A DNA stretch of 56,569 nucleotides from positions 1 to 56,569 of the forward strand of contig JBBAWM010000005.1 of assembly GCA_040397175.1 (NCBI GenBank), written 5' to 3'. Shown here piece after piece: positions 1 to 56,569 of the stretch. Position 1 is the stretch's first letter. Every line of letters begins with the position of its first letter. The position numbers and the translations under genes were made by a program. This DNA is from Candidatus Limnocylindrus sp. GTDB taxonomy: Bacteria; Chloroflexota; Limnocylindria; Limnocylindrales; Limnocylindraceae. The notes under the pieces are model-generated. The model searched no databases. It saw only the letters and a list, made by a program, of their open reading frames with translations, and was not told the DNA's origin.

Positions 1-679
1 CGCGTAGCTTGAGGACTGGGTCGCGCTCCACCACGGCGACCTTGGCGTAGCCGCCACGGAAGTTTGCCGCCACGCCACGGCCCACCGAGCCGTAGCCAAA
101 GACGGTGACGCGCTCGCCGTTGATCGTCTTATTGGTGATGCGCAGGTACGACTCCAGGGCGCTCTGCCCCACCCCGTGTTCGTTCTCGGCGAACTGCTTG
201 ATGGGGCTGTCGTTGATGACCAAGATCGGCATCTTGAGCTTGTCGCGCAGCGGCTCAAGGCGCATGCGTCCCGAGGTCGTCTCTTCAGTACCGCCACGCA
301 ACGTTGGGTATGGGTTCTGCAGGTAGTGCATGTACAGGTCACCGCCGTTATCGAGGATCAGGTCGGGCTTGGCGGCCACGACTTGGGCGAGATACGTGGC
401 GTGCACCGCGGCATCCTTGGTCGCCTCGCCGATCACCGTTACGCCATGGGATCGCAGGCGCTCAACCGCGTCGGCCTGCGTGGTGTTGAGGTTGCCGGTA
501 GAGACGAGCTTCGCGCCGCCCGCCTGCAGGGTTAGCAGCAGGGCGACCGTCTTCGCCTCCAGGTGAATGCCGGTGCCAATGGTGAGGCCGGCGAATGGCT
601 GGGTGCGGGTGAACTCTTCGGCAATGCCACGCAGCAGCTTCGACTGCTCGGCGACCCAATCAATTCGTGTGCGCTGCAT
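1..679 (-). CDS. ahcY: Adenosylhomocysteinase (SAH hydrolase), runs off the window edge
   Basis: Manual translation, not in the ORF track: MQRTRIDWVAEQSKLL...GIHLEAKT...ILDNGGDL...GGTEETTSG...VINDSPIKQFAENEHGVGQS...VFGYGSVGRG. These are SAHH motifs plus the NAD-binding GxGxxG. SD AGGGAGGG lies upstream of the ATG at 679. Confidence 0.88.
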   Translation of the reverse strand, partial: MQRTRIDWVAEQSKLLRGIAEEFTRTQPFAGLTIGTGIHLEAKTVALLLTLQAGGAKLVSTGNLNTTQADAVERLRSHGVTVIGEATKDAAVHATYLAQVVAAKPDLILDNGGDLYMHYLQNPYPTLRGGTEETTSGRMRLEPLRDKLKMPILVINDSPIKQFAENEHGVGQSALESYLRITNKTINGERVTVFGYGSVGRGVAANFRGGYAKVAVVERDPVLKLR

Positions 680-717
680 GGCGTGCCCTCCCTATGTGAG
701 AGAGATTGTGCCCTACG

Positions 718-1005
718 TCAGCGACGAACGAGCAGCGCCAGCGCCGTAATCACCGCAAGGATGGTGACCGCCGCGGCAACGCCCATGCGCGCGCTTGGGG
801 TGTCACTCGGTTCTGCCTCGGGGGTGGTCGCGTGATCGTGCTCCACCGCCCAGGCATGCGCGCTCACCTCGGCCTCCACCAGCAGGCGGCGAATCTCGGC
901 CTCGCTCCACTCCGGGTTGGGGCGCGGCGAGATTGGCTCCTCTTCAAGCGGTAGTCGTAGGGGCGTGTAGGTGTTCACGGCGCGATTGTGCAGGGTGATT
1001 GTCAA
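718..1005 (-). CDS. Small hypothetical protein with a C-terminal hydrophobic (tail-anchor-like) helix
   Basis: 95-aa ORF filling the gap between the MFS gene and ahcY on the same strand; ends GVAAAVTILAVITALALLVRR. Confidence 0.45.
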   Translation of the reverse strand: MTITLHNRAVNTYTPLRLPLEEEPISPRPNPEWSEAEIRRLLVEAEVSAHAWAVEHDHATTPEAEPSDTPSARMGVAAAVTILAVITALALLVRR

Positions 1006-1053
1006 CGCACGATAAACGCGGAATCTCCCCGATATTGGCCGTTGCCCGCTAGA

Positions 1054-2505
1054 TCACTTGCGCGCTTTTGCCGCCGCCTTCTTTGGCGCAGCCAACACCG
1101 CAGCACTTGGCAGCAAGAGGCTCGAGAGCCCGGTCAGCGCAACCGACACGAGCGGCGCCCAGATCGCTACCTCAAATGCGCCTCGCAGCCCCGCTGGGGT
1201 GAAGTTCGCGCCACCGGCATCGAAGAAGAGCACGCTGATCACGGCAACGCCGATGGCACCACCGACCTGCTGGAGGGTGTTGAGCACCCCCGAAGCTGCG
1301 CCAGCGTTCTGGACATCTGTCTGGGCAAGGGCGAGATCAGCGAGCGGCACCAGAATGAGGGTCAACCCAACTCCAGCGATCGCCAGCGGAAGGAGCAAGT
1401 CACCTCCGACCAGGCCATCGCCCTTGGTCAGGATGACCTCCTTGATCAAGGTGTAGCCGATCAGCTGCAAGACCGCGCCAATCGCAATCAGGTACTTCCC
1501 AACCTTGGAGGCCAGGGGCACAGCGATCCCGCTGCCAAAGAATGCGCCGAGGCTAAATGGCAGCGATGCGAGACCCGCATCGAGTGCCGAGAAGCCGCGG
1601 CCAGACTGCAGGTACAGGGCGAAGATCAGGAAGAAGGCGCCAATCGAGGAGACGGCCAGGAAGCTCGTCAGGACTCCGGCGGAGAATCCACGATTGTTGA
1701 ACAGTGATGGTGGAATCAACGCCCCGCCGCTCGTCTTCTCTTGACGGCGTTGCAGCGCAACAAAGATGCCGATCAACACAACGCTCGACGCGAACATGAT
1801 CCAAACCCAAACCGGCCAGCCCTGTTCTCGCCCCTGGATGAGGGGATAGATCACCAGGAAGAGCGCGGCGATAATCAGCCCAACGCCGAGCGGGTCGAGC
1901 CGTACCGGCTTCTCTGACTTGGAGTTCGGAACGAAGGCGAGGGATGCGATCAACAGCGCGATGCCAACGGGAACATTGATGACGAAGATGCTGCGCCATC
2001 CCAAGCCAAACGCATCGCTCGAAACAAGCAGGCCGCCAATGAGTGGCCCCGCAACGGCGGCGAGCCCAGAGATCGCACCAGTCAAACCGAACACCGCAGC
2101 GCGCTCTTCTGGCCTGAACAGCACCTGAATGATCGAGAGGACCTGGGGAATCATGATCGCGGCAAAGCCACCCTGCACGAGTCGCGAGATGACGAGCATG
2201 TCTGATGTTTGGGCAAAGGCGCAGCTGAGTGAGGCGAGCGTAAAGCCGAGAACGCCGATGTTGAACACTGTCTTGCGTCCATAGCGGTCACCAAGGCGAC
2301 CGCCGGTGATCAGCAAGACGGCAAAGCTGAGGGCGTATCCAGAGATGATCCACACCAGCTGGGCCGATGAGGCGCCAAGGCTTTTCTGAATCGCAGGGAG
2401 TGCCACATTGACGATCGTCGTGTCGAGAAGATCCATGAAGGATGCGACCAACAAGACCGCTACAGCGAGCCAACGGAACTTCACGACGGTTGAGTTGTTC
2501 TTCAT
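1054..2505 (-). CDS. MFS drug:H+ antiporter (DHA2, EmrB/QacA-like)
   Basis: LDTTIVNVALPAI, GRLGDRYGRK (motif A), WRSIFVINVPVG; about 14 hydrophobic segments. Confidence 0.92.
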   Translation of the reverse strand: MKNNSTVVKFRWLAVAVLLVASFMDLLDTTIVNVALPAIQKSLGASSAQLVWIISGYALSFAVLLITGGRLGDRYGRKTVFNIGVLGFTLASLSCAFAQTSDMLVISRLVQGGFAAIMIPQVLSIIQVLFRPEERAAVFGLTGAISGLAAVAGPLIGGLLVSSDAFGLGWRSIFVINVPVGIALLIASLAFVPNSKSEKPVRLDPLGVGLIIAALFLVIYPLIQGREQGWPVWVWIMFASSVVLIGIFVALQRRQEKTSGGALIPPSLFNNRGFSAGVLTSFLAVSSIGAFFLIFALYLQSGRGFSALDAGLASLPFSLGAFFGSGIAVPLASKVGKYLIAIGAVLQLIGYTLIKEVILTKGDGLVGGDLLLPLAIAGVGLTLILVPLADLALAQTDVQNAGAASGVLNTLQQVGGAIGVAVISVLFFDAGGANFTPAGLRGAFEVAIWAPLVSVALTGLSSLLLPSAAVLAAPKKAAAKARK

Positions 2506-2575
2506 GAGCAGTACACCCTCCCTACATCTATTTAAGGGGGAGTATGGCGTAAAAGCCCGCGAACCCTGCGAGCCG

Positions 2576-2606
2576 GGGGTAGCCCTGCCATGCCCGGGGT
2601 AGCCCT
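2576..2606. promoter_or_regulatory. Direct repeat GGGGTAGCCCT x2, 20-bp period; candidate regulator site for the MFS gene
   Basis: Identical 11-mers at 2576-2586 and 2596-2606 in the MFS/imuA intergenic region. Confidence 0.45.
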
Positions 2607-2633
2607 TTGGGCACGAAAACGACCCCCCACGGC

Positions 2634-2651
2634 ATAGAACAGATGTTCTAT
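2634..2651 (+). promoter_or_regulatory. LexA (SOS) box, GAAC-N4-GTTC type, overlapping the imuA -10 element (TATACT, 2649-2654)
   Basis: ATAGAAC-AGAT-GTTCTAT with perfect 7-bp arms, 13 bp upstream of the imuA ATG. Confidence 0.9.
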
Positions 2652-2664
2652 ACTCCGCCGTCCT

Positions 2665-3432
2665 ATGGCTGAGTCTGCCGCACGAATCGAGGCTGTGACC
2701 CGCCTCCAGCAGCGCTGGGGTGCAGGGATCATTCGGCGCGGGGTGGAGGTGGGTGACGCGGGTCTGCGGGTGGCACCGGCCCGTGCCACTGGGGTCGCCG
2801 CCTTCGATGCACTGCTCGGTCGGCGCGGCCTCCCCGACGGCATCACCCTGCTGCGCGGCGCCCTCGGATCTGGACGCACTACGTTGGCGTTACGCGCACT
2901 GGCTGCAACGCAAACGGCGGGTGGTGCGGCGGCATGGATCGATGCATCGCACAGCTTCGATCCGCTCGAGGCGGCAACGCGCGGCGCCTCACTGCGCGAG
3001 CTACCGATTCTGGTTCCACTACATACCGGCGAAGCAATCGAAATGGCTGGTGCCCTCTTAGCCGCCGACGCTGCAGATTTGCTGGTGCTCGACCTTTCGC
3101 TGGTGCGCGGCCCTGCGGTGCGCAGCGATGCACTCGAACGGCTCGCGGCGCGCGCCCGTCGCGCTGGTACTTCACTGATGGTGCTGCTCGATGACGCCGT
3201 TGCCGTGCATGCCGATGCGGCGGTCTCGTGTGCAGTGGTCTCGTGGTTGCGCGTTGGTGGCGATGTGCTGGGCCGTCGCGTGCTACTCACGTTAACCGCT
3301 GGTCCGCGCACGGGCGCGAGTGGCGTGGTCGATGTGTACGAGGGTCGCAACGCGCGCGCCGATCTGCGCATTGGTCGCCTACCGGTTGAGGAGGTGGCAT
3401 GCGCACCCTTGCGCTCTACTGGCCAACACTAA
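2665..3432 (+). CDS. imuA: ImuA (RecA-like mutagenesis protein)
   Basis: RecA-like N-terminus (RLQQRWGAGII), ATGVAAFDALLG..GLP, degenerate Walker A GALGSGRTT, AAWID; first gene of the SOS cassette. Confidence 0.85.
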   Translation: MAESAARIEAVTRLQQRWGAGIIRRGVEVGDAGLRVAPARATGVAAFDALLGRRGLPDGITLLRGALGSGRTTLALRALAATQTAGGAAAWIDASHSFDPLEAATRGASLRELPILVPLHTGEAIEMAGALLAADAADLLVLDLSLVRGPAVRSDALERLAARARRAGTSLMVLLDDAVAVHADAAVSCAVVSWLRVGGDVLGRRVLLTLTAGPRTGASGVVDVYEGRNARADLRIGRLPVEEVACAPLRSTGQH

Positions 3433-4469
3433 GCGGTCTTGCCGATCGTACCGAGCGGCTGCGCAGTGCGCGGCATGCGCTCGGTCGCCTTTCGCCGCTC
3501 GTGACGGGCAAGGATTCGTTTGGATTGATCGAAGTCGGCATCGACGGACTGCAGGCGCGCAGCGGCAGTGAGCGCGACATTGCGGCGATTGCACTGCGCG
3601 CCGTTGGCGTGCATCTGCGCGAGCGACCGAGCGCTGCGGTGTCGAGCAGTCGCCTGCTTGCGGTGCTGGTGGCGCGCGGCGGTGCTGGTGACGACGGCGT
3701 AGAGGTGGTGCCGCCCGGCGACGAGGCCGAACGGCTGGGGGGCTACCCGGTTGCGGCGCTGGCCTTAGGGGCGACCGAGTACGCCGACGAGAGCATGAGC
3801 GACGCCCTGGAGCGCTGCTCCCTGCTCGGCCTCCGCACCGTGGGGGCGCTTGCCCGCACGCAAGGTGCCGCCCTTGCCGCCCACGTCGGCCCCGTAGCCA
3901 GCGCCCTGCTCACGCTCGCCCGCGGCTTTGATGTGCAGGCGATCGCCCCTGCGCCGCTGCCGCGGCGCCTGCTCGCACGCGCCTCGTTCGAGATGCCGCT
4001 CACCTCGCTCGAGGAGTTCCGCTTTCCGCTGCGCCGGCTGCTCGACGAGCTACTCGTGCGCGTGCGGCGTGACGGTGCGGCGGTGGGCATTGCGCGACTC
4101 CACCTGGCGCGCGAACGTTCTGCCCCCGTGCGCGCCGTGGCGCGACTCCCCGTACCGAGCGCCGACCGCACCCAAATCGAACGCTTACTGCTCGCCTCGT
4201 TGGAGCGCGCACTCTTGCGCGGCCTCGGTGACGACGGCGTGATCAGCGCGCAGCTGCGCTTCGACGGTGTGCTCCCCGCCGCCGGTGATCAACTGACGCT
4301 GCTCGGCTCGCGCTCCCCGCGCGTGGATCGACTCGCCTGGAGCACCGCCGCGATCGCCGTGCGCTACGGCGCCGACCGCGTGATGCAGGGCGACGTGCTT
4401 GATGGCGACGATGCGCGCAGCGAACGGCGCGTTGCCTGGCGCCGCACACACCCCGAGGTGCAGGAGTGA
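3399..4469 (+). CDS. imuB: ImuB, inactive Y-family polymerase homolog lacking its C-terminal domain
   Basis: LGLRTVGAL helix-hairpin-helix, little-finger-like region, clamp-binding-like QLTLL, RYGADRV; no catalytic acidic motifs evident; lies between imuA and dnaE2. Confidence 0.8.
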   Translation: MRTLALYWPTLSGLADRTERLRSARHALGRLSPLVTGKDSFGLIEVGIDGLQARSGSERDIAAIALRAVGVHLRERPSAAVSSSRLLAVLVARGGAGDDGVEVVPPGDEAERLGGYPVAALALGATEYADESMSDALERCSLLGLRTVGALARTQGAALAAHVGPVASALLTLARGFDVQAIAPAPLPRRLLARASFEMPLTSLEEFRFPLRRLLDELLVRVRRDGAAVGIARLHLARERSAPVRAVARLPVPSADRTQIERLLLASLERALLRGLGDDGVISAQLRFDGVLPAAGDQLTLLGSRSPRVDRLAWSTAAIAVRYGADRVMQGDVLDGDDARSERRVAWRRTHPEVQE

Positions 4470-4714
4470 CGCGCGTGCTTCGTCCACCGAAGCGGGTTGA
4501 TGTGACGCTCGATAGCGGTGGCCGACCAGCAATCGTTCGGTTTGATCGGACCGTTGAACGCGTCGCGGTCGTAGAGGAGTGGCACGTCAGCGAGCGCTGG
4601 TTGCAGGTTCCCATCGATCGCCTGTACGTGAAGGTCGCAGGCTCAGCCTGGCTCATCCTGATCTTTCACGATCTCTTGACCGGCGACTGGTTCCTTGAGC
4701 GCATCTTTGATTAA
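4466..4714 (+). CDS. Stand-alone ImuB C-terminal-like domain (DUF6504-like)
   Basis: 82 aa; GTGA overlap with imuB; EEWHVSERW...DRLY...IFHD...WFLERIFD Trp pattern resembles the ImuB-C domain. Confidence 0.75.
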   Translation: MTRVLRPPKRVDVTLDSGGRPAIVRFDRTVERVAVVEEWHVSERWLQVPIDRLYVKVAGSAWLILIFHDLLTGDWFLERIFD

Positions 4715-7700
4715 TGCGCCGCGTCCAATTTCGCTGGTGCCGTTTGCCGAACTGCATGCGCGCTCGGCCTTTAGCTTTCTGCGCGCGACCGCCACGCCCG
4801 AGCAGTTGGTGGAGCAGGCGGTCGCCCTCGGCTTAAACGGACTCGCCCTGGTCGATGAGGGCTCGCTCTCTGGCGCGGTGCGCTTTGTGCGCGCCGCCGA
4901 AGCCGCTTCGCTGCCGGCGCTGCTCGGTGTGGAGTTTGAGATGGCCGACCCGGCGGTCCCCGATCGCGATGGCGTGGTGCTGCCGCTGCCGCGTGCTAGT
5001 TCTGGCGGTTCTGGTGTTGGTGCCGAGTCGAGTGCGGTCGATGGGCGCCCCGATCGCCCCCTCCCCGCGCGACAGCGACGACGGCTGAACGAACTCGTGC
5101 CGCACGCCGAGCGGCGTGGGGTGGCCGATGCCGAACTGGGGCCACGTCTGGTGCTGCTCGCCACGAACGAGGCGGGGTACCGCTCACTGGCGCGTCTCCT
5201 GAGCCGCTCCAACCTCGCCGCCAGTAAAGGGGTGACGCGCCTCACCCACGAGCTCCTCGCCGAGCACTGCGCCGAGCGACCGGGGTCGCTGCTGGTCGTC
5301 TCTCCCCTTATAGAGAGTGAGATCAGCCGCCGCCTCGCCACGGGTGACCGTGCTGGCGCCCGTGCCGCCGCAGAGCGACTCGCCGCCCTCGGTGGTTCGC
5401 TGCACCTGGAGCTGGTCGACCAGCAGCTCCCTGGTGGTGCGTGGCTGCTCGCCGAAACGATTGACCTCGCGAACGCGTGTGGCCTACCGCTGCTGGCGAG
5501 TGCCGCGCCGCGTTGCGCGCGCGCCAGCGAACGCGAACTGCTCGACGCCGTCACCGCGATTCGCCACGGCGTGCCCATGGAGCACCTTGGCCCACTGCGC
5601 TTTATTGCCGCCGATGCGCATCTGCGGACGGGCGCTGAGCTACTGACAGCGCAACCGTCGTGGGCTGCGGCCGTTGCGCGAACGGTAGAGATTGCGTCGC
5701 GTGCGGATCTGCACCTCGACTTTGCGCGCGTGCGCTTCGCCGGCATTGATCTACCCGCGGGGGTGAGTGCCGACCAGGAGTTGTCGCGACAGGTGTGGGC
5801 GGGTGTGCCTGGCCGCTACCCGAACGGTGGTGATGAGCTGGCGCGCCGCATTGCCAACGAGCTCGCAGCGATTGAGCGCACGGGGCTCGCCGAGTTCTTT
5901 CTCTTGTGCGCCGACATCGTGCGCGGCGCACATCGCGATGGCATTGCGGCGCAAGGTCGCGGCAGCGCCGGTGATTCGGTGATTGCGTATCTGCTTGGCA
6001 TTACGCGCGTGGATCCGATCAGGCACAACCTCATCTTTGAGCGATTCCTGAATGAGGGTCGCGAGTCATACCCCGATGTTGACGTGGACTTCGCCTCGGA
6101 CCGACGCGACGAGGTGATTGATGCGGTGCTCGATCGATTCGGGCCGCGCCATGTGGCGATGGTCTGTACGTTCATTACGTATCGTGCCCGGTCGGCGGCG
6201 CGCGACGTGGGGTTGGCGCTTGGCCTGCCGCAGGAGTTAGTCGACGAGGCGGCGCGTCGTCTCGAGACGGGCGACCCGGGGCAGATCGGTGCGGATCTTG
6301 CCGCCACGCCGCGGTGGGGGCGACTCTTTACCGCTGGCAGCGGCGAGGGTGCGTGGAGTCGCTGGCTGCGCCTCTGTGCTGAAATTGACGGGCTCCCCCG
6401 CCACCGCTCGCTGCACCCCGGGGGCGTGGTCGCCACCGCCGAGCCGCTCGACGAGCTCGCCCCCGTGGAGCGCTCCAGTGATGGGCGGCGCGCCGTGCTG
6501 CAGTTCGACAAGCACGACATCGAGGAGTTGAAACTGGTGAAGCTCGACCTGCTCGGCCTCGGCATCCTCACCGCCATCACCGACGCCCTGACGCTGATTG
6601 AGCACGATTTCGGCACCCAGCCGAACCTCAACGCCCTCCCCGAGGAGACCCCCGAGGTCTGGCGCGCCATCGGCGCCGCCGACACCATTGGCGTCTTTCA
6701 GATCGAGAGCCGTGCCCAGCAGCAGTCGCTGCCGCGCACGCGCCCCGTCAAGATGGACGACCTGGTCGCACAGGTCGCCATCATTCGCCCCGGCCCGATT
6801 CAAGGAAACGCGGTGCATCCGTACCTACGCCGTCGCGCTGGGCTTGAGGCGGTCACCTATCCGCATCAATCCCTTGCGCCGATTCTCGACGAGACGCTCG
6901 GCGTGATCCTCTATCAAGAACAAGTGATGCGCATCGCCATCGAGGTCGCGGGCTTTACCCCCGGCGCCTCTGATGTCTTTCGCCGCGCCATGGGCTCGGC
7001 GCGATCGGAGCGCGAGATGGCGCTGCTGCGCACACGCTTTGTTGACGGTGCCATTGCCACGGTCGGGATGCGCGAGGACGATGCGGCGGAACTCTTCACG
7101 CGCGTCGCCGCCTTCGCCTCGTTCGGCTTCGCCAAGTCGCACGCCGCCGCCTTCGCGCGCACCACCTTCGAGAGCGCCTGGTTGCGCCTGCACTATCCGG
7201 CGCACTACCTGGCTGGGCTCATTCGCGCGCAGCCGATGGGCTTCTACCCCGTTGAAGCGCTCATCCATGACGCGCGCCGCCACGGTGTTTGCGTGGAACC
7301 GGTCTGCATCAATCGATCCGCTGTTGACGCTGTTACTGAACTGCTCGCTGGCGCGCTGCAGCCCATCACGGTGGATCCGTTCATCGTGACGCCGGGCGAC
7401 GCGGAGCGCGCGGTTGCCGGATCACAACGTGCGCGTAGTGTGGCGGTGCGACTCGGGCTGAACATGGTGCGCGGCATTGGCAGCGCTACGGCACGACGGT
7501 TGGTGGCGGAGCGCGAGCGCGGCGGAGCGTTTGTGAGCCTCGATGATTTCGCGCGGCGCACCGCACTGCCGCTCAGTGCGCTGGAGCGCCTCATTCGCGC
7601 CGGCGCCTGCGACACCTTCGGCGTGCCGCGGCGCGACCTGCTCTGGCAGTCGGCCGAGGCGGGGGCGGCACTCCCGCTTCCTGTTGGTGAGGCACCGGGT

Positions 7701-8123
7701 CAGCTCACCCCGGTCAGCGCGATGGAGGCGCTCAGTGATGCCCACGGCCTCGTCGGCGCCGACCCGAAGCTGCAGCCGATCGAACTCTGGCGCGAGCGCC
7801 TCACCGCCACGGGCACGGTGACAGTTGCGGCGTTACGCCACCAGCCGCCCGGCCACGCCCGCATCGCCGGCCTGCTGCTGAGCCGCCAGCGCCCACCGAC
7901 CGCGCACGGCACCGTCTTCTTGGCGATCGAAGATGAGACCGGCATCGCCAACGTCACGATTCGTAACAACGATTGGCCGCGCATGCGCGACGCGGTGCGC
8001 GGCGCATCGCTGCTCCTGATAGAAGGGCGCTTGGAGCGCACGGGTGACGTAGCAAACCTGGTGGCCCAACGTATTGCGCCGCTCACCGCAGGGCGGCTCG
8101 GTCACAGGGAGCGCGTGGGCTAA
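4695..8123 (+). CDS. dnaE2: Error-prone DNA polymerase DnaE2 (ImuC); true start possibly GTG at 4737
   Basis: FAELHARSAFSFL PHP start, GRGSAG, PDVDVDF, KLDLLGL, FGFAKSHAAAFA, QPMGFY, RQRPPTAHG OB-fold. Confidence 0.95.
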   Translation: MSASLINAPRPISLVPFAELHARSAFSFLRATATPEQLVEQAVALGLNGLALVDEGSLSGAVRFVRAAEAASLPALLGVEFEMADPAVPDRDGVVLPLPRASSGGSGVGAESSAVDGRPDRPLPARQRRRLNELVPHAERRGVADAELGPRLVLLATNEAGYRSLARLLSRSNLAASKGVTRLTHELLAEHCAERPGSLLVVSPLIESEISRRLATGDRAGARAAAERLAALGGSLHLELVDQQLPGGAWLLAETIDLANACGLPLLASAAPRCARASERELLDAVTAIRHGVPMEHLGPLRFIAADAHLRTGAELLTAQPSWAAAVARTVEIASRADLHLDFARVRFAGIDLPAGVSADQELSRQVWAGVPGRYPNGGDELARRIANELAAIERTGLAEFFLLCADIVRGAHRDGIAAQGRGSAGDSVIAYLLGITRVDPIRHNLIFERFLNEGRESYPDVDVDFASDRRDEVIDAVLDRFGPRHVAMVCTFITYRARSAARDVGLALGLPQELVDEAARRLETGDPGQIGADLAATPRWGRLFTAGSGEGAWSRWLRLCAEIDGLPRHRSLHPGGVVATAEPLDELAPVERSSDGRRAVLQFDKHDIEELKLVKLDLLGLGILTAITDALTLIEHDFGTQPNLNALPEETPEVWRAIGAADTIGVFQIESRAQQQSLPRTRPVKMDDLVAQVAIIRPGPIQGNAVHPYLRRRAGLEAVTYPHQSLAPILDETLGVILYQEQVMRIAIEVAGFTPGASDVFRRAMGSARSEREMALLRTRFVDGAIATVGMREDDAAELFTRVAAFASFGFAKSHAAAFARTTFESAWLRLHYPAHYLAGLIRAQPMGFYPVEALIHDARRHGVCVEPVCINRSAVDAVTELLAGALQPITVDPFIVTPGDAERAVAGSQRARSVAVRLGLNMVRGIGSATARRLVAERERGGAFVSLDDFARRTALPLSALERLIRAGACDTFGVPRRDLLWQSAEAGAALPLPVGEAPGQLTPVSAMEALSDAHGLVGADPKLQPIELWRERLTATGTVTVAALRHQPPGHARIAGLLLSRQRPPTAHGTVFLAIEDETGIANVTIRNNDWPRMRDAVRGASLLLIEGRLERTGDVANLVAQRIAPLTAGRLGHRERVG

Positions 8124-8152
8124 CAAGGACGGAGTCGCCTATCCTTCTCAGC

Positions 8153-9685
8153 ATGTTCGAATCAATTCCCGCCTGGGTCGTCCTCGTACCGATCACGTTT
8201 GTCTTCCTCGTTATGACTCTGCTCTTGCGCTACACCGCAACCCGCACACGCGGTCGCACCCAGCTGGCCGGACTCGCAGGGTTCTTGCTGATCTACGCCG
8301 CCACAAAATTCGGCCCAATTGCCTCAATGATTCGCCTCGGTAACGACTATCAGCGAGTTGCTGAAGGGGATCAGGTGGTTCGACTCATTCCGTTTCTTCA
8401 ACTTGATACTCGGCTCATTCTTACCCCCTGGATCCCAGACCAGCTCCTGATCGGATTTGCAGCGTTCCTCCCCGCAGTCGTCTTCTTCCAATTGCGACTC
8501 CGCACCACCTTCTGGATCATCTTCACCGTGGTCGCACTTGGTATAGAGATCAATGAGGGTTGGGCAAACATGTCGGGGCTCACGCCACCGTTCCGCATTG
8601 ACATTCATGACGTGGCACTGCGTGGGCTCGGCGTGCTCGCCGCCGCCATCGTCGTGCAACGATCACGTCGGGCGCGCATCGATCGTGACCTACGCCGTAG
8701 GCGCGCCAGTGCCGCCCCGGTAGCCCACGCCGCCACCCAGGCACCAAGCGCGGTGCTCATGATTCGCCCGCGCACCTTCCAGCCCAACCCGGAGACGGCC
8801 GCCGACAACGCCTTCCAATCGGCTGGGGTCGTCGACGTTGCCGAGCGCCAGTCGGTTGCCGCCCAGGCCCAGATTGAGGTGGCCGCGGTCGCGACCGCAC
8901 TGCGCAGCGAAGGGGTCGGGGTGGTGTTGTTCGACGACCGCGAGGGGATCGACACCCCCGACTCCGTCTTCCCCAACAACTGGATCTCGACCCACGACGA
9001 CGGGCGGGTGGTGCTCTATCCGATGGCCGCCCCCAGCCGACGAGGTGAGAGGCGTGGTGACGTGGTGGAGGGGCTACGCGACCGCTACGCCGTTTCGCAA
9101 GTGCTCGACCTCAGCCCCGTAGAGCTGGAGGGGCGCTACCTCGAGGGGACTGGCGCCCTGGTGCTCGACAATGTACATCGCATCGCCTACATGGCTCGCT
9201 CGGGCCGCGCCAACGAGGCGGTCCTTGATCAGTGGTGCGAGGCGATGGGCTACACCGCCGAGGTCTTCGACACCGTAGACCAGGCGGGGCAGCCGATCTA
9301 CCACACCAATGTCGTCCTTTCCATCGCCACGAACTTCGTGGTGGCGGGGCTCAGCAACATCCCAGACCCCCTCGAACGAGCACGAATCGCCGCTCGGCTG
9401 GGCGAAACTGGGCGCGACGTGATCGAGATTGACCGGGGCCAGGTGGCTGAGTTTGCCGGCAACGGGCTCGAGCTGAGCGGCAGCCGCGGGCGCCTCTTCG
9501 CCCTCTCGTCGCGGGCCCTCGCGGCACTCCATCCCGACCAGATCGCCGCCATCGAAACCTCGGCGCGAATCCTGGCGATCAGCATCCCGACCATCGAGCG
9601 ATCGGGGGGTTCGGTCCGCTGCATGTTGGCGGGGATCCACCTGCCGCCGCGCCAACCCGACACCCCAGCGACCCCCGCCGCCTAA
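8153..9685 (+). CDS. VanZ-like membrane domain fused to an amidinotransferase-family (CtlX/arginine-deiminase-related) hydrolase
   Basis: N-terminal ~180 aa hydrophobic with LIPF...GIE...RIDIHDV. C-terminal AVLMIRP..F..NPETAADNAFQ, PDSVFPNNW, LEGTG, IYHTN, GGSVRCM. Confidence 0.8.
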   Translation: MFESIPAWVVLVPITFVFLVMTLLLRYTATRTRGRTQLAGLAGFLLIYAATKFGPIASMIRLGNDYQRVAEGDQVVRLIPFLQLDTRLILTPWIPDQLLIGFAAFLPAVVFFQLRLRTTFWIIFTVVALGIEINEGWANMSGLTPPFRIDIHDVALRGLGVLAAAIVVQRSRRARIDRDLRRRRASAAPVAHAATQAPSAVLMIRPRTFQPNPETAADNAFQSAGVVDVAERQSVAAQAQIEVAAVATALRSEGVGVVLFDDREGIDTPDSVFPNNWISTHDDGRVVLYPMAAPSRRGERRGDVVEGLRDRYAVSQVLDLSPVELEGRYLEGTGALVLDNVHRIAYMARSGRANEAVLDQWCEAMGYTAEVFDTVDQAGQPIYHTNVVLSIATNFVVAGLSNIPDPLERARIAARLGETGRDVIEIDRGQVAEFAGNGLELSGSRGRLFALSSRALAALHPDQIAAIETSARILAISIPTIERSGGSVRCMLAGIHLPPRQPDTPATPAA

Positions 9686-9846
9686 CCGCGCGCCGCCCGC
9701 GGCGCTTTTTTGGCGTCCGCTTCGCCGCCACCCTGGCCGCCGCCAAGGCACCATGCGAAACGACCGCTTCACAAATCCGCGCGAGTCTGGCACGCTATAG
9801 GTCGTCCGGGCGACCAACGCCTGGGGAGTTTAATGAGGTGAAACAC

Positions 9847-10257
9847 ATGGCAGTTGCCAAGAAGAAGAAGGTCGCGAAGAAGGCTGCTGTTGCCGCCGTC
9901 GCCGCCGCCGTTCCTGCCGCCCCTAAGAAGGCTGCGAAGAAGGCCGTGAAGAAGGTTGCCAAGAAGGCCGCAAAGGCTGCAAAGCCTGCCGCCAAGAAGG
10001 CAGCGAAGGCCAAGGCCGCTCCTAAGGCTGCGAAGAAGGCAGTCAAGAAGGCCGTGAAGAAGGCTGCGAAGAAGGCTGCTCCAAAGGCCGCCAAGAAGGC
10101 AGTGAAGAAGGTCGCGAAGAAGGCCGCCAAGAAGGTTGCGAAGAAGGCAGCCCCTAAGGCGAAGAAGGCGAAGAAGGCCAAGAAGTCGAAGAAGGCTGCG
10201 AAGCCTGCTGTTGCGACTCCTGCCGCTTCGACCGGCTGGAGCATCTTCGGCAAGTAA
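9847..10257 (+). CDS. Histone H1/Hc2-like Lys/Ala-rich basic protein
   Basis: Repeated KKAA/KKVA/PK units; strong SD GAGGTG; followed by a terminator. Confidence 0.85.
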   Translation: MAVAKKKKVAKKAAVAAVAAAVPAAPKKAAKKAVKKVAKKAAKAAKPAAKKAAKAKAAPKAAKKAVKKAVKKAAKKAAPKAAKKAVKKVAKKAAKKVAKKAAPKAKKAKKAKKSKKAAKPAVATPAASTGWSIFGK

Positions 10258-10309
10258 GCCGAATCGCATCGCGCGTTCGCGCGCGACACGCGACGTTCAG
10301 TAGAACGAC

Positions 10310-10346
10310 AAGAGACCCCGCACCAAACGGTGCGGGGTCTCTTTTT
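10310..10346 (+). terminator. Rho-independent terminator
   Basis: AAGAGACCCCGCACC-AAAC-GGTGCGGGGTCTCTT perfect stem followed by a T-run, between convergent genes. Confidence 0.9.
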
Positions 10347-10349
10347 CTC

Positions 10350-10577
10350 TTAGGGCTCCTGTGTCGTAATCAGTGCACCGTCACGCAAATACCGTGCGCC
10401 ACAACGAAGGCATGCGAGCTCGGGCTCACTCCCCGTCACCACACAACCACCCAGCGCAATGGTTCCGCGTTCAGAATCCTGGATCGCGGTGCCGATCGGC
10501 AAGCCGTAGACGATCGGCACGAGCTTCGCCTTGGCGCAGGCGGGGCAGGCCGACCCCCTCCGCAACGTGCCGCTCAC
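10350..10577 (-). CDS. Small zinc-ribbon-type protein (CxxC...IVYGLP...GGC...CxxC)
   Basis: CPAC, IVYGLP, LGGCVV, CLRCG; overlaps the stop of the upstream ORF. Confidence 0.7.
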   Translation of the reverse strand: MSGTLRRGSACPACAKAKLVPIVYGLPIGTAIQDSERGTIALGGCVVTGSEPELACLRCGARYLRDGALITTQEP

Positions 10578-10957
10578 GAGACCCTGCGGCGGTTCGCCGC
10601 GCGGCCCTTGAGGATGCCAATCAGTGCCTTCGGGAGCGACGGGGGTGTCGCCGGTTCGGGGCGCCGTGAACGCGGTGTTCCGAGCGGCAGGTATCGCTCG
10701 AACGAGGCGGCGAAATCGATCTCTTCGGATTCGGTGGCCGCCTCCTCGAGGAAGACGGGGGTGCGAGCCTCGAGCTTGTTGATGAGGTCGGCGATCTCGG
10801 CGCCCATGGGGGCGGCGGTGATCAGCAGGCGCTCACTGGGGTAGCCCCAGGCGCAGTAGGCGGTCTCTCCCGCCACATAGACGCTCATGAGGCGGCCACG
10901 CTCCTGTGGCCCTTCGTTGGAAACATCAGCGCGGACTCGGCTCGGGGTGGGTCGCAT
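10574..10957 (-). CDS. Hypothetical protein
   Basis: SD AAGGAG before the ATG at 10957 (alternative ATG at 10888); coupled to the downstream CxxC gene. Confidence 0.5.
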   Translation of the reverse strand: MRPTPSRVRADVSNEGPQERGRLMSVYVAGETAYCAWGYPSERLLITAAPMGAEIADLINKLEARTPVFLEEAATESEEIDFAASFERYLPLGTPRSRRPEPATPPSLPKALIGILKGRAANRRRVS

Positions 10958-11066
10958 GAGGACTCCTTCCACGACGGGGTCGGCGATCGGCGGCGCCTCC
11001 GCGGACCCATCACCTGCACACCCTACTTGTGGCTTGTGCCACCAGACTGGCACGACATCGTGCGAG

Positions 11067-11612
11067 TTAGAAGCCGCGACGCACCATCTCAATAAAGATT
11101 CGTCCGGCGGTGCGTGCGTCGGTCTCGGCCCGGTGCGGTTGCCCCTCGACCTGAATGCCGAGCTCGGCAACCGCCTCACTCAGCTTCGGCCACTTCTCGC
11201 TCTCGGAGACCAGGTTCAGCATGGTGCAGTACTGCTTCGACGGTGGCGCAAACACACCGAGCCAGCGCAGCCCGTTGCGATCGAACTCCATGTTGTGGGC
11301 CACGACGAGATCCGCCCCCTGGAGCGCATCCGTCATCTGCTGCCGCGCCACGCCGCGATCGACACCTGCAACATCGATCATCTCTGGGGTGATCTTGGTG
11401 AGGTTGATGATGAAATCGGAGATGGCCGTCTCTGGGTAGACCAGGGTCGACCAGGCGCTCACCTCGCGCGACCCCTCATAGATCACCGCGGCGGCCTCGA
11501 TGACACCGGTGGAGGGATCACGACTCCAAATCCCGGTCGTCTCAAAGTCGATCGCCGCCCAGCGCGCCGGTAGGGTGCGCTGAAATCGATCGGTCGGAGT
11601 CGCCAGGTTCAT
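11067..11612 (-). CDS. DEDDh 3'-5' exonuclease (DnaQ/epsilon-like, stand-alone)
   Basis: ExoI IDFETTG, ExoII AHNMEFD, ExoIII HRAETDA. Confidence 0.9.
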   Translation of the reverse strand: MNLATPTDRFQRTLPARWAAIDFETTGIWSRDPSTGVIEAAAVIYEGSREVSAWSTLVYPETAISDFIINLTKITPEMIDVAGVDRGVARQQMTDALQGADLVVAHNMEFDRNGLRWLGVFAPPSKQYCTMLNLVSESEKWPKLSEAVAELGIQVEGQPHRAETDARTAGRIFIEMVRRGF

Positions 11613-11648
11613 GGGGCGATTATGCCGCCTTCGGGCTACGATGCACGC

Positions 11649-12431
11649 ATGGAACTCCTCCTCCTCGCACTGCTTGGCGCCGCCGCCTCAGCGATCACGA
11701 TCGTCTCGGGGTTCGGGCTCAACACCGTGCTGGTGCCCGCGTTCGCCGTGCTCTTCCCCCTACCGCTAGCCATCGCCGCCGTCGCGGTGGTGCACCTGGT
11801 TGCCAGTGCCTTCCGCTTCGTGATCTTCCGGGCGCACATCAGCCGGGCCATTGCCCTGCAGTTCGTGCCGTGGGCAATCGTCGGTGGGGTGCTCGGCGCC
11901 GTCATCCTTGAGCTTCTCGGCGCGGTCCCAGTGATGGCCACCTACACGCTCCTTGGCCTGACGAAATCGGTCACCGCGGTCAAGGTGGTTGTTGGCGCTA
12001 CCATCTCGGCGCTCTCGCTCTATGAGCTGCGTCGCGGTGCGCAGCCGAGCGAAATGAGCGCCACCGGCATTCGCGCCGGGGCGCTCGCCTCGGGATTCTT
12101 CGGCGGCCTCTCGGGGAACCAGGGGGCGATTCGGAGCACGGTGCTCATGCGCGCCGGCCTCACCCCACTCGGATTTGCCGCCACTGGCGCCCTCGCCGCC
12201 ATCGCCATCGATCTCACCCGACTCTTCGTGTACGGCACCGCGGGGAGCATTGCCGAAATTCTCTCCAGCGCCTCGATTCGTGGCGCCATCGCCGCCGCAA
12301 CGATCGGCGCCCTTGCTGGGGCGCTCGTTGGTCGGCAGCTCCTCGCGACCATGAGTAGCGCGCGGCTCCACCTACTCGTTGGATGGAGTCTCGTCATCGG
12401 CGGCCTACTCATCGGGGTCGGCGCGCTGTGA
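11649..12431 (+). CDS. TauE/SafE (sulfite exporter, TSUP) family membrane protein
   Basis: VSGFG..TVLVP and repeated SGFFGGLSGNQG motifs; hydrophobic throughout. Confidence 0.8.
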   Translation: MELLLLALLGAAASAITIVSGFGLNTVLVPAFAVLFPLPLAIAAVAVVHLVASAFRFVIFRAHISRAIALQFVPWAIVGGVLGAVILELLGAVPVMATYTLLGLTKSVTAVKVVVGATISALSLYELRRGAQPSEMSATGIRAGALASGFFGGLSGNQGAIRSTVLMRAGLTPLGFAATGALAAIAIDLTRLFVYGTAGSIAEILSSASIRGAIAAATIGALAGALVGRQLLATMSSARLHLLVGWSLVIGGLLIGVGAL

Positions 12432-12967
12432 TGCGGTCGCTTATCCGCGGTCGTGCCGCTGAGCGCCTGGTGCTCTTCGGCGCGGCGGCGATCCTCGCCT
12501 GTGATTTTGTGGATCAAACCCTTGATGCGCGCATCTACGCCGCCTCGGAGCACGCGATCGGCAAGGCTGCCTGGCTCTTTCACCTTGGCGTGGGGGCGAT
12601 TCTCGTTGTCACGTTGCTCCTCCTAGCGCGCAACTGGGGGGTGCAGGGGCGACGAGGGGTCACACGCGCGCTGATCGTGGCGGCGATCGGCATCGTTGGC
12701 CTGGTGGTCTTTCCAACCGATCCAGGCTGGGAGGTCGTAAGTGTTCCCGGTCGCCTTCACCCAACCTTTGCACTCATTGCGGCGGGGAGCCTGCTGATCG
12801 CTGGATCGCGACTCGCGCACCCGCGACGGCTACTGATTGATACGGGGCTGCTCTACGGCGCAGGGTTCGTTGGCTACGTGGTGGGTGGTGGCGCCGGTGC
12901 AGCAGAGCGGGCTGCCCTTGCCGTGGTTGGCACGCTGCTCTTCTTGGCAGCGCGGCGGAGTCGCTAG
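12431..12967 (+). CDS. Membrane protein (DUF998-like)
   Basis: Multiple TM segments, FPTDP...GRLH, AERA near the C-terminus; overlaps the TauE stop. Confidence 0.55.
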   Translation: MRSLIRGRAAERLVLFGAAAILACDFVDQTLDARIYAASEHAIGKAAWLFHLGVGAILVVTLLLLARNWGVQGRRGVTRALIVAAIGIVGLVVFPTDPGWEVVSVPGRLHPTFALIAAGSLLIAGSRLAHPRRLLIDTGLLYGAGFVGYVVGGGAGAAERAALAVVGTLLFLAARRSR

Positions 12968-13725
12968 ACCGACTTTGTGCGCGAGGCGGCGCTGCTTGCG
13001 CCGCCCTTCTTGCCGATCGCGCACACCTTTGCCTCTACAGTGGCGCGCTGCGCCTCCTGCGAACCACGAATCACCTCGCGCAGGGAGCTGCTCTCGATGG
13101 GCCCATACATATGGTGACCGCGAGCGGTACGCAGGATCGAGGTTGCCAGGAGGCGAATCTCCACAGCGGTCATGCCAACACTCTTCAGGTACGGGCTCAC
13201 CCACTGAATGCAGCGCTCGACATTGGCCTCGAACAAGAGTCGCATCCCTTCGCGACCGATCTTGGTCGACTCCACGTAGCGAATAACCTCCCACATCTCC
13301 TTCTGCTTCAGATGGAACTTGCAGCCGATCTCGACCACGGCATCGAGCTCATCGGCCCAGGTGGCGGCGGTCCACGGTCGCGAGGTGGAGAGCATCACGC
13401 TCGACCACCATGCGCCAGCCCACGTCTCGTAGAGGTCAAAGAAGATCGAATCGCGATCATCGAAGAATTGGTACGCCGTTCCGGCGGCGATCTTCGCCTT
13501 GGCGGCGACCATTTGCATGGTGACGCTGCCCACGCCCTTGCTGTTGGCGAGCTCGCGCGCTGACTCGAGGATTACCCCTCGTGTGCGCAGGGAGCGGGCC
13601 TGGCTTGGAATGCGTCGGCGACCGCCGGCCCAAGTGGCAAGTGGGAACGGCGCAGGCGACAGGGCGCCATCGGGGGCGCTGACGATCTTCCCTTTTGCGA
13701 GCCGCGTCTTACCAGGCATCTGCAT
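12964..13725 (-). CDS. TetR/AcrR family regulator
   Basis: QARSLRTRGVILESA...VTMQMVAAKAKIAAGTAYQFFDD HTH; start approximate. Confidence 0.88.
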   Translation of the reverse strand: MQMPGKTRLAKGKIVSAPDGALSPAPFPLATWAGGRRRIPSQARSLRTRGVILESARELANSKGVGSVTMQMVAAKAKIAAGTAYQFFDDRDSIFFDLYETWAGAWWSSVMLSTSRPWTAATWADELDAVVEIGCKFHLKQKEMWEVIRYVESTKIGREGMRLLFEANVERCIQWVSPYLKSVGMTAVEIRLLATSILRTARGHHMYGPIESSSLREVIRGSQEAQRATVEAKVCAIGKKGGASSAASRTKSV

Positions 13726-13835
13726 ACCTTTGCACAGTTGCACGCTCGCTCACATATTTTTTGAACAAAGTTCGCGTTGCGGTGGTCGCGCTGCACGTAT
13801 TGTGAGGTTTTCTCTTATTTCTAGTGCGCTGCTCC

Positions 13836-14558
13836 CTATGCCGCGTTGTGTCGCCGCAAGTATTCGACAAAGAGTGCACGTTGCGCAGCAAATGAGCCCT
13901 CAACCACGTCGCTCAGCGTTGACGTGGCGAGCGCGGCAAAGATGTGGTGACCTCGGGCAGAGTAGACGTTGGCTCGACAGATAAAGCGAATCTCTTCGGC
14001 GGTGAGACCCGCGGCCAGCAGGTACGGCGATGTCGAGCGAATGGTTCGATCAATCTGCGCCGCAAGCATGAGCAGCGCCGCGACTCTCCCCTCGGCCGTC
14101 GCGTCTACATGGCGAATCACCGGCCAAGAGTCAGAGTGCTTTACCAAGAAGTTACAACTGCCCTCAATCAGGCGCCTGAGCTGACCCTCCCAGTGTTCGC
14201 TCATCAACTCACTCGTGTACGTGAGGATGACGCTCCACCAGTCGCGATACCACTCCTCGTAGATGTCACGATAGATGCATTCAAGATCGTCGAAGAACTG
14301 ATAGGCGGTGCCGCTGGCGATCCCGGCGCGCTGTGAGACCAGCTGCATGGTCACTCCACTGATGCCGTTCTCGTTCGCGAGGGATCGTGCCGCGTCAAGT
14401 ATGAGTTTTCGCGTGGCAATCGAGCGTTCCTGCTTCGGCTCATGTCGCACATCGTTGCGCCAGTTGATGAGCGGAAAGGGGTCAGGGAGCAGGCCACCAT
14501 CGGTCGTTCTCGGTTCGTTGGAAGCAGAGGTGGTTACCACCCCGCTACTGTCGCACAT
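13836..14558 (-). CDS. TetR/AcrR family regulator, paralog of the adjacent gene
   Basis: QERSIATRKLILDAA...VTMQLVSQRAGIASGTAYQFFDD; shares ARGHH in the C-domain with its neighbour. Confidence 0.88.
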   Translation of the reverse strand: MCDSSGVVTTSASNEPRTTDGGLLPDPFPLINWRNDVRHEPKQERSIATRKLILDAARSLANENGISGVTMQLVSQRAGIASGTAYQFFDDLECIYRDIYEEWYRDWWSVILTYTSELMSEHWEGQLRRLIEGSCNFLVKHSDSWPVIRHVDATAEGRVAALLMLAAQIDRTIRSTSPYLLAAGLTAEEIRFICRANVYSARGHHIFAALATSTLSDVVEGSFAAQRALFVEYLRRHNAA

Positions 14559-14575
14559 CTACCGCGGCGAGCACA

Positions 14576-14589
14576 TGTGAGCCCTCACA
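14576..14589. promoter_or_regulatory. Palindrome TGTGAG-CC-CTCACA, candidate TetR operator
   Basis: Perfect 6-bp arms just upstream of the tetR start; TGTGAG half-sites also occur between the two tetR genes (about 13750 and 13801). Confidence 0.5.
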
Positions 14590-14603
14590 GATTTAGCGGC
14601 AGA

Positions 14604-16337
14604 CTACTCCGCAGCGCGTCGGAGGTGGCGGATCAGCTTCTCGGCGGCATTCGCGCCTGGTGCGCCCGTGACACCGCCGCCCGGTGCGGTGCCCGCGCCC
14701 GACAAGAAGAGCCCATCGATCGGGGTCTCGTAGCGGCCAATGCCGTAGAGCGGGCGCCACTGCGCAAACTGGTCGAAGCCCTCGTTCACGTGCATGGCGT
14801 GGCCACCGGTGGCACCCCAGTCGCTCTGCAGGTCGGCAGGCGTAATGAGTTGGCGCGCCACGATGTGTCCGCTCATGCCAGGGGCGACAGACTCGAGTAC
14901 CGCAACGGCGCGGTCGGCGAGCGTCTTGCGCGCGTCGGCGGTCCAGCCGCCCTTCAGGTCAACCGGCGCGTACTGCACCACGACGCTTAGCAGGTGGCGC
15001 TTGTCGTTCGTAAGGCTCGGGTCAATCAGCGTTGGGATCATCGCTTCGACCACTGGCACGTCGCTCATCTCGCCGTACTTGCTCGAATCAAAGGCGCGCT
15101 CGATCCCCAAGATGTCGCTGAGGATGGTGATACGCCCGCGCAGGCGCACCTCTTGCTCGGCGGCAGAACCGGCGCTCGGGAAGGCTGGGAGCTGGTCGAG
15201 CAGAATGTTGAGCTTTGCGGTGACGCCAGTGTTGCGCGTGGCTCGCAGGCGTCGGCGCAGTTCAGGGCCGGTGGCCTCAACGCCGAGTAGGTTCAGCAGC
15301 GTGCTCTTTGGATCCAGTGTGGAGAGCACGTACGGCGCAATGATCTCTTCGCCACTGGCGAGTGCCACGCCCGTCACGCGACCGTCACGCTCAGTAATGG
15401 CGGTGACCTGTGCGCCCGTGCGAATCTCGGCACCGAAGCCGCGTGCCGCATCGGCGATCGCGCTAATGAGTGCGCCTGGTCCGCCGATCGCAACAACGGT
15501 TTCACCTGAGGCACCGCCGTCGGCGCCGTCACCAGTGATGCTGTCAAAGAGGAGCGATGCGCCGGTGCCTGGTGAGATCGGTCCGCTGGCGTTGTAGCGT
15601 GAGCCGCGCCACGAAATGAGTGCCTCAAGGTGGTCGTCGTTGATGTACTCGTTGACGAGGTCAGCCGCCGACATTGGGAGCATGCGCAGAATCTCGCGAC
15701 CATCGCCCTCTTCGAGGCCAGTGAACGGCGCGCGGAAGGCGAAGCCTGCGAGCAGTTCAGCGACCGACTTGCCGCCATCAAGATCTGGTGGAATGCCGTC
15801 GAGGACCTTCTCAAAGTAGGCGCCGATGCGGCGCATGCGGCCGTCGAGCTTCAGGTAGCCCGCAGCGACCTTCTCGCCGTTCGGACGAGTGGCGAGTTCG
15901 GCGGCGGTGCGCTTCGCATCGCGCCAGAGGGTAATGGCGGTGCCGTTCGTTGGGTGCGGCGCGAAGTTGCGCGCCTCTGGCTCCACGAGCTTCACCTTGC
16001 CTTGCAGGCCAAGGTCGCGGGCAACGCGCGGTCGGAAGCGACCAACGGTGTGCGCGAGCATTGGAGCGCGAACGCCGTCGACATCGCCGGTGAGCGCCAT
16101 GCCGCCGAGTTCGGTGCGGGCCTCAACCAAGATGGTCTTCACCCCTGCGCGCGCGAGGTAGGCGGCGGCAACAAGGCCGTTATGTCCGCCACCAATCACC
16201 ACCACATCGGCGGTGGCGGCGGGCTTGCCTGCGCGTGGTGCCTTCTGCACTTTTGGAGGCAGCTCGGCCTTGCCGGTTTTTTCCGCTGGCTTCAACGTCT
16301 TTGGCGCGGCCTTCGGTGCGGACTTCTTGGCGGCCAT
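14604..16337 (-). CDS. Phytoene desaturase-like FAD oxidoreductase (subunit B) with a basic N-terminal extension
   Basis: VVIGGGHNGLVAAAYLA Rossmann motif; ITPADL; GTAPGGGVTGAPG. Confidence 0.85.
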   Translation of the reverse strand: MAAKKSAPKAAPKTLKPAEKTGKAELPPKVQKAPRAGKPAATADVVVIGGGHNGLVAAAYLARAGVKTILVEARTELGGMALTGDVDGVRAPMLAHTVGRFRPRVARDLGLQGKVKLVEPEARNFAPHPTNGTAITLWRDAKRTAAELATRPNGEKVAAGYLKLDGRMRRIGAYFEKVLDGIPPDLDGGKSVAELLAGFAFRAPFTGLEEGDGREILRMLPMSAADLVNEYINDDHLEALISWRGSRYNASGPISPGTGASLLFDSITGDGADGGASGETVVAIGGPGALISAIADAARGFGAEIRTGAQVTAITERDGRVTGVALASGEEIIAPYVLSTLDPKSTLLNLLGVEATGPELRRRLRATRNTGVTAKLNILLDQLPAFPSAGSAAEQEVRLRGRITILSDILGIERAFDSSKYGEMSDVPVVEAMIPTLIDPSLTNDKRHLLSVVVQYAPVDLKGGWTADARKTLADRAVAVLESVAPGMSGHIVARQLITPADLQSDWGATGGHAMHVNEGFDQFAQWRPLYGIGRYETPIDGLFLSGAGTAPGGGVTGAPGANAAEKLIRHLRRAAE

Positions 16338-17926
16338 TACGCCTCCCCTCGCTTGCTCTTCAAGATCTCGAGTGCGGCGAGTCGGCCTGGGGCCGCCATG
16401 ATGCCGCCGCCCGGATGGGCCGAGGAGCTGGCGAGCCAGTAGTCGCGAATTGGTGTCTTGTAGCGCGACCAGCCGCTGACCGGTCGGTTGAAGGCCATCT
16501 GCTGCACCAGGATCTCGCCTTGGAAGATGTTCCCTTCGGTGAGGCCGATGGTGCGCTCGAGGTCGAGCGGGGTCATGATCTGGCGCCCCACGATCTTGTC
16601 GCGGAAGTCGGGGGCGAATTCGGAGATGGTGTCGACGACGAGATCACCGAACTGCTCCTTGATGTTGTCCCAGCCGCCGTGCTCTGGCGCCAACTTATGC
16701 GGCGCGTACTGCACGAACGCCGTGGCCACGTGCTTCCCTGGCGGGGCCATCGATGGGTCGACCAACGTTGGAATCAACATGTCGAGGAATGGGCGCTTGC
16801 TCGGGTGGCCGTGCTTCGCATCGTCGTAGGCGCGCTCCATATAGTCCGGGCTTGGCGAGATGCTGACGGTGCCCATCAGGTGGCCGTTCCCTGGAGGGGC
16901 CGCTGTAAAGGTTGGCAAGCCGTCGAGGGCGAAGTTCACCTTTGCCGAGCTGCCGCGGAACTTGAAGTTGCGAATCGCCGTTTCAAAGTCTGTTGGCAGC
17001 GAGCCAGCCGGAAGCATGTCGAGGAAGGTGTGCTTCGCGTCAGCCGCCGAGACGATGGTGTCGCCGTAGACCTCTTCGCCCGATTCGAGCACCACACCGA
17101 TCGCCTTATCGCCGCGCAGCAGCACCTGCTTCACTGGCGCGCCGGTGCGGGTGATTGCGCCAAACGACTGCGCTGCGCTGGCGATCGCCGCCGCCACGGC
17201 GCCAGTGCCACCCTGCGGCAGCGCCCACTCGCGGAACGAACCGTCGATCTCGCCGAAGTAGTGATGCAAGAAGACCATCCCAGTGCCCGGCGACTTGATG
17301 CCCAAGAAGGTCCCGATGATGCCCGATGCCGACATGGTGCCAATGAGCGGTTCACCTTCAAACCAGCGGCGTAAGAAGTCGTAGGCGCTCCCGGTGATCA
17401 AATCGAGAAGGGCACCCTTGGTGCGCAGCGGAAGCTGTCCAAAGTCCTTGGCGAGGCCCGCGTACTCCAACCACTCCTTCGGATCGCCATACGGGTCGGG
17501 TGCTGGCATGTCGATGGCGGGGCGAATGAAGCGGGTGATGTCGGTGACAGTCTGCTTGAAGTCGTCGTAGTTGTCGGCGTCGCGGTGCGACCACTTGCGA
17601 ATCTCGCGCAGCGTGTCGGCGTGATCGGTGCGGCGATCAAGGTAGCCGTCCCAGTGCGGCGTGTAGGTGCCGACCGACGGCGCCATCTGCAGGCCGTGCT
17701 TGGCGAGGTCGAGCTCGCGAATCACCTGCGGGCGCAGCAGGCTCACGAGGTACGAGGCGACCGAGAACTTGTAGCCCGGCACAGGCGATTCGGTGAGGGT
17801 GGCGCCACCCAGAACGGAGCGGCGCTCGAGGACGATGACCTTGAGTCCGGCCTTCGCGAGATACGCCGCGGTAGTGAGGCCGTTATGCCCACCACCCACA
17901 ACGATCGCGTCGTACCGTTCTGCCAC
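16337..17926 (-). CDS. Phytoene desaturase-like FAD oxidoreductase (subunit A)
   Basis: YDAIVVGGGHNGLTTAAYLA; MTPLDLERTIGLTEGNIFQGE; AHPGGGIMAAPG. GTG start at 17926 with SD GGAGG. Confidence 0.88.
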   Translation of the reverse strand: MAERYDAIVVGGGHNGLTTAAYLAKAGLKVIVLERRSVLGGATLTESPVPGYKFSVASYLVSLLRPQVIRELDLAKHGLQMAPSVGTYTPHWDGYLDRRTDHADTLREIRKWSHRDADNYDDFKQTVTDITRFIRPAIDMPAPDPYGDPKEWLEYAGLAKDFGQLPLRTKGALLDLITGSAYDFLRRWFEGEPLIGTMSASGIIGTFLGIKSPGTGMVFLHHYFGEIDGSFREWALPQGGTGAVAAAIASAAQSFGAITRTGAPVKQVLLRGDKAIGVVLESGEEVYGDTIVSAADAKHTFLDMLPAGSLPTDFETAIRNFKFRGSSAKVNFALDGLPTFTAAPPGNGHLMGTVSISPSPDYMERAYDDAKHGHPSKRPFLDMLIPTLVDPSMAPPGKHVATAFVQYAPHKLAPEHGGWDNIKEQFGDLVVDTISEFAPDFRDKIVGRQIMTPLDLERTIGLTEGNIFQGEILVQQMAFNRPVSGWSRYKTPIRDYWLASSSAHPGGGIMAAPGRLAALEILKSKRGEA

Positions 17927-18012
17927 TGTCCCTCCCAACCTCGCCCCGAATCGCTAGGATGCGGGTGCGGGCAATGGTACCGCCTAGGCCGCTGAGTGAG
18001 AGGGAGGGATGC

Positions 18013-19203
18013 ATGCCGCGCGAGACACCGTTCCACTCCCGCACGGCCGAACTGAACCAGGCTCGCCGCTGGCGCAACTGGTCCGGATTCTTCATCGCCG
18101 ACTCGTACATGCCCGCCCATGACCTGGAATACCATGCGGTCCGCTTCTCGGCCGCCCTCTTCGATATCACCCCAATGTGCAAGTACCGGCTGACCGGCCC
18201 CGACGCCGCCAAGCTGGTCGAGCGCGTCATCACCCGCCGCGCAGATCGCATCAAGCCGATGAAGGTCATCTACACCCCATGGTGCGATGAGACCGGTCGC
18301 GTGCTCGATGACGGCACCGTTGCGCTGCTCTCTGATGGCTCCTACTTCTGGACCTCCGCTGAGCCGCAGCACGGCTGGCTTGAGGCCGCATCTGAAGGCC
18401 TGAACGTCACCATTGAAGACCAGACCGAAACGATCTGCGGCCTTTCGCTGCAGGGGCCGCGTTCGCGCGAGGTGCTCTCCGCCGCCGTTGGGCGCGACAT
18501 GAGCGACCTCGGCTTCTTCGGCCGCGCCGATGTCACCATCGGCGGCGTTGCCGTGGGCGTGTCGCGCACCGGCTACTCCGGCGATCTCGGCTACGAGCTC
18601 TTCATGCCGTTCGGCACGGCGCTCCCCGTGTGGGATGCGCTGATCGCGGCGGGCGGGGCGCACACGCTGCGCGTTGCTGGCATGGAGGCGCTCGACGTGG
18701 CGCGACTCGAGGCGGGCCTGATCATGGCCGGCGTCGACTACTTCTCGTCACGCACCGCACATCATCCGAGCCAGGCGGTCTCGCCGTACGAGATCGGCTT
18801 CGACCGACTCGTGGACCTCGACAAGTCGTCGTTCATTGGCAAGCGCGCCCTCATGGATGAGGTCGCAGCAGGCGGGCCCCCTGATCGACTCGTAGGCCTC
18901 GAGCTCGACTTGAATGTGTTCGAGAACGCCTACCTCGACCTTGGATACCCGATCGAGCATCCGTTGCGCGCCTGGCGCAAGGTGATTCCGCTCACGCGCA
19001 AGGGCGAGACGATTGGCCGTGCCACGAGCGGCACCTTCTCGCCGCTACTGAAGCGCTCTATTGCCCTCGGACGACTCCCAGCAAAGCACGCTGTTCCGGG
19101 CACGATCGTTGGCCTTGAGTGGGCGATTGAAGAGACCCGCCACGAGATTCCCGCGACCGTGGTGCCGCTCCCCTTCCTCGACCTGCCGCGCAAGCGCAGC
19201 TAG
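18013..19203 (+). CDS. Aminomethyltransferase/GcvT-family folate-binding protein (possible demethylase)
   Basis: TPFH, LFDITPM, LDDGTV, LQGPRS, SRTGYSGDLGYE, RLEAG, FIGKRAL; no gcvH/gcvP in the window. Confidence 0.88.
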   Translation: MPRETPFHSRTAELNQARRWRNWSGFFIADSYMPAHDLEYHAVRFSAALFDITPMCKYRLTGPDAAKLVERVITRRADRIKPMKVIYTPWCDETGRVLDDGTVALLSDGSYFWTSAEPQHGWLEAASEGLNVTIEDQTETICGLSLQGPRSREVLSAAVGRDMSDLGFFGRADVTIGGVAVGVSRTGYSGDLGYELFMPFGTALPVWDALIAAGGAHTLRVAGMEALDVARLEAGLIMAGVDYFSSRTAHHPSQAVSPYEIGFDRLVDLDKSSFIGKRALMDEVAAGGPPDRLVGLELDLNVFENAYLDLGYPIEHPLRAWRKVIPLTRKGETIGRATSGTFSPLLKRSIALGRLPAKHAVPGTIVGLEWAIEETRHEIPATVVPLPFLDLPRKRS

Positions 19204-19222
19204 GTCGCGGAAGTCGCTGCGG

Positions 19223-20017
19223 CTAGAGCCGCGCCGCTCGCTCTAGGGGAATTCCCCACGCCGCACTGATGCGCTCGGCGGTCAACACTTCCTTCGGCGT
19301 GCCGTCCGCGGCAATTGTGCCGTTGGCGACAAGGATCACGCGTGAGAATCCATCGCGAACGATGTCGAGCTCGTGGAAGATTGCGACGATGGTGCGCTTT
19401 GTTTTCATGATGGTTTCATCGCCGGCAAGACTGCTGAGAAGATCGGCAATCTCCATGCGGTGACGCAGATCAAGGTGTGCGGTTGGCTCATCGAGCGCGA
19501 GGATCGGCGTCTCTTGCGCGAGGCCCAGTGCGATGGCGGCGAGCTGCCGCTCTCCGGCACTGAGGGTGCGCACATCACGGCGCTGGAGTTGCGTTGCGCC
19601 AACTCGCTCGATGGCGGCGTTGGCCCGCTCGCGATCATGCTCGCTTGGTCCACCTGGGCCGTGGCCGTGTGGAATGCGACCGAGTGCAACAAGTTCATCG
19701 ACGCGCGTTTCGAATGGCAATATGATGTCAGAGCTCACCACGGCGATCGAGCGCGCAATCGTTTCGCGCGAGAGGTTCTGGATCGGTTCGGTGCAGAGGA
19801 TTACCTCGCCGGAGGTTGCTGCGACCGTGCCGCTCAGTGCGCGCATCAACGTAGTCTTGCCAGCGCCGTTCGGGCCAACGATGGCCACGCGCTCCCCTGG
19901 TCCGATACTGAGAGAGACGTCCTGCAGGATCGTGGTGCCGCCCAGGTCGACGCGCAGGTCGTGTGCGCCAAGCAGTTCGTACGGTGCGGATTCGTTGTTG
20001 TTCGTGTTGGCGCTCAT
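19223..20017 (-). CDS. btuD: Cobalamin ABC transporter ATP-binding protein (BtuD-like)
   Basis: GPNGAGKT, LSAGE, LDEPTAHLD; downstream of a cobalamin riboswitch. Confidence 0.82.
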   Translation of the reverse strand: MSANTNNNESAPYELLGAHDLRVDLGGTTILQDVSLSIGPGERVAIVGPNGAGKTTLMRALSGTVAATSGEVILCTEPIQNLSRETIARSIAVVSSDIILPFETRVDELVALGRIPHGHGPGGPSEHDRERANAAIERVGATQLQRRDVRTLSAGERQLAAIALGLAQETPILALDEPTAHLDLRHRMEIADLLSSLAGDETIMKTKRTIVAIFHELDIVRDGFSRVILVANGTIAADGTPKEVLTAERISAAWGIPLERAARL

Positions 20018-21030
20018 AGGGCGTACCCGGCGCGAGCGCGATGCAGCAGCCAGAGCAGGAACGGCGCACCGATGAGCGCAGTGATCACGCCCACGGGGAC
20101 GCCAATGGTGCGGGCAACCGTGTCGGCGAGGAGCAGGAGGAGCGCGCCGCCGATCGCCGAAAGCGGCAGCACGGCGCGTGGGTCGGAGCCAACGGCGAGG
20201 CGGGCGAGGTGCGGCACAACGAGACCAACGAAGCCGACCAGGCCCGCGAGGGCAACGGCCGAGGCGGTGGCAAGGGTGGCAAGCGCCACGGCGATCCGTC
20301 GCTCGCGGCGCACATCAATGCCAAGGTGGGTCGCCGCCTCATCACCCAGCAGGAATGCCGCAAGCGCACGACCACGACGGGCGAGAAGCAGAGTGGCGAG
20401 GGCGATCGGTACGACGGCGGCGGCAAGGCGCGGCCAGGTGACACCATCGAGACCGCCGAGCAAGAAGCCGAAGATCGCGCGCAGGTTCGCGCCACTCGCG
20501 AGCATCACCAGCGAGAGCGCCGCGGCGAGCAGCGAGGCGACGGCGTAGCCCACCAGCAACACGCTGGCGATGCGCTCCTCACCGCTACCGATGCCAGCGA
20601 TGCGCCAGACCAGCGCCACCGAGGCGAGTGCGCCGATGAATGCGGCGAGCTGCACACCACCGAGCTCCCAGGCGACGCCGGTGACGGGTACGAGGAACGC
20701 AATAGCGGCACCCAGTGCGGCGCCGCTACTGGTGCCGAGCACATACGGATCGGCGAGTGGATTGCGCAGCAGCGACTGGAATGCGGCACCCGATGTTGCG
20801 AGCGCTGCGCCCACCGCGATCGCGGCGAGGATGCGCGGCAGGCGAATCTCCATGACGATCGATGACGATCCAGCGTTGAGGTTGCCGCCAACAGGCAGGC
20901 CGAAGAGGCTCTTGCCAATGATTGCGAGCACGTCGAGTGGCGCGATGTTCGCAACGCCAAAGCCGATGGCGCCGATGGCCACCACGAAGAGCGCTGCAAT
21001 CGTGACGCCGATGCTTCGCTGGGTACGCAT
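20014..21030 (-). CDS. btuC: Cobalamin ABC transporter permease (FecCD/BtuC)
   Basis: IRLPR, RNPLADPYVLG, GDEAATHLG, GFVGLVVPH. Confidence 0.85.
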   Translation of the reverse strand: MRTQRSIGVTIAALFVVAIGAIGFGVANIAPLDVLAIIGKSLFGLPVGGNLNAGSSSIVMEIRLPRILAAIAVGAALATSGAAFQSLLRNPLADPYVLGTSSGAALGAAIAFLVPVTGVAWELGGVQLAAFIGALASVALVWRIAGIGSGEERIASVLLVGYAVASLLAAALSLVMLASGANLRAIFGFLLGGLDGVTWPRLAAAVVPIALATLLLARRGRALAAFLLGDEAATHLGIDVRRERRIAVALATLATASAVALAGLVGFVGLVVPHLARLAVGSDPRAVLPLSAIGGALLLLLADTVARTIGVPVGVITALIGAPFLLWLLHRARAGYAL

Positions 21031-21032
21031 GG

Positions 21033-21995
21033 TTATGGCAGGGTCACCGTTGGGTGGAGCTGCGCCACGATGGCGCGGAACGCCGCCGCGATCCGTGGTC
21101 CAGGTGTTGAGACTAGGTCGCCATCAATCGGTCGAAGCGCACCGCTGACTACCGCGGGGATGGTGCCCCAGCCTGGCCGCGCCGCTACCGCCTCGGCCGT
21201 TACGCCGTAGGCGGCATCGCCGAGCAGAATCACCGCAGGGGCCGCCGTCACCAGCGCCTCGAGCGAGATCTCGTAGACGCCGTTTGTGCCGCTCGTGATC
21301 AGATCCCCCCGTGCGGCACCGATCAGTTCGGCGGCGTAGTCATCCGGGGCAAGGCCGTAGATGGCGCCGGACGCATCGATCTCGTAGAAGACGCGTACGG
21401 GTGGCGCGCTGGTGACCAGCGCCGTGATTGCAGCGATATCTGCTTTGGCGGCGGTGATCGCGTCGGCGGCGGTGACGCTGGCACCCGCCGCATCGCCGAT
21501 GAGCTGCAGCGTGGTGTACACACCGCTCACGCTCTTTGGATCAAGGGTGACCAGGGTGATGTTGGCAGCCTTGAGTTGCGTGATCGCATCGTCAGGGGTG
21601 AAGCCCGATCCACCCACGAACACCAGGTCGGGGTTGAGGGCGATGATCGCTTCGACGTTGGTGCCGTTGTAATTGGCGACCTGTTTTGTTGCGGTGAAGG
21701 CGGCGGGGAGGCAGCTGCAGGCGGCAACTCCAACGACGCTTGTGCCGAGGCCCCACTGATCGAGTGACTCAACGCTGGCGGGAGTGAGTGCCACGATGCG
21801 CTGCGGCTTCGCGGCAATCGTTACCGACGTACCGGCATCGTCAACAACGGTCCGCGGATACTGCGCCTCCACAATTGTGGTGGGGCTCACTGGTACCAGT
21901 GAGTTGGTGACACTGGCGCATGCGCCAACAAGGAGTGCTACGAGGAGCAGTAGGGTGAATCGGAAAAACTGGTGCGCGCGAACGAAAGCAGTCAT
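21033..21995 (-). CDS. btuF: Cobalamin-binding lipoprotein (BtuF-like)
   Basis: Lipobox VGAC; PQRIVALTP; NVEAIIALNPDLV; PGPRI. Confidence 0.82.
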   Translation of the reverse strand: MTAFVRAHQFFRFTLLLLVALLVGACASVTNSLVPVSPTTIVEAQYPRTVVDDAGTSVTIAAKPQRIVALTPASVESLDQWGLGTSVVGVAACSCLPAAFTATKQVANYNGTNVEAIIALNPDLVFVGGSGFTPDDAITQLKAANITLVTLDPKSVSGVYTTLQLIGDAAGASVTAADAITAAKADIAAITALVTSAPPVRVFYEIDASGAIYGLAPDDYAAELIGAARGDLITSGTNGVYEISLEALVTAAPAVILLGDAAYGVTAEAVAARPGWGTIPAVVSGALRPIDGDLVSTPGPRIAAAFRAIVAQLHPTVTLP

Positions 21996-22033
21996 AGCTT
22001 CCTCCCTTGCCTCGAGGGCCTAAGCGTTTTTAT

Positions 22034-22125
22034 GCCGCGTGTCCGACGACCGGACTTATGGGAGTTACTCCCAATAACCGTTGCGGGACAGTGCTGGAAT
22101 CTCACCAGCTTCGCGTCCACGCGGC
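22034..22125 (-). ncRNA. Cobalamin riboswitch (compact form)
   Basis: Minus strand GAAGCTGGTGAGATTCCAGCACTGTCCCGCAACGGT...AAGTCCG B12-box-like elements, closed by a GCCGCGTG/CACGCGGC helix, upstream of btuF. Confidence 0.9.
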
Positions 22126-22236
22126 GTTGCTGCGGGGACTCTATCACCTGGCATTGGGCTGTGCAGACGCGGCGAATACGCGCGTGGTGCGAGAGTGCGC
22201 CTCCGCCCTCGCCCCCGCGTTCACCTTGGAGGGAGC

Positions 22237-22965
22237 ATGGTCGGAGTAGTTCTCCTCGCCGCAGCAATCACCTTCACACCGCCATCGGAAGGCGCAGTGG
22301 TCTTCGCCAATCGCACGGCGTTCGCCGAAGGGTGTACGGGCACCGTCAACACCCTCCCTGACCGATTCGCGCGGCAGGCGCGCACGGCGTTCGCTGGGCT
22401 CGGCTGGGAGGTTGGTGGGGCCGTTGGGCCGACCTTTACGCGCCGGGCCGTAGTAGCCGGGGCGGCCTCCGCCGCCTTCTACGTGCATAGCCACGGCGAT
22501 CTCTATTGGGAGACAAAGGCCGAGAGTCGCGTCGGGGGCTTTCGCGCCGATGCCGGGCTCTGCCTCGGCGCGCCGATCATCTTCCCCTCAGAGATCGCAG
22601 CGATGCGACGTGGCGCACCGCCTGCATCGCTCGTGTACATCTCGAGCTGTCATAACGGCGAACGCGCCTCGCGACTTCCCGCCGCATTCGGCATCGCCCA
22701 GCGCAAGGTTCAGGGTCTCAATGAGCCCGACTCCTTCTATGTCGGCTACGTCGGCATTGCATGGCAGGGCGTCGCGCTTCGTTTCGAGCGTGCCTTCTGG
22801 CGCGGACTTCTCGATGGTGTACCAGCCGGTGCAGCGTTTGATCGCGCACTCCTCGTTGCCTACGACCCAGAGCACCTGGTCCCCGAGTGGTGGGGAGGCT
22901 ACAGCCACATGCCACACGCGCGAACGACCGACCTCCCCGATCTCGGAGCGCAACGGTATGTGTAA
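22237..22965 (+). CDS. Putative exported caspase/gingipain-fold (clan CD-like) cysteine peptidase; start may be GTG at 22195
   Basis: Hydrophobic N-terminus; AFYVHSHG and LVYISSCHNG His-Gly/Cys motifs after beta-strands; FYVGY...FERAFWRGLLDG..AG.AF resembles the CHAT C-terminal region. Confidence 0.5.
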   Translation: MVGVVLLAAAITFTPPSEGAVVFANRTAFAEGCTGTVNTLPDRFARQARTAFAGLGWEVGGAVGPTFTRRAVVAGAASAAFYVHSHGDLYWETKAESRVGGFRADAGLCLGAPIIFPSEIAAMRRGAPPASLVYISSCHNGERASRLPAAFGIAQRKVQGLNEPDSFYVGYVGIAWQGVALRFERAFWRGLLDGVPAGAAFDRALLVAYDPEHLVPEWWGGYSHMPHARTTDLPDLGAQRYV

Positions 22966-23776
22966 GGTTCGCTGGTCGTTGGCTCTCTTGGTTGGGCTCG
23001 TGGCTGCGTGCAGCGCACCAGGAGCAGCAATCGCACCGAGCGACACTCCGCAGTCGATACGCGCTGGCCTGAACTTTCGGCCCATCGCGACCGTGGCCAC
23101 GACACTCGTTGAGCCACTTGAGTTACGCGGTTTAGTGGCCACGCCAATCAGCGTGGTGCGCAGCGACGCTGGTGAGCAGCGCATCCGTCAGCTACTCGTC
23201 GGCGCGGGGGGTATTGAGGCGTTGCGTGTTGAGAGTGCGCTCGACGGATCGCTTCGCCTGATCGCAAAGAGTGGTGTGCCCTTTGAGGGCGGTGGGCTCA
23301 CTCCAAGCGTTGCCGCTGCGCGCGCGCTCCGTCACCTGCTGCGGGTAGGGCTCGAGATCCCGGCTGGCGGTCCATCGGTGCGCGCGGCCGCCGGGCGCAC
23401 GCTCGTCACCTGGACCCGGCAGGTTCGCGGTGTACCGGTGCCCAACGACGGGACACGCGTGGTGCTCAACGGTGCTGGCGCGCTCGTTGGCATCTCGATT
23501 GAGGAGTCACCCCTCGCCGCCCCGCCGGCGCGCATCGTTCCGGGCGAAGGGGCGGTGCGTGCCGCAACAGGCTTGCTGCCGAGTGGCACCTCAGTCGATG
23601 AGAGTCCCGTGCTGGCCTGGGTAGCCCCGACAGAGGAGGGCGATGAGTTGACCCTTGGGCGTGTGCTGCGCCGCCTCGCTTGGTGTGTGCGCGGCGAGTT
23701 TCGTGATGGGACCGAGTTTGAGATGCAGCTGGACGCTGGAAGCCTGGCGCTACTCGGGTGGGATGGAGCGCCGTAG
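22958..23776 (+). CDS. Lipoprotein with FTP- and PepSY-like propeptide domains, no catalytic domain
   Basis: Lipobox VAAC; WTRQVRGVPV..DGTRVVLNGAG (FTP-like); EGAVRAA...PVLAWV...RLAWCV...QLDAGSLALL (PepSY-like); overlaps the upstream gene. Confidence 0.6.
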   Translation: MCKVRWSLALLVGLVAACSAPGAAIAPSDTPQSIRAGLNFRPIATVATTLVEPLELRGLVATPISVVRSDAGEQRIRQLLVGAGGIEALRVESALDGSLRLIAKSGVPFEGGGLTPSVAAARALRHLLRVGLEIPAGGPSVRAAAGRTLVTWTRQVRGVPVPNDGTRVVLNGAGALVGISIEESPLAAPPARIVPGEGAVRAATGLLPSGTSVDESPVLAWVAPTEEGDELTLGRVLRRLAWCVRGEFRDGTEFEMQLDAGSLALLGWDGAP

Positions 23777-23783
23777 GGCGGGC

Positions 23784-25247
23784 TTAGCCGCGGGCGAGTC
23801 GCTCACCGATCACCAGCAGTTCGTCGCGGAGCTCTGCAGAGGTCGCTTCGGCGTAGACCCGGACGAGCGGCTCGGTGCCGCTAAAACGGACGAGCAGCCA
23901 GCTGCCGTCGGTCGTGAAGAACTTCACGCCGTCCTTGGTGGTGAGTGGCACGGCGCGCACCGAGTGGCTACCGATGTTGCTTGGTGGGTTGCCGACGAGT
24001 TCGGTCGCGAGTCGCTCCTTCACCGCTGGGTAGGCGGCTCGGTCGATATGCACGTCAACGCGCAGGTAGTACGAGGCGCCCGCGATGGAGGCAACGTGCT
24101 CCATGACCGAGCTCATCGTTGGGCGCCCGAGCGCGCGCTCGCGGATCAGCAGGTCAAGAAGCAGCAGGTCGGCGAAGATGCCGTCGCGCTCGGGGAGGTG
24201 CATCTTGAAGCCGTAGCCGCCCGACTCCTCGCCGCCCATCGAGGCACCGGTCTCGATCATCTTTGGGCCAACGTACTTAAAGCCGACCGGCGTCTCATGC
24301 ACCGTGACGTTGTAGCGTTCGCCGAGGCGTTCCCCCATGGAACTCTCGTTGACCGTCTTCACGATTGGGCTGAGATCCTTCTTGTGTTCGAGCATGTAGT
24401 ACGCCAGTAGCCCGAACACTTGGAGTTGATGCAAAAAGTTGCCACGCTCGTCAACGGCACCAGCGCGATCGGCATCGCCATCAAGGAGCATGCCCATGTC
24501 GTAGCCGCCGCCCGCCATGCGCGCGAGCACCGGGTCAATGTGTGGTCGAATCGGCTCGGGATTCACGCCGCCAAACCACGGATTGCGCTCGCTGCGCATC
24601 TCATCGACCACGATGTTGCCGCCCGCAAGGAGTCGCCCGATCCAACCTGCGCCCGCGCCGTAGACCGGGTCGACCATGATGCGCATGTTCTGGGCAGCAA
24701 TCGACTTCAGGTCAAGGTTGCGTTCAACGAATTTCTTGTAGCCCGGGTACGGGTCGTAGTGCTCAACCAGACCGGCCGCTTCGGCGTCGGCGAATGGCCG
24801 GCCAACGAGTTCGGGTCCTCGGGTGCTCGCCACATGCGCCTCGATGCGCTTCAGTAAGTCTGGCCCGGCGGCGGCGCCAGTTGGTGATTTCACCTTGAAG
24901 CCGTTATCCATCCACGGGTTATGGCTGGCGGTGATCACCACGCCCATCGCCGCGCTGCGCATCACCACCTCGTATGAGGCCATCTGGGTTGGCACATCGG
25001 TGCGCGAGTAGGCCACCGGAATGCCGTGGGCGAGGAGGATCTCGGCGGCGGCGATCGCAAACTCTTCGGAGCCGAAGCGGCGGTCGTAGGCGATCACGAC
25101 GCTCTTGGCAGTCGCTCCATCCTCCTCCACCACACGTGCGACACCCTCAGCGAGTCGGCGAACGTTCTCGAAGGTGTACTCGTCACCAATCTTGGCCCGC
25201 CAACCGTCGGTGCCGAAGAGGATCTTTGTTGGCTCACCGACGCCCAT
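23784..25247 (-). CDS. Phosphoglucomutase/phosphomannomutase
   Basis: FGTDGWR, TASHNP, DGDADR, GGEESGG, RFSGTEP. Confidence 0.93.
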   Translation of the reverse strand: MGVGEPTKILFGTDGWRAKIGDEYTFENVRRLAEGVARVVEEDGATAKSVVIAYDRRFGSEEFAIAAAEILLAHGIPVAYSRTDVPTQMASYEVVMRSAAMGVVITASHNPWMDNGFKVKSPTGAAAGPDLLKRIEAHVASTRGPELVGRPFADAEAAGLVEHYDPYPGYKKFVERNLDLKSIAAQNMRIMVDPVYGAGAGWIGRLLAGGNIVVDEMRSERNPWFGGVNPEPIRPHIDPVLARMAGGGYDMGMLLDGDADRAGAVDERGNFLHQLQVFGLLAYYMLEHKKDLSPIVKTVNESSMGERLGERYNVTVHETPVGFKYVGPKMIETGASMGGEESGGYGFKMHLPERDGIFADLLLLDLLIRERALGRPTMSSVMEHVASIAGASYYLRVDVHIDRAAYPAVKERLATELVGNPPSNIGSHSVRAVPLTTKDGVKFFTTDGSWLLVRFSGTEPLVRVYAEATSAELRDELLVIGERLARG

Positions 25248-25249
25248 CG

Positions 25250-26200
25250 CTACTCCCTCTCAGATGCGGCGCGCAGTTCGCTGCCGCTCATCTGTTCCAG
25301 ATTCAACGCCGCCGCACCATTCGGCTGCAGGGCGATCACCCCATGCTCGTTGCTCATCACAATGGTACGCCCCCGTGGGGCCTCCATGCGGATCTCTTCA
25401 ATTGCTGTGCGTAGTAGTAGATGCGCACGTAACTCACCCCATGAGCCGATGTCGCTCCAGCCGCAGTCCAGTGGAAGGGTTCGCACCAGCCCAGCCGCGG
25501 CCGCGGGCTCCATCACGAACGTGTCAATTGGCCCAGCTGGCACCGTGCTGTACTCGCCGATCCCGTTGATCAGCGTGGGTGCAAAGCGCTGCAGTGCCCC
25601 GCGGGCACTGTCGCGTCGCCAGGCGAAGGTACCCGCATTCCATCGCGCGCCCGCGGCGATCAGTCGCTCCGCCTCATCGCGTTGCGGCTTCTCGGTAAAC
25701 CGTGAGACGCGCTCGCCGTCGGCGACGATGTAACCGAATCCTGTCTCAGGTCGAGTCGGCACCACACCGAGCGTGTAGAGTGCACCCGCTTCGCCGCTAG
25801 CGTGTTCGGCTGCGGCGGCAAGTGCGGTGCGCCAAGCGCTGGCATCGTGCACCGCATGGTCGGCGGGGATCACCAACATCACCGCGTCATCTGGTCGATC
25901 GATGGTTGCCACCGCGAGAGCGACCGCCGCCCCGGTGTTGCGGCTAACCGGCTCGGCAAGGATGTGGTCGGCGGCGATTTGGGGCGCGCATTCGCGGACC
26001 AGGTGCACCTGGCTCGCCGCGACCACGATGTAGGTGTCTGTGATGGGGACGAGTGGCGCGAGTCGCTCCAGGGTCACTGCGAGAGGGCTGCGCCCGTGCA
26101 AGAGCGGCAAGAACGGCTTCGGCCGATTGGGGCTACTGAGGGGCCAGAGGCGGGTTCCGCCGCCGCCGGCGAGAACGACCGCATAGGGTCGACTATTCAT
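25250..26200 (-). CDS. manC: Mannose-1-phosphate guanylyltransferase
   Basis: LAGGGGTRLWPLS..PKPF, EPVSRNT, PADH, ETGFGYI, FTEKP, WNAG, WSDIGSW. ATG at 26200 preferred; the ORF track starts at 26209. Confidence 0.88.
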   Translation of the reverse strand: MNSRPYAVVLAGGGGTRLWPLSSPNRPKPFLPLLHGRSPLAVTLERLAPLVPITDTYIVVAASQVHLVRECAPQIAADHILAEPVSRNTGAAVALAVATIDRPDDAVMLVIPADHAVHDASAWRTALAAAAEHASGEAGALYTLGVVPTRPETGFGYIVADGERVSRFTEKPQRDEAERLIAAGARWNAGTFAWRRDSARGALQRFAPTLINGIGEYSTVPAGPIDTFVMEPAAAAGLVRTLPLDCGWSDIGSWGELRAHLLLRTAIEEIRMEAPRGRTIVMSNEHGVIALQPNGAAALNLEQMSGSELRAASERE

Positions 26201-26256
26201 CTGCGGCATCGTAGCGTGCAGGCGCGTGGGTGAACGGGCTCGCGCGCGGTTCGTGC

Positions 26257-27093
26257 TCAGCGCCCGAAGAGGCGCCTGAGCATGCGTGGCACCGAGATGC
26301 TGCTCCGGCGGATCACGAGCCGCTCCTCAAATTCGGCCTTCACGCTGTACCCGAGTGAGGTGTAAACGGCGATAGCGGCAGCGTTCTCGCGCTGCACATT
26401 CAGCACCACTTCGTCACAGAAGGCGAAAAGGGCGTCGGTCACCGCCGAGGTGTTCGCATGCGCGTAGCCGTTGCCGCGCGCCCCCGACGCCGTCAGCACG
26501 TTCCCCACGACGGCGATGCGCTCGCGTCGACCGACCACATGGGTGCCGGCGGCCGCAACCAACTTGCCGTTGCGATGAATGCCGCGATAGACCCCCTCAG
26601 CAACCGCGAGTGGCGGGAGCCAGGCGGCAAAGCCCAGCTGGTAGAGGTGATTCAGCGCTGGCGCATCAGATGGGATCAGCGGCACCACGAGTGCGGCGGC
26701 GGGTCCGGTGTACGGCAGGAACTCGGTGCGCGTGAGGCCCATACGCAGCATGGGATTGATCTTCTCCGTCTCGTAGGTCAGATCAAGGATGCGGTCGCCT
26801 CCAACAGGGGTAGGCACCCAGGCGGCACGCGGACGAATCCCGTGCTGCAGGATCGTGGCGATCCCCTCTGGTTCGCCATACAGATGGAGCGGCTGCGGTG
26901 CCCATCCCGAGTACTCCATGCCGAGTGCAATGGGGGTTGCCCCGCGCCGAGCGACAAAGCAGCGCGTTCGCGGAAACTCACCGTCATCGAGATCGGCAAG
27001 GGCGTGTGCGGTGATCCAGCGGTCACCAGTGATGAGCGATCGCACCAGCTCACGATCACGCGTCGCCGAAACCTCGATCGGCATCGCGCTCAT
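26257..27093 (-). CDS. GNAT family N-acetyltransferase
   Basis: AAAGTHV, GNVLT..ARGNGYA acetyl-CoA motif, NAAAIAVYTSLGY. Confidence 0.85.
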   Translation of the reverse strand: MSAMPIEVSATRDRELVRSLITGDRWITAHALADLDDGEFPRTRCFVARRGATPIALGMEYSGWAPQPLHLYGEPEGIATILQHGIRPRAAWVPTPVGGDRILDLTYETEKINPMLRMGLTRTEFLPYTGPAAALVVPLIPSDAPALNHLYQLGFAAWLPPLAVAEGVYRGIHRNGKLVAAAGTHVVGRRERIAVVGNVLTASGARGNGYAHANTSAVTDALFAFCDEVVLNVQRENAAAIAVYTSLGYSVKAEFEERLVIRRSSISVPRMLRRLFGR

Positions 27094-28313
27094 CAGTCGA
27101 TCAGCGTGATGCCGTCAAGTGAGAGAAGCTCAACACGCGGCGTTGCAACCTGCACGCTGCTCGTCACGCCACGCGCGGCGAATGGCAAACCGCGTTGCGC
27201 CGCCGCGTTGTTGACGGCGTCAACACGCTTGGCCAGTTCGGCGCCGGTGAGATCGGTCGCTGTGGATCCGGCAACCAGATAGACAGGGACGCCCGAGAAA
27301 AGTGCAGCAGCCGCAAGGCCGACACCACCCGCTGGCACAACAGCGAATCCCGCTCGGCTCACCGCATCACTGCCAAGGACCAGTGCGCCGATGGGGCCGT
27401 CGGCACTCGCGATCTCGCTAGCGAGTTGACCATCTTCGAGGAGTCGCGGGGTGAAGCCAGCGCGCACCGCGTCAGCCGCGTCAATCGCGCCGAGCCGAGT
27501 TGCCCCGCGCACGTCAACGGTGGGACCAGCACCAATCGTGATGGTGCGCGCGCCAAGGTGGCGCAGCGCTTCATGAAGTGGGGCGAGATCGCCCCACGCG
27601 GTGGCGCCGAGGCCAGGCCCGCTGGCGATCGTGGTGCCGCGCGCAAGGCCCGCCCGTTTGAGCGCTGCGGCGATGCGATTGCCGTAGGCGGCGCGCTGGC
27701 CGAGCTGCGCTGCCGCACGGGTGGCGATGGCGACGTCGAGTCCCTCACCTGCCAACGCAACCGGGAGGAGTGTGTCGAGTTCGGCGTGGAGAGAGCCCGC
27801 AAGCGGAGCGGCATTACGAAGTGCAGCGGCGGCGGCGTGCAGACGTGCAATGCGACCGCCTGCAGACCCAACACTCGCCAGGGCGAGGGCGAAGGCGGCG
27901 GACAACCCTCGGATTGGACCGGGGGCAATGGCATCGACGGCCAGGAGTGCGGCGATGCTACTTGCGCTCGTGGCCCGGCGCTCGGCGATCACCGCTGGGA
28001 GGGCGCGGACGTCGAGCACGATCACCGCTCCGGCTTCATCACGAATGGGCGAGGCGAAGGCGGGCTCGGCCGCCGATGCATCCGCTTTGGTCAGTCCCGC
28101 ATCGCCTGGCATATCGAGGTGCGTCTCGGCGGCGCGGCGACGCGTTGGCTCTGCACCAGTCTCGCGCGCGGGCCCTTGCAGGTCGGCGCTGAGCGCCTCG
28201 GCCTGACCGCGCAGCGCGCCAAGTGCACCGAAGAGTGAGCCGGCGGTGGCTGCACCGTCGTTGGCGATGCTGCGAAGGAAGGTTCGACGATCGCTTGCGG
28301 GGCGCTTCGCCAT
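27093..28313 (-). CDS. Degenerate MtnA/eIF2B-fold protein (probable pseudo-isomerase) with an N-terminal extension
   Basis: VIVLDVRALP, LVLGSDAV, LAAAALFSGVPVYLVA and TPRVELL..DG align by eye to MtnA, but active-site motifs are substituted. Confidence 0.6.
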   Translation of the reverse strand: MAKRPASDRRTFLRSIANDGAATAGSLFGALGALRGQAEALSADLQGPARETGAEPTRRRAAETHLDMPGDAGLTKADASAAEPAFASPIRDEAGAVIVLDVRALPAVIAERRATSASSIAALLAVDAIAPGPIRGLSAAFALALASVGSAGGRIARLHAAAAALRNAAPLAGSLHAELDTLLPVALAGEGLDVAIATRAAAQLGQRAAYGNRIAAALKRAGLARGTTIASGPGLGATAWGDLAPLHEALRHLGARTITIGAGPTVDVRGATRLGAIDAADAVRAGFTPRLLEDGQLASEIASADGPIGALVLGSDAVSRAGFAVVPAGGVGLAAAALFSGVPVYLVAGSTATDLTGAELAKRVDAVNNAAAQRGLPFAARGVTSSVQVATPRVELLSLDGITLID

Positions 28314-28320
28314 GCGGCGA

Positions 28321-28842
28321 CTAGAAGGCGATGATCGCCGAGACGATGCCGTCTGGGAGTCGCTTGCGACCACCAAGGACGGGGAGCTCTGCCAAGAAGC
28401 TGATGCCAACGACCGTCGCGCCGAGCTGCTCAACGAGTTTCACGGTGCCAGCGACGGTGCCGCCCGTCGCAAGGACGTCGTCGACGATCACCACGCGCGC
28501 GCCCTTCTCGAGCGCGTCGCGATGGATCTCCAACACGTTCTTGCCGTACTCCAAGTCGTACTCCACCGAGATGGTCTCGGCGGGAAGCTTGCCGAGCTTG
28601 CGCACCGGCACAAAACCAACGCCAAGGGTTGCGGCAATCGGCGCGCCAAAGATGAAGCCGCGCGATTCGATGCCGATGATCACGTCGGGCTTCAGCCCAC
28701 GGATCGGTGCCGTCATCGCCTCGAGGGCAGCGGCGAAGGCCTCGCCATCCTGCAGGAGGGTGGTGATATCGCGAAAGACAATCCCCTTCTTCGGAAAGTC
28801 GGGGATCGTTCGAATCTTCGAAGAGAGCTGTTCTGGGGTCAC
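28321..28842 (-). CDS. apt: Adenine phosphoribosyltransferase
   Basis: IPDFPKKGIVFRDIT, ESRGF, RKLGKLP, YDLEYG, VDDVLATGGT. Confidence 0.97.
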   Translation of the reverse strand: MTPEQLSSKIRTIPDFPKKGIVFRDITTLLQDGEAFAAALEAMTAPIRGLKPDVIIGIESRGFIFGAPIAATLGVGFVPVRKLGKLPAETISVEYDLEYGKNVLEIHRDALEKGARVVIVDDVLATGGTVAGTVKLVEQLGATVVGISFLAELPVLGGRKRLPDGIVSAIIAF

Positions 28843-28851
28843 GGCGGGAGT

Positions 28852-31800
28852 TTACGCGAGCGGCGCGCCCGCCGTGTTCGTCGCCTCCCAGCGGCGCACC
28901 TCAGCCACGATCCCCTGCACCAGCCGTGCGGCAAGGCGCCACGCCTCCCCGCCTGCCACCCGCTCCCTACTGCGGATCTGACTGCCGCTCATGCTGAGCT
29001 CCGGGATGGGGTTTGCCACCAGGGCGCGCGCGGCGAGGCCAGGCTGTAGCTCACCGAGGCGCACGATCAGGCGTCCCTCCTCGATGAGGAGTGAGGCAAG
29101 CCCCGCCTCGCTAGCACCGGCGCGAAGTCGTGCCACCTCGAGGAGTCGTTCCGCCTCTGCCGGAGGTGCACCGAATCGGTCCCGCAGCTCTTCGCCGATC
29201 GCGTTGATCGTGGCGTCGGCATCGGCGATGCCGAGGCGGCGATAGAGATCAAGTCGTTGACCCTCGTCGGCCACATACGTATCGGCAAGGTGCGCTGACA
29301 CGGGAAGGTCAATGAGTGTCGCCGTGCGACGTCGCGCCGGATCGCGACCTTCACGGCTCGCGCGACGCACCTCGACCGCATCGGCGAGGAGCTGCGAGTA
29401 GAGATCGAAGCCAACCGCCGCAATGTGACCAGACTGCTCGCCGCCGAGCAGGTCGCCCGCACCGCGAATCTCCAGATCCGCGAGTGCTAACTGAAAGCCG
29501 GCGCCGAGGTGCGACGCGTCAAAGATTGCCTTGAGGCGCTTGCGCGCATCATCGGTCAGCGCTTCTTCGCGTCGGTAGAGCAGATAGCACCAGGCACGAC
29601 GACTGCTGCGCCCCACACGGCCACGCAGCTGATAGAGCTGGGCAAGCCCGAGGCGATCTGCCCGATCGATGATGATGGTGTTGGCATTCGGAATGTCGAG
29701 GCCCGATTCGATGATGGTGGTACAGACCAAGATCTGCGCCTCACCGCGCACGAATTCGCCCATGACGCGCTCCAGTGCGCGCTCCTCCATCTGCCCGTGC
29801 CCCACCACTACGCGGGCATCGGGAACGAGTCGGCGAATCTGCTCCGCCGCCGCCTCAATCGACTCGACGCGGTTATGTACGTAGTACGACTGGCCGCCGC
29901 GCTCTAGTTCTCGCAGCAGTGCATCGCGCACCAGCTCGAGACTCGCCTCGGTCACACGCGTAGCCACAGGGTGGCGATCTTCTGGAGGAGTCTCAATCGT
30001 GGAGAGGTCGCGAATTCCCGAGAGGGCGAGGTTCAACGTGCGTGGGATCGGCGTAGCGGTAAGCGTCATCACATCAAGTTCGGCGCGGAGCGACTTCATA
30101 CGCTCCTTGGCGGCGACACCGAAGCGATGCTCCTCATCCACCACGAGCAAGCCGAGGTGCTTGAAGGCCACATCTTTGGAAAGCAGCCGATGGGTGGCAA
30201 CGACCAGGTCAACCTCACCCGTGGCGAGCTTGGCGACGATCTCGGCCTGTCGCGCCGCCGAAACGCTGCGCGAGAGGAGTTCGAGCTTGAACGGATATGC
30301 CGCGAGGCGGCGACGGAAGGTCTCGATGTGCTGCAGGGCGAGCACGGTGGTCGGCACCAGCACAGCAACTTGTCGCCCAGCCTCAAGCACGGCAAAGGCG
30401 GCGCGCAACGCCACCTCCGTCTTGCCGTAGCCAACGTCGCCCACAATCACGCGGTCCATCGGGCGCGGCCGACTCAGGTCACCCTTCGTCGCCTCAATCG
30501 CGGTGAGTTGATCAGGCGTCTCGCGATACGGGAAGGCCGCCTCAAACTCGGCGAGCCACGGACTTCCTGGCGTGATCGCCGGGCGATGCGCCAACTCACG
30601 GGCCGCGTAGATGCGCAGCAGTTCGTCGGCAAGGTCGTCGGCCGCCTTCTTGGCGCGCTCCTTTGCGCGGCGCCACTCGCCCCCACCGAGTCGACTGAGC
30701 TGCGGATGCTCCGAGCCGGTGTAGCGCGCAATGCGCGCCAACTGCTCGACTGGAGTGAACACGGTGTCGGTACCGCCGTAGGCGATCTCAAGGTAGTCGC
30801 GCTGATCGCCGTCACCGCCGCGGCGAAGCATGCCCACGAAACGACCAACGCCGTGATCCACATGCACCAAGTAGTCGCCCGGGGTGAGTCGCTCCGCCGC
30901 CTCGCGCGTGATGCCGCGACGATGCACCGCCGGTCGACGAACACGCGTCGCACCGAAGAGCTCGCGGTCGGTGATCACCGTCAACCCATCAACGCCACCC
31001 TGGAATCCGCCGTCGAGGCCGCCGGTCAAGATCGTCAGCGAGCCAGGCTTTGGGTTGGTGAGCAACCCTTCACGCACCACTGCGCGTTCGCCACCCTCGG
31101 TGATCAGTTCGGCAATGCGTGCCGCCTGTTCGGAGACGATCAGCACGCGCGCCTTGTCGCGGCGCCAGGTTTCAAGGCCCTCGGTGAGCGCGCGTGATCG
31201 CCCGCTCGGCACCACCGGGTCGTGCCAGCCGAATGAGTCGTCGCCATCGGCGCGCAGCAGCGTCGTCGGGTCGGAGCTCCAGGTCAGTGCGAGTCGCTGT
31301 CGACCAGTCGCCGCGAGTGCTGCAATGAGTGCACCGCCCTCTGGGATCGGCGACGGCCAACCTGCGGGCAAGAGGCGCGTGGTGCGCAGCACATCGGCGC
31401 GCTCTTCGGTCTGACGTGAGAGCGCATCGGCGGCCTGGCGCAACTCGCCTGGCTCATCAAGCACCACCAGCGCATCGCCCACCTGGTCGTAGGCGCGCTC
31501 GGCGGTGAGGAACACCGACCAAAGCTCGAGGCCATCGCCGCGCTCGGCCTGGTTTCTTGCGGCGAGGCCCGCCTCCCAGCGCGCTAGGTCTTCAGCGAGT
31601 CGAGGCGGCAGTTCAGCTTCGCCACCGCCGCGCACGATCCCTTCAGCGGTTGCTCGGGCGGCGGCAATGCGTGCCACATCAAGCGGGAACTCGCTCGCTG
31701 GCAGCAGCTGCACGAGCGGCACCGCCTCACGGCTGCGCTGGTCGGCAGGGTCGATGCGCCGAATGCTCTCGATCTCATCGCCGAACCACTCAATGCGGAG

Positions 31801-32385
31801 CGGCGAGGTCTCGCCCGCGGGGAAGAGGTCGACGATGCCGCCGCGTCGTGCAATCTCGCCGCGGCCACCAACAAGCGAGACGGCCTCGTAGCCAAGGGCG
31901 AGAGCTCGCGTTGTGACGGCGTCGAGGGGGATGCGATCACCTGCACGCAGGAGCAGGGTTTCGGCACGCAGGTCGGCAAGCGAGATTGTTGGCTGCGCCA
32001 CCGCGAGCAACGAGGTCACCAGGATGCGTGGGCTCCCCTCGTGCCAGGCGGCGAGCGTAGCAACGCGGCCAGCCGACTCATCGATGACGAGTTCGCCGCG
32101 CTCGTACGGCAGCGCACTGCGCGGCTCGAGCAGGACAACGTGCGAAGGGTCGTGGAACCAGGAGCGCAGCGCATCAGCAACGCGCTCGGCGACCTCTGGG
32201 TCGCGCGCAACCCAGACGATGCGCCGATCTGCGGCGAGCGCTGCCCCGAGCTGCGCCTTTGCGGCATGCGGAACATGGATGAGCGATGCATCGCTCTTCG
32301 TTAGTTGTTTGGTAAGGGCCGTGAATGGTGCTGCGGCGCGCAGCGTGTCGAGGAGAGGCGCGAGTGACGGTGTGTGGCGATTCAC
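28852..32385 (-). CDS. mfd: Transcription-repair coupling factor
   Basis: RRGGIVDLFP, VHVDHGVG, FPYRETPDQ, GDVGYGKTEVA, DEEHRFG, TATPIPRTL, QLRGRVGR, TRG motif. Confidence 0.97.
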   Translation of the reverse strand: MNRHTPSLAPLLDTLRAAAPFTALTKQLTKSDASLIHVPHAAKAQLGAALAADRRIVWVARDPEVAERVADALRSWFHDPSHVVLLEPRSALPYERGELVIDESAGRVATLAAWHEGSPRILVTSLLAVAQPTISLADLRAETLLLRAGDRIPLDAVTTRALALGYEAVSLVGGRGEIARRGGIVDLFPAGETSPLRIEWFGDEIESIRRIDPADQRSREAVPLVQLLPASEFPLDVARIAAARATAEGIVRGGGEAELPPRLAEDLARWEAGLAARNQAERGDGLELWSVFLTAERAYDQVGDALVVLDEPGELRQAADALSRQTEERADVLRTTRLLPAGWPSPIPEGGALIAALAATGRQRLALTWSSDPTTLLRADGDDSFGWHDPVVPSGRSRALTEGLETWRRDKARVLIVSEQAARIAELITEGGERAVVREGLLTNPKPGSLTILTGGLDGGFQGGVDGLTVITDRELFGATRVRRPAVHRRGITREAAERLTPGDYLVHVDHGVGRFVGMLRRGGDGDQRDYLEIAYGGTDTVFTPVEQLARIARYTGSEHPQLSRLGGGEWRRAKERAKKAADDLADELLRIYAARELAHRPAITPGSPWLAEFEAAFPYRETPDQLTAIEATKGDLSRPRPMDRVIVGDVGYGKTEVALRAAFAVLEAGRQVAVLVPTTVLALQHIETFRRRLAAYPFKLELLSRSVSAARQAEIVAKLATGEVDLVVATHRLLSKDVAFKHLGLLVVDEEHRFGVAAKERMKSLRAELDVMTLTATPIPRTLNLALSGIRDLSTIETPPEDRHPVATRVTEASLELVRDALLRELERGGQSYYVHNRVESIEAAAEQIRRLVPDARVVVGHGQMEERALERVMGEFVRGEAQILVCTTIIESGLDIPNANTIIIDRADRLGLAQLYQLRGRVGRSSRRAWCYLLYRREEALTDDARKRLKAIFDASHLGAGFQLALADLEIRGAGDLLGGEQSGHIAAVGFDLYSQLLADAVEVRRASREGRDPARRRTATLIDLPVSAHLADTYVADEGQRLDLYRRLGIADADATINAIGEELRDRFGAPPAEAERLLEVARLRAGASEAGLASLLIEEGRLIVRLGELQPGLAARALVANPIPELSMSGSQIRSRERVAGGEAWRLAARLVQGIVAEVRRWEATNTAGAPLA

Positions 32386-33113
32386 CCTTCGCGATCGGCC
32401 TTGTCGCGACCGAGGATCTTGCGCCAGCCGTGTGACGTCTTACGAATGCCGTCGGCGCCAGCCGGACCATCGACCTCACCTGGCTTCGGCAAATTAGCCG
32501 GATCGGCGGCACTGCCAGCCTCAGGCTCAGGGAGCGCCCAGCCGTTGAATGCGGTCGCCGCCTTGTTCAGTCCGCTGCGTGCCCACATCTCAATCGCCTC
32601 GCCAGTGGCAACCTCAACCTCCGGGAGGCGCAATCGCTCGGCGGCGGTGAACTCTCCGAGCACATGCTGATGCGCCGTTCCCGATTGACGTGGGTCGCCA
32701 ATGCCGACGCGCAGGCGCGGGTACTTGTCGGTGCCGAGTTCGTCGGTAATGGAGGTGAGCCCGTTGTGCCCGCCAGCGCTCCCCCCCTCGCGGAATCGGA
32801 GCGTGCCGAATGGCAGGCTGAAATCGTCTACGACCACAAGCAGTGCTGTGAGTGGCACGCGCTCGGCGGCGAGCAGCTTGCGTACCGCGATGCCAGATTC
32901 ATTCATGAAAGTGTCGGGCTTTGCCATCACGAGGTCGAGGCCCAAGACGCGACCGGCATGCACCATCGCCGCATCGCGACGCTTCCCACCGCCGCGCCAG
33001 TTCACGCGATCGGCGAAGGCATCGAGTACGAGCCAGGCGATGTTGTGCCGCGTGTAGTGGTACTTATCGCCAGGGTTACCGAGACCAACAACGAGGCGGC
33101 GATCCTCACTCAT
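32382..33113 (-). CDS. pth: Peptidyl-tRNA hydrolase with a C-terminal extension
   Basis: LVVGLGNPG..Y..TRHN, KPDTFMNESG, GGHNGL, RLRVGIG. Confidence 0.95.
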   Translation of the reverse strand: MSEDRRLVVGLGNPGDKYHYTRHNIAWLVLDAFADRVNWRGGGKRRDAAMVHAGRVLGLDLVMAKPDTFMNESGIAVRKLLAAERVPLTALLVVVDDFSLPFGTLRFREGGSAGGHNGLTSITDELGTDKYPRLRVGIGDPRQSGTAHQHVLGEFTAAERLRLPEVEVATGEAIEMWARSGLNKAATAFNGWALPEPEAGSAADPANLPKPGEVDGPAGADGIRKTSHGWRKILGRDKADREG

Positions 33114-33667
33114 GCGCTCACCCTCATCGCGCGCCGATGTGCGCGCAGGATGCGCTCCTGCTCCGCCCACATTGCCGTGCGACCGGCAGGTGTTCGGTGA
33201 TCCCAGCCGCACAGATGTAATGCGCCATGCACGGCGAGGAGTCGCAGCTCATCAGCGGGCGCGTGGCTCGTTGCACCATCGGTGCCGCCGTGCCCTTCGC
33301 GTGCCTGCGCAATAGCGCGATCGATGCTGATGACAATGTCGCCAAGGGGGAGCGTTTCGCCGGTGACGATCGGGGCGGCAACCTTGTGCGCGGCCTTTCG
33401 CGCGGTGCCCAGTCGCGCGGGATACGCGGTCGGTTCCAGGAGCGGGAAACTCAACACGTCGGTGGCACCGCGCTTCTTCATCTGTGACTCGTTGAGTGCA
33501 GTGATTTCGCGGTCATCAACAAGGGTGACGACCACTTCACCGTTCTTTGGTGCGCCAGAGAGTCGCAAGGCGCGTTCAACGAGGGCACAAAGTTCGGTAG
33601 CGGTGACGGTGATGCCGCCGCGCCTGCGGCGCACGATGCGCGCGCGTGGCCCGGAGCTGCGGCTCAT
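33110..33667 (-). CDS. ybeY: rRNA maturation endonuclease YbeY
   Basis: TDVLSFP, LGDIVIS, HGALHLCGWDH. Confidence 0.93.
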   Translation of the reverse strand: MSRSSGPRARIVRRRRGGITVTATELCALVERALRLSGAPKNGEVVVTLVDDREITALNESQMKKRGATDVLSFPLLEPTAYPARLGTARKAAHKVAAPIVTGETLPLGDIVISIDRAIAQAREGHGGTDGATSHAPADELRLLAVHGALHLCGWDHRTPAGRTAMWAEQERILRAHRRAMRVSA

Positions 33668-34116
33668 CCGCGTGCGGCGAGCGCCGCGGTGACCTTCCCC
33701 GAGAGGACCTTTCCATCGACACGGCCCTTGGTCTTCGGTCCGAGCCAGCCCATGACCTTCCCCATCTCCTTCGACGAGGCTGCGCCGGTAGCGCTGAGCG
33801 CCTCAGCGACGAGTGCATCGACATCGGCATCGCTCAACTGCTCAGGCATGTAGGTGGAGAGGATCGTGATCTCGGCGGTTTCGGCATCGGCGAGGTCAGC
33901 ACGATTCGCGGCGGTGTAGGCGTCAACGGACTCCTTGCGCGTCTTGACCGCCTTCACGATGACCCCGAGCACCTCGTCGTCGGTGGCGTCGCGCTTTAGC
34001 TCCTTCTCAACGAGGGCGAGCGACGAGAGGGCCATGCGCAGGGTGTCGCGACGCAGCGTCTCACCCGACCGCATAGCGGCCGAGACATCAGCTTTCAGTT
34101 GATCTCGAAGCGACAT
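33664..34116 (-). CDS. GatB/YqeY domain protein
   Basis: RKESVDAY..ANRADLA..E.AEITIL..YMP..LS, MGKVMG; classic position after rpsU. Confidence 0.92.
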   Translation of the reverse strand: MSLRDQLKADVSAAMRSGETLRRDTLRMALSSLALVEKELKRDATDDEVLGVIVKAVKTRKESVDAYTAANRADLADAETAEITILSTYMPEQLSDADVDALVAEALSATGAASSKEMGKVMGWLGPKTKGRVDGKVLSGKVTAALAARG

Positions 34117-34164
34117 GCGCTGCTCCTCTCCGGCGGCTAGGCCGCACTGGGGCGCGCCGTGGGG

Positions 34165-34356
34165 CTAGATCCCGCGCGGTGCTCCGCCCATCGGCTTCTT
34201 GCGCTTGGCGTCCTTGCGCTTCTTCTTCTCCGCGGCGTTCTCGAACGCTTCGCGGCGGCGCGACTCGGCCAAGATGCCGGCCTGCTGGACCTTCTTATTG
34301 AAACGGCGCAGCGCGGCCTCGAAAGACTCGTTCTCGCCGATACGTACTTCTGCCAA
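34165..34356 (-). CDS. rpsU: 30S ribosomal protein S21 (TTG start)
   Basis: AEVRIGENESFEAALRRFNKKVQQAGILAESRRRE; SD AGGAGGTG before the TTG at 34356. Confidence 0.93.
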   Translation of the reverse strand: MAEVRIGENESFEAALRRFNKKVQQAGILAESRRREAFENAAEKKKRKDAKRKKPMGGAPRGI

Positions 34357-34407
34357 GTGGCACCTCCTAAGGGGAGGAGGATAGCCGATCCCCCGCACGA
34401 GGGCGAC

Positions 34408-34980
34408 TTAGCGCGGGAGGGGCACCTCTTCGAGCATCCCTTGGAGGGTAAGCAGGAGGGTGTTGGCCGCCTCGCTGTCGAGGTCAGCCGAGGGGGTGCG
34501 CTGCAAGATCACGAGCAAGCTCCCCGATTGAAAGAGGCTGAATTGTGCGTCGGGGGGGACGAGCACCAGGTTGACCGGTGCAACCAGATAGGCGGCCAGC
34601 TGGGAGGCGGCGGCCCGCGCTGTGGCGGCATCAGTGAACGAGACGGCGACCAACGGAATGCCGTTCGGGGCACGACCCGAGGCGGCGCGTACCACCGTGC
34701 GGGGGAGGCTGTTCATCTCGGGTGGGAGTGGCGGGCGCACGTCGGCGCTGCCAACGATCGGGCCCAGTCCCGCGGCGGTGATGACGGAAACGAGCAGTCC
34801 TTCGGCTTGCGCCGCCTCTGCCGAGCTGCGTGCCGTCGGCGCCGCCGATGCGGCGGGGCCCTGCGGATCTGGCATCACGGGGCCACCCGACAGGAAGCTA
34901 AAGATCGCCATGCCGCCGACCAGCACAATCACGGTGGTGTACGGGAAGCGACGCTTGCGCGTCGTTGGGGCTTCGCTCAT
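34408..34980 (-). CDS. Hypothetical membrane-anchored protein
   Basis: Basic n-region, TM helix, Ala/Pro linker; ATGA overlap with the HIT gene. Confidence 0.65.
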   Translation of the reverse strand: MSEAPTTRKRRFPYTTVIVLVGGMAIFSFLSGGPVMPDPQGPAASAAPTARSSAEAAQAEGLLVSVITAAGLGPIVGSADVRPPLPPEMNSLPRTVVRAASGRAPNGIPLVAVSFTDAATARAAASQLAAYLVAPVNLVLVPPDAQFSLFQSGSLLVILQRTPSADLDSEAANTLLLTLQGMLEEVPLPR

Positions 34981-35327
34981 CCCGGTGGCCACGCCAGCTG
35001 TCGCCCAGCGAGCAGGTGATAGTGCAGATGCTCGATCGCCTGGCCACCCTCATCACCAACGTTGCTGACCAGTCGCCAGCCGCGGTCGCCGTAACCGGCT
35101 TCGACGGCAATCTCTTGCGCCACGTGATGCATGCGCGCCAAGAGTGCCCCGTGTGCGGGGGTATCGCGCAGGTCGGCGGCGGAGCCAATGTGTTCGCGCG
35201 GCACGATCAAGACATGTAGTGGCGCCTGTGGCGCAATGTCGTTGAAGGCGATCACAAGATCGGAGCTGTGTCGCTGCGTGCTCGGAATCTCACCGGCGAT
35301 GATCTTGCAGAAGAGGCAGTCACTCAT
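34977..35327 (-). CDS. HIT family nucleotide-binding protein (HinT-like)
   Basis: DCLFCKII, DIAPQAPLHVLIVP, HLHYHLL, WPPG. Confidence 0.93.
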   Translation of the reverse strand: MSDCLFCKIIAGEIPSTQRHSSDLVIAFNDIAPQAPLHVLIVPREHIGSAADLRDTPAHGALLARMHHVAQEIAVEAGYGDRGWRLVSNVGDEGGQAIEHLHYHLLAGRQLAWPPG

Positions 35328-36295
35328 GGTGCAAGTGTAGCGTGGCCGTCGCGAAACTCGGCGGCGACCCACTCCCCCTCCTCCCAGCGTTCAACGAGCG
35401 TTGCGCCCGCCGCCTGCAACGCAGCGATTGCCTCGTCGGCGCGCGAGACAAACATGCCACTCGTCAGGAGTCGGCCACCTCGCGCCATCGCACCAACGAG
35501 TAGCGGCGCGAGTTCGATGTGGAGCGAGGCAACAAGGTTCGCCATGACCAGCGGTGATGGCGCACTGATGGGGAGTGAGCCCGCCTGAACCATGACGCGC
35601 TCCGCGACGCCGTTACGCGCCGCATTCTCGATGGCGGCGGCGACCGAAAGTGGATCAATGTCCACCCCCATCCCATGCGATGCGCCGAGCGCGATGGCGG
35701 CAAGGAGCAAGATGCCGCTCCCGGTGCCGACGTCAAGGATCCCGGGCCCGTCGTTGGGGAGCGCGGTGAGATGCCCGGCAGCGCTCCACCGTTCAAGGCC
35801 AATCAGCGCAAGTCGTGTTGTTGGGTGCAGTCCCGTGCCAAACGCCTGGCCTGGGTCGATCGTGACGACCGCGTCGCCAGGGGCGGCAATGTGCTCACGC
35901 CATGGGGGGCGCACGACGATGCGACCGACACGCAGGATCGGGAATTCGGCGCGCCAACTCGTTGCCCACTCTTCGGCGGGGATTGGTCGCACCAGCAGTG
36001 GCCCAATGCCGCGCAGTCCAACACCGCCACTCGAAAATGCGGCGAAGCGCTCGAGCTCGGCGACGAGTGCATCGGCGGCGGTGCGGTTGCTTGCGGAGTC
36101 GGGGAGCCAGGCGCGAATGCAGACCGGTGCAGTCGGATCGTAGATAGGCCCAAGCGCATCGCCGTCAATCGGTGGTGGCGAAGCGGGCTCGGCGCTGGTC
36201 CCCGAAGGGGCGAGGCGTCCGAGTCGTTCGCTAATTGCCTCGGCGGCTTCGGGGTCGCACGCAATGCTGAGTTCGAGCCAACCGTCGGTGCTCAG
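35324..36295 (-). CDS. prmA: Ribosomal protein L11 methyltransferase; probable CTG start at 36295
   Basis: IDPGQAFGTGLHPTT, LDVGTGSGIL. The frame stays open upstream of the track's start (35992) through STDGWLELSI..DPEAAEAI, a PrmA N-domain pattern, to a CTG overlapping the dnaJ TGA. Confidence 0.9.
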   Translation of the reverse strand: MSTDGWLELSIACDPEAAEAISERLGRLAPSGTSAEPASPPPIDGDALGPIYDPTAPVCIRAWLPDSASNRTAADALVAELERFAAFSSGGVGLRGIGPLLVRPIPAEEWATSWRAEFPILRVGRIVVRPPWREHIAAPGDAVVTIDPGQAFGTGLHPTTRLALIGLERWSAAGHLTALPNDGPGILDVGTGSGILLLAAIALGASHGMGVDIDPLSVAAAIENAARNGVAERVMVQAGSLPISAPSPLVMANLVASLHIELAPLLVGAMARGGRLLTSGMFVSRADEAIAALQAAGATLVERWEEGEWVAAEFRDGHATLAP

Positions 36296-37407
36296 CGGTG
36301 ATCCTCGCCACTCGCCTTGGCGTAGGCCTCGAGCGCCTTGCGCTGATCGCCGCTCAACTTCTTCGGCACCTCAATCGCAATGTGAATCAGCAGGTCGCCG
36401 CGCTGACTTGGGCGTCGAACGTTTGGTGCGCCGCGACCCTTGAGGCGCAGCACGTCGTTTGGCTGCGTTCCCGCCTTGATCTCGATCTCCTCTTCGCCCT
36501 CCGCGGTGGGCACAACCACGCGCGCCCCGAGGGCCGCCTGCGAAATGGAGAGCGGAATCTCGGTAGTGAGATCGATGCCGTCCCGCACGAGCTGCGGATG
36601 CTCCTTCACCTCAATAACGACGTAGAGATTTCCGGCGGGTCCACCGCGGCGACCAGGCTCGCCCTGGCCGCTCAGTCGAATCTGCGTGCCGTCATCAACC
36701 CCCGGCGGAATCTCTACATGCAGTCGCTTGGAACCGTTGAGTCGTCCCTCGCCGCGACAGGTTGGACACTGCTTCTCGATGATGCGACCCTCGCCACCGC
36801 ACTTGGCGCACGGCGCCTCGACCGCCATCTGGCCGAGCATCGTTTGTCGAACGGTGCGCACCGAGCCGCGCCCACCGCAGCCGTCGCACTCCTTCGTCCC
36901 TGAGCCCTTCGCGGCGCCGCTCCCCGAGCAGCCATCGCACGCAACCTTCATCTTGAGATCTAGGTCGCGCGTGCCGCCACGAATCGATTCGCCGAACTCC
37001 ACCCGAAGGTCGTAGCGCAGGTCATCACCTGGGGGCGGGCCACTGCGGCGCGCGCTTCGACCGCCGCCGCCAAAGAAGCCCTCGAAGAGGTCCTCAATGC
37101 CGCCACCACCGAATCCACCCTGGAAGCCGCCGGGGAATCCCCCAGGGAAGCCACCCGCGCCGCCGCCGCCTGGGCCACCCGCTCCGCCACCAACGCCCGC
37201 CTCACCAAACTGGTCGTATCGCGCGCGCTGCCCCGCGTCGGAGAGCACCTGATAGGCGTCGTTGATCTCCTTGAATTTGGCGGCGGCGTCGGGGGCCTTT
37301 GACACATCGGGGTGATGCTTCTGCGCCGCCTTACGGAACGCCTTCTTGATCTCGTCGGCGCTCGCACTCTTGGGGATGCCAAGGGTCGCGTAGAAATCAC
37401 GTGCCAT
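36292..37407 (-). CDS. dnaJ: Chaperone DnaJ
   Basis: J-domain HPD, G/F region, four CxxCxGxG repeats. Confidence 0.97.
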   Translation of the reverse strand: MARDFYATLGIPKSASADEIKKAFRKAAQKHHPDVSKAPDAAAKFKEINDAYQVLSDAGQRARYDQFGEAGVGGGAGGPGGGGAGGFPGGFPGGFQGGFGGGGIEDLFEGFFGGGGRSARRSGPPPGDDLRYDLRVEFGESIRGGTRDLDLKMKVACDGCSGSGAAKGSGTKECDGCGGRGSVRTVRQTMLGQMAVEAPCAKCGGEGRIIEKQCPTCRGEGRLNGSKRLHVEIPPGVDDGTQIRLSGQGEPGRRGGPAGNLYVVIEVKEHPQLVRDGIDLTTEIPLSISQAALGARVVVPTAEGEEEIEIKAGTQPNDVLRLKGRGAPNVRRPSQRGDLLIHIAIEVPKKLSGDQRKALEAYAKASGEDHR

Positions 37408-37414
37408 CGCGCGC

Positions 37415-38188
37415 CTACTTCAGCAAGAGCACGCCGAGTCGGCGCACCGCATGGCGATAGCCGATCAGGCTAATCGTGGAGAGATAGGCGATATCGACGA
37501 GCATGAACACGTTGAGATCGCCGAAGCAGAGTGAGCGCACCAGGTGCGTGCCGCGCGTGAGCGGTGAGAGCTCGACAATCCAGCGCAGGACTCCTGGGTA
37601 AATCTCGACCGGATAGAACGTTGCGGAGAAGAGGAAGAGCGGCGTCAGAACGATGAAGAGAAAGTCAAAATCCTTCCAGCTCCGCATGTGCGTGGTGATG
37701 GCGAAGCCGGCGGCACCGAACGAGAAGCCGATAAAGATCACCGCAACCGGTGCAAGGAGTGCGAGTGGCGAGTGCACCAAGCCAAAGGCGAGCATCACCA
37801 CCAGGAAGGCGGTGGCGTAGATCACGCCGCGAAGATTCGACCAGAGCAGTTCGCCGACGGCAAGGTCGCCAACACCAACAGGCGTGGAGAGGATCGCGTC
37901 GTACACCTTGCCGTACTTCAGCTTGTAGAAGATGTTGAACGTTGAATCAAAGATCGCGCCGTTCATGGCCGCACTCGCCAGCAGCGCTGGGGCGACGAAG
38001 GCTGCGTACGGAACATCTGCCCCCGCGTACGGAATGGTGCCGATCACACCACCAACGCCGTAGCCGATGCCGAGCAAGAAGAAGAGTGGCTCAAAGAATC
38101 CAGTGACAAGGATGAGCCACTGACGTCGATACACAAAAAGATTGCGCTCGAAGACGCTAAAGGCGCGTGGGGCAATGCTGGCGATCAC
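37415..38188 (-). CDS. ABC-2 type permease (NodJ-like)
   Basis: FFEPLFF, FVAPALLA, TPLFLFSATFYP; GTG at 38188 overlaps the upstream stop. Confidence 0.85.
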   Translation of the reverse strand: MIASIAPRAFSVFERNLFVYRRQWLILVTGFFEPLFFLLGIGYGVGGVIGTIPYAGADVPYAAFVAPALLASAAMNGAIFDSTFNIFYKLKYGKVYDAILSTPVGVGDLAVGELLWSNLRGVIYATAFLVVMLAFGLVHSPLALLAPVAVIFIGFSFGAAGFAITTHMRSWKDFDFLFIVLTPLFLFSATFYPVEIYPGVLRWIVELSPLTRGTHLVRSLCFGDLNVFMLVDIAYLSTISLIGYRHAVRRLGVLLLK

Positions 38189-39030
38189 TTCAGCATCCTC
38201 TTCCGGAAGAGGTAGATCGCGGCAATGGTGCCACCGATCCCCCAAAGAAGGAGCGCGCCGACATGGAGCCAGCCGAAGGTGAGCGGGGTACCGAGGGCAA
38301 AGGTGCGGCTCAGCGCCACCCCGTGCGCAAGGGGGGTGCACCAGGAGAGCACTTGTGCGGGAAACGGCAGGTTCTCGATGGGGAAATAGGTGCCCGAGAA
38401 GAAGGCGAGCGGGGTAATGATCAGCCGGAAGATGAAGGCGAACCCTTGGTCGGATTTCTGGGTGACCGAGAAGGCGACCATCGGGGCACCGAAGGCCAAG
38501 GCGGTTAAGAGTGAAACGCCCACCATGCCAATTGCCCCTGTTGGGCTCGTTGCAATACCCGTAAGGAGCAGCACGCTGGCGAAGAACGCGGCAGCGAAGG
38601 TGACCTTCCCCACCATGAAGGCAATGGCGCCAACCATCACGTCGGCGGCGTTGAGCGGCGTGGCGACGATCGCGTGGTAGATGCGCACCCAGGCTACGCG
38701 AGCGAGGATTGGCCAGGCGGACTCACTTGCCGCGAGTTCCATCGCTGAGCTAACCATCAGCGCCGGTGCGATGTAGGCGACGTAGCTCACCCCGCTGGTG
38801 ATGGCGGCAGCCTTGTCGCCAACCAGCACGCCGAGACCGATCCCGAGGCCCGCAAGCACGACGAGTGGCTGAATGAAGGCGCTAAAGACGGAGCCCTGCC
38901 ACTCCCGACGGTAGACGGCGAGCATGTAGCCAACGATGTGGCGCCAGCGCGTTGGGTGCGGTGCAGCTTCGCGAATCGCGGCGAGGCGGCTGCGTGAACG
39001 CAGCGGCGTCGCGCTCTGCACGGCGCTCAC
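38185..39030 (-). CDS. ABC-2 type permease (NodJ-like)
   Basis: YIAPALM, TPLAFFSGTYFP, TPLAHGVALSR; GTG at 39030. Confidence 0.85.
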   Translation of the reverse strand: MSAVQSATPLRSRSRLAAIREAAPHPTRWRHIVGYMLAVYRREWQGSVFSAFIQPLVVLAGLGIGLGVLVGDKAAAITSGVSYVAYIAPALMVSSAMELAASESAWPILARVAWVRIYHAIVATPLNAADVMVGAIAFMVGKVTFAAAFFASVLLLTGIATSPTGAIGMVGVSLLTALAFGAPMVAFSVTQKSDQGFAFIFRLIITPLAFFSGTYFPIENLPFPAQVLSWCTPLAHGVALSRTFALGTPLTFGWLHVGALLLWGIGGTIAAIYLFRKRMLK

Positions 39031-39977
39031 TCGTCGAGGGTCCGGCCCGTAAGGCGAAGGAAGACGTCCTCCAGGCTTGAGCGTCGCACGAGCCAACTCT
39101 CTGGATCCAAGCCGTGCTCCAACGCGCGGGCATGTGCCGCTTCGCCGTTTTCACAACCAACGATGACGCGCTCCGCGAGTCGCTCGTAGCGATCGCCAAT
39201 GCCCTCGAGCACCTTCGTATCTATGGATTCGGTGCCGTTCGGGAAGCCCAGCTCGAGCACTTCGCGCGACGCATGTTCCACGATGAGTTGTCGCGGTGAA
39301 CCTTCGGCAACAATCTTTGCCTGGTCCATCACTACGAGTCGATCGCACAGCTGTTCAGCCTCGTCCATATAGTGGGTGGTCAACACGATCGTGGTGCCGC
39401 CGCGCTTCAGTCGCTGCAGCGCATCCCAGAGCAGGTGTCGCGCCTGTGGGTCGAGCCCGGTCGTTGGCTCGTCGAGCATGAGAATGCGCGGGCTGGCGAT
39501 GAGTGATCGCGCAATCGAGAGGCGGCGCTTCATGCCGCCAGAGAGAGGCTCCACTTGATCTTTGGCTCGATCGCTGAGTTGGAAGAGTTCCAGGAGTTCG
39601 TCGGCGCGGGTTGCAATGCTGGCGCGATCCATGCCGAAGAAGCGACCGAACACGAGCAGGTTCTCGCGAACAGTCAGCTCCATGTCGAGCGTCTCCTGTT
39701 GATGCACGACGCCGATCTGGCCGCGAATCTCGGAGCCGTGGAGGTCTGGGTCCTGACCGAAGATCTCCAGGGTGCCCGAGGTGCGCGGTGAGACGCCCGC
39801 GATCATGCGCATCGTCGTCGTCTTCCCCGCGCCGTTTGGCCCAAGGAAGCCGAAGAACTCACCATCGCGGACATCGAAGTCGATGCCAGCAACGGCCGAC
39901 CGCGCCCCGAAGACCTTCGTCAGGCCTCGGGCGCGGATCAGCCCGGTAGGTTCAGGTGCGGAGTTGGTCATACCCAT
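39027..39977 (-). CDS. ABC exporter ATP-binding protein (NodI/DrrA-like)
   Basis: GPNGAGKT, LSGGMKRRL, LDEPTTGLDPQARH, TTHYMDEAEQLCDR, LEDVFLRLTGR. Confidence 0.9.
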   Translation of the reverse strand: MGMTNSAPEPTGLIRARGLTKVFGARSAVAGIDFDVRDGEFFGFLGPNGAGKTTTMRMIAGVSPRTSGTLEIFGQDPDLHGSEIRGQIGVVHQQETLDMELTVRENLLVFGRFFGMDRASIATRADELLELFQLSDRAKDQVEPLSGGMKRRLSIARSLIASPRILMLDEPTTGLDPQARHLLWDALQRLKRGGTTIVLTTHYMDEAEQLCDRLVVMDQAKIVAEGSPRQLIVEHASREVLELGFPNGTESIDTKVLEGIGDRYERLAERVIVGCENGEAAHARALEHGLDPESWLVRRSSLEDVFLRLTGRTLDE

Positions 39978-39980
39978 AGG

Positions 39981-41876
39981 TTAGACCTCCTTCGCTTCGC
40001 CTTCGATCGTCTCCTCGCTCGCCGGGGTTGGCTCACCGCTCTCGGCGCCGTCAGCACCCTCGGCCTGACCCTGCTGGTAAGCGGCGGTGCCGATCTCTGA
40101 CATGAGTCGCGCGAGCGCCTCGCCCTTCTCCTTCAGGAGCGTCTGGTCCTCGCCCTTGAGGGCCTCGCGGACCTCGCCGATGAGTCCTTCCGCTTCGGCC
40201 TTCTTCGCCGCATCAACCTTGTCGCCAAGATCGGTGAGCGTCTTCTCTGCCTGGAAGGCGAGCGCTTCGGTCTGATTGCGGAAGTCGACCGCCTCGCGGC
40301 GTGCCTTGTCTTCTGCCTCATGATCCTTCGCCTCTCGCACCATGCGATCAACGTCGTCCTTGCCGAGCATTGAGCTGCCGGTGATGCGCACCTGCTGCTC
40401 CTTGCCCGTCGCGCGATCCTTTGCCTTCACGTCGAGGATGCCGTTCGCGTCAATGTCGAACGTCACCTCAACCTGTGGCACGCCGCGCGGAGCGGCGGGG
40501 ATCCCGGAGAGGATGAACTTACCGAGCGTCTTGTTATCGGCAGCAAACTCGCGCTCACCCTGCAGCACGTGGATCTCCACCTGCGGCTGGTTGTCGGAGG
40601 CCGTCGAGAATGTCTGGCTCTTTGAGGTTGGGATCGTCGTGTTGCGCTCGATGAGCTTCGTCATCACGCCACCCAACGTCTCAATGCCGAGCGAGAGCGG
40701 GGTCACGTCGAGCAGCAGCACATCCTTGACGTCGCCCGCGAGGACGCCGCCCTGGATCGCTGCGCCGATCGCCACCACCTCGTCAGGGTTCACACCCTTT
40801 GATGGCTCCTTGCCACCGAAGAGCGCCTTGACCGCCTCCACAACGGCGGGCATGCGCGTCATGCCGCCAACGAGAACGACCTCGTCGATCTCCGACGCCT
40901 TGAGGCCTGAGTCCTTCAGTGCGGCGAGCACTGGAGCCTTCGTCTTCTCAATCAGGTCGGCGACCAGTGACTCGAGCTTCGCTCGGGTCAGGGTCACCAC
41001 CACGTGCTTCGGACCGGTCGCGTCGGCCGTGATGTACGGCAGGTTGATCTCGGTCTGGCCGGTGCCGGAGAGCTCAATCTTGGCCTTCTCCGCCGCCTCC
41101 TTGAGGCGCTGAAGGGCCTGCTGATCCTTTGAGAGGTCGATCCCCTGGTCCTTCTTGAACTCGGCCAGGAGCCAGTCGATGATCCGCTGGTCGAAGTCGT
41201 CGCCGCCGAGGTGGGTGTCGCCGTTCGACGACTTCACCTCGAAGACGCCGTCGCCAAGCTCAAGGATCGAGATGTCGAACGTTCCACCACCAAGGTCGTA
41301 GACGGCGATCTTCTCTTCCTTCTTCTTGTCGAGACCGTAGGCGAGCGCCGCCGCGGTTGGCTCATTGATGATGCGCTTTACGTCGAGGCCCGCAATTCGG
41401 CCGGCATCTTTCGTTGCCTGTCGCTGCGTGTCATCGAAGTAGGCTGGCACGGTAATCACGGCCTCGGTGATCTTCTCGCCGAGGAACGCCTCTGCATCGG
41501 CCTTGAGCTTCTGCAAAATCATTGCCGAAACTTCTTGCGGCGAATAGGATCCGCCGTCGACCTTGACCTTCACGCCGTCGCTGCCGGCATCCTTCTCTAC
41601 AACGTACGGAACAAGGCCCTTCGTCTTCAACGACTCAGCATCGTCGAAACGTCGACCCATGAAACGCTTGATGCTAAAGACGGTGTTCGTTGGGTTCGTG
41701 ACCGCCTGACGCTTCGCCAGCTGGCCAACGAGTCGCTCGCCGCCCTTACCAAAACTAACAACCGAAGGAACGGTTCGTCCGCCTTCAGCGGAGCTGATGA
41801 CCGTTGGCTCACCACCAACCATGGCGGCAACAACGCTGTTCGTGGTTCCTAGATCGATCCCGATAATCTTTCCCAT
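39981..41876 (-). CDS. dnaK: Chaperone DnaK
   Basis: [31 protein letters not shown]. Confidence 0.98.
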
Positions 41877-41937
41877 TTGGTTCTCCTTTACTTACTTGCT
41901 TCCAAATTCTTCCAAGTCATGTGGAGCGATCGCTCCG

Positions 41938-42441
41938 CTAATCGTTCGCCACGCTCACCACCGCAGGTCGCAGAATTCGGTCACGAATTCGCCACCCCTT
42001 TCGATGCTCGGCAATCACTTCGCCGGCCGGCTTGCCGCTGTCGGGAACCTGGGCGATCGCCTCGTGTTCCCGCGGATCAAACTCCTTGCCAATCGATTCA
42101 AATGGGGTCACCCCTTCGCTCTCCAAAAGCGCCAGGAGCTTGCGATGAATGGCCGCGACGCCTTCGACCCACGGCTCCGACGTTAGGTTTGCCGGCACTG
42201 CTGCGAGGGCGCGGTCCATGTCGTCGGCAACCGCCAAGGCCTTGATCAGGAGTGACTCGCTCGCCAGTCCGGCCTCGCGCTCGCGCTCCTCGGCGGTGCG
42301 GCGGCGGAAGTTGGCAAAGTCAGCGGCGGTGCGCTGGTGGGCGGCGATCTGCTCGTCGCGCTCCAGAAGGGCGGCGGCGAGCGGATCGAGCTCAGGCGCC
42401 TCCTGCTCGGTCGTTTCTGACTCGGTCGTTGGTTGGGTCAT
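41938..42441 (-). CDS. grpE: Nucleotide exchange factor GrpE
   Basis: ADFANFRRR, FDPREHEAI, KGW..RDRILRPAVVSV. Confidence 0.96.
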   Translation of the reverse strand: MTQPTTESETTEQEAPELDPLAAALLERDEQIAAHQRTAADFANFRRRTAEEREREAGLASESLLIKALAVADDMDRALAAVPANLTSEPWVEGVAAIHRKLLALLESEGVTPFESIGKEFDPREHEAIAQVPDSGKPAGEVIAEHRKGWRIRDRILRPAVVSVAND

Positions 42442-42496
42442 GCGTTCCCCCTTTTGTGCTCAGGAGCCCCCATTTTAGGGAGGCTTCGTGCGTAAG

Positions 42497-42523
42497 TTAG
42501 CACTCAAAGGTTAAGAGTGCTAA
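42497..42523. promoter_or_regulatory. CIRCE element (HrcA operator), canonical
   Basis: TTAGCACTC-N9-GAGTGCTAA exact consensus upstream of grpE. Confidence 0.97.
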
Positions 42524-42567
42524 CTCGCTGAGGGGAGAATACGCCGCGGGGCGGCGGGAGTCAAGCG

Positions 42568-43632
42568 CTACGCGCGGTGAAAGCGGGTGACGAGCTCAGA
42601 GAGGAGGTTGGCGACGAACTGAACGGAGCCGACCGCCCGCGGGTACGGCATGCGCGTTGGTCCAAGGACCCCTACGACGCCAAGCGCCTGACCGGGGACC
42701 CCATACGGAGCGAGGATCAGGGAGACGCCGTGCATCTCAACCGGCACGTTCTCGCTCCCAATCACCAGGCGCACCTGCCCGCCCCGCACCACCTCGTGCA
42801 CCAGGTTTCCTAGGTAGCCGCGCCCCTCAAGGGCGGTGAAGACGTTGCGCACGCGCGAGCTCTCGGCAAACTCGGGAGCCTCCATCACATTCAACAGGCC
42901 ATCGCTATAGACGTGCTCGACCGCCGCATCGTCGATCTCGGCGAGGAGGCGGCTCGTGCGCTCCAACACGGTCCGCACGATCGCTCGGTTCGGGAGCGAC
43001 TCGGGAAGGCTCGTGGCGGCGGCGGCAAGTTGTGCCGAGCTCTTCTCCAGCACCGTCGCGTTGAGCCTGCTCGCCACGGCGGAGAGGGCCTCCTGGTCGG
43101 CCCCCTCTGGGAGTGGCAGCAGGGTGGGCCGCACGCTCCCATCGCTCACCACCGCAATCAGGGTCGCGAGGCGATCGGCGGTGCGCACCAGGTCGATGTG
43201 ACGGAGCTGTGCTGAGGTTGGGCGCATCGGCGTGGCGATCCCCGCCGCGCGTGAGGAGCTCGCGAGGGTGGTGGCGGCGATCCGGAACCACTGGTCGGCG
43301 CCCCCTTCGGCCTGGCCGAACTGGTGCCGAATCATGAGCTGATCGACCGGGGTGACCTCGTCGGGGGTGGCGATCTCCACGGCGTAGGTGCGGTAGCCAA
43401 GGTCGGTAGGGATGCGGCCCGCCGAGGTGTGCGGCTGCATCAGGAGGCCGAGCTCCTCGAGTTCCACGAGGACTCCGCGCACGGTGGCGGGCGAGACGCC
43501 AAGGTCGTACCCGTCTGAGAGGGCCATGGAGCCCACAGGGATCGCCGTGCGGATGTGCTCCTCGACCAGGGCGGCGAGAATGACGCGGGCGCGATCGTCC
43601 AGGAGTCCGGTGCGTCGCTGTCGTCGAACCAT
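42568..43632 (-). CDS. hrcA: Heat-inducible transcription repressor HrcA
   Basis: PVGS, SPATVR, QPHTSAGRIPTDLGYR, GVLGPTRMPY; ATG at 43632 with SD GAGGTG. Confidence 0.96.
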   Translation of the reverse strand: MVRRQRRTGLLDDRARVILAALVEEHIRTAIPVGSMALSDGYDLGVSPATVRGVLVELEELGLLMQPHTSAGRIPTDLGYRTYAVEIATPDEVTPVDQLMIRHQFGQAEGGADQWFRIAATTLASSSRAAGIATPMRPTSAQLRHIDLVRTADRLATLIAVVSDGSVRPTLLPLPEGADQEALSAVASRLNATVLEKSSAQLAAAATSLPESLPNRAIVRTVLERTSRLLAEIDDAAVEHVYSDGLLNVMEAPEFAESSRVRNVFTALEGRGYLGNLVHEVVRGGQVRLVIGSENVPVEMHGVSLILAPYGVPGQALGVVGVLGPTRMPYPRAVGSVQFVANLLSELVTRFHRA

Positions 43633-43646
43633 GCCCACCTCGTTTC

Positions 43647-43674
43647 TTGGCACTCGGCAGTTGTCGAGTGCCAA
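43647..43674. promoter_or_regulatory. CIRCE-like element with a 10-nt spacer upstream of hrcA
   Basis: TTGGCACTC-GGCAGTTGTC-GAGTGCCAA. Confidence 0.75.
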
Positions 43675-43723
43675 CTCAGTCTAGGGTGGGAGCGTGTTTG
43701 GGTCAAAGGTCTAGTATTTGGAT

Positions 43724-44812
43724 ATGTCCAGCTCCCTCGCCATCCAGACTCGAGCGCTGACGAAGCATTACGGCCGCGCCGGCGAGATCAAGGCGCTTAC
43801 CGCCATCGATCTGGAGATCAAAGAGGGGGAGCTCTTCGGCTTCCTCGGCCCAAACGGCGCGGGGAAGAGCACCACCATTCGAACGCTCCTGGGCTTCCTG
43901 CACCCAACCGCCGGTTCTGCCTCGGTGCTCGGCCTCGACGTCGTGAAGGACTCGGTCGAGATCCGTCGCCGCGTCGGCTACCTGCCATCCGGTTTCGCCG
44001 TCTATGACTACATGAGCGGCCGCGAGTACCTCGACCACATGCGCGCACTAAGCGGGCGACCCTCGCTGCTGCGCCATCGCGTCATGGAGGCGCTCGAACT
44101 CTCTGACGCAATCTTGAAGCGTCCTGTTCGCGACTACAGCCGCGGCATGCGCCAGAAGATTGGTGTGGTGCAGGCACTTGAGACCGATCCAGAGCTCCTC
44201 ATTCTTGATGAGCCTTCTGAGGGTCTCGACCCGCTGATGCAGCGGTCTCTACAGGAGCTACTCCTCGAGCGCGTCGCGGCTGGACGTACCGTCTTCTTCA
44301 GCAGCCATCTGATCAGCGAAGTGGAGCGCATCTGCAATCGTGTCGCCATCGTTCGCGGCGGCAAGCTGGTCGCCCTCGAGACCGTTGAGACACTCGTGCG
44401 CTTCCAGCGTCGCAGGGTTGACGCCCTTGTCGCGCGCAAGCCAACGCGCCTCACCGCACTGGCCGGAGTCTTCAGCGTGGAGGTTACCCCCGAGGGGAAG
44501 AGTGGCTATCGCATTAGCTGCGAGGCAGAATCAGCCGCCGTGCCGAAGCTCATCGCACGACTGCAGACATCCGGACTTCGTGACCTGTTGATCGAGGCAG
44601 CCAGCCTTGAAGAGGCCTTCATGTCGTATTACGGCGATGCGCGACACAGCTCTAGCGTGGTGCAGGTCTTCCCAGAGGTGGCCGAGGTGAAGAAGGCAAC
44701 GGCAAAGCCAGCCGCAAAGCGACCCGCGGCGAAGCGGCCCGCGGCGAAGCGTGCCCCTGCCAAGAAATCTTCCGCCAAGAGAAGTCCAGCGAAGAAGAGG
44801 GGCTCCCGATGA
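43724..44812 (+). CDS. ABC exporter ATP-binding protein with a basic C-terminal tail
   Basis: GPNGAGKST, YSRGMRQK, LDEPSEGLDP, SSHL; tail of PAAKR repeats. Confidence 0.92.
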   Translation: MSSSLAIQTRALTKHYGRAGEIKALTAIDLEIKEGELFGFLGPNGAGKSTTIRTLLGFLHPTAGSASVLGLDVVKDSVEIRRRVGYLPSGFAVYDYMSGREYLDHMRALSGRPSLLRHRVMEALELSDAILKRPVRDYSRGMRQKIGVVQALETDPELLILDEPSEGLDPLMQRSLQELLLERVAAGRTVFFSSHLISEVERICNRVAIVRGGKLVALETVETLVRFQRRRVDALVARKPTRLTALAGVFSVEVTPEGKSGYRISCEAESAAVPKLIARLQTSGLRDLLIEAASLEEAFMSYYGDARHSSSVVQVFPEVAEVKKATAKPAAKRPAAKRPAAKRAPAKKSSAKRSPAKKRGSR

Positions 44813-45588
44813 TGAACGTGACCCTCTTCCGCCGATTGCTCCGCGGCCACCGTATTCGCCTTGGGGTTGGACTCGCAGTGGTGGTGGTCTGGTCGCTCCT
44901 CTTCCCGGTGATCTACAAGGCCTTCCAGGACTCGATCTCGGGGAAGCCGATCCCGCCTGGAGCGGGGAACTTTTCGACGCTCGCGGGAACGATCTCGGTC
45001 GGTTTCATTCACCCAATCTCCATCGCCCTCTTCGGCATCTTGAGCGCAGGCCTCACCGTGGGTGCTCTATCGGGCGAGCGACAGCGCGGCACGTTGGAGC
45101 TGCTCCTCAGCCGTCCCCTTAGCCGCCGCACAATCTTGATCACGATGCTCATTGAAGGCTGGGTCGGCGCTGCCCTCGTCTCGTTTGCCTACATCGTGGG
45201 CACCGTGCTTGGCGCGCAGATCGCCGGAGTCACCGACCAACTTGCGTTTGAACAGCTGCCAATCCTCTGGGCATACGGCGCCCTCTTCTGGGGCATGTTC
45301 GCAACGATCGGCATCGCCACCAGCGCCAGCTTCGACAACACCGCGCCATCCATGGCGATCACCGTCTCGTTCATCATGGCGAACTACATCATTGAGGTGA
45401 TCGGCTCCTTCTGGGACGTAGTGGAGCCGTATCGCTTCCTCTCGCTCTTCAATCACTTCTCGCCGGTCGACCTGCTCAACGGCACAGTCGATAGTTCATC
45501 AGCGCTGATCTTCGGCGTCGTCACTCTGATCGCTGCGGGCTGGGCTCTCTACATCTTCCCGCGCCGCGACCTCGCCGCGCCGAACTGA
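44809..45588 (+). CDS. ABC-2 type permease
   Basis: GERQRGTLELLLSRPLSR; C-terminal FPRRDL. Confidence 0.88.
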   Translation: MMNVTLFRRLLRGHRIRLGVGLAVVVVWSLLFPVIYKAFQDSISGKPIPPGAGNFSTLAGTISVGFIHPISIALFGILSAGLTVGALSGERQRGTLELLLSRPLSRRTILITMLIEGWVGAALVSFAYIVGTVLGAQIAGVTDQLAFEQLPILWAYGALFWGMFATIGIATSASFDNTAPSMAITVSFIMANYIIEVIGSFWDVVEPYRFLSLFNHFSPVDLLNGTVDSSSALIFGVVTLIAAGWALYIFPRRDLAAPN

Positions 45589-45616
45589 TCTACGTCGCGC
45601 ATACGCGCGACGTCAG

Positions 45617-46840
45617 CTACACGATTCGCGAGAAGAGTTCGTTGCTCAGTAGGCGGCCGCGCAGCGTCAACTGAATACACGATGCATTGCTCGGGTGTGG
45701 CGCGAGCAGCCCGTTGGATTCACCCCACGTGATTGCCTCACCGAATCCGTCGCGCACAGCTACGTCACGCTCGACACCGCGCGCCATGCGCAGCGCCAAC
45801 ACCAAGCCCTCTGCGGCGCCTGCAGCTCCGTTCTCAGCGGGCGATTCGCCACCCGGTGGAAGTTCTCCTTGCTGCAGTGCCCCCTCCCAGGCGTCAAGGT
45901 TGGCCGAGTTCCAGCGGCGCGTGACCCCATCAAAGGCGTGCGCGCCTGGGCCAACGGCGGCAACGCTGGCGCGCTCCCAGTAGAGGGTGTTGTGCCGCGA
46001 TGCATGACCGGCGGTTGCCCAGTTGCTGATCTCGTACCAGTCGTGGCCGGCGGCCGGGAGGCGGCTGTTGAGGTGCTCGAGCTCCAGCGCGCCGCGCTCT
46101 TCATCCTGGGCGGCGGCGGCGCGCTCCCGCCAGGCGACGGCGCCCGCGGGGGTGGCGAGGCGATCGTCGCCCGCCTCATCGGGGCCGAGGCTGAGGGTGA
46201 GGGCATACACGCTGAGGTGGTCGGGGGCGAGGGCGATCGCCGCATCAAGGCTCGCCGCCCAGGCATCAAACGGCAGATCAGGCAGATCGGCGAGCAGGTC
46301 CATGGAGAGGCTGGCGAACCCTGCATCTCGAGCGGCAGCAGCCGTCGCCACCACATCGTCGGGGGTGTGCCGCCGACCAAGGGAACGGAGGGCGGTGGTA
46401 TCCATCACCTGCACGCCAACGCTGAGTCGAGTAACGCCAGCCTGCACAACACCGGCCAGGTCCCCGCGCTCGTCGGCACCTGGGTTCGCCTCGAGGGTCA
46501 CCTCGGCGTCTGGGGTGAGCCCGAAACGATCACGGATACGGTCGATTAGCGCGGCGAGGCGATCGGTTGGCAGAAGCGATGGAGTGCCACCACCGAGGTA
46601 GAGCGTCTCGAGCGGCTGGCGATCTGCGGAGCCGAGGTTGCCGAACTGTGCATCGGCCAGCTTCGCGCGCAGATCAATCTCTTGTTCAACCGCATTGAGA
46701 TAGCCGCCCATGCGCGAGCGCGGGCCAAAGGCTGCAGCACCCGCAACAACCACAAAGTCGCAGTACGGACAGAGCGAACGACAGAAGGGAACATGCAGAT
46801 AGAGTCCGCGCGGAGGCGCAGGCTGCGCGCCTAACGTCAC
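45617..46840 (-). CDS. hemW: Radical SAM heme chaperone HemW (HemN-like)
   Basis: LYLHVPFCRSLCPYCDF, YLGGGTPS, EANP, YEISNW, SRHNTLYW; follows lepA. Confidence 0.88.
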   Translation of the reverse strand: MTLGAQPAPPRGLYLHVPFCRSLCPYCDFVVVAGAAAFGPRSRMGGYLNAVEQEIDLRAKLADAQFGNLGSADRQPLETLYLGGGTPSLLPTDRLAALIDRIRDRFGLTPDAEVTLEANPGADERGDLAGVVQAGVTRLSVGVQVMDTTALRSLGRRHTPDDVVATAAAARDAGFASLSMDLLADLPDLPFDAWAASLDAAIALAPDHLSVYALTLSLGPDEAGDDRLATPAGAVAWRERAAAAQDEERGALELEHLNSRLPAAGHDWYEISNWATAGHASRHNTLYWERASVAAVGPGAHAFDGVTRRWNSANLDAWEGALQQGELPPGGESPAENGAAGAAEGLVLALRMARGVERDVAVRDGFGEAITWGESNGLLAPHPSNASCIQLTLRGRLLSNELFSRIV

Positions 46841-46841
46841 G

Positions 46842-48656
46842 TTAATCGGCGTCGGTGCGCAAGACGGCGAGGAAGGCCTCTTGCGGAATCTCAACGGAGC
46901 CGACGCGCTTCATGCGCTCCTTCCCCTCTTTCTGCTTTTCAAGGAGCTTCTTCTTTCGCGTGATGTCGCCGCCGTAGCACTTCGCGAGCACGTTCTTACG
47001 GACCGCCTTCACCGTCTCGCGCGCGATCACCGTGCCACCGATTGCCGCCTGAATCGGCACCTCAAACATTTGGCGCGGAATGAGCTCCTTCAGTTTTGAG
47101 GCGAGGTTTCTTCCCGCGCTCTGCGCGCGGTCGCGGTGGATGATGGTGCTGAGCGCATCTACCGGTTCGCCGTTGACGAGAATGTCGAGCTTCACCAGCG
47201 GTGCGACGCGATATTCAGATTCGACGTAATCGAGAGAGGCATATCCTTGTGTACGGCTCTTCAACTGATCAAAGTAATCAACGATCAGTTCGGCGAGCGG
47301 AATCTGGAAGCGCATCACCACGCGCTTCTCGTCGAGGTACTCCATTCCCTCAAAGATGCCGCGCTTGTCGGTGGAGAGCTCCATGATCGTGCCGATGTAG
47401 GTCGATGGGGTCACGACCGAGGCGGCCACCCAGGGCTCGCGGATCTCATCGATGTGGTTCGGGCTCGGGAGCTGAGCAGGGTTATTGATCAGCAGCTCCC
47501 CCTTCTCGTTGTTGAGCATCACCTGATACTTGCAGGAGGGGGCCGAGGCGATCAGCTGCAGGTTGAATTCACGCTCAAGTCGCTCCTGCACGATCTCCAT
47601 ATGGAGGAGGCCCAGGAAGCCGCAGCGGAAGCCGAATCCAAGGGCGGCCGAAGACTCCGCCTCAAAGGTGAAGCTGGCATCGTTGAGGTGCAGCTTCTCG
47701 AGCGCCTCGCGCAGCGCGGGGTAATCCTCTCCGCTGAGTGGGTAGAGACCGGCGAAGACGAGTGGCAGCGCGACCTGGTAGCCAGGGAGTGGTTCGGCTG
47801 CAGGGCTCGTTTGCGATGTGACCGTGTCGCCAACACGCGCATCGCGCACACTCTTGAGGCCAGTCGCGATGTAGCCGACCTCGCCGGCGACCAACTCTTG
47901 TACTGGCACGTGTTGCGGTCGGAAGTAACCGAGCTCAACTGGCACGCAGGTCACGCCAGAGCCCATCATCTGAATCGGATCGCCCGCCTTGAGTCGTCCC
48001 TCTTGCACGCGGATGTAGTTCACCACACCCTTGTACGTGTCGTAGTGCGAATCAAAGACAAGCGCGCGTAGCGGCGCGTCGAGTGGTCCGCTCGGCGCTG
48101 GGATGCGCGCGACGAGCGCCTCGAGAATTTCGGCGATGCCGATGCCCGCTTTCGCCGAGGCGAGGATGACCTCTTCCCGTGGAATGGCGAGTGAATCTTC
48201 CAACTCACCCATCACCATCTCAGGGTCGGCGGCGGGGAGATCGATCTTGTTAAGGACTGGAATGATCACCAGGCCGAGCTTCATCGCAAGGTGCACGTTG
48301 GCAAGCGTCTGCGCCTCGATCCCCTGGCTGGCATCAACGACCAAGATGGCGCCGTCGCAGGCCTGCAGGCTGCGTGAGACTTCGTAGGCGAAGTCAACGT
48401 GGCCAGGGGTATCAATCAGGTTGAGACCGTACGTGAGGCCATCGTTCGCCACGTAGTCCAGGCGCACCGCGCGCGCCTTGATCGTGATCCCCTTCTCGCG
48501 CTCCAGGTCCATGGAGTCGAGCATCTGCGAGGTCATCAGCCGGGCCTCCACCGTGTGGGTCGCCTCGAGCAGGCGATCGGCCAGGGTCGACTTCCCATGG
48601 TCAATGTGCGCGATGATGCTGAAGTTGCGCAGCCGAGACTGCGGGATGGTGCTCAT
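46842..48656 (-). CDS. lepA: Translation elongation factor 4
   Basis: [34 protein letters not shown]. Confidence 0.98.
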
Positions 48657-48777
48657 GGCCTAAGGATCGCACGCTCTCGCCAGCGCCGCCGAAGGGCGCC
48701 TACAGAGGAGCGTGGCGGAGCCTCTGCTACGATCGCCCGACGGCTCAACCGAGCCCCAGAAGCTGATGGAGTGACCA

Positions 48778-49221
48778 ATGGGAAAGACCCCACGTACGTA
48801 CAAGGGTGCACGAACACCACAGTCGCTAAAAGAGGTTCGCGCCTCTGCCCGCCGCAACGCGGTGCAGCAGCCACAGCGAACCGCCGCTAAGAGCCTCGTC
48901 GCGAAGGCGCTCGAGATCATCACGGGCCAGACCCAGGGTGACACCGCCGCCGCCGTCAATAAGGCGTCGAGCGCCCTTGACCGCGCTGCGAAGCACGGCG
49001 CCATTCACAAGAACGCTGCGGCCCGACGCAAGTCGCGCCTCGCCAAGAAGGCTGCGCGAGCAGCTGCTGCTGGTGGCGTAATGCCGAAGGTCGTCAACAA
49101 GAAGAAGTCGGCACCGAAGAAGGCCGCCGCACCAAAGGCTGAGGCCGCCGCTGCAAAGCCGGCCGCCAAGAAGCCAGCCGCAAAGAAGCCTGCTGCCAAG
49201 AAGGCGGCGCCAAAGGCCTAA
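48778..49221 (+). CDS. rpsT: 30S ribosomal protein S20 with a Lys/Ala/Pro-rich C-terminal tail
   Basis: LDRAAKHGAIHKNAAARRKSRL; divergent from lepA as is common. Confidence 0.93.
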   Translation: MGKTPRTYKGARTPQSLKEVRASARRNAVQQPQRTAAKSLVAKALEIITGQTQGDTAAAVNKASSALDRAAKHGAIHKNAAARRKSRLAKKAARAAAAGGVMPKVVNKKKSAPKKAAAPKAEAAAAKPAAKKPAAKKPAAKKAAPKA

Positions 49222-49276
49222 GCGAACGAATCGATCGGCCGCCCGCTGCGCCATGCGCAGTGTGGCGGAACGACGA

Positions 49277-52986
<3,710 letters not shown>

Positions 52987-52994
<8 letters not shown>

Positions 52995-53994
52995 GCGTCG
53001 CCACGTAGCGCACCAGGTCAGCAACGCGGCAGCTATAGCCCCACTCGTTGTCGTACCAGGTGACGATCTTCACGAACTTGTCGCCGACCATCATCGTGCT
53101 CAGCGTGTCGATGATCGACGAGCGAGTGTCGCCCTTGTAGTCCGACGACACCAATGGCTCATCCGAGACGCCGAGGATGCCCGCCATTGGTCCAGCCTCA
53201 GCCACACGGAACGCGGCATGGATCGCATCAATGCTTGCCGATCGCTCCAACTCTGCGGTGAAGTCCACGATGCTCACCGTTGGGGTTGGAACGCGAATGC
53301 TGTAGCCGCCGAAGCGACCTTCCAGCTCTGGAATGACGCGCGAGATTGCCGCTGCGGCTCCTGTTGACGCCGGCACCAGGTTGAGACTTGCAGCGCGTGC
53401 GCGGCGCGGATCGCTATGCGCAACGTCGAGTATGCGCTGATCGTTGGTAAAGCTATGGATGGTGGTCATCAAGGCGCGCGCGATCCCCCACCCATCAGAG
53501 ACGATCTTCGCTGCGGGCGCCAAGCAGTTTGTGGTGCAGCTGGCATTCGAGATGATGTGATGCTTCGCCGGGTCGTACCGCTTCTCGTTCACGCCCATCA
53601 CGATCGTCAAGTCTTCCCCCGTCGCTGGCGCGCTGATGATGACCTTCTTGGCACCAGCGGTGCGGTGGGCCGCAGCCTTCTCAGCGTTGGTGAAGAGACC
53701 AGTCGATTCGACAACGATGTCAACACCAAGTTCGCCCCACGGCAATCCCGCAGGATCTTTGCTCGCCAACACCTTGATACGACGGCCGTCGATGACGAGC
53801 TCGTCCTCTTCGGCGGCTACGCTCCCGGGATAGATGCCGTAGGTGGAGTCGTACTTAAAGAGGTGTGCGTTCATCTTCGGATCAACGAGGTCGTTGATCG
53901 CCACCACCTCCACCTCAGGCGTCCGTTGGATGATTGCCTTCAGGCTTTGCCGCCCGATACGGCCGAAGCCGTTAATGCCTACGCGTACGGTCAT
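52987..53994 (-). CDS. gap: Glyceraldehyde-3-phosphate dehydrogenase (type I)
   Basis: [26 protein letters not shown]. Confidence 0.98.
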
Positions 53995-55046
53995 CGAGTG
54001 TCCCCCTTCGATTTCACCGCTACGACCCGCTCCCACTCCGGGTTGCCGATTCGTCCGACAACCATTGGATGGCAGCCTGCCAGGCTCACGTCCCCGCCGA
54101 GCTCGGCGGGGTGAACGGAAACTCTCCGCCCTGGAACCTTGAAGCTATTGTCACCGATCTCCCCCTGAATACGCGAATGGAGCCCCTCCCAGTGCGCCTC
54201 GGCGAAGGATCCACCGATGATGATTCGGGTGGGATTGAACACGTTGACGAACCCGGCGACCGCCCGGCTGATCGCGAGCAGGGCGTGATCGATGAGCCCC
54301 TGGGCGACGCGGTCCCCCGCGGCGGCCCCCTCGGTCACCTCTTTGGCGCTGACCTGACCCTTCGGATGCGCGGCGAGCCAGGCGGCGAGCCATGGGCTCG
54401 CGCCACTCGCCGCAGCCTCGCCCCCCGTGCGCGCAAGTGCCACGCCCGAGGCGTGCGCCTCGAGGTGTCCGATGCCGCCGCATGAGCATCGTGGTCCGTC
54501 AAGCGTGATCGGCGCATGGCCGATCTCAATCCCTGTGTCATCGGGCCCCGTGTAGAGGCGACCGTCGCTAATGACCGCACCGCCGAGACCGGTGCTGATC
54601 GTGATGTAGAGGAGATCGTCAATGCCACGCCCAGCACCGAACGCACGCTCACCAAGGATCGCCACCTTCGTGTCGTGCTCAAGGAGCGCCGGTAGGTGCA
54701 GCGCCGCACTGATCGGACCCGCAAGATCCGTGCCTGGAAAGGTGGGGCCGAGATTCGGAGTTTCGACCGCGATCCCGCGCCACGGATCAAGCGGACCTGG
54801 CGCGCTGATGCCGATGCCAACGATTCGTGCGGTTGCAGCTGGATCTTCGGCGTGTGCCGCAGCTCGCGCCTGCTGGAGCGTACTAATGCATGTCGTGATG
54901 ATTGCGGCGGGGCCGCCACTTAGGGGCGTCACGCTCGCTGCGCGACCGATGCGCGTACCATCCGCGCGCACGACCGCCGCACGAATCTGCGTCCCACCGA
55001 GATCGAGGGCGAGGACGGTCGCATCAGCGGACGGGGCGGTCATCAC
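53991..55046 (-). CDS. ROK family sugar kinase (glucokinase-like)
   Basis: [26 protein letters not shown]. Confidence 0.9.
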
Positions 55047-55071
55047 TCCTCCAGGCTCACCATGAGCTCAC

Positions 55072-55110
55072 TGTGGATAACTTTGTGCGTGGTGTGGCGA
55101 GTTATGCACA
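55072..55110. promoter_or_regulatory. Pair of inverted DnaA-box-like 9-mers
   Basis: TGTGGATAA (reverse complement TTATCCACA) at 55072-55080 and TTATGCACA at 55102-55110. Confidence 0.55.
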
Positions 55111-55203
55111 ACTCGCGAGAAGCGGCGCGGCCCCCGACCGGTCTCCCAGTCGAGGGCCGCCTGGCCGCTATGCAATCGCCGTGTGGCGATCGCGCGTTGT
55201 TAA

Positions 55204-55344
55204 TCAGCCACCGATCTTGAAGACCTTGGTGCCGCACACTGGGCACTTGCCCTCGAGCGCTGGCTTGCCGTTCTTCATCGTGACCTTCTTCGTGTCGATC
55301 GCTTCGCGCTTTGCCTTGCACTTCACGCAATAAACTTCGGCCAT
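55204..55344 (-). CDS. 46-aa zinc-ribbon protein (DUF5679-like), below the ORF-track size cutoff
   Basis: MAEVYCVKCKAKREAIDTKKVTMKNGKPALEGKCPVCGTKVFKIGG; SD GGAGGT. Confidence 0.88.
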   Translation of the reverse strand: MAEVYCVKCKAKREAIDTKKVTMKNGKPALEGKCPVCGTKVFKIGG

Positions 55345-55412
55345 CGTGTGTACCTCCACAAACCGGAGCGTGAGCTCCGATCTACCTTGACCCCAATCGG
55401 GGCACGTGCCTC

Positions 55413-55430
55413 CTTGGTAGCGTTACCAAG
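55413..55430. promoter_or_regulatory. Palindrome resembling a LacI/GalR-family operator
   Basis: CTTGGTA-GCGT-TACCAAG; the core TGGTAGCGTTACCA fits TGnnAnCGnTnnCA. Confidence 0.55.
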
Positions 55431-55467
55431 CGCTGATCGGTGGGGAGCCACGCGACCCCTCGCACGA

Positions 55468-56569
55468 TCACCGTAGTTGAGGATAGGGAGCACGCCCCGC
55501 ACGGTCAACCCTGCCCCCCGCACGAATCCCTTGTGGCACAGCCTGTGCCTCTCCGCACAACGGGAGCACGACCAGTGGGGAGCCCTTACCCCCCAGAAGT
55601 GCAAGTCTTCCCTGCCACACCCGCAGGATCCGAGAGACCCGCCTGGCCCACCACGTTTGAACTCCGCTTGGCATGGCAATCGAGGGGGTCCCAGCAGCCA
55701 ACATCGGCACGACGACCCGCTCGGCAACGGGCGGTGTGCCCTCAATCACGCTCGTGGGCACCGGTAGAGGGGCAACTGGGCGGCTCGCCGCCATCGCCAG
55801 CGCCCAGAGGCGATAGCCACCTCCAGCCGACCCCGCCCGCTGGTGCACCACCCCCCGCACGATAATCTCGCTCTTTGTTACAAGAAGCGCCTGGGGAATC
55901 TGGCCGAAGAGGCTCGCCCCCACTCCCACCAGGAGCTCGCCTCCATCTGGGAGCCGCAGGGTCAGGCTGCGCGATCCGCCGGCGAGATCCTTGATGGCGC
56001 CGCTGACGGTGCCTGCAACCTGGATGAGCTGACCCTCCCAGCGCTCCCATGCCCAGGGCCCAGCGGTTGGTGGCGCGACCTCGCGTGCGCTGCGTGGTGC
56101 GGCCCAGCCATCGATTTGTGCGGCGGTCGTGGCGACGATGGTCAGCGCCTGCCGCCGAAGGAGTAGCGTCCCGGAGATCATCACGACATCGCCTCGAGCC
56201 AGGTCGGTGTCCCCACTCTGGGCGAGCACAAACACGCCGATACCCGTCGCCTCATCCTCCACGCAATACAGCCGATCCTCGGCTAACTCCCCCGGTGCAG
56301 CTGAGATTGTTCCGCGCATGGTGACTGTGCTGCCCGGCGACGTACCACGCACCTCCGCTGCGCTTGCGACGCGCGGCGTTGGTGTTGGCGAAGGTTGCGG
56401 CGTCGGGGTCGGAGCCGGAGTAGGGGTAGGTGAGGGCACCGGAGTCGGCGTCGGAGTTGGCGTCATGGTTGGCGCCGGTGTCGGAGTGGGTGTTGGTGTT
56501 GGTGTTGGTGTTGAGGTTGGCGCCGGTGTCGGAGTGGGTGTTGGTGTTGGTGTTGGTGTTGAGGTTGGC
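55468..56569 (-). CDS. C-terminal part of a probable exported protein: Pro/Thr linker plus two OB-fold-like domains (start outside window)
   Basis: PT repeats, then [32 protein letters not shown] and [10 protein letters not shown]. Confidence 0.65.
56467..56569. repeat. Exact 48-bp tandem repeat (at least 2 copies) encoding the PT linker
   Basis: Unit GGTTGGCGCCGGTGTCGGAGTGGGTGTTGGTGTTGGTGTTGGTGTTGA starts at 56467 and 56515, with a third start at 56563. Confidence 0.9.

Follow-up and report, generated by a model that had tools for sequence, protein, structure and literature searches.

Organization of the ORF1-ORF2 locus

The window, that is, the whole 56,569-nucleotide stretch of Candidatus Limnocylindrus DNA analysed here, carries two genes, ORF1 and ORF2, that lie on the plus strand and overlap by 8 bp (Table 1). 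The original prediction had described them as a unit of their own between neighbouring operons, and both proved to be real, with a divergent cobalamin riboswitch and btuFCD operon on one side and the convergent pgm (phosphoglucomutase) gene on the other. We found 78 database homologs for ORF1 and 112 for ORF2, and dN/dS values against seven close loci were 0.09-0.14 for ORF1 and 0.15-0.21 for ORF2; the reading frames are therefore not chance occurrences, and represent genes under purifying selection in a host genome of 1.38 Mb. Named homologs place this host among Candidatus Limnocylindrus/Aquidulcis. In one lake metatranscriptome, contigs cover parts of both ORFs, and the neighbours and the intergenic region alike, a pattern that is no evidence of transcription.

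The start of ORF1 had been placed at a GTG at position 22195. This start was rejected because the closest database relatives are 241-242 aa long and align from the methionine at 22237, and because 22195 falls within the putative -10 box; the gene begins instead at the ATG at 22237, behind a GGAGG. Control of the pair by the riboswitch was also rejected, since the riboswitch lies on the opposite (minus) strand. Elsewhere in the window, a degenerate, Ala-rich IF-2B-like gene (27093-28433, minus strand; Pfam E 0.026) is flanked by a GNAT gene and a phosphoribosyltransferase-like gene.

Table 1. Positions of the genes and other features of the window discussed in the text.
Feature	Position	Strand	Description and basis
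Cobalamin riboswitch of the btuFCD operon	21993..22139	-	RF01482, 71 bits; divergent neighbour, outside the module
Putative promoter	22164..22196	+	Two half-sites (22164, 22175) 11 bp apart; conservation
Ribosome-binding site, ORF1	22228..22235	+	Read from the sequence; kept in the upstream regions of relatives
ORF1	22237..22965	+	242 aa; predicted short signal peptide and caspase-hemoglobinase (clan CD) fold domain
ORF1 candidate dyad	His86, 22492-22494; Cys138, 22648-22650	+	Conservation and fold model
ORF2	22958..23776	+	272 aa lipoprotein; lipobox Cys18 at 23009-23011; predicted YpeB-like three-PepSY fold
638-aa exported protein, 3' part	55468..56569	-	Starts beyond the window end; same promoter motif

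Predicted fold and conserved residues of ORF1

A model of ORF1 was built from a 32-sequence alignment (pLDDT 91.5) and compared with 48,161 chains in a wide structural search. Clan CD folds dominate the top 35 matches, the best being SAVED-CHAT (8tl0; Z 16.4, rmsd 3.1, 181 aligned residues); metacaspases (Z 14.7 and 14.2), DdvA (8rot; Z 13.8), gingipain and legumain (Z 13.3 each), OaAEP1 (Z 13.0) and GPI transamidase (Z 11.7) were also matched, and identity to the top fold matches is 9-18%. Foldseek returned SAVED-CHAT and caspases, in agreement with the wide search, so that the caspase fold foreseen in the original prediction was recovered by both methods. The motifs it had named, AFYVHSHG and LVYISSCH, are both present: His86 follows core strand 80-84 of the model, and Cys138 follows core strand 132-136. 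As also anticipated, these residues are conserved in homologs, His86, Gly87 and Cys138 being invariant in 32 of 32 aligned sequences at 31-83% identity, and His84 is replaced in two of the 32. Cys138, which lay outside the scan pattern, was found in all 80 further loci, where the count for the histidine is circular because that residue was part of the pattern. According to the available text of PMC4357240, assignment to clan CD is based on a His and then a Cys, each following a core beta-strand; the ORF1 model shows a caspase-hemoglobinase fold with the two residues in this order after core strands.

Two further cysteines, Cys33 and Cys109, are invariant in the family and are likely to form a disulfide, which suggests an extracytoplasmic location. 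The signal peptide of ORF1 in the window is atypical (short, uncharged and devoid of a basic n-region in this genus), and larger-genome relatives carry clear signal peptides; ORF1 is likely exported. Most ORF1 relatives of family f2, one of two families of the order Limnocylindrales discussed below, have a C-terminal CxxC, and the Limnocylindrus proteins do not.

Profile searches did not place ORF1 in a described family. ORF1 itself matched no Pfam family, and no CHAT, C14 or C25 profile scored over its curated cut-off in the ORF1 family: CHAT (PF12770) was found below the cut-off in 4 of 28 relatives (best E 0.006) and C25 in 3 of 32 (best E 0.035). Searches of solved-structure sequences with the ORF1 and ORF2 profiles gave nothing significant, SAVED-CHAT being the best relevant match (E 0.56). 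Coronavirus 3C-like matches (E about 0.06) were treated as chance. With its modelled fold and conserved dyad, ORF1 is likely an exported cysteine peptidase, and we consider it very probable that the protein is proteolytically active.

The predicted fold of ORF2 resembles the C-terminal domain of YpeB

The sequence patterns attributed to ORF2, namely the lipobox LVAAC18, RQVRGVPV, AWCV and DAGS, are all present, and the stated absence of an HExxH motif was borne out. FTP and PepSY matches had been expected and were indeed obtained in Pfam, but all of them are weak and below the cut-off (E 0.077 for FTP). The proposed FTP plus PepSY architecture gives way to a YpeB-like one: the ORF2 model (pLDDT 84) best matches the C-terminal domain of YpeB (5boi; Foldseek E 1.8e-8; Z 13.2, rmsd 5.5, 212 aligned residues) over residues 36-272, the whole mature length, whereas the prodomains of M36 (4k90_B; Z 8.3) and M4 (3nqz; Z 7.2) metalloproteases cover only its C-terminal two thirds to three quarters. 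ORF2 is therefore described as a predicted three-PepSY protein, in which three tandem PepSY-type units stand on a membrane anchor with no catalytic domain. YycI (Z 7.5) and YycH (Z 6.8) were matched as well, and the helical bundle domain of YpeB is absent from the model.

The lipobox cysteine is invariant in all 23 aligned close relatives (23 of the 112 database matches). Among 23 larger-genome relatives read by eye, only three have a clear lipobox and the others have a hydrophobic N-terminus instead. The lipoprotein assignment of the original prediction therefore holds for the window and its close relatives, and the type of anchor is lineage-specific; an N-terminal anchor or signal is always present.

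A search for longer forms of ORF2, a weak test, gave none, and hence no M4/M36-type cis fusion. Nor was a fused ORF1-ORF2 form found in an all-protein search, likewise a weak test, in which 30 of 92 long matches were read and 34 scanned. The long matches inspected as possible fusions were frameshift-ridden read-throughs or unrelated low-complexity proteins.

Linkage and distribution of the pair

The two genes had been expected to co-occur, and their linkage is nearly perfect. In 30 of 30 loci, ORF2 is the next gene downstream of ORF1 in the same orientation, with junctions mostly of -13 to +12 bp, and it follows ORF1 in 79 of 80 species-genome loci (the best 80 of 160), the remaining locus ending at the ORF1 stop; these counts, which equally describe the co-encoding of ORF2 with a predicted exported hydrolase as for YpeB, are not independent events, because they come from related genomes with conserved gene order in this region (btuFCD genes near 74 and pgm near 68 of the 80 loci).

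Searches of the class and phylum genomes detected ORF1 in 31 of 201 and 10 of 301 genomes, respectively, all of which belong to families f1 and f2 of the window's order (Limnocylindrales). ORF2 was detected in 35 of the 201 class genomes, including all 31 with ORF1. The class tallies include three unpublished genomes (G091, G106 and G151), which enter only the denominators and the propeller tallies given below. The four extra ORF2 genomes comprise G101, in which ORF1 is gone from the slot and a 3' remnant of ORF2 is left, G143 with a distant paralog, and two marginal matches.

ORF2-like genes without a recognisable protease neighbour occur in G014, G074 and G143. Orphan ORF2-like lipoproteins were observed at L139:2832-3812, L140:2964-3896 and L142:3020-4000, two of them among histidine-utilisation genes. 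In G020 (L141:2887-5341), an ORF2 paralog comes after a secreted gene that is frameshifted and carries His and Cys motifs, and an ECF-sigma-factor-like gene (identified by eye) and a possible anti-sigma gene are nearby; the divergent His/Cys gene was not detected by the ORF1 profile.

An accessory propeller gene and an alternative cassette

In 57 of 59 larger-genome loci, the gene behind ORF2 encodes a TolB/PD40-type beta-propeller lipoprotein (for example L086:7576-8673), as detected with a profile built from 33 of these loci; the other two loci have no room for it. In L104 the propeller is in one frame with ORF2, through either fusion or sequencing error. Neither the window's genome nor any of the 20 Limnocylindrus-type loci that have ORF2 carries the propeller, and ORF2 abuts pgm in all 15 of these loci that reach pgm. 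In G059, G086 and G098 the propeller gene occupies the slot although the pair is missing, so it is accessory.

Five genomes without the pair (G008, G050, G059, G086 and G098) encode another exported protein beside pgm, with a metzincin-like zinc motif and a C-terminal Ig-like part. Examples are L155:3059-4117, L156:3311-4375, L150:3910-5040 and L151:2093-3136; the proteins end in one or two cysteines, and a propeller-like gene precedes the metzincin-like gene in L150, L155 and L156. The first zinc ligand of the family is Asp or His. One of four aligned proteins has the canonical HExxH and three have Asp in place of the first His, so that peptidase activity is uncertain. Database matches are weak (M10, E 0.25; SnpA and MMP2 over the motif, E 0.7-1.8).

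Among the 61 genomes of family f2, the metzincin-like gene is present in 34 and ORF1 in 25. Exactly one of the two occurs in 55 genomes, both occur only in G005 and G038 (distant matches, E about 1e-42), and four have neither; the split follows genera and therefore reflects few events. In G029 neither gene is in the slot, and in G002 the metzincin-like copy is on a different contig from pgm. The lineage-wise swap of the pair with the metzincin-like gene suggests that the slot next to pgm supplies an exported peptidase function.

A conserved putative promoter motif and a candidate co-regulated gene

A half-site with the family consensus G(A/G)TAAG is found upstream of ORF1 in 63 of 76 evaluable loci, a count made without a shuffle control. 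Two elements that were outside the search pattern accompany it: a second half-site 11 bp upstream, with G in 43, T in 37, A in 34, A in 31 and G in 44 of 62 loci, and an extended -10-like TG-n-hexamer 7 bp downstream of the half-site, located at 22188-22196 in the window; transcription would then be predicted to start near 22203. The motif was also found before the metzincin-like cassette in the three loci inspected. Promoters activated by OmpR/PhoB carry an 11-bp direct repeat that ends 10 bp before the -10 box, and the host genome encodes five OmpR-type domains.

A strict form of the pattern has two matches in the window's genome and none in a reversed control. One is the ORF1/ORF2 operon, by construction, and the other precedes a gene whose exported 638-aa product has a Pro/Thr linker and a weak lamin-tail match (E 0.02); orthologs of this gene in G011, G059 and G086 also have the motif. 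This surface-protein gene is thus a candidate for co-regulation, and by analogy we infer that an OmpR/PhoB-type regulator may activate it together with the operon. Four exact patterns matched in 2 of 5, 3 of 5, 3 of 5 and 5 of 5 genomes, with 1, 0, 0 and 1 control matches. Four other pattern matches, before no clear gene or a short one, may be chance, as may a match upstream of recA in one genome (G140, L172:355-1449). Just upstream of the ORF1 ribosome-binding site, larger-genome loci such as L008:1430-1473 have a conserved pyrimidine-rich segment that is complementary to the site and could hide it in a hairpin.

Comparison with DUF6345 proteins

DUF6345 (PF19872) is an Atlas feature neighbour of ORF1 (0.93). 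Like ORF1, it retains His and Cys motifs, and regions that contain an FTP-like stretch are either joined to it or come after it in Chloroflexota. Of 251 phylum genomes, 17 encode DUF6345; most occurrences are within long proteins, and one is a 250-aa gene with a lipoprotein gene behind it. The same two-gene layout was observed at L137:1372-3101 (G412, a 1.0 Mb genome), where a stand-alone secreted DUF6345 gene overlaps a lipoprotein gene. L135, L136 and L138 hold DUF6345-like proteins in which both the His and the Cys motif are apparently missing and an FTP-like region is attached; these are possible inactive forms.

Profile tests did not establish homology of ORF1 or ORF2 to DUF6345 proteins or their partners. 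ORF1 and DUF6345 profiles gave no match in either direction, and the DUF6345 profile had no match in G000 or in 12 scanned genomes of families f1 and f2. When ORF2 was compared with the DUF6345 partner regions, only the short FTP-like stretch scored (best E 0.0018); 18 targets gave E values of 0.001-0.12, with one reversed control at 0.09, and the ORF2 profile did not match L122 or the L137 partner. A shared origin of ORF1 and DUF6345 is accordingly offered as a lead only.

Relationship to known systems

YpeB is encoded in one operon with SleB, co-purifies with it and has been proposed to be its chaperone-inhibitor, its PepSY domains embracing SleB as M4/M36 prodomains embrace their enzymes (PMC13556211, in the part of the text available). 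The original prediction had known of no characterised example of a metalloprotease-type propeptide acting in trans on a cysteine protease. PepSY action in trans is characterised in SleB-YpeB; the principle is therefore already known, and the new part here is the clan CD client. Like the Bacillus system (5boi), our locus combines the gene of a predicted exported hydrolase with a separate gene for a membrane-anchored protein modelled with three PepSY units. It differs in that the client is predicted to be a caspase-fold rather than a cortex-lytic enzyme, ORF2 lacks the YpeB helical bundle and the neighbouring gene is not sleB. M4/M36 propeptides (3nqz, 4k90_B) share with ORF2 the C-terminal two-thirds match and the weak FTP/PepSY similarity, whereas ORF2 is encoded on its own, has an additional PepSY-like unit and has no HExxH enzyme attached or adjacent.

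ORF1 is similar to CHAT proteins, metacaspases (C14), gingipain (C25) and legumain (C13) in its modelled fold and in the order of His and Cys, but it is predicted to be exported as a single domain, without TPR, SAVED or a prodomain of its own. By their defining tests, the pair does not belong to CHAT, DUF6345, YpeB or the M4 propeptides. Prokaryotic caspase homologs with likely signal peptides are common (PMC3501461, available text), and stand-alone double-PepSY proteins were earlier proposed to inhibit unidentified proteases (PMC6393860, available text). A protease gene beside a co-transcribed gene for a dedicated inhibitor is also seen in SpeB-Spi, where Spi is a propeptide analogue encoded next to the cysteine protease SpeB, and in staphopain-staphostatin; those proteases belong to families C10 and C47, and their inhibitors are not described as PepSY proteins in the available text of PMC2873492. 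Among the open-access papers that our searches listed, none was seen to describe a clan CD protease with a PepSY partner.

Interpretation of the pair and alternative explanations

With a little more belief than doubt, we propose that ORF1 is an exported caspase-fold cysteine peptidase bound in trans by ORF2, which would serve at the cell surface both as its folding helper and as its restraint. ORF1 would be exported and meet ORF2 anchored in the membrane; ORF2 would clasp it with its PepSY sheet, aid its folding and keep it inactive or in place until needed; ORF1 could then cut envelope proteins. Provided that ORF1 is active, a chaperone-inhibitor role for ORF2 is fairly probable by analogy with SleB-YpeB and the M4/M36 propeptides. 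The proposal is favoured by the presence of ORF2 in every class genome with ORF1, and by G101, which lost ORF1 and kept the ORF2 remnant. Against it stand the ORF2-like genes without a protease neighbour, the lack of a fused form among the matches inspected, the Pfam matches below the cut-off, the kinship of the genomes behind the linkage counts, the atypical signal peptide of ORF1 in the window, the Asp that replaces the first zinc-binding His in three of the four aligned metzincin-like proteins, and the fact that PepSY-like folds also serve non-enzyme partners, YycH and YycI being among the ORF2 matches.

ORF2 might instead bind ORF1 not to inhibit it but to tether it permanently to the membrane, to activate it or to act as an adaptor for its substrates, in which case the propeller lipoprotein would be the third subunit of a surface protease complex in larger-genome relatives. 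The constant N-terminal anchor or signal of ORF2 and the propeller gene behind it in most larger-genome loci are consistent with this arrangement, as is the YpeB model, which leaves the SleB active site open and implies control by positioning. We consider it unlikely: the same source describes characterised PepSY proteins with enzyme clients as chaperone-inhibitors (PMC13556211, available text), and the propeller is missing from the window's genome and occurs elsewhere in the slot without the pair. The matches to YycI and YycH raise a different possibility, that ORF2 is an accessory sensor of a two-component system, that ORF1 cuts ORF2 or the sensor, and that the pair forms a signalling feedback loop behind an OmpR-type promoter. 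YpeB is a far better match to ORF2, and no kinase or regulator cluster was seen among the conserved neighbours in the 80 loci; we regard this explanation as quite improbable, even with the direct-repeat motif upstream of ORF1, the similarity of ORF1 to DdvA, an extracytoplasmic CHAT-domain anti-sigma protein, and the G020 His/Cys gene and ORF2 paralog near an ECF-sigma-like gene (by eye) in its favour.

A shade less probable again is a transpeptidase or ligase role, in which ORF1 would join exported proteins to the envelope and ORF2 would be the scaffold. GPI transamidase and OaAEP1 belong to the same clan and match ORF1, and the motif-sharing 638-aa gene encodes a surface protein, yet CHAT proteins and metacaspases outscore both enzymes and the slot swap with the metzincin-like protein suits hydrolysis better. 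Strong general synteny and the orphan ORF2 paralogs could also mean that the two genes encode envelope proteins which share a transcript but are not directly linked in function, or that ORF1 is a non-catalytic scaffold. The invariant dyad, the short or overlapping junctions and the joint presence and loss of the two genes make this very improbable.

Returning to the trans-bound peptidase, the prediction that ORF1 represents a new clan CD family, exported and served by a YpeB-like partner of its own, is well supported; the pair most likely works, by analogy, like SleB-YpeB, and its most likely job would be to process or turn over surface proteins of the cell itself. We put forward a broader picture tentatively, and doubt it, as a whole, somewhat more than we believe it: an exported caspase-fold family gated in trans by a dedicated three-PepSY protein would be one of two interchangeable envelope-protease cassettes, share a response-regulator promoter with a surface-protein gene, be kept in lake genomes of 1.1-1.4 Mb and form part of a wider partnership that includes DUF6345.

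The pair is small, soluble once the anchors are removed, and directly testable. If our reading is true, PepSY repeats would be a general-purpose clamp on unrelated exported hydrolases, from metalloproteases and a cortex-lytic enzyme to, now, a caspase-fold protease, and clan CD would gain a minimal bacterial family whose members are exported and whose regulator has a gene of its own. The retention of the pair in streamlined freshwater Chloroflexota, together with the metzincin swap, would point to a routine, so far undescribed envelope function.
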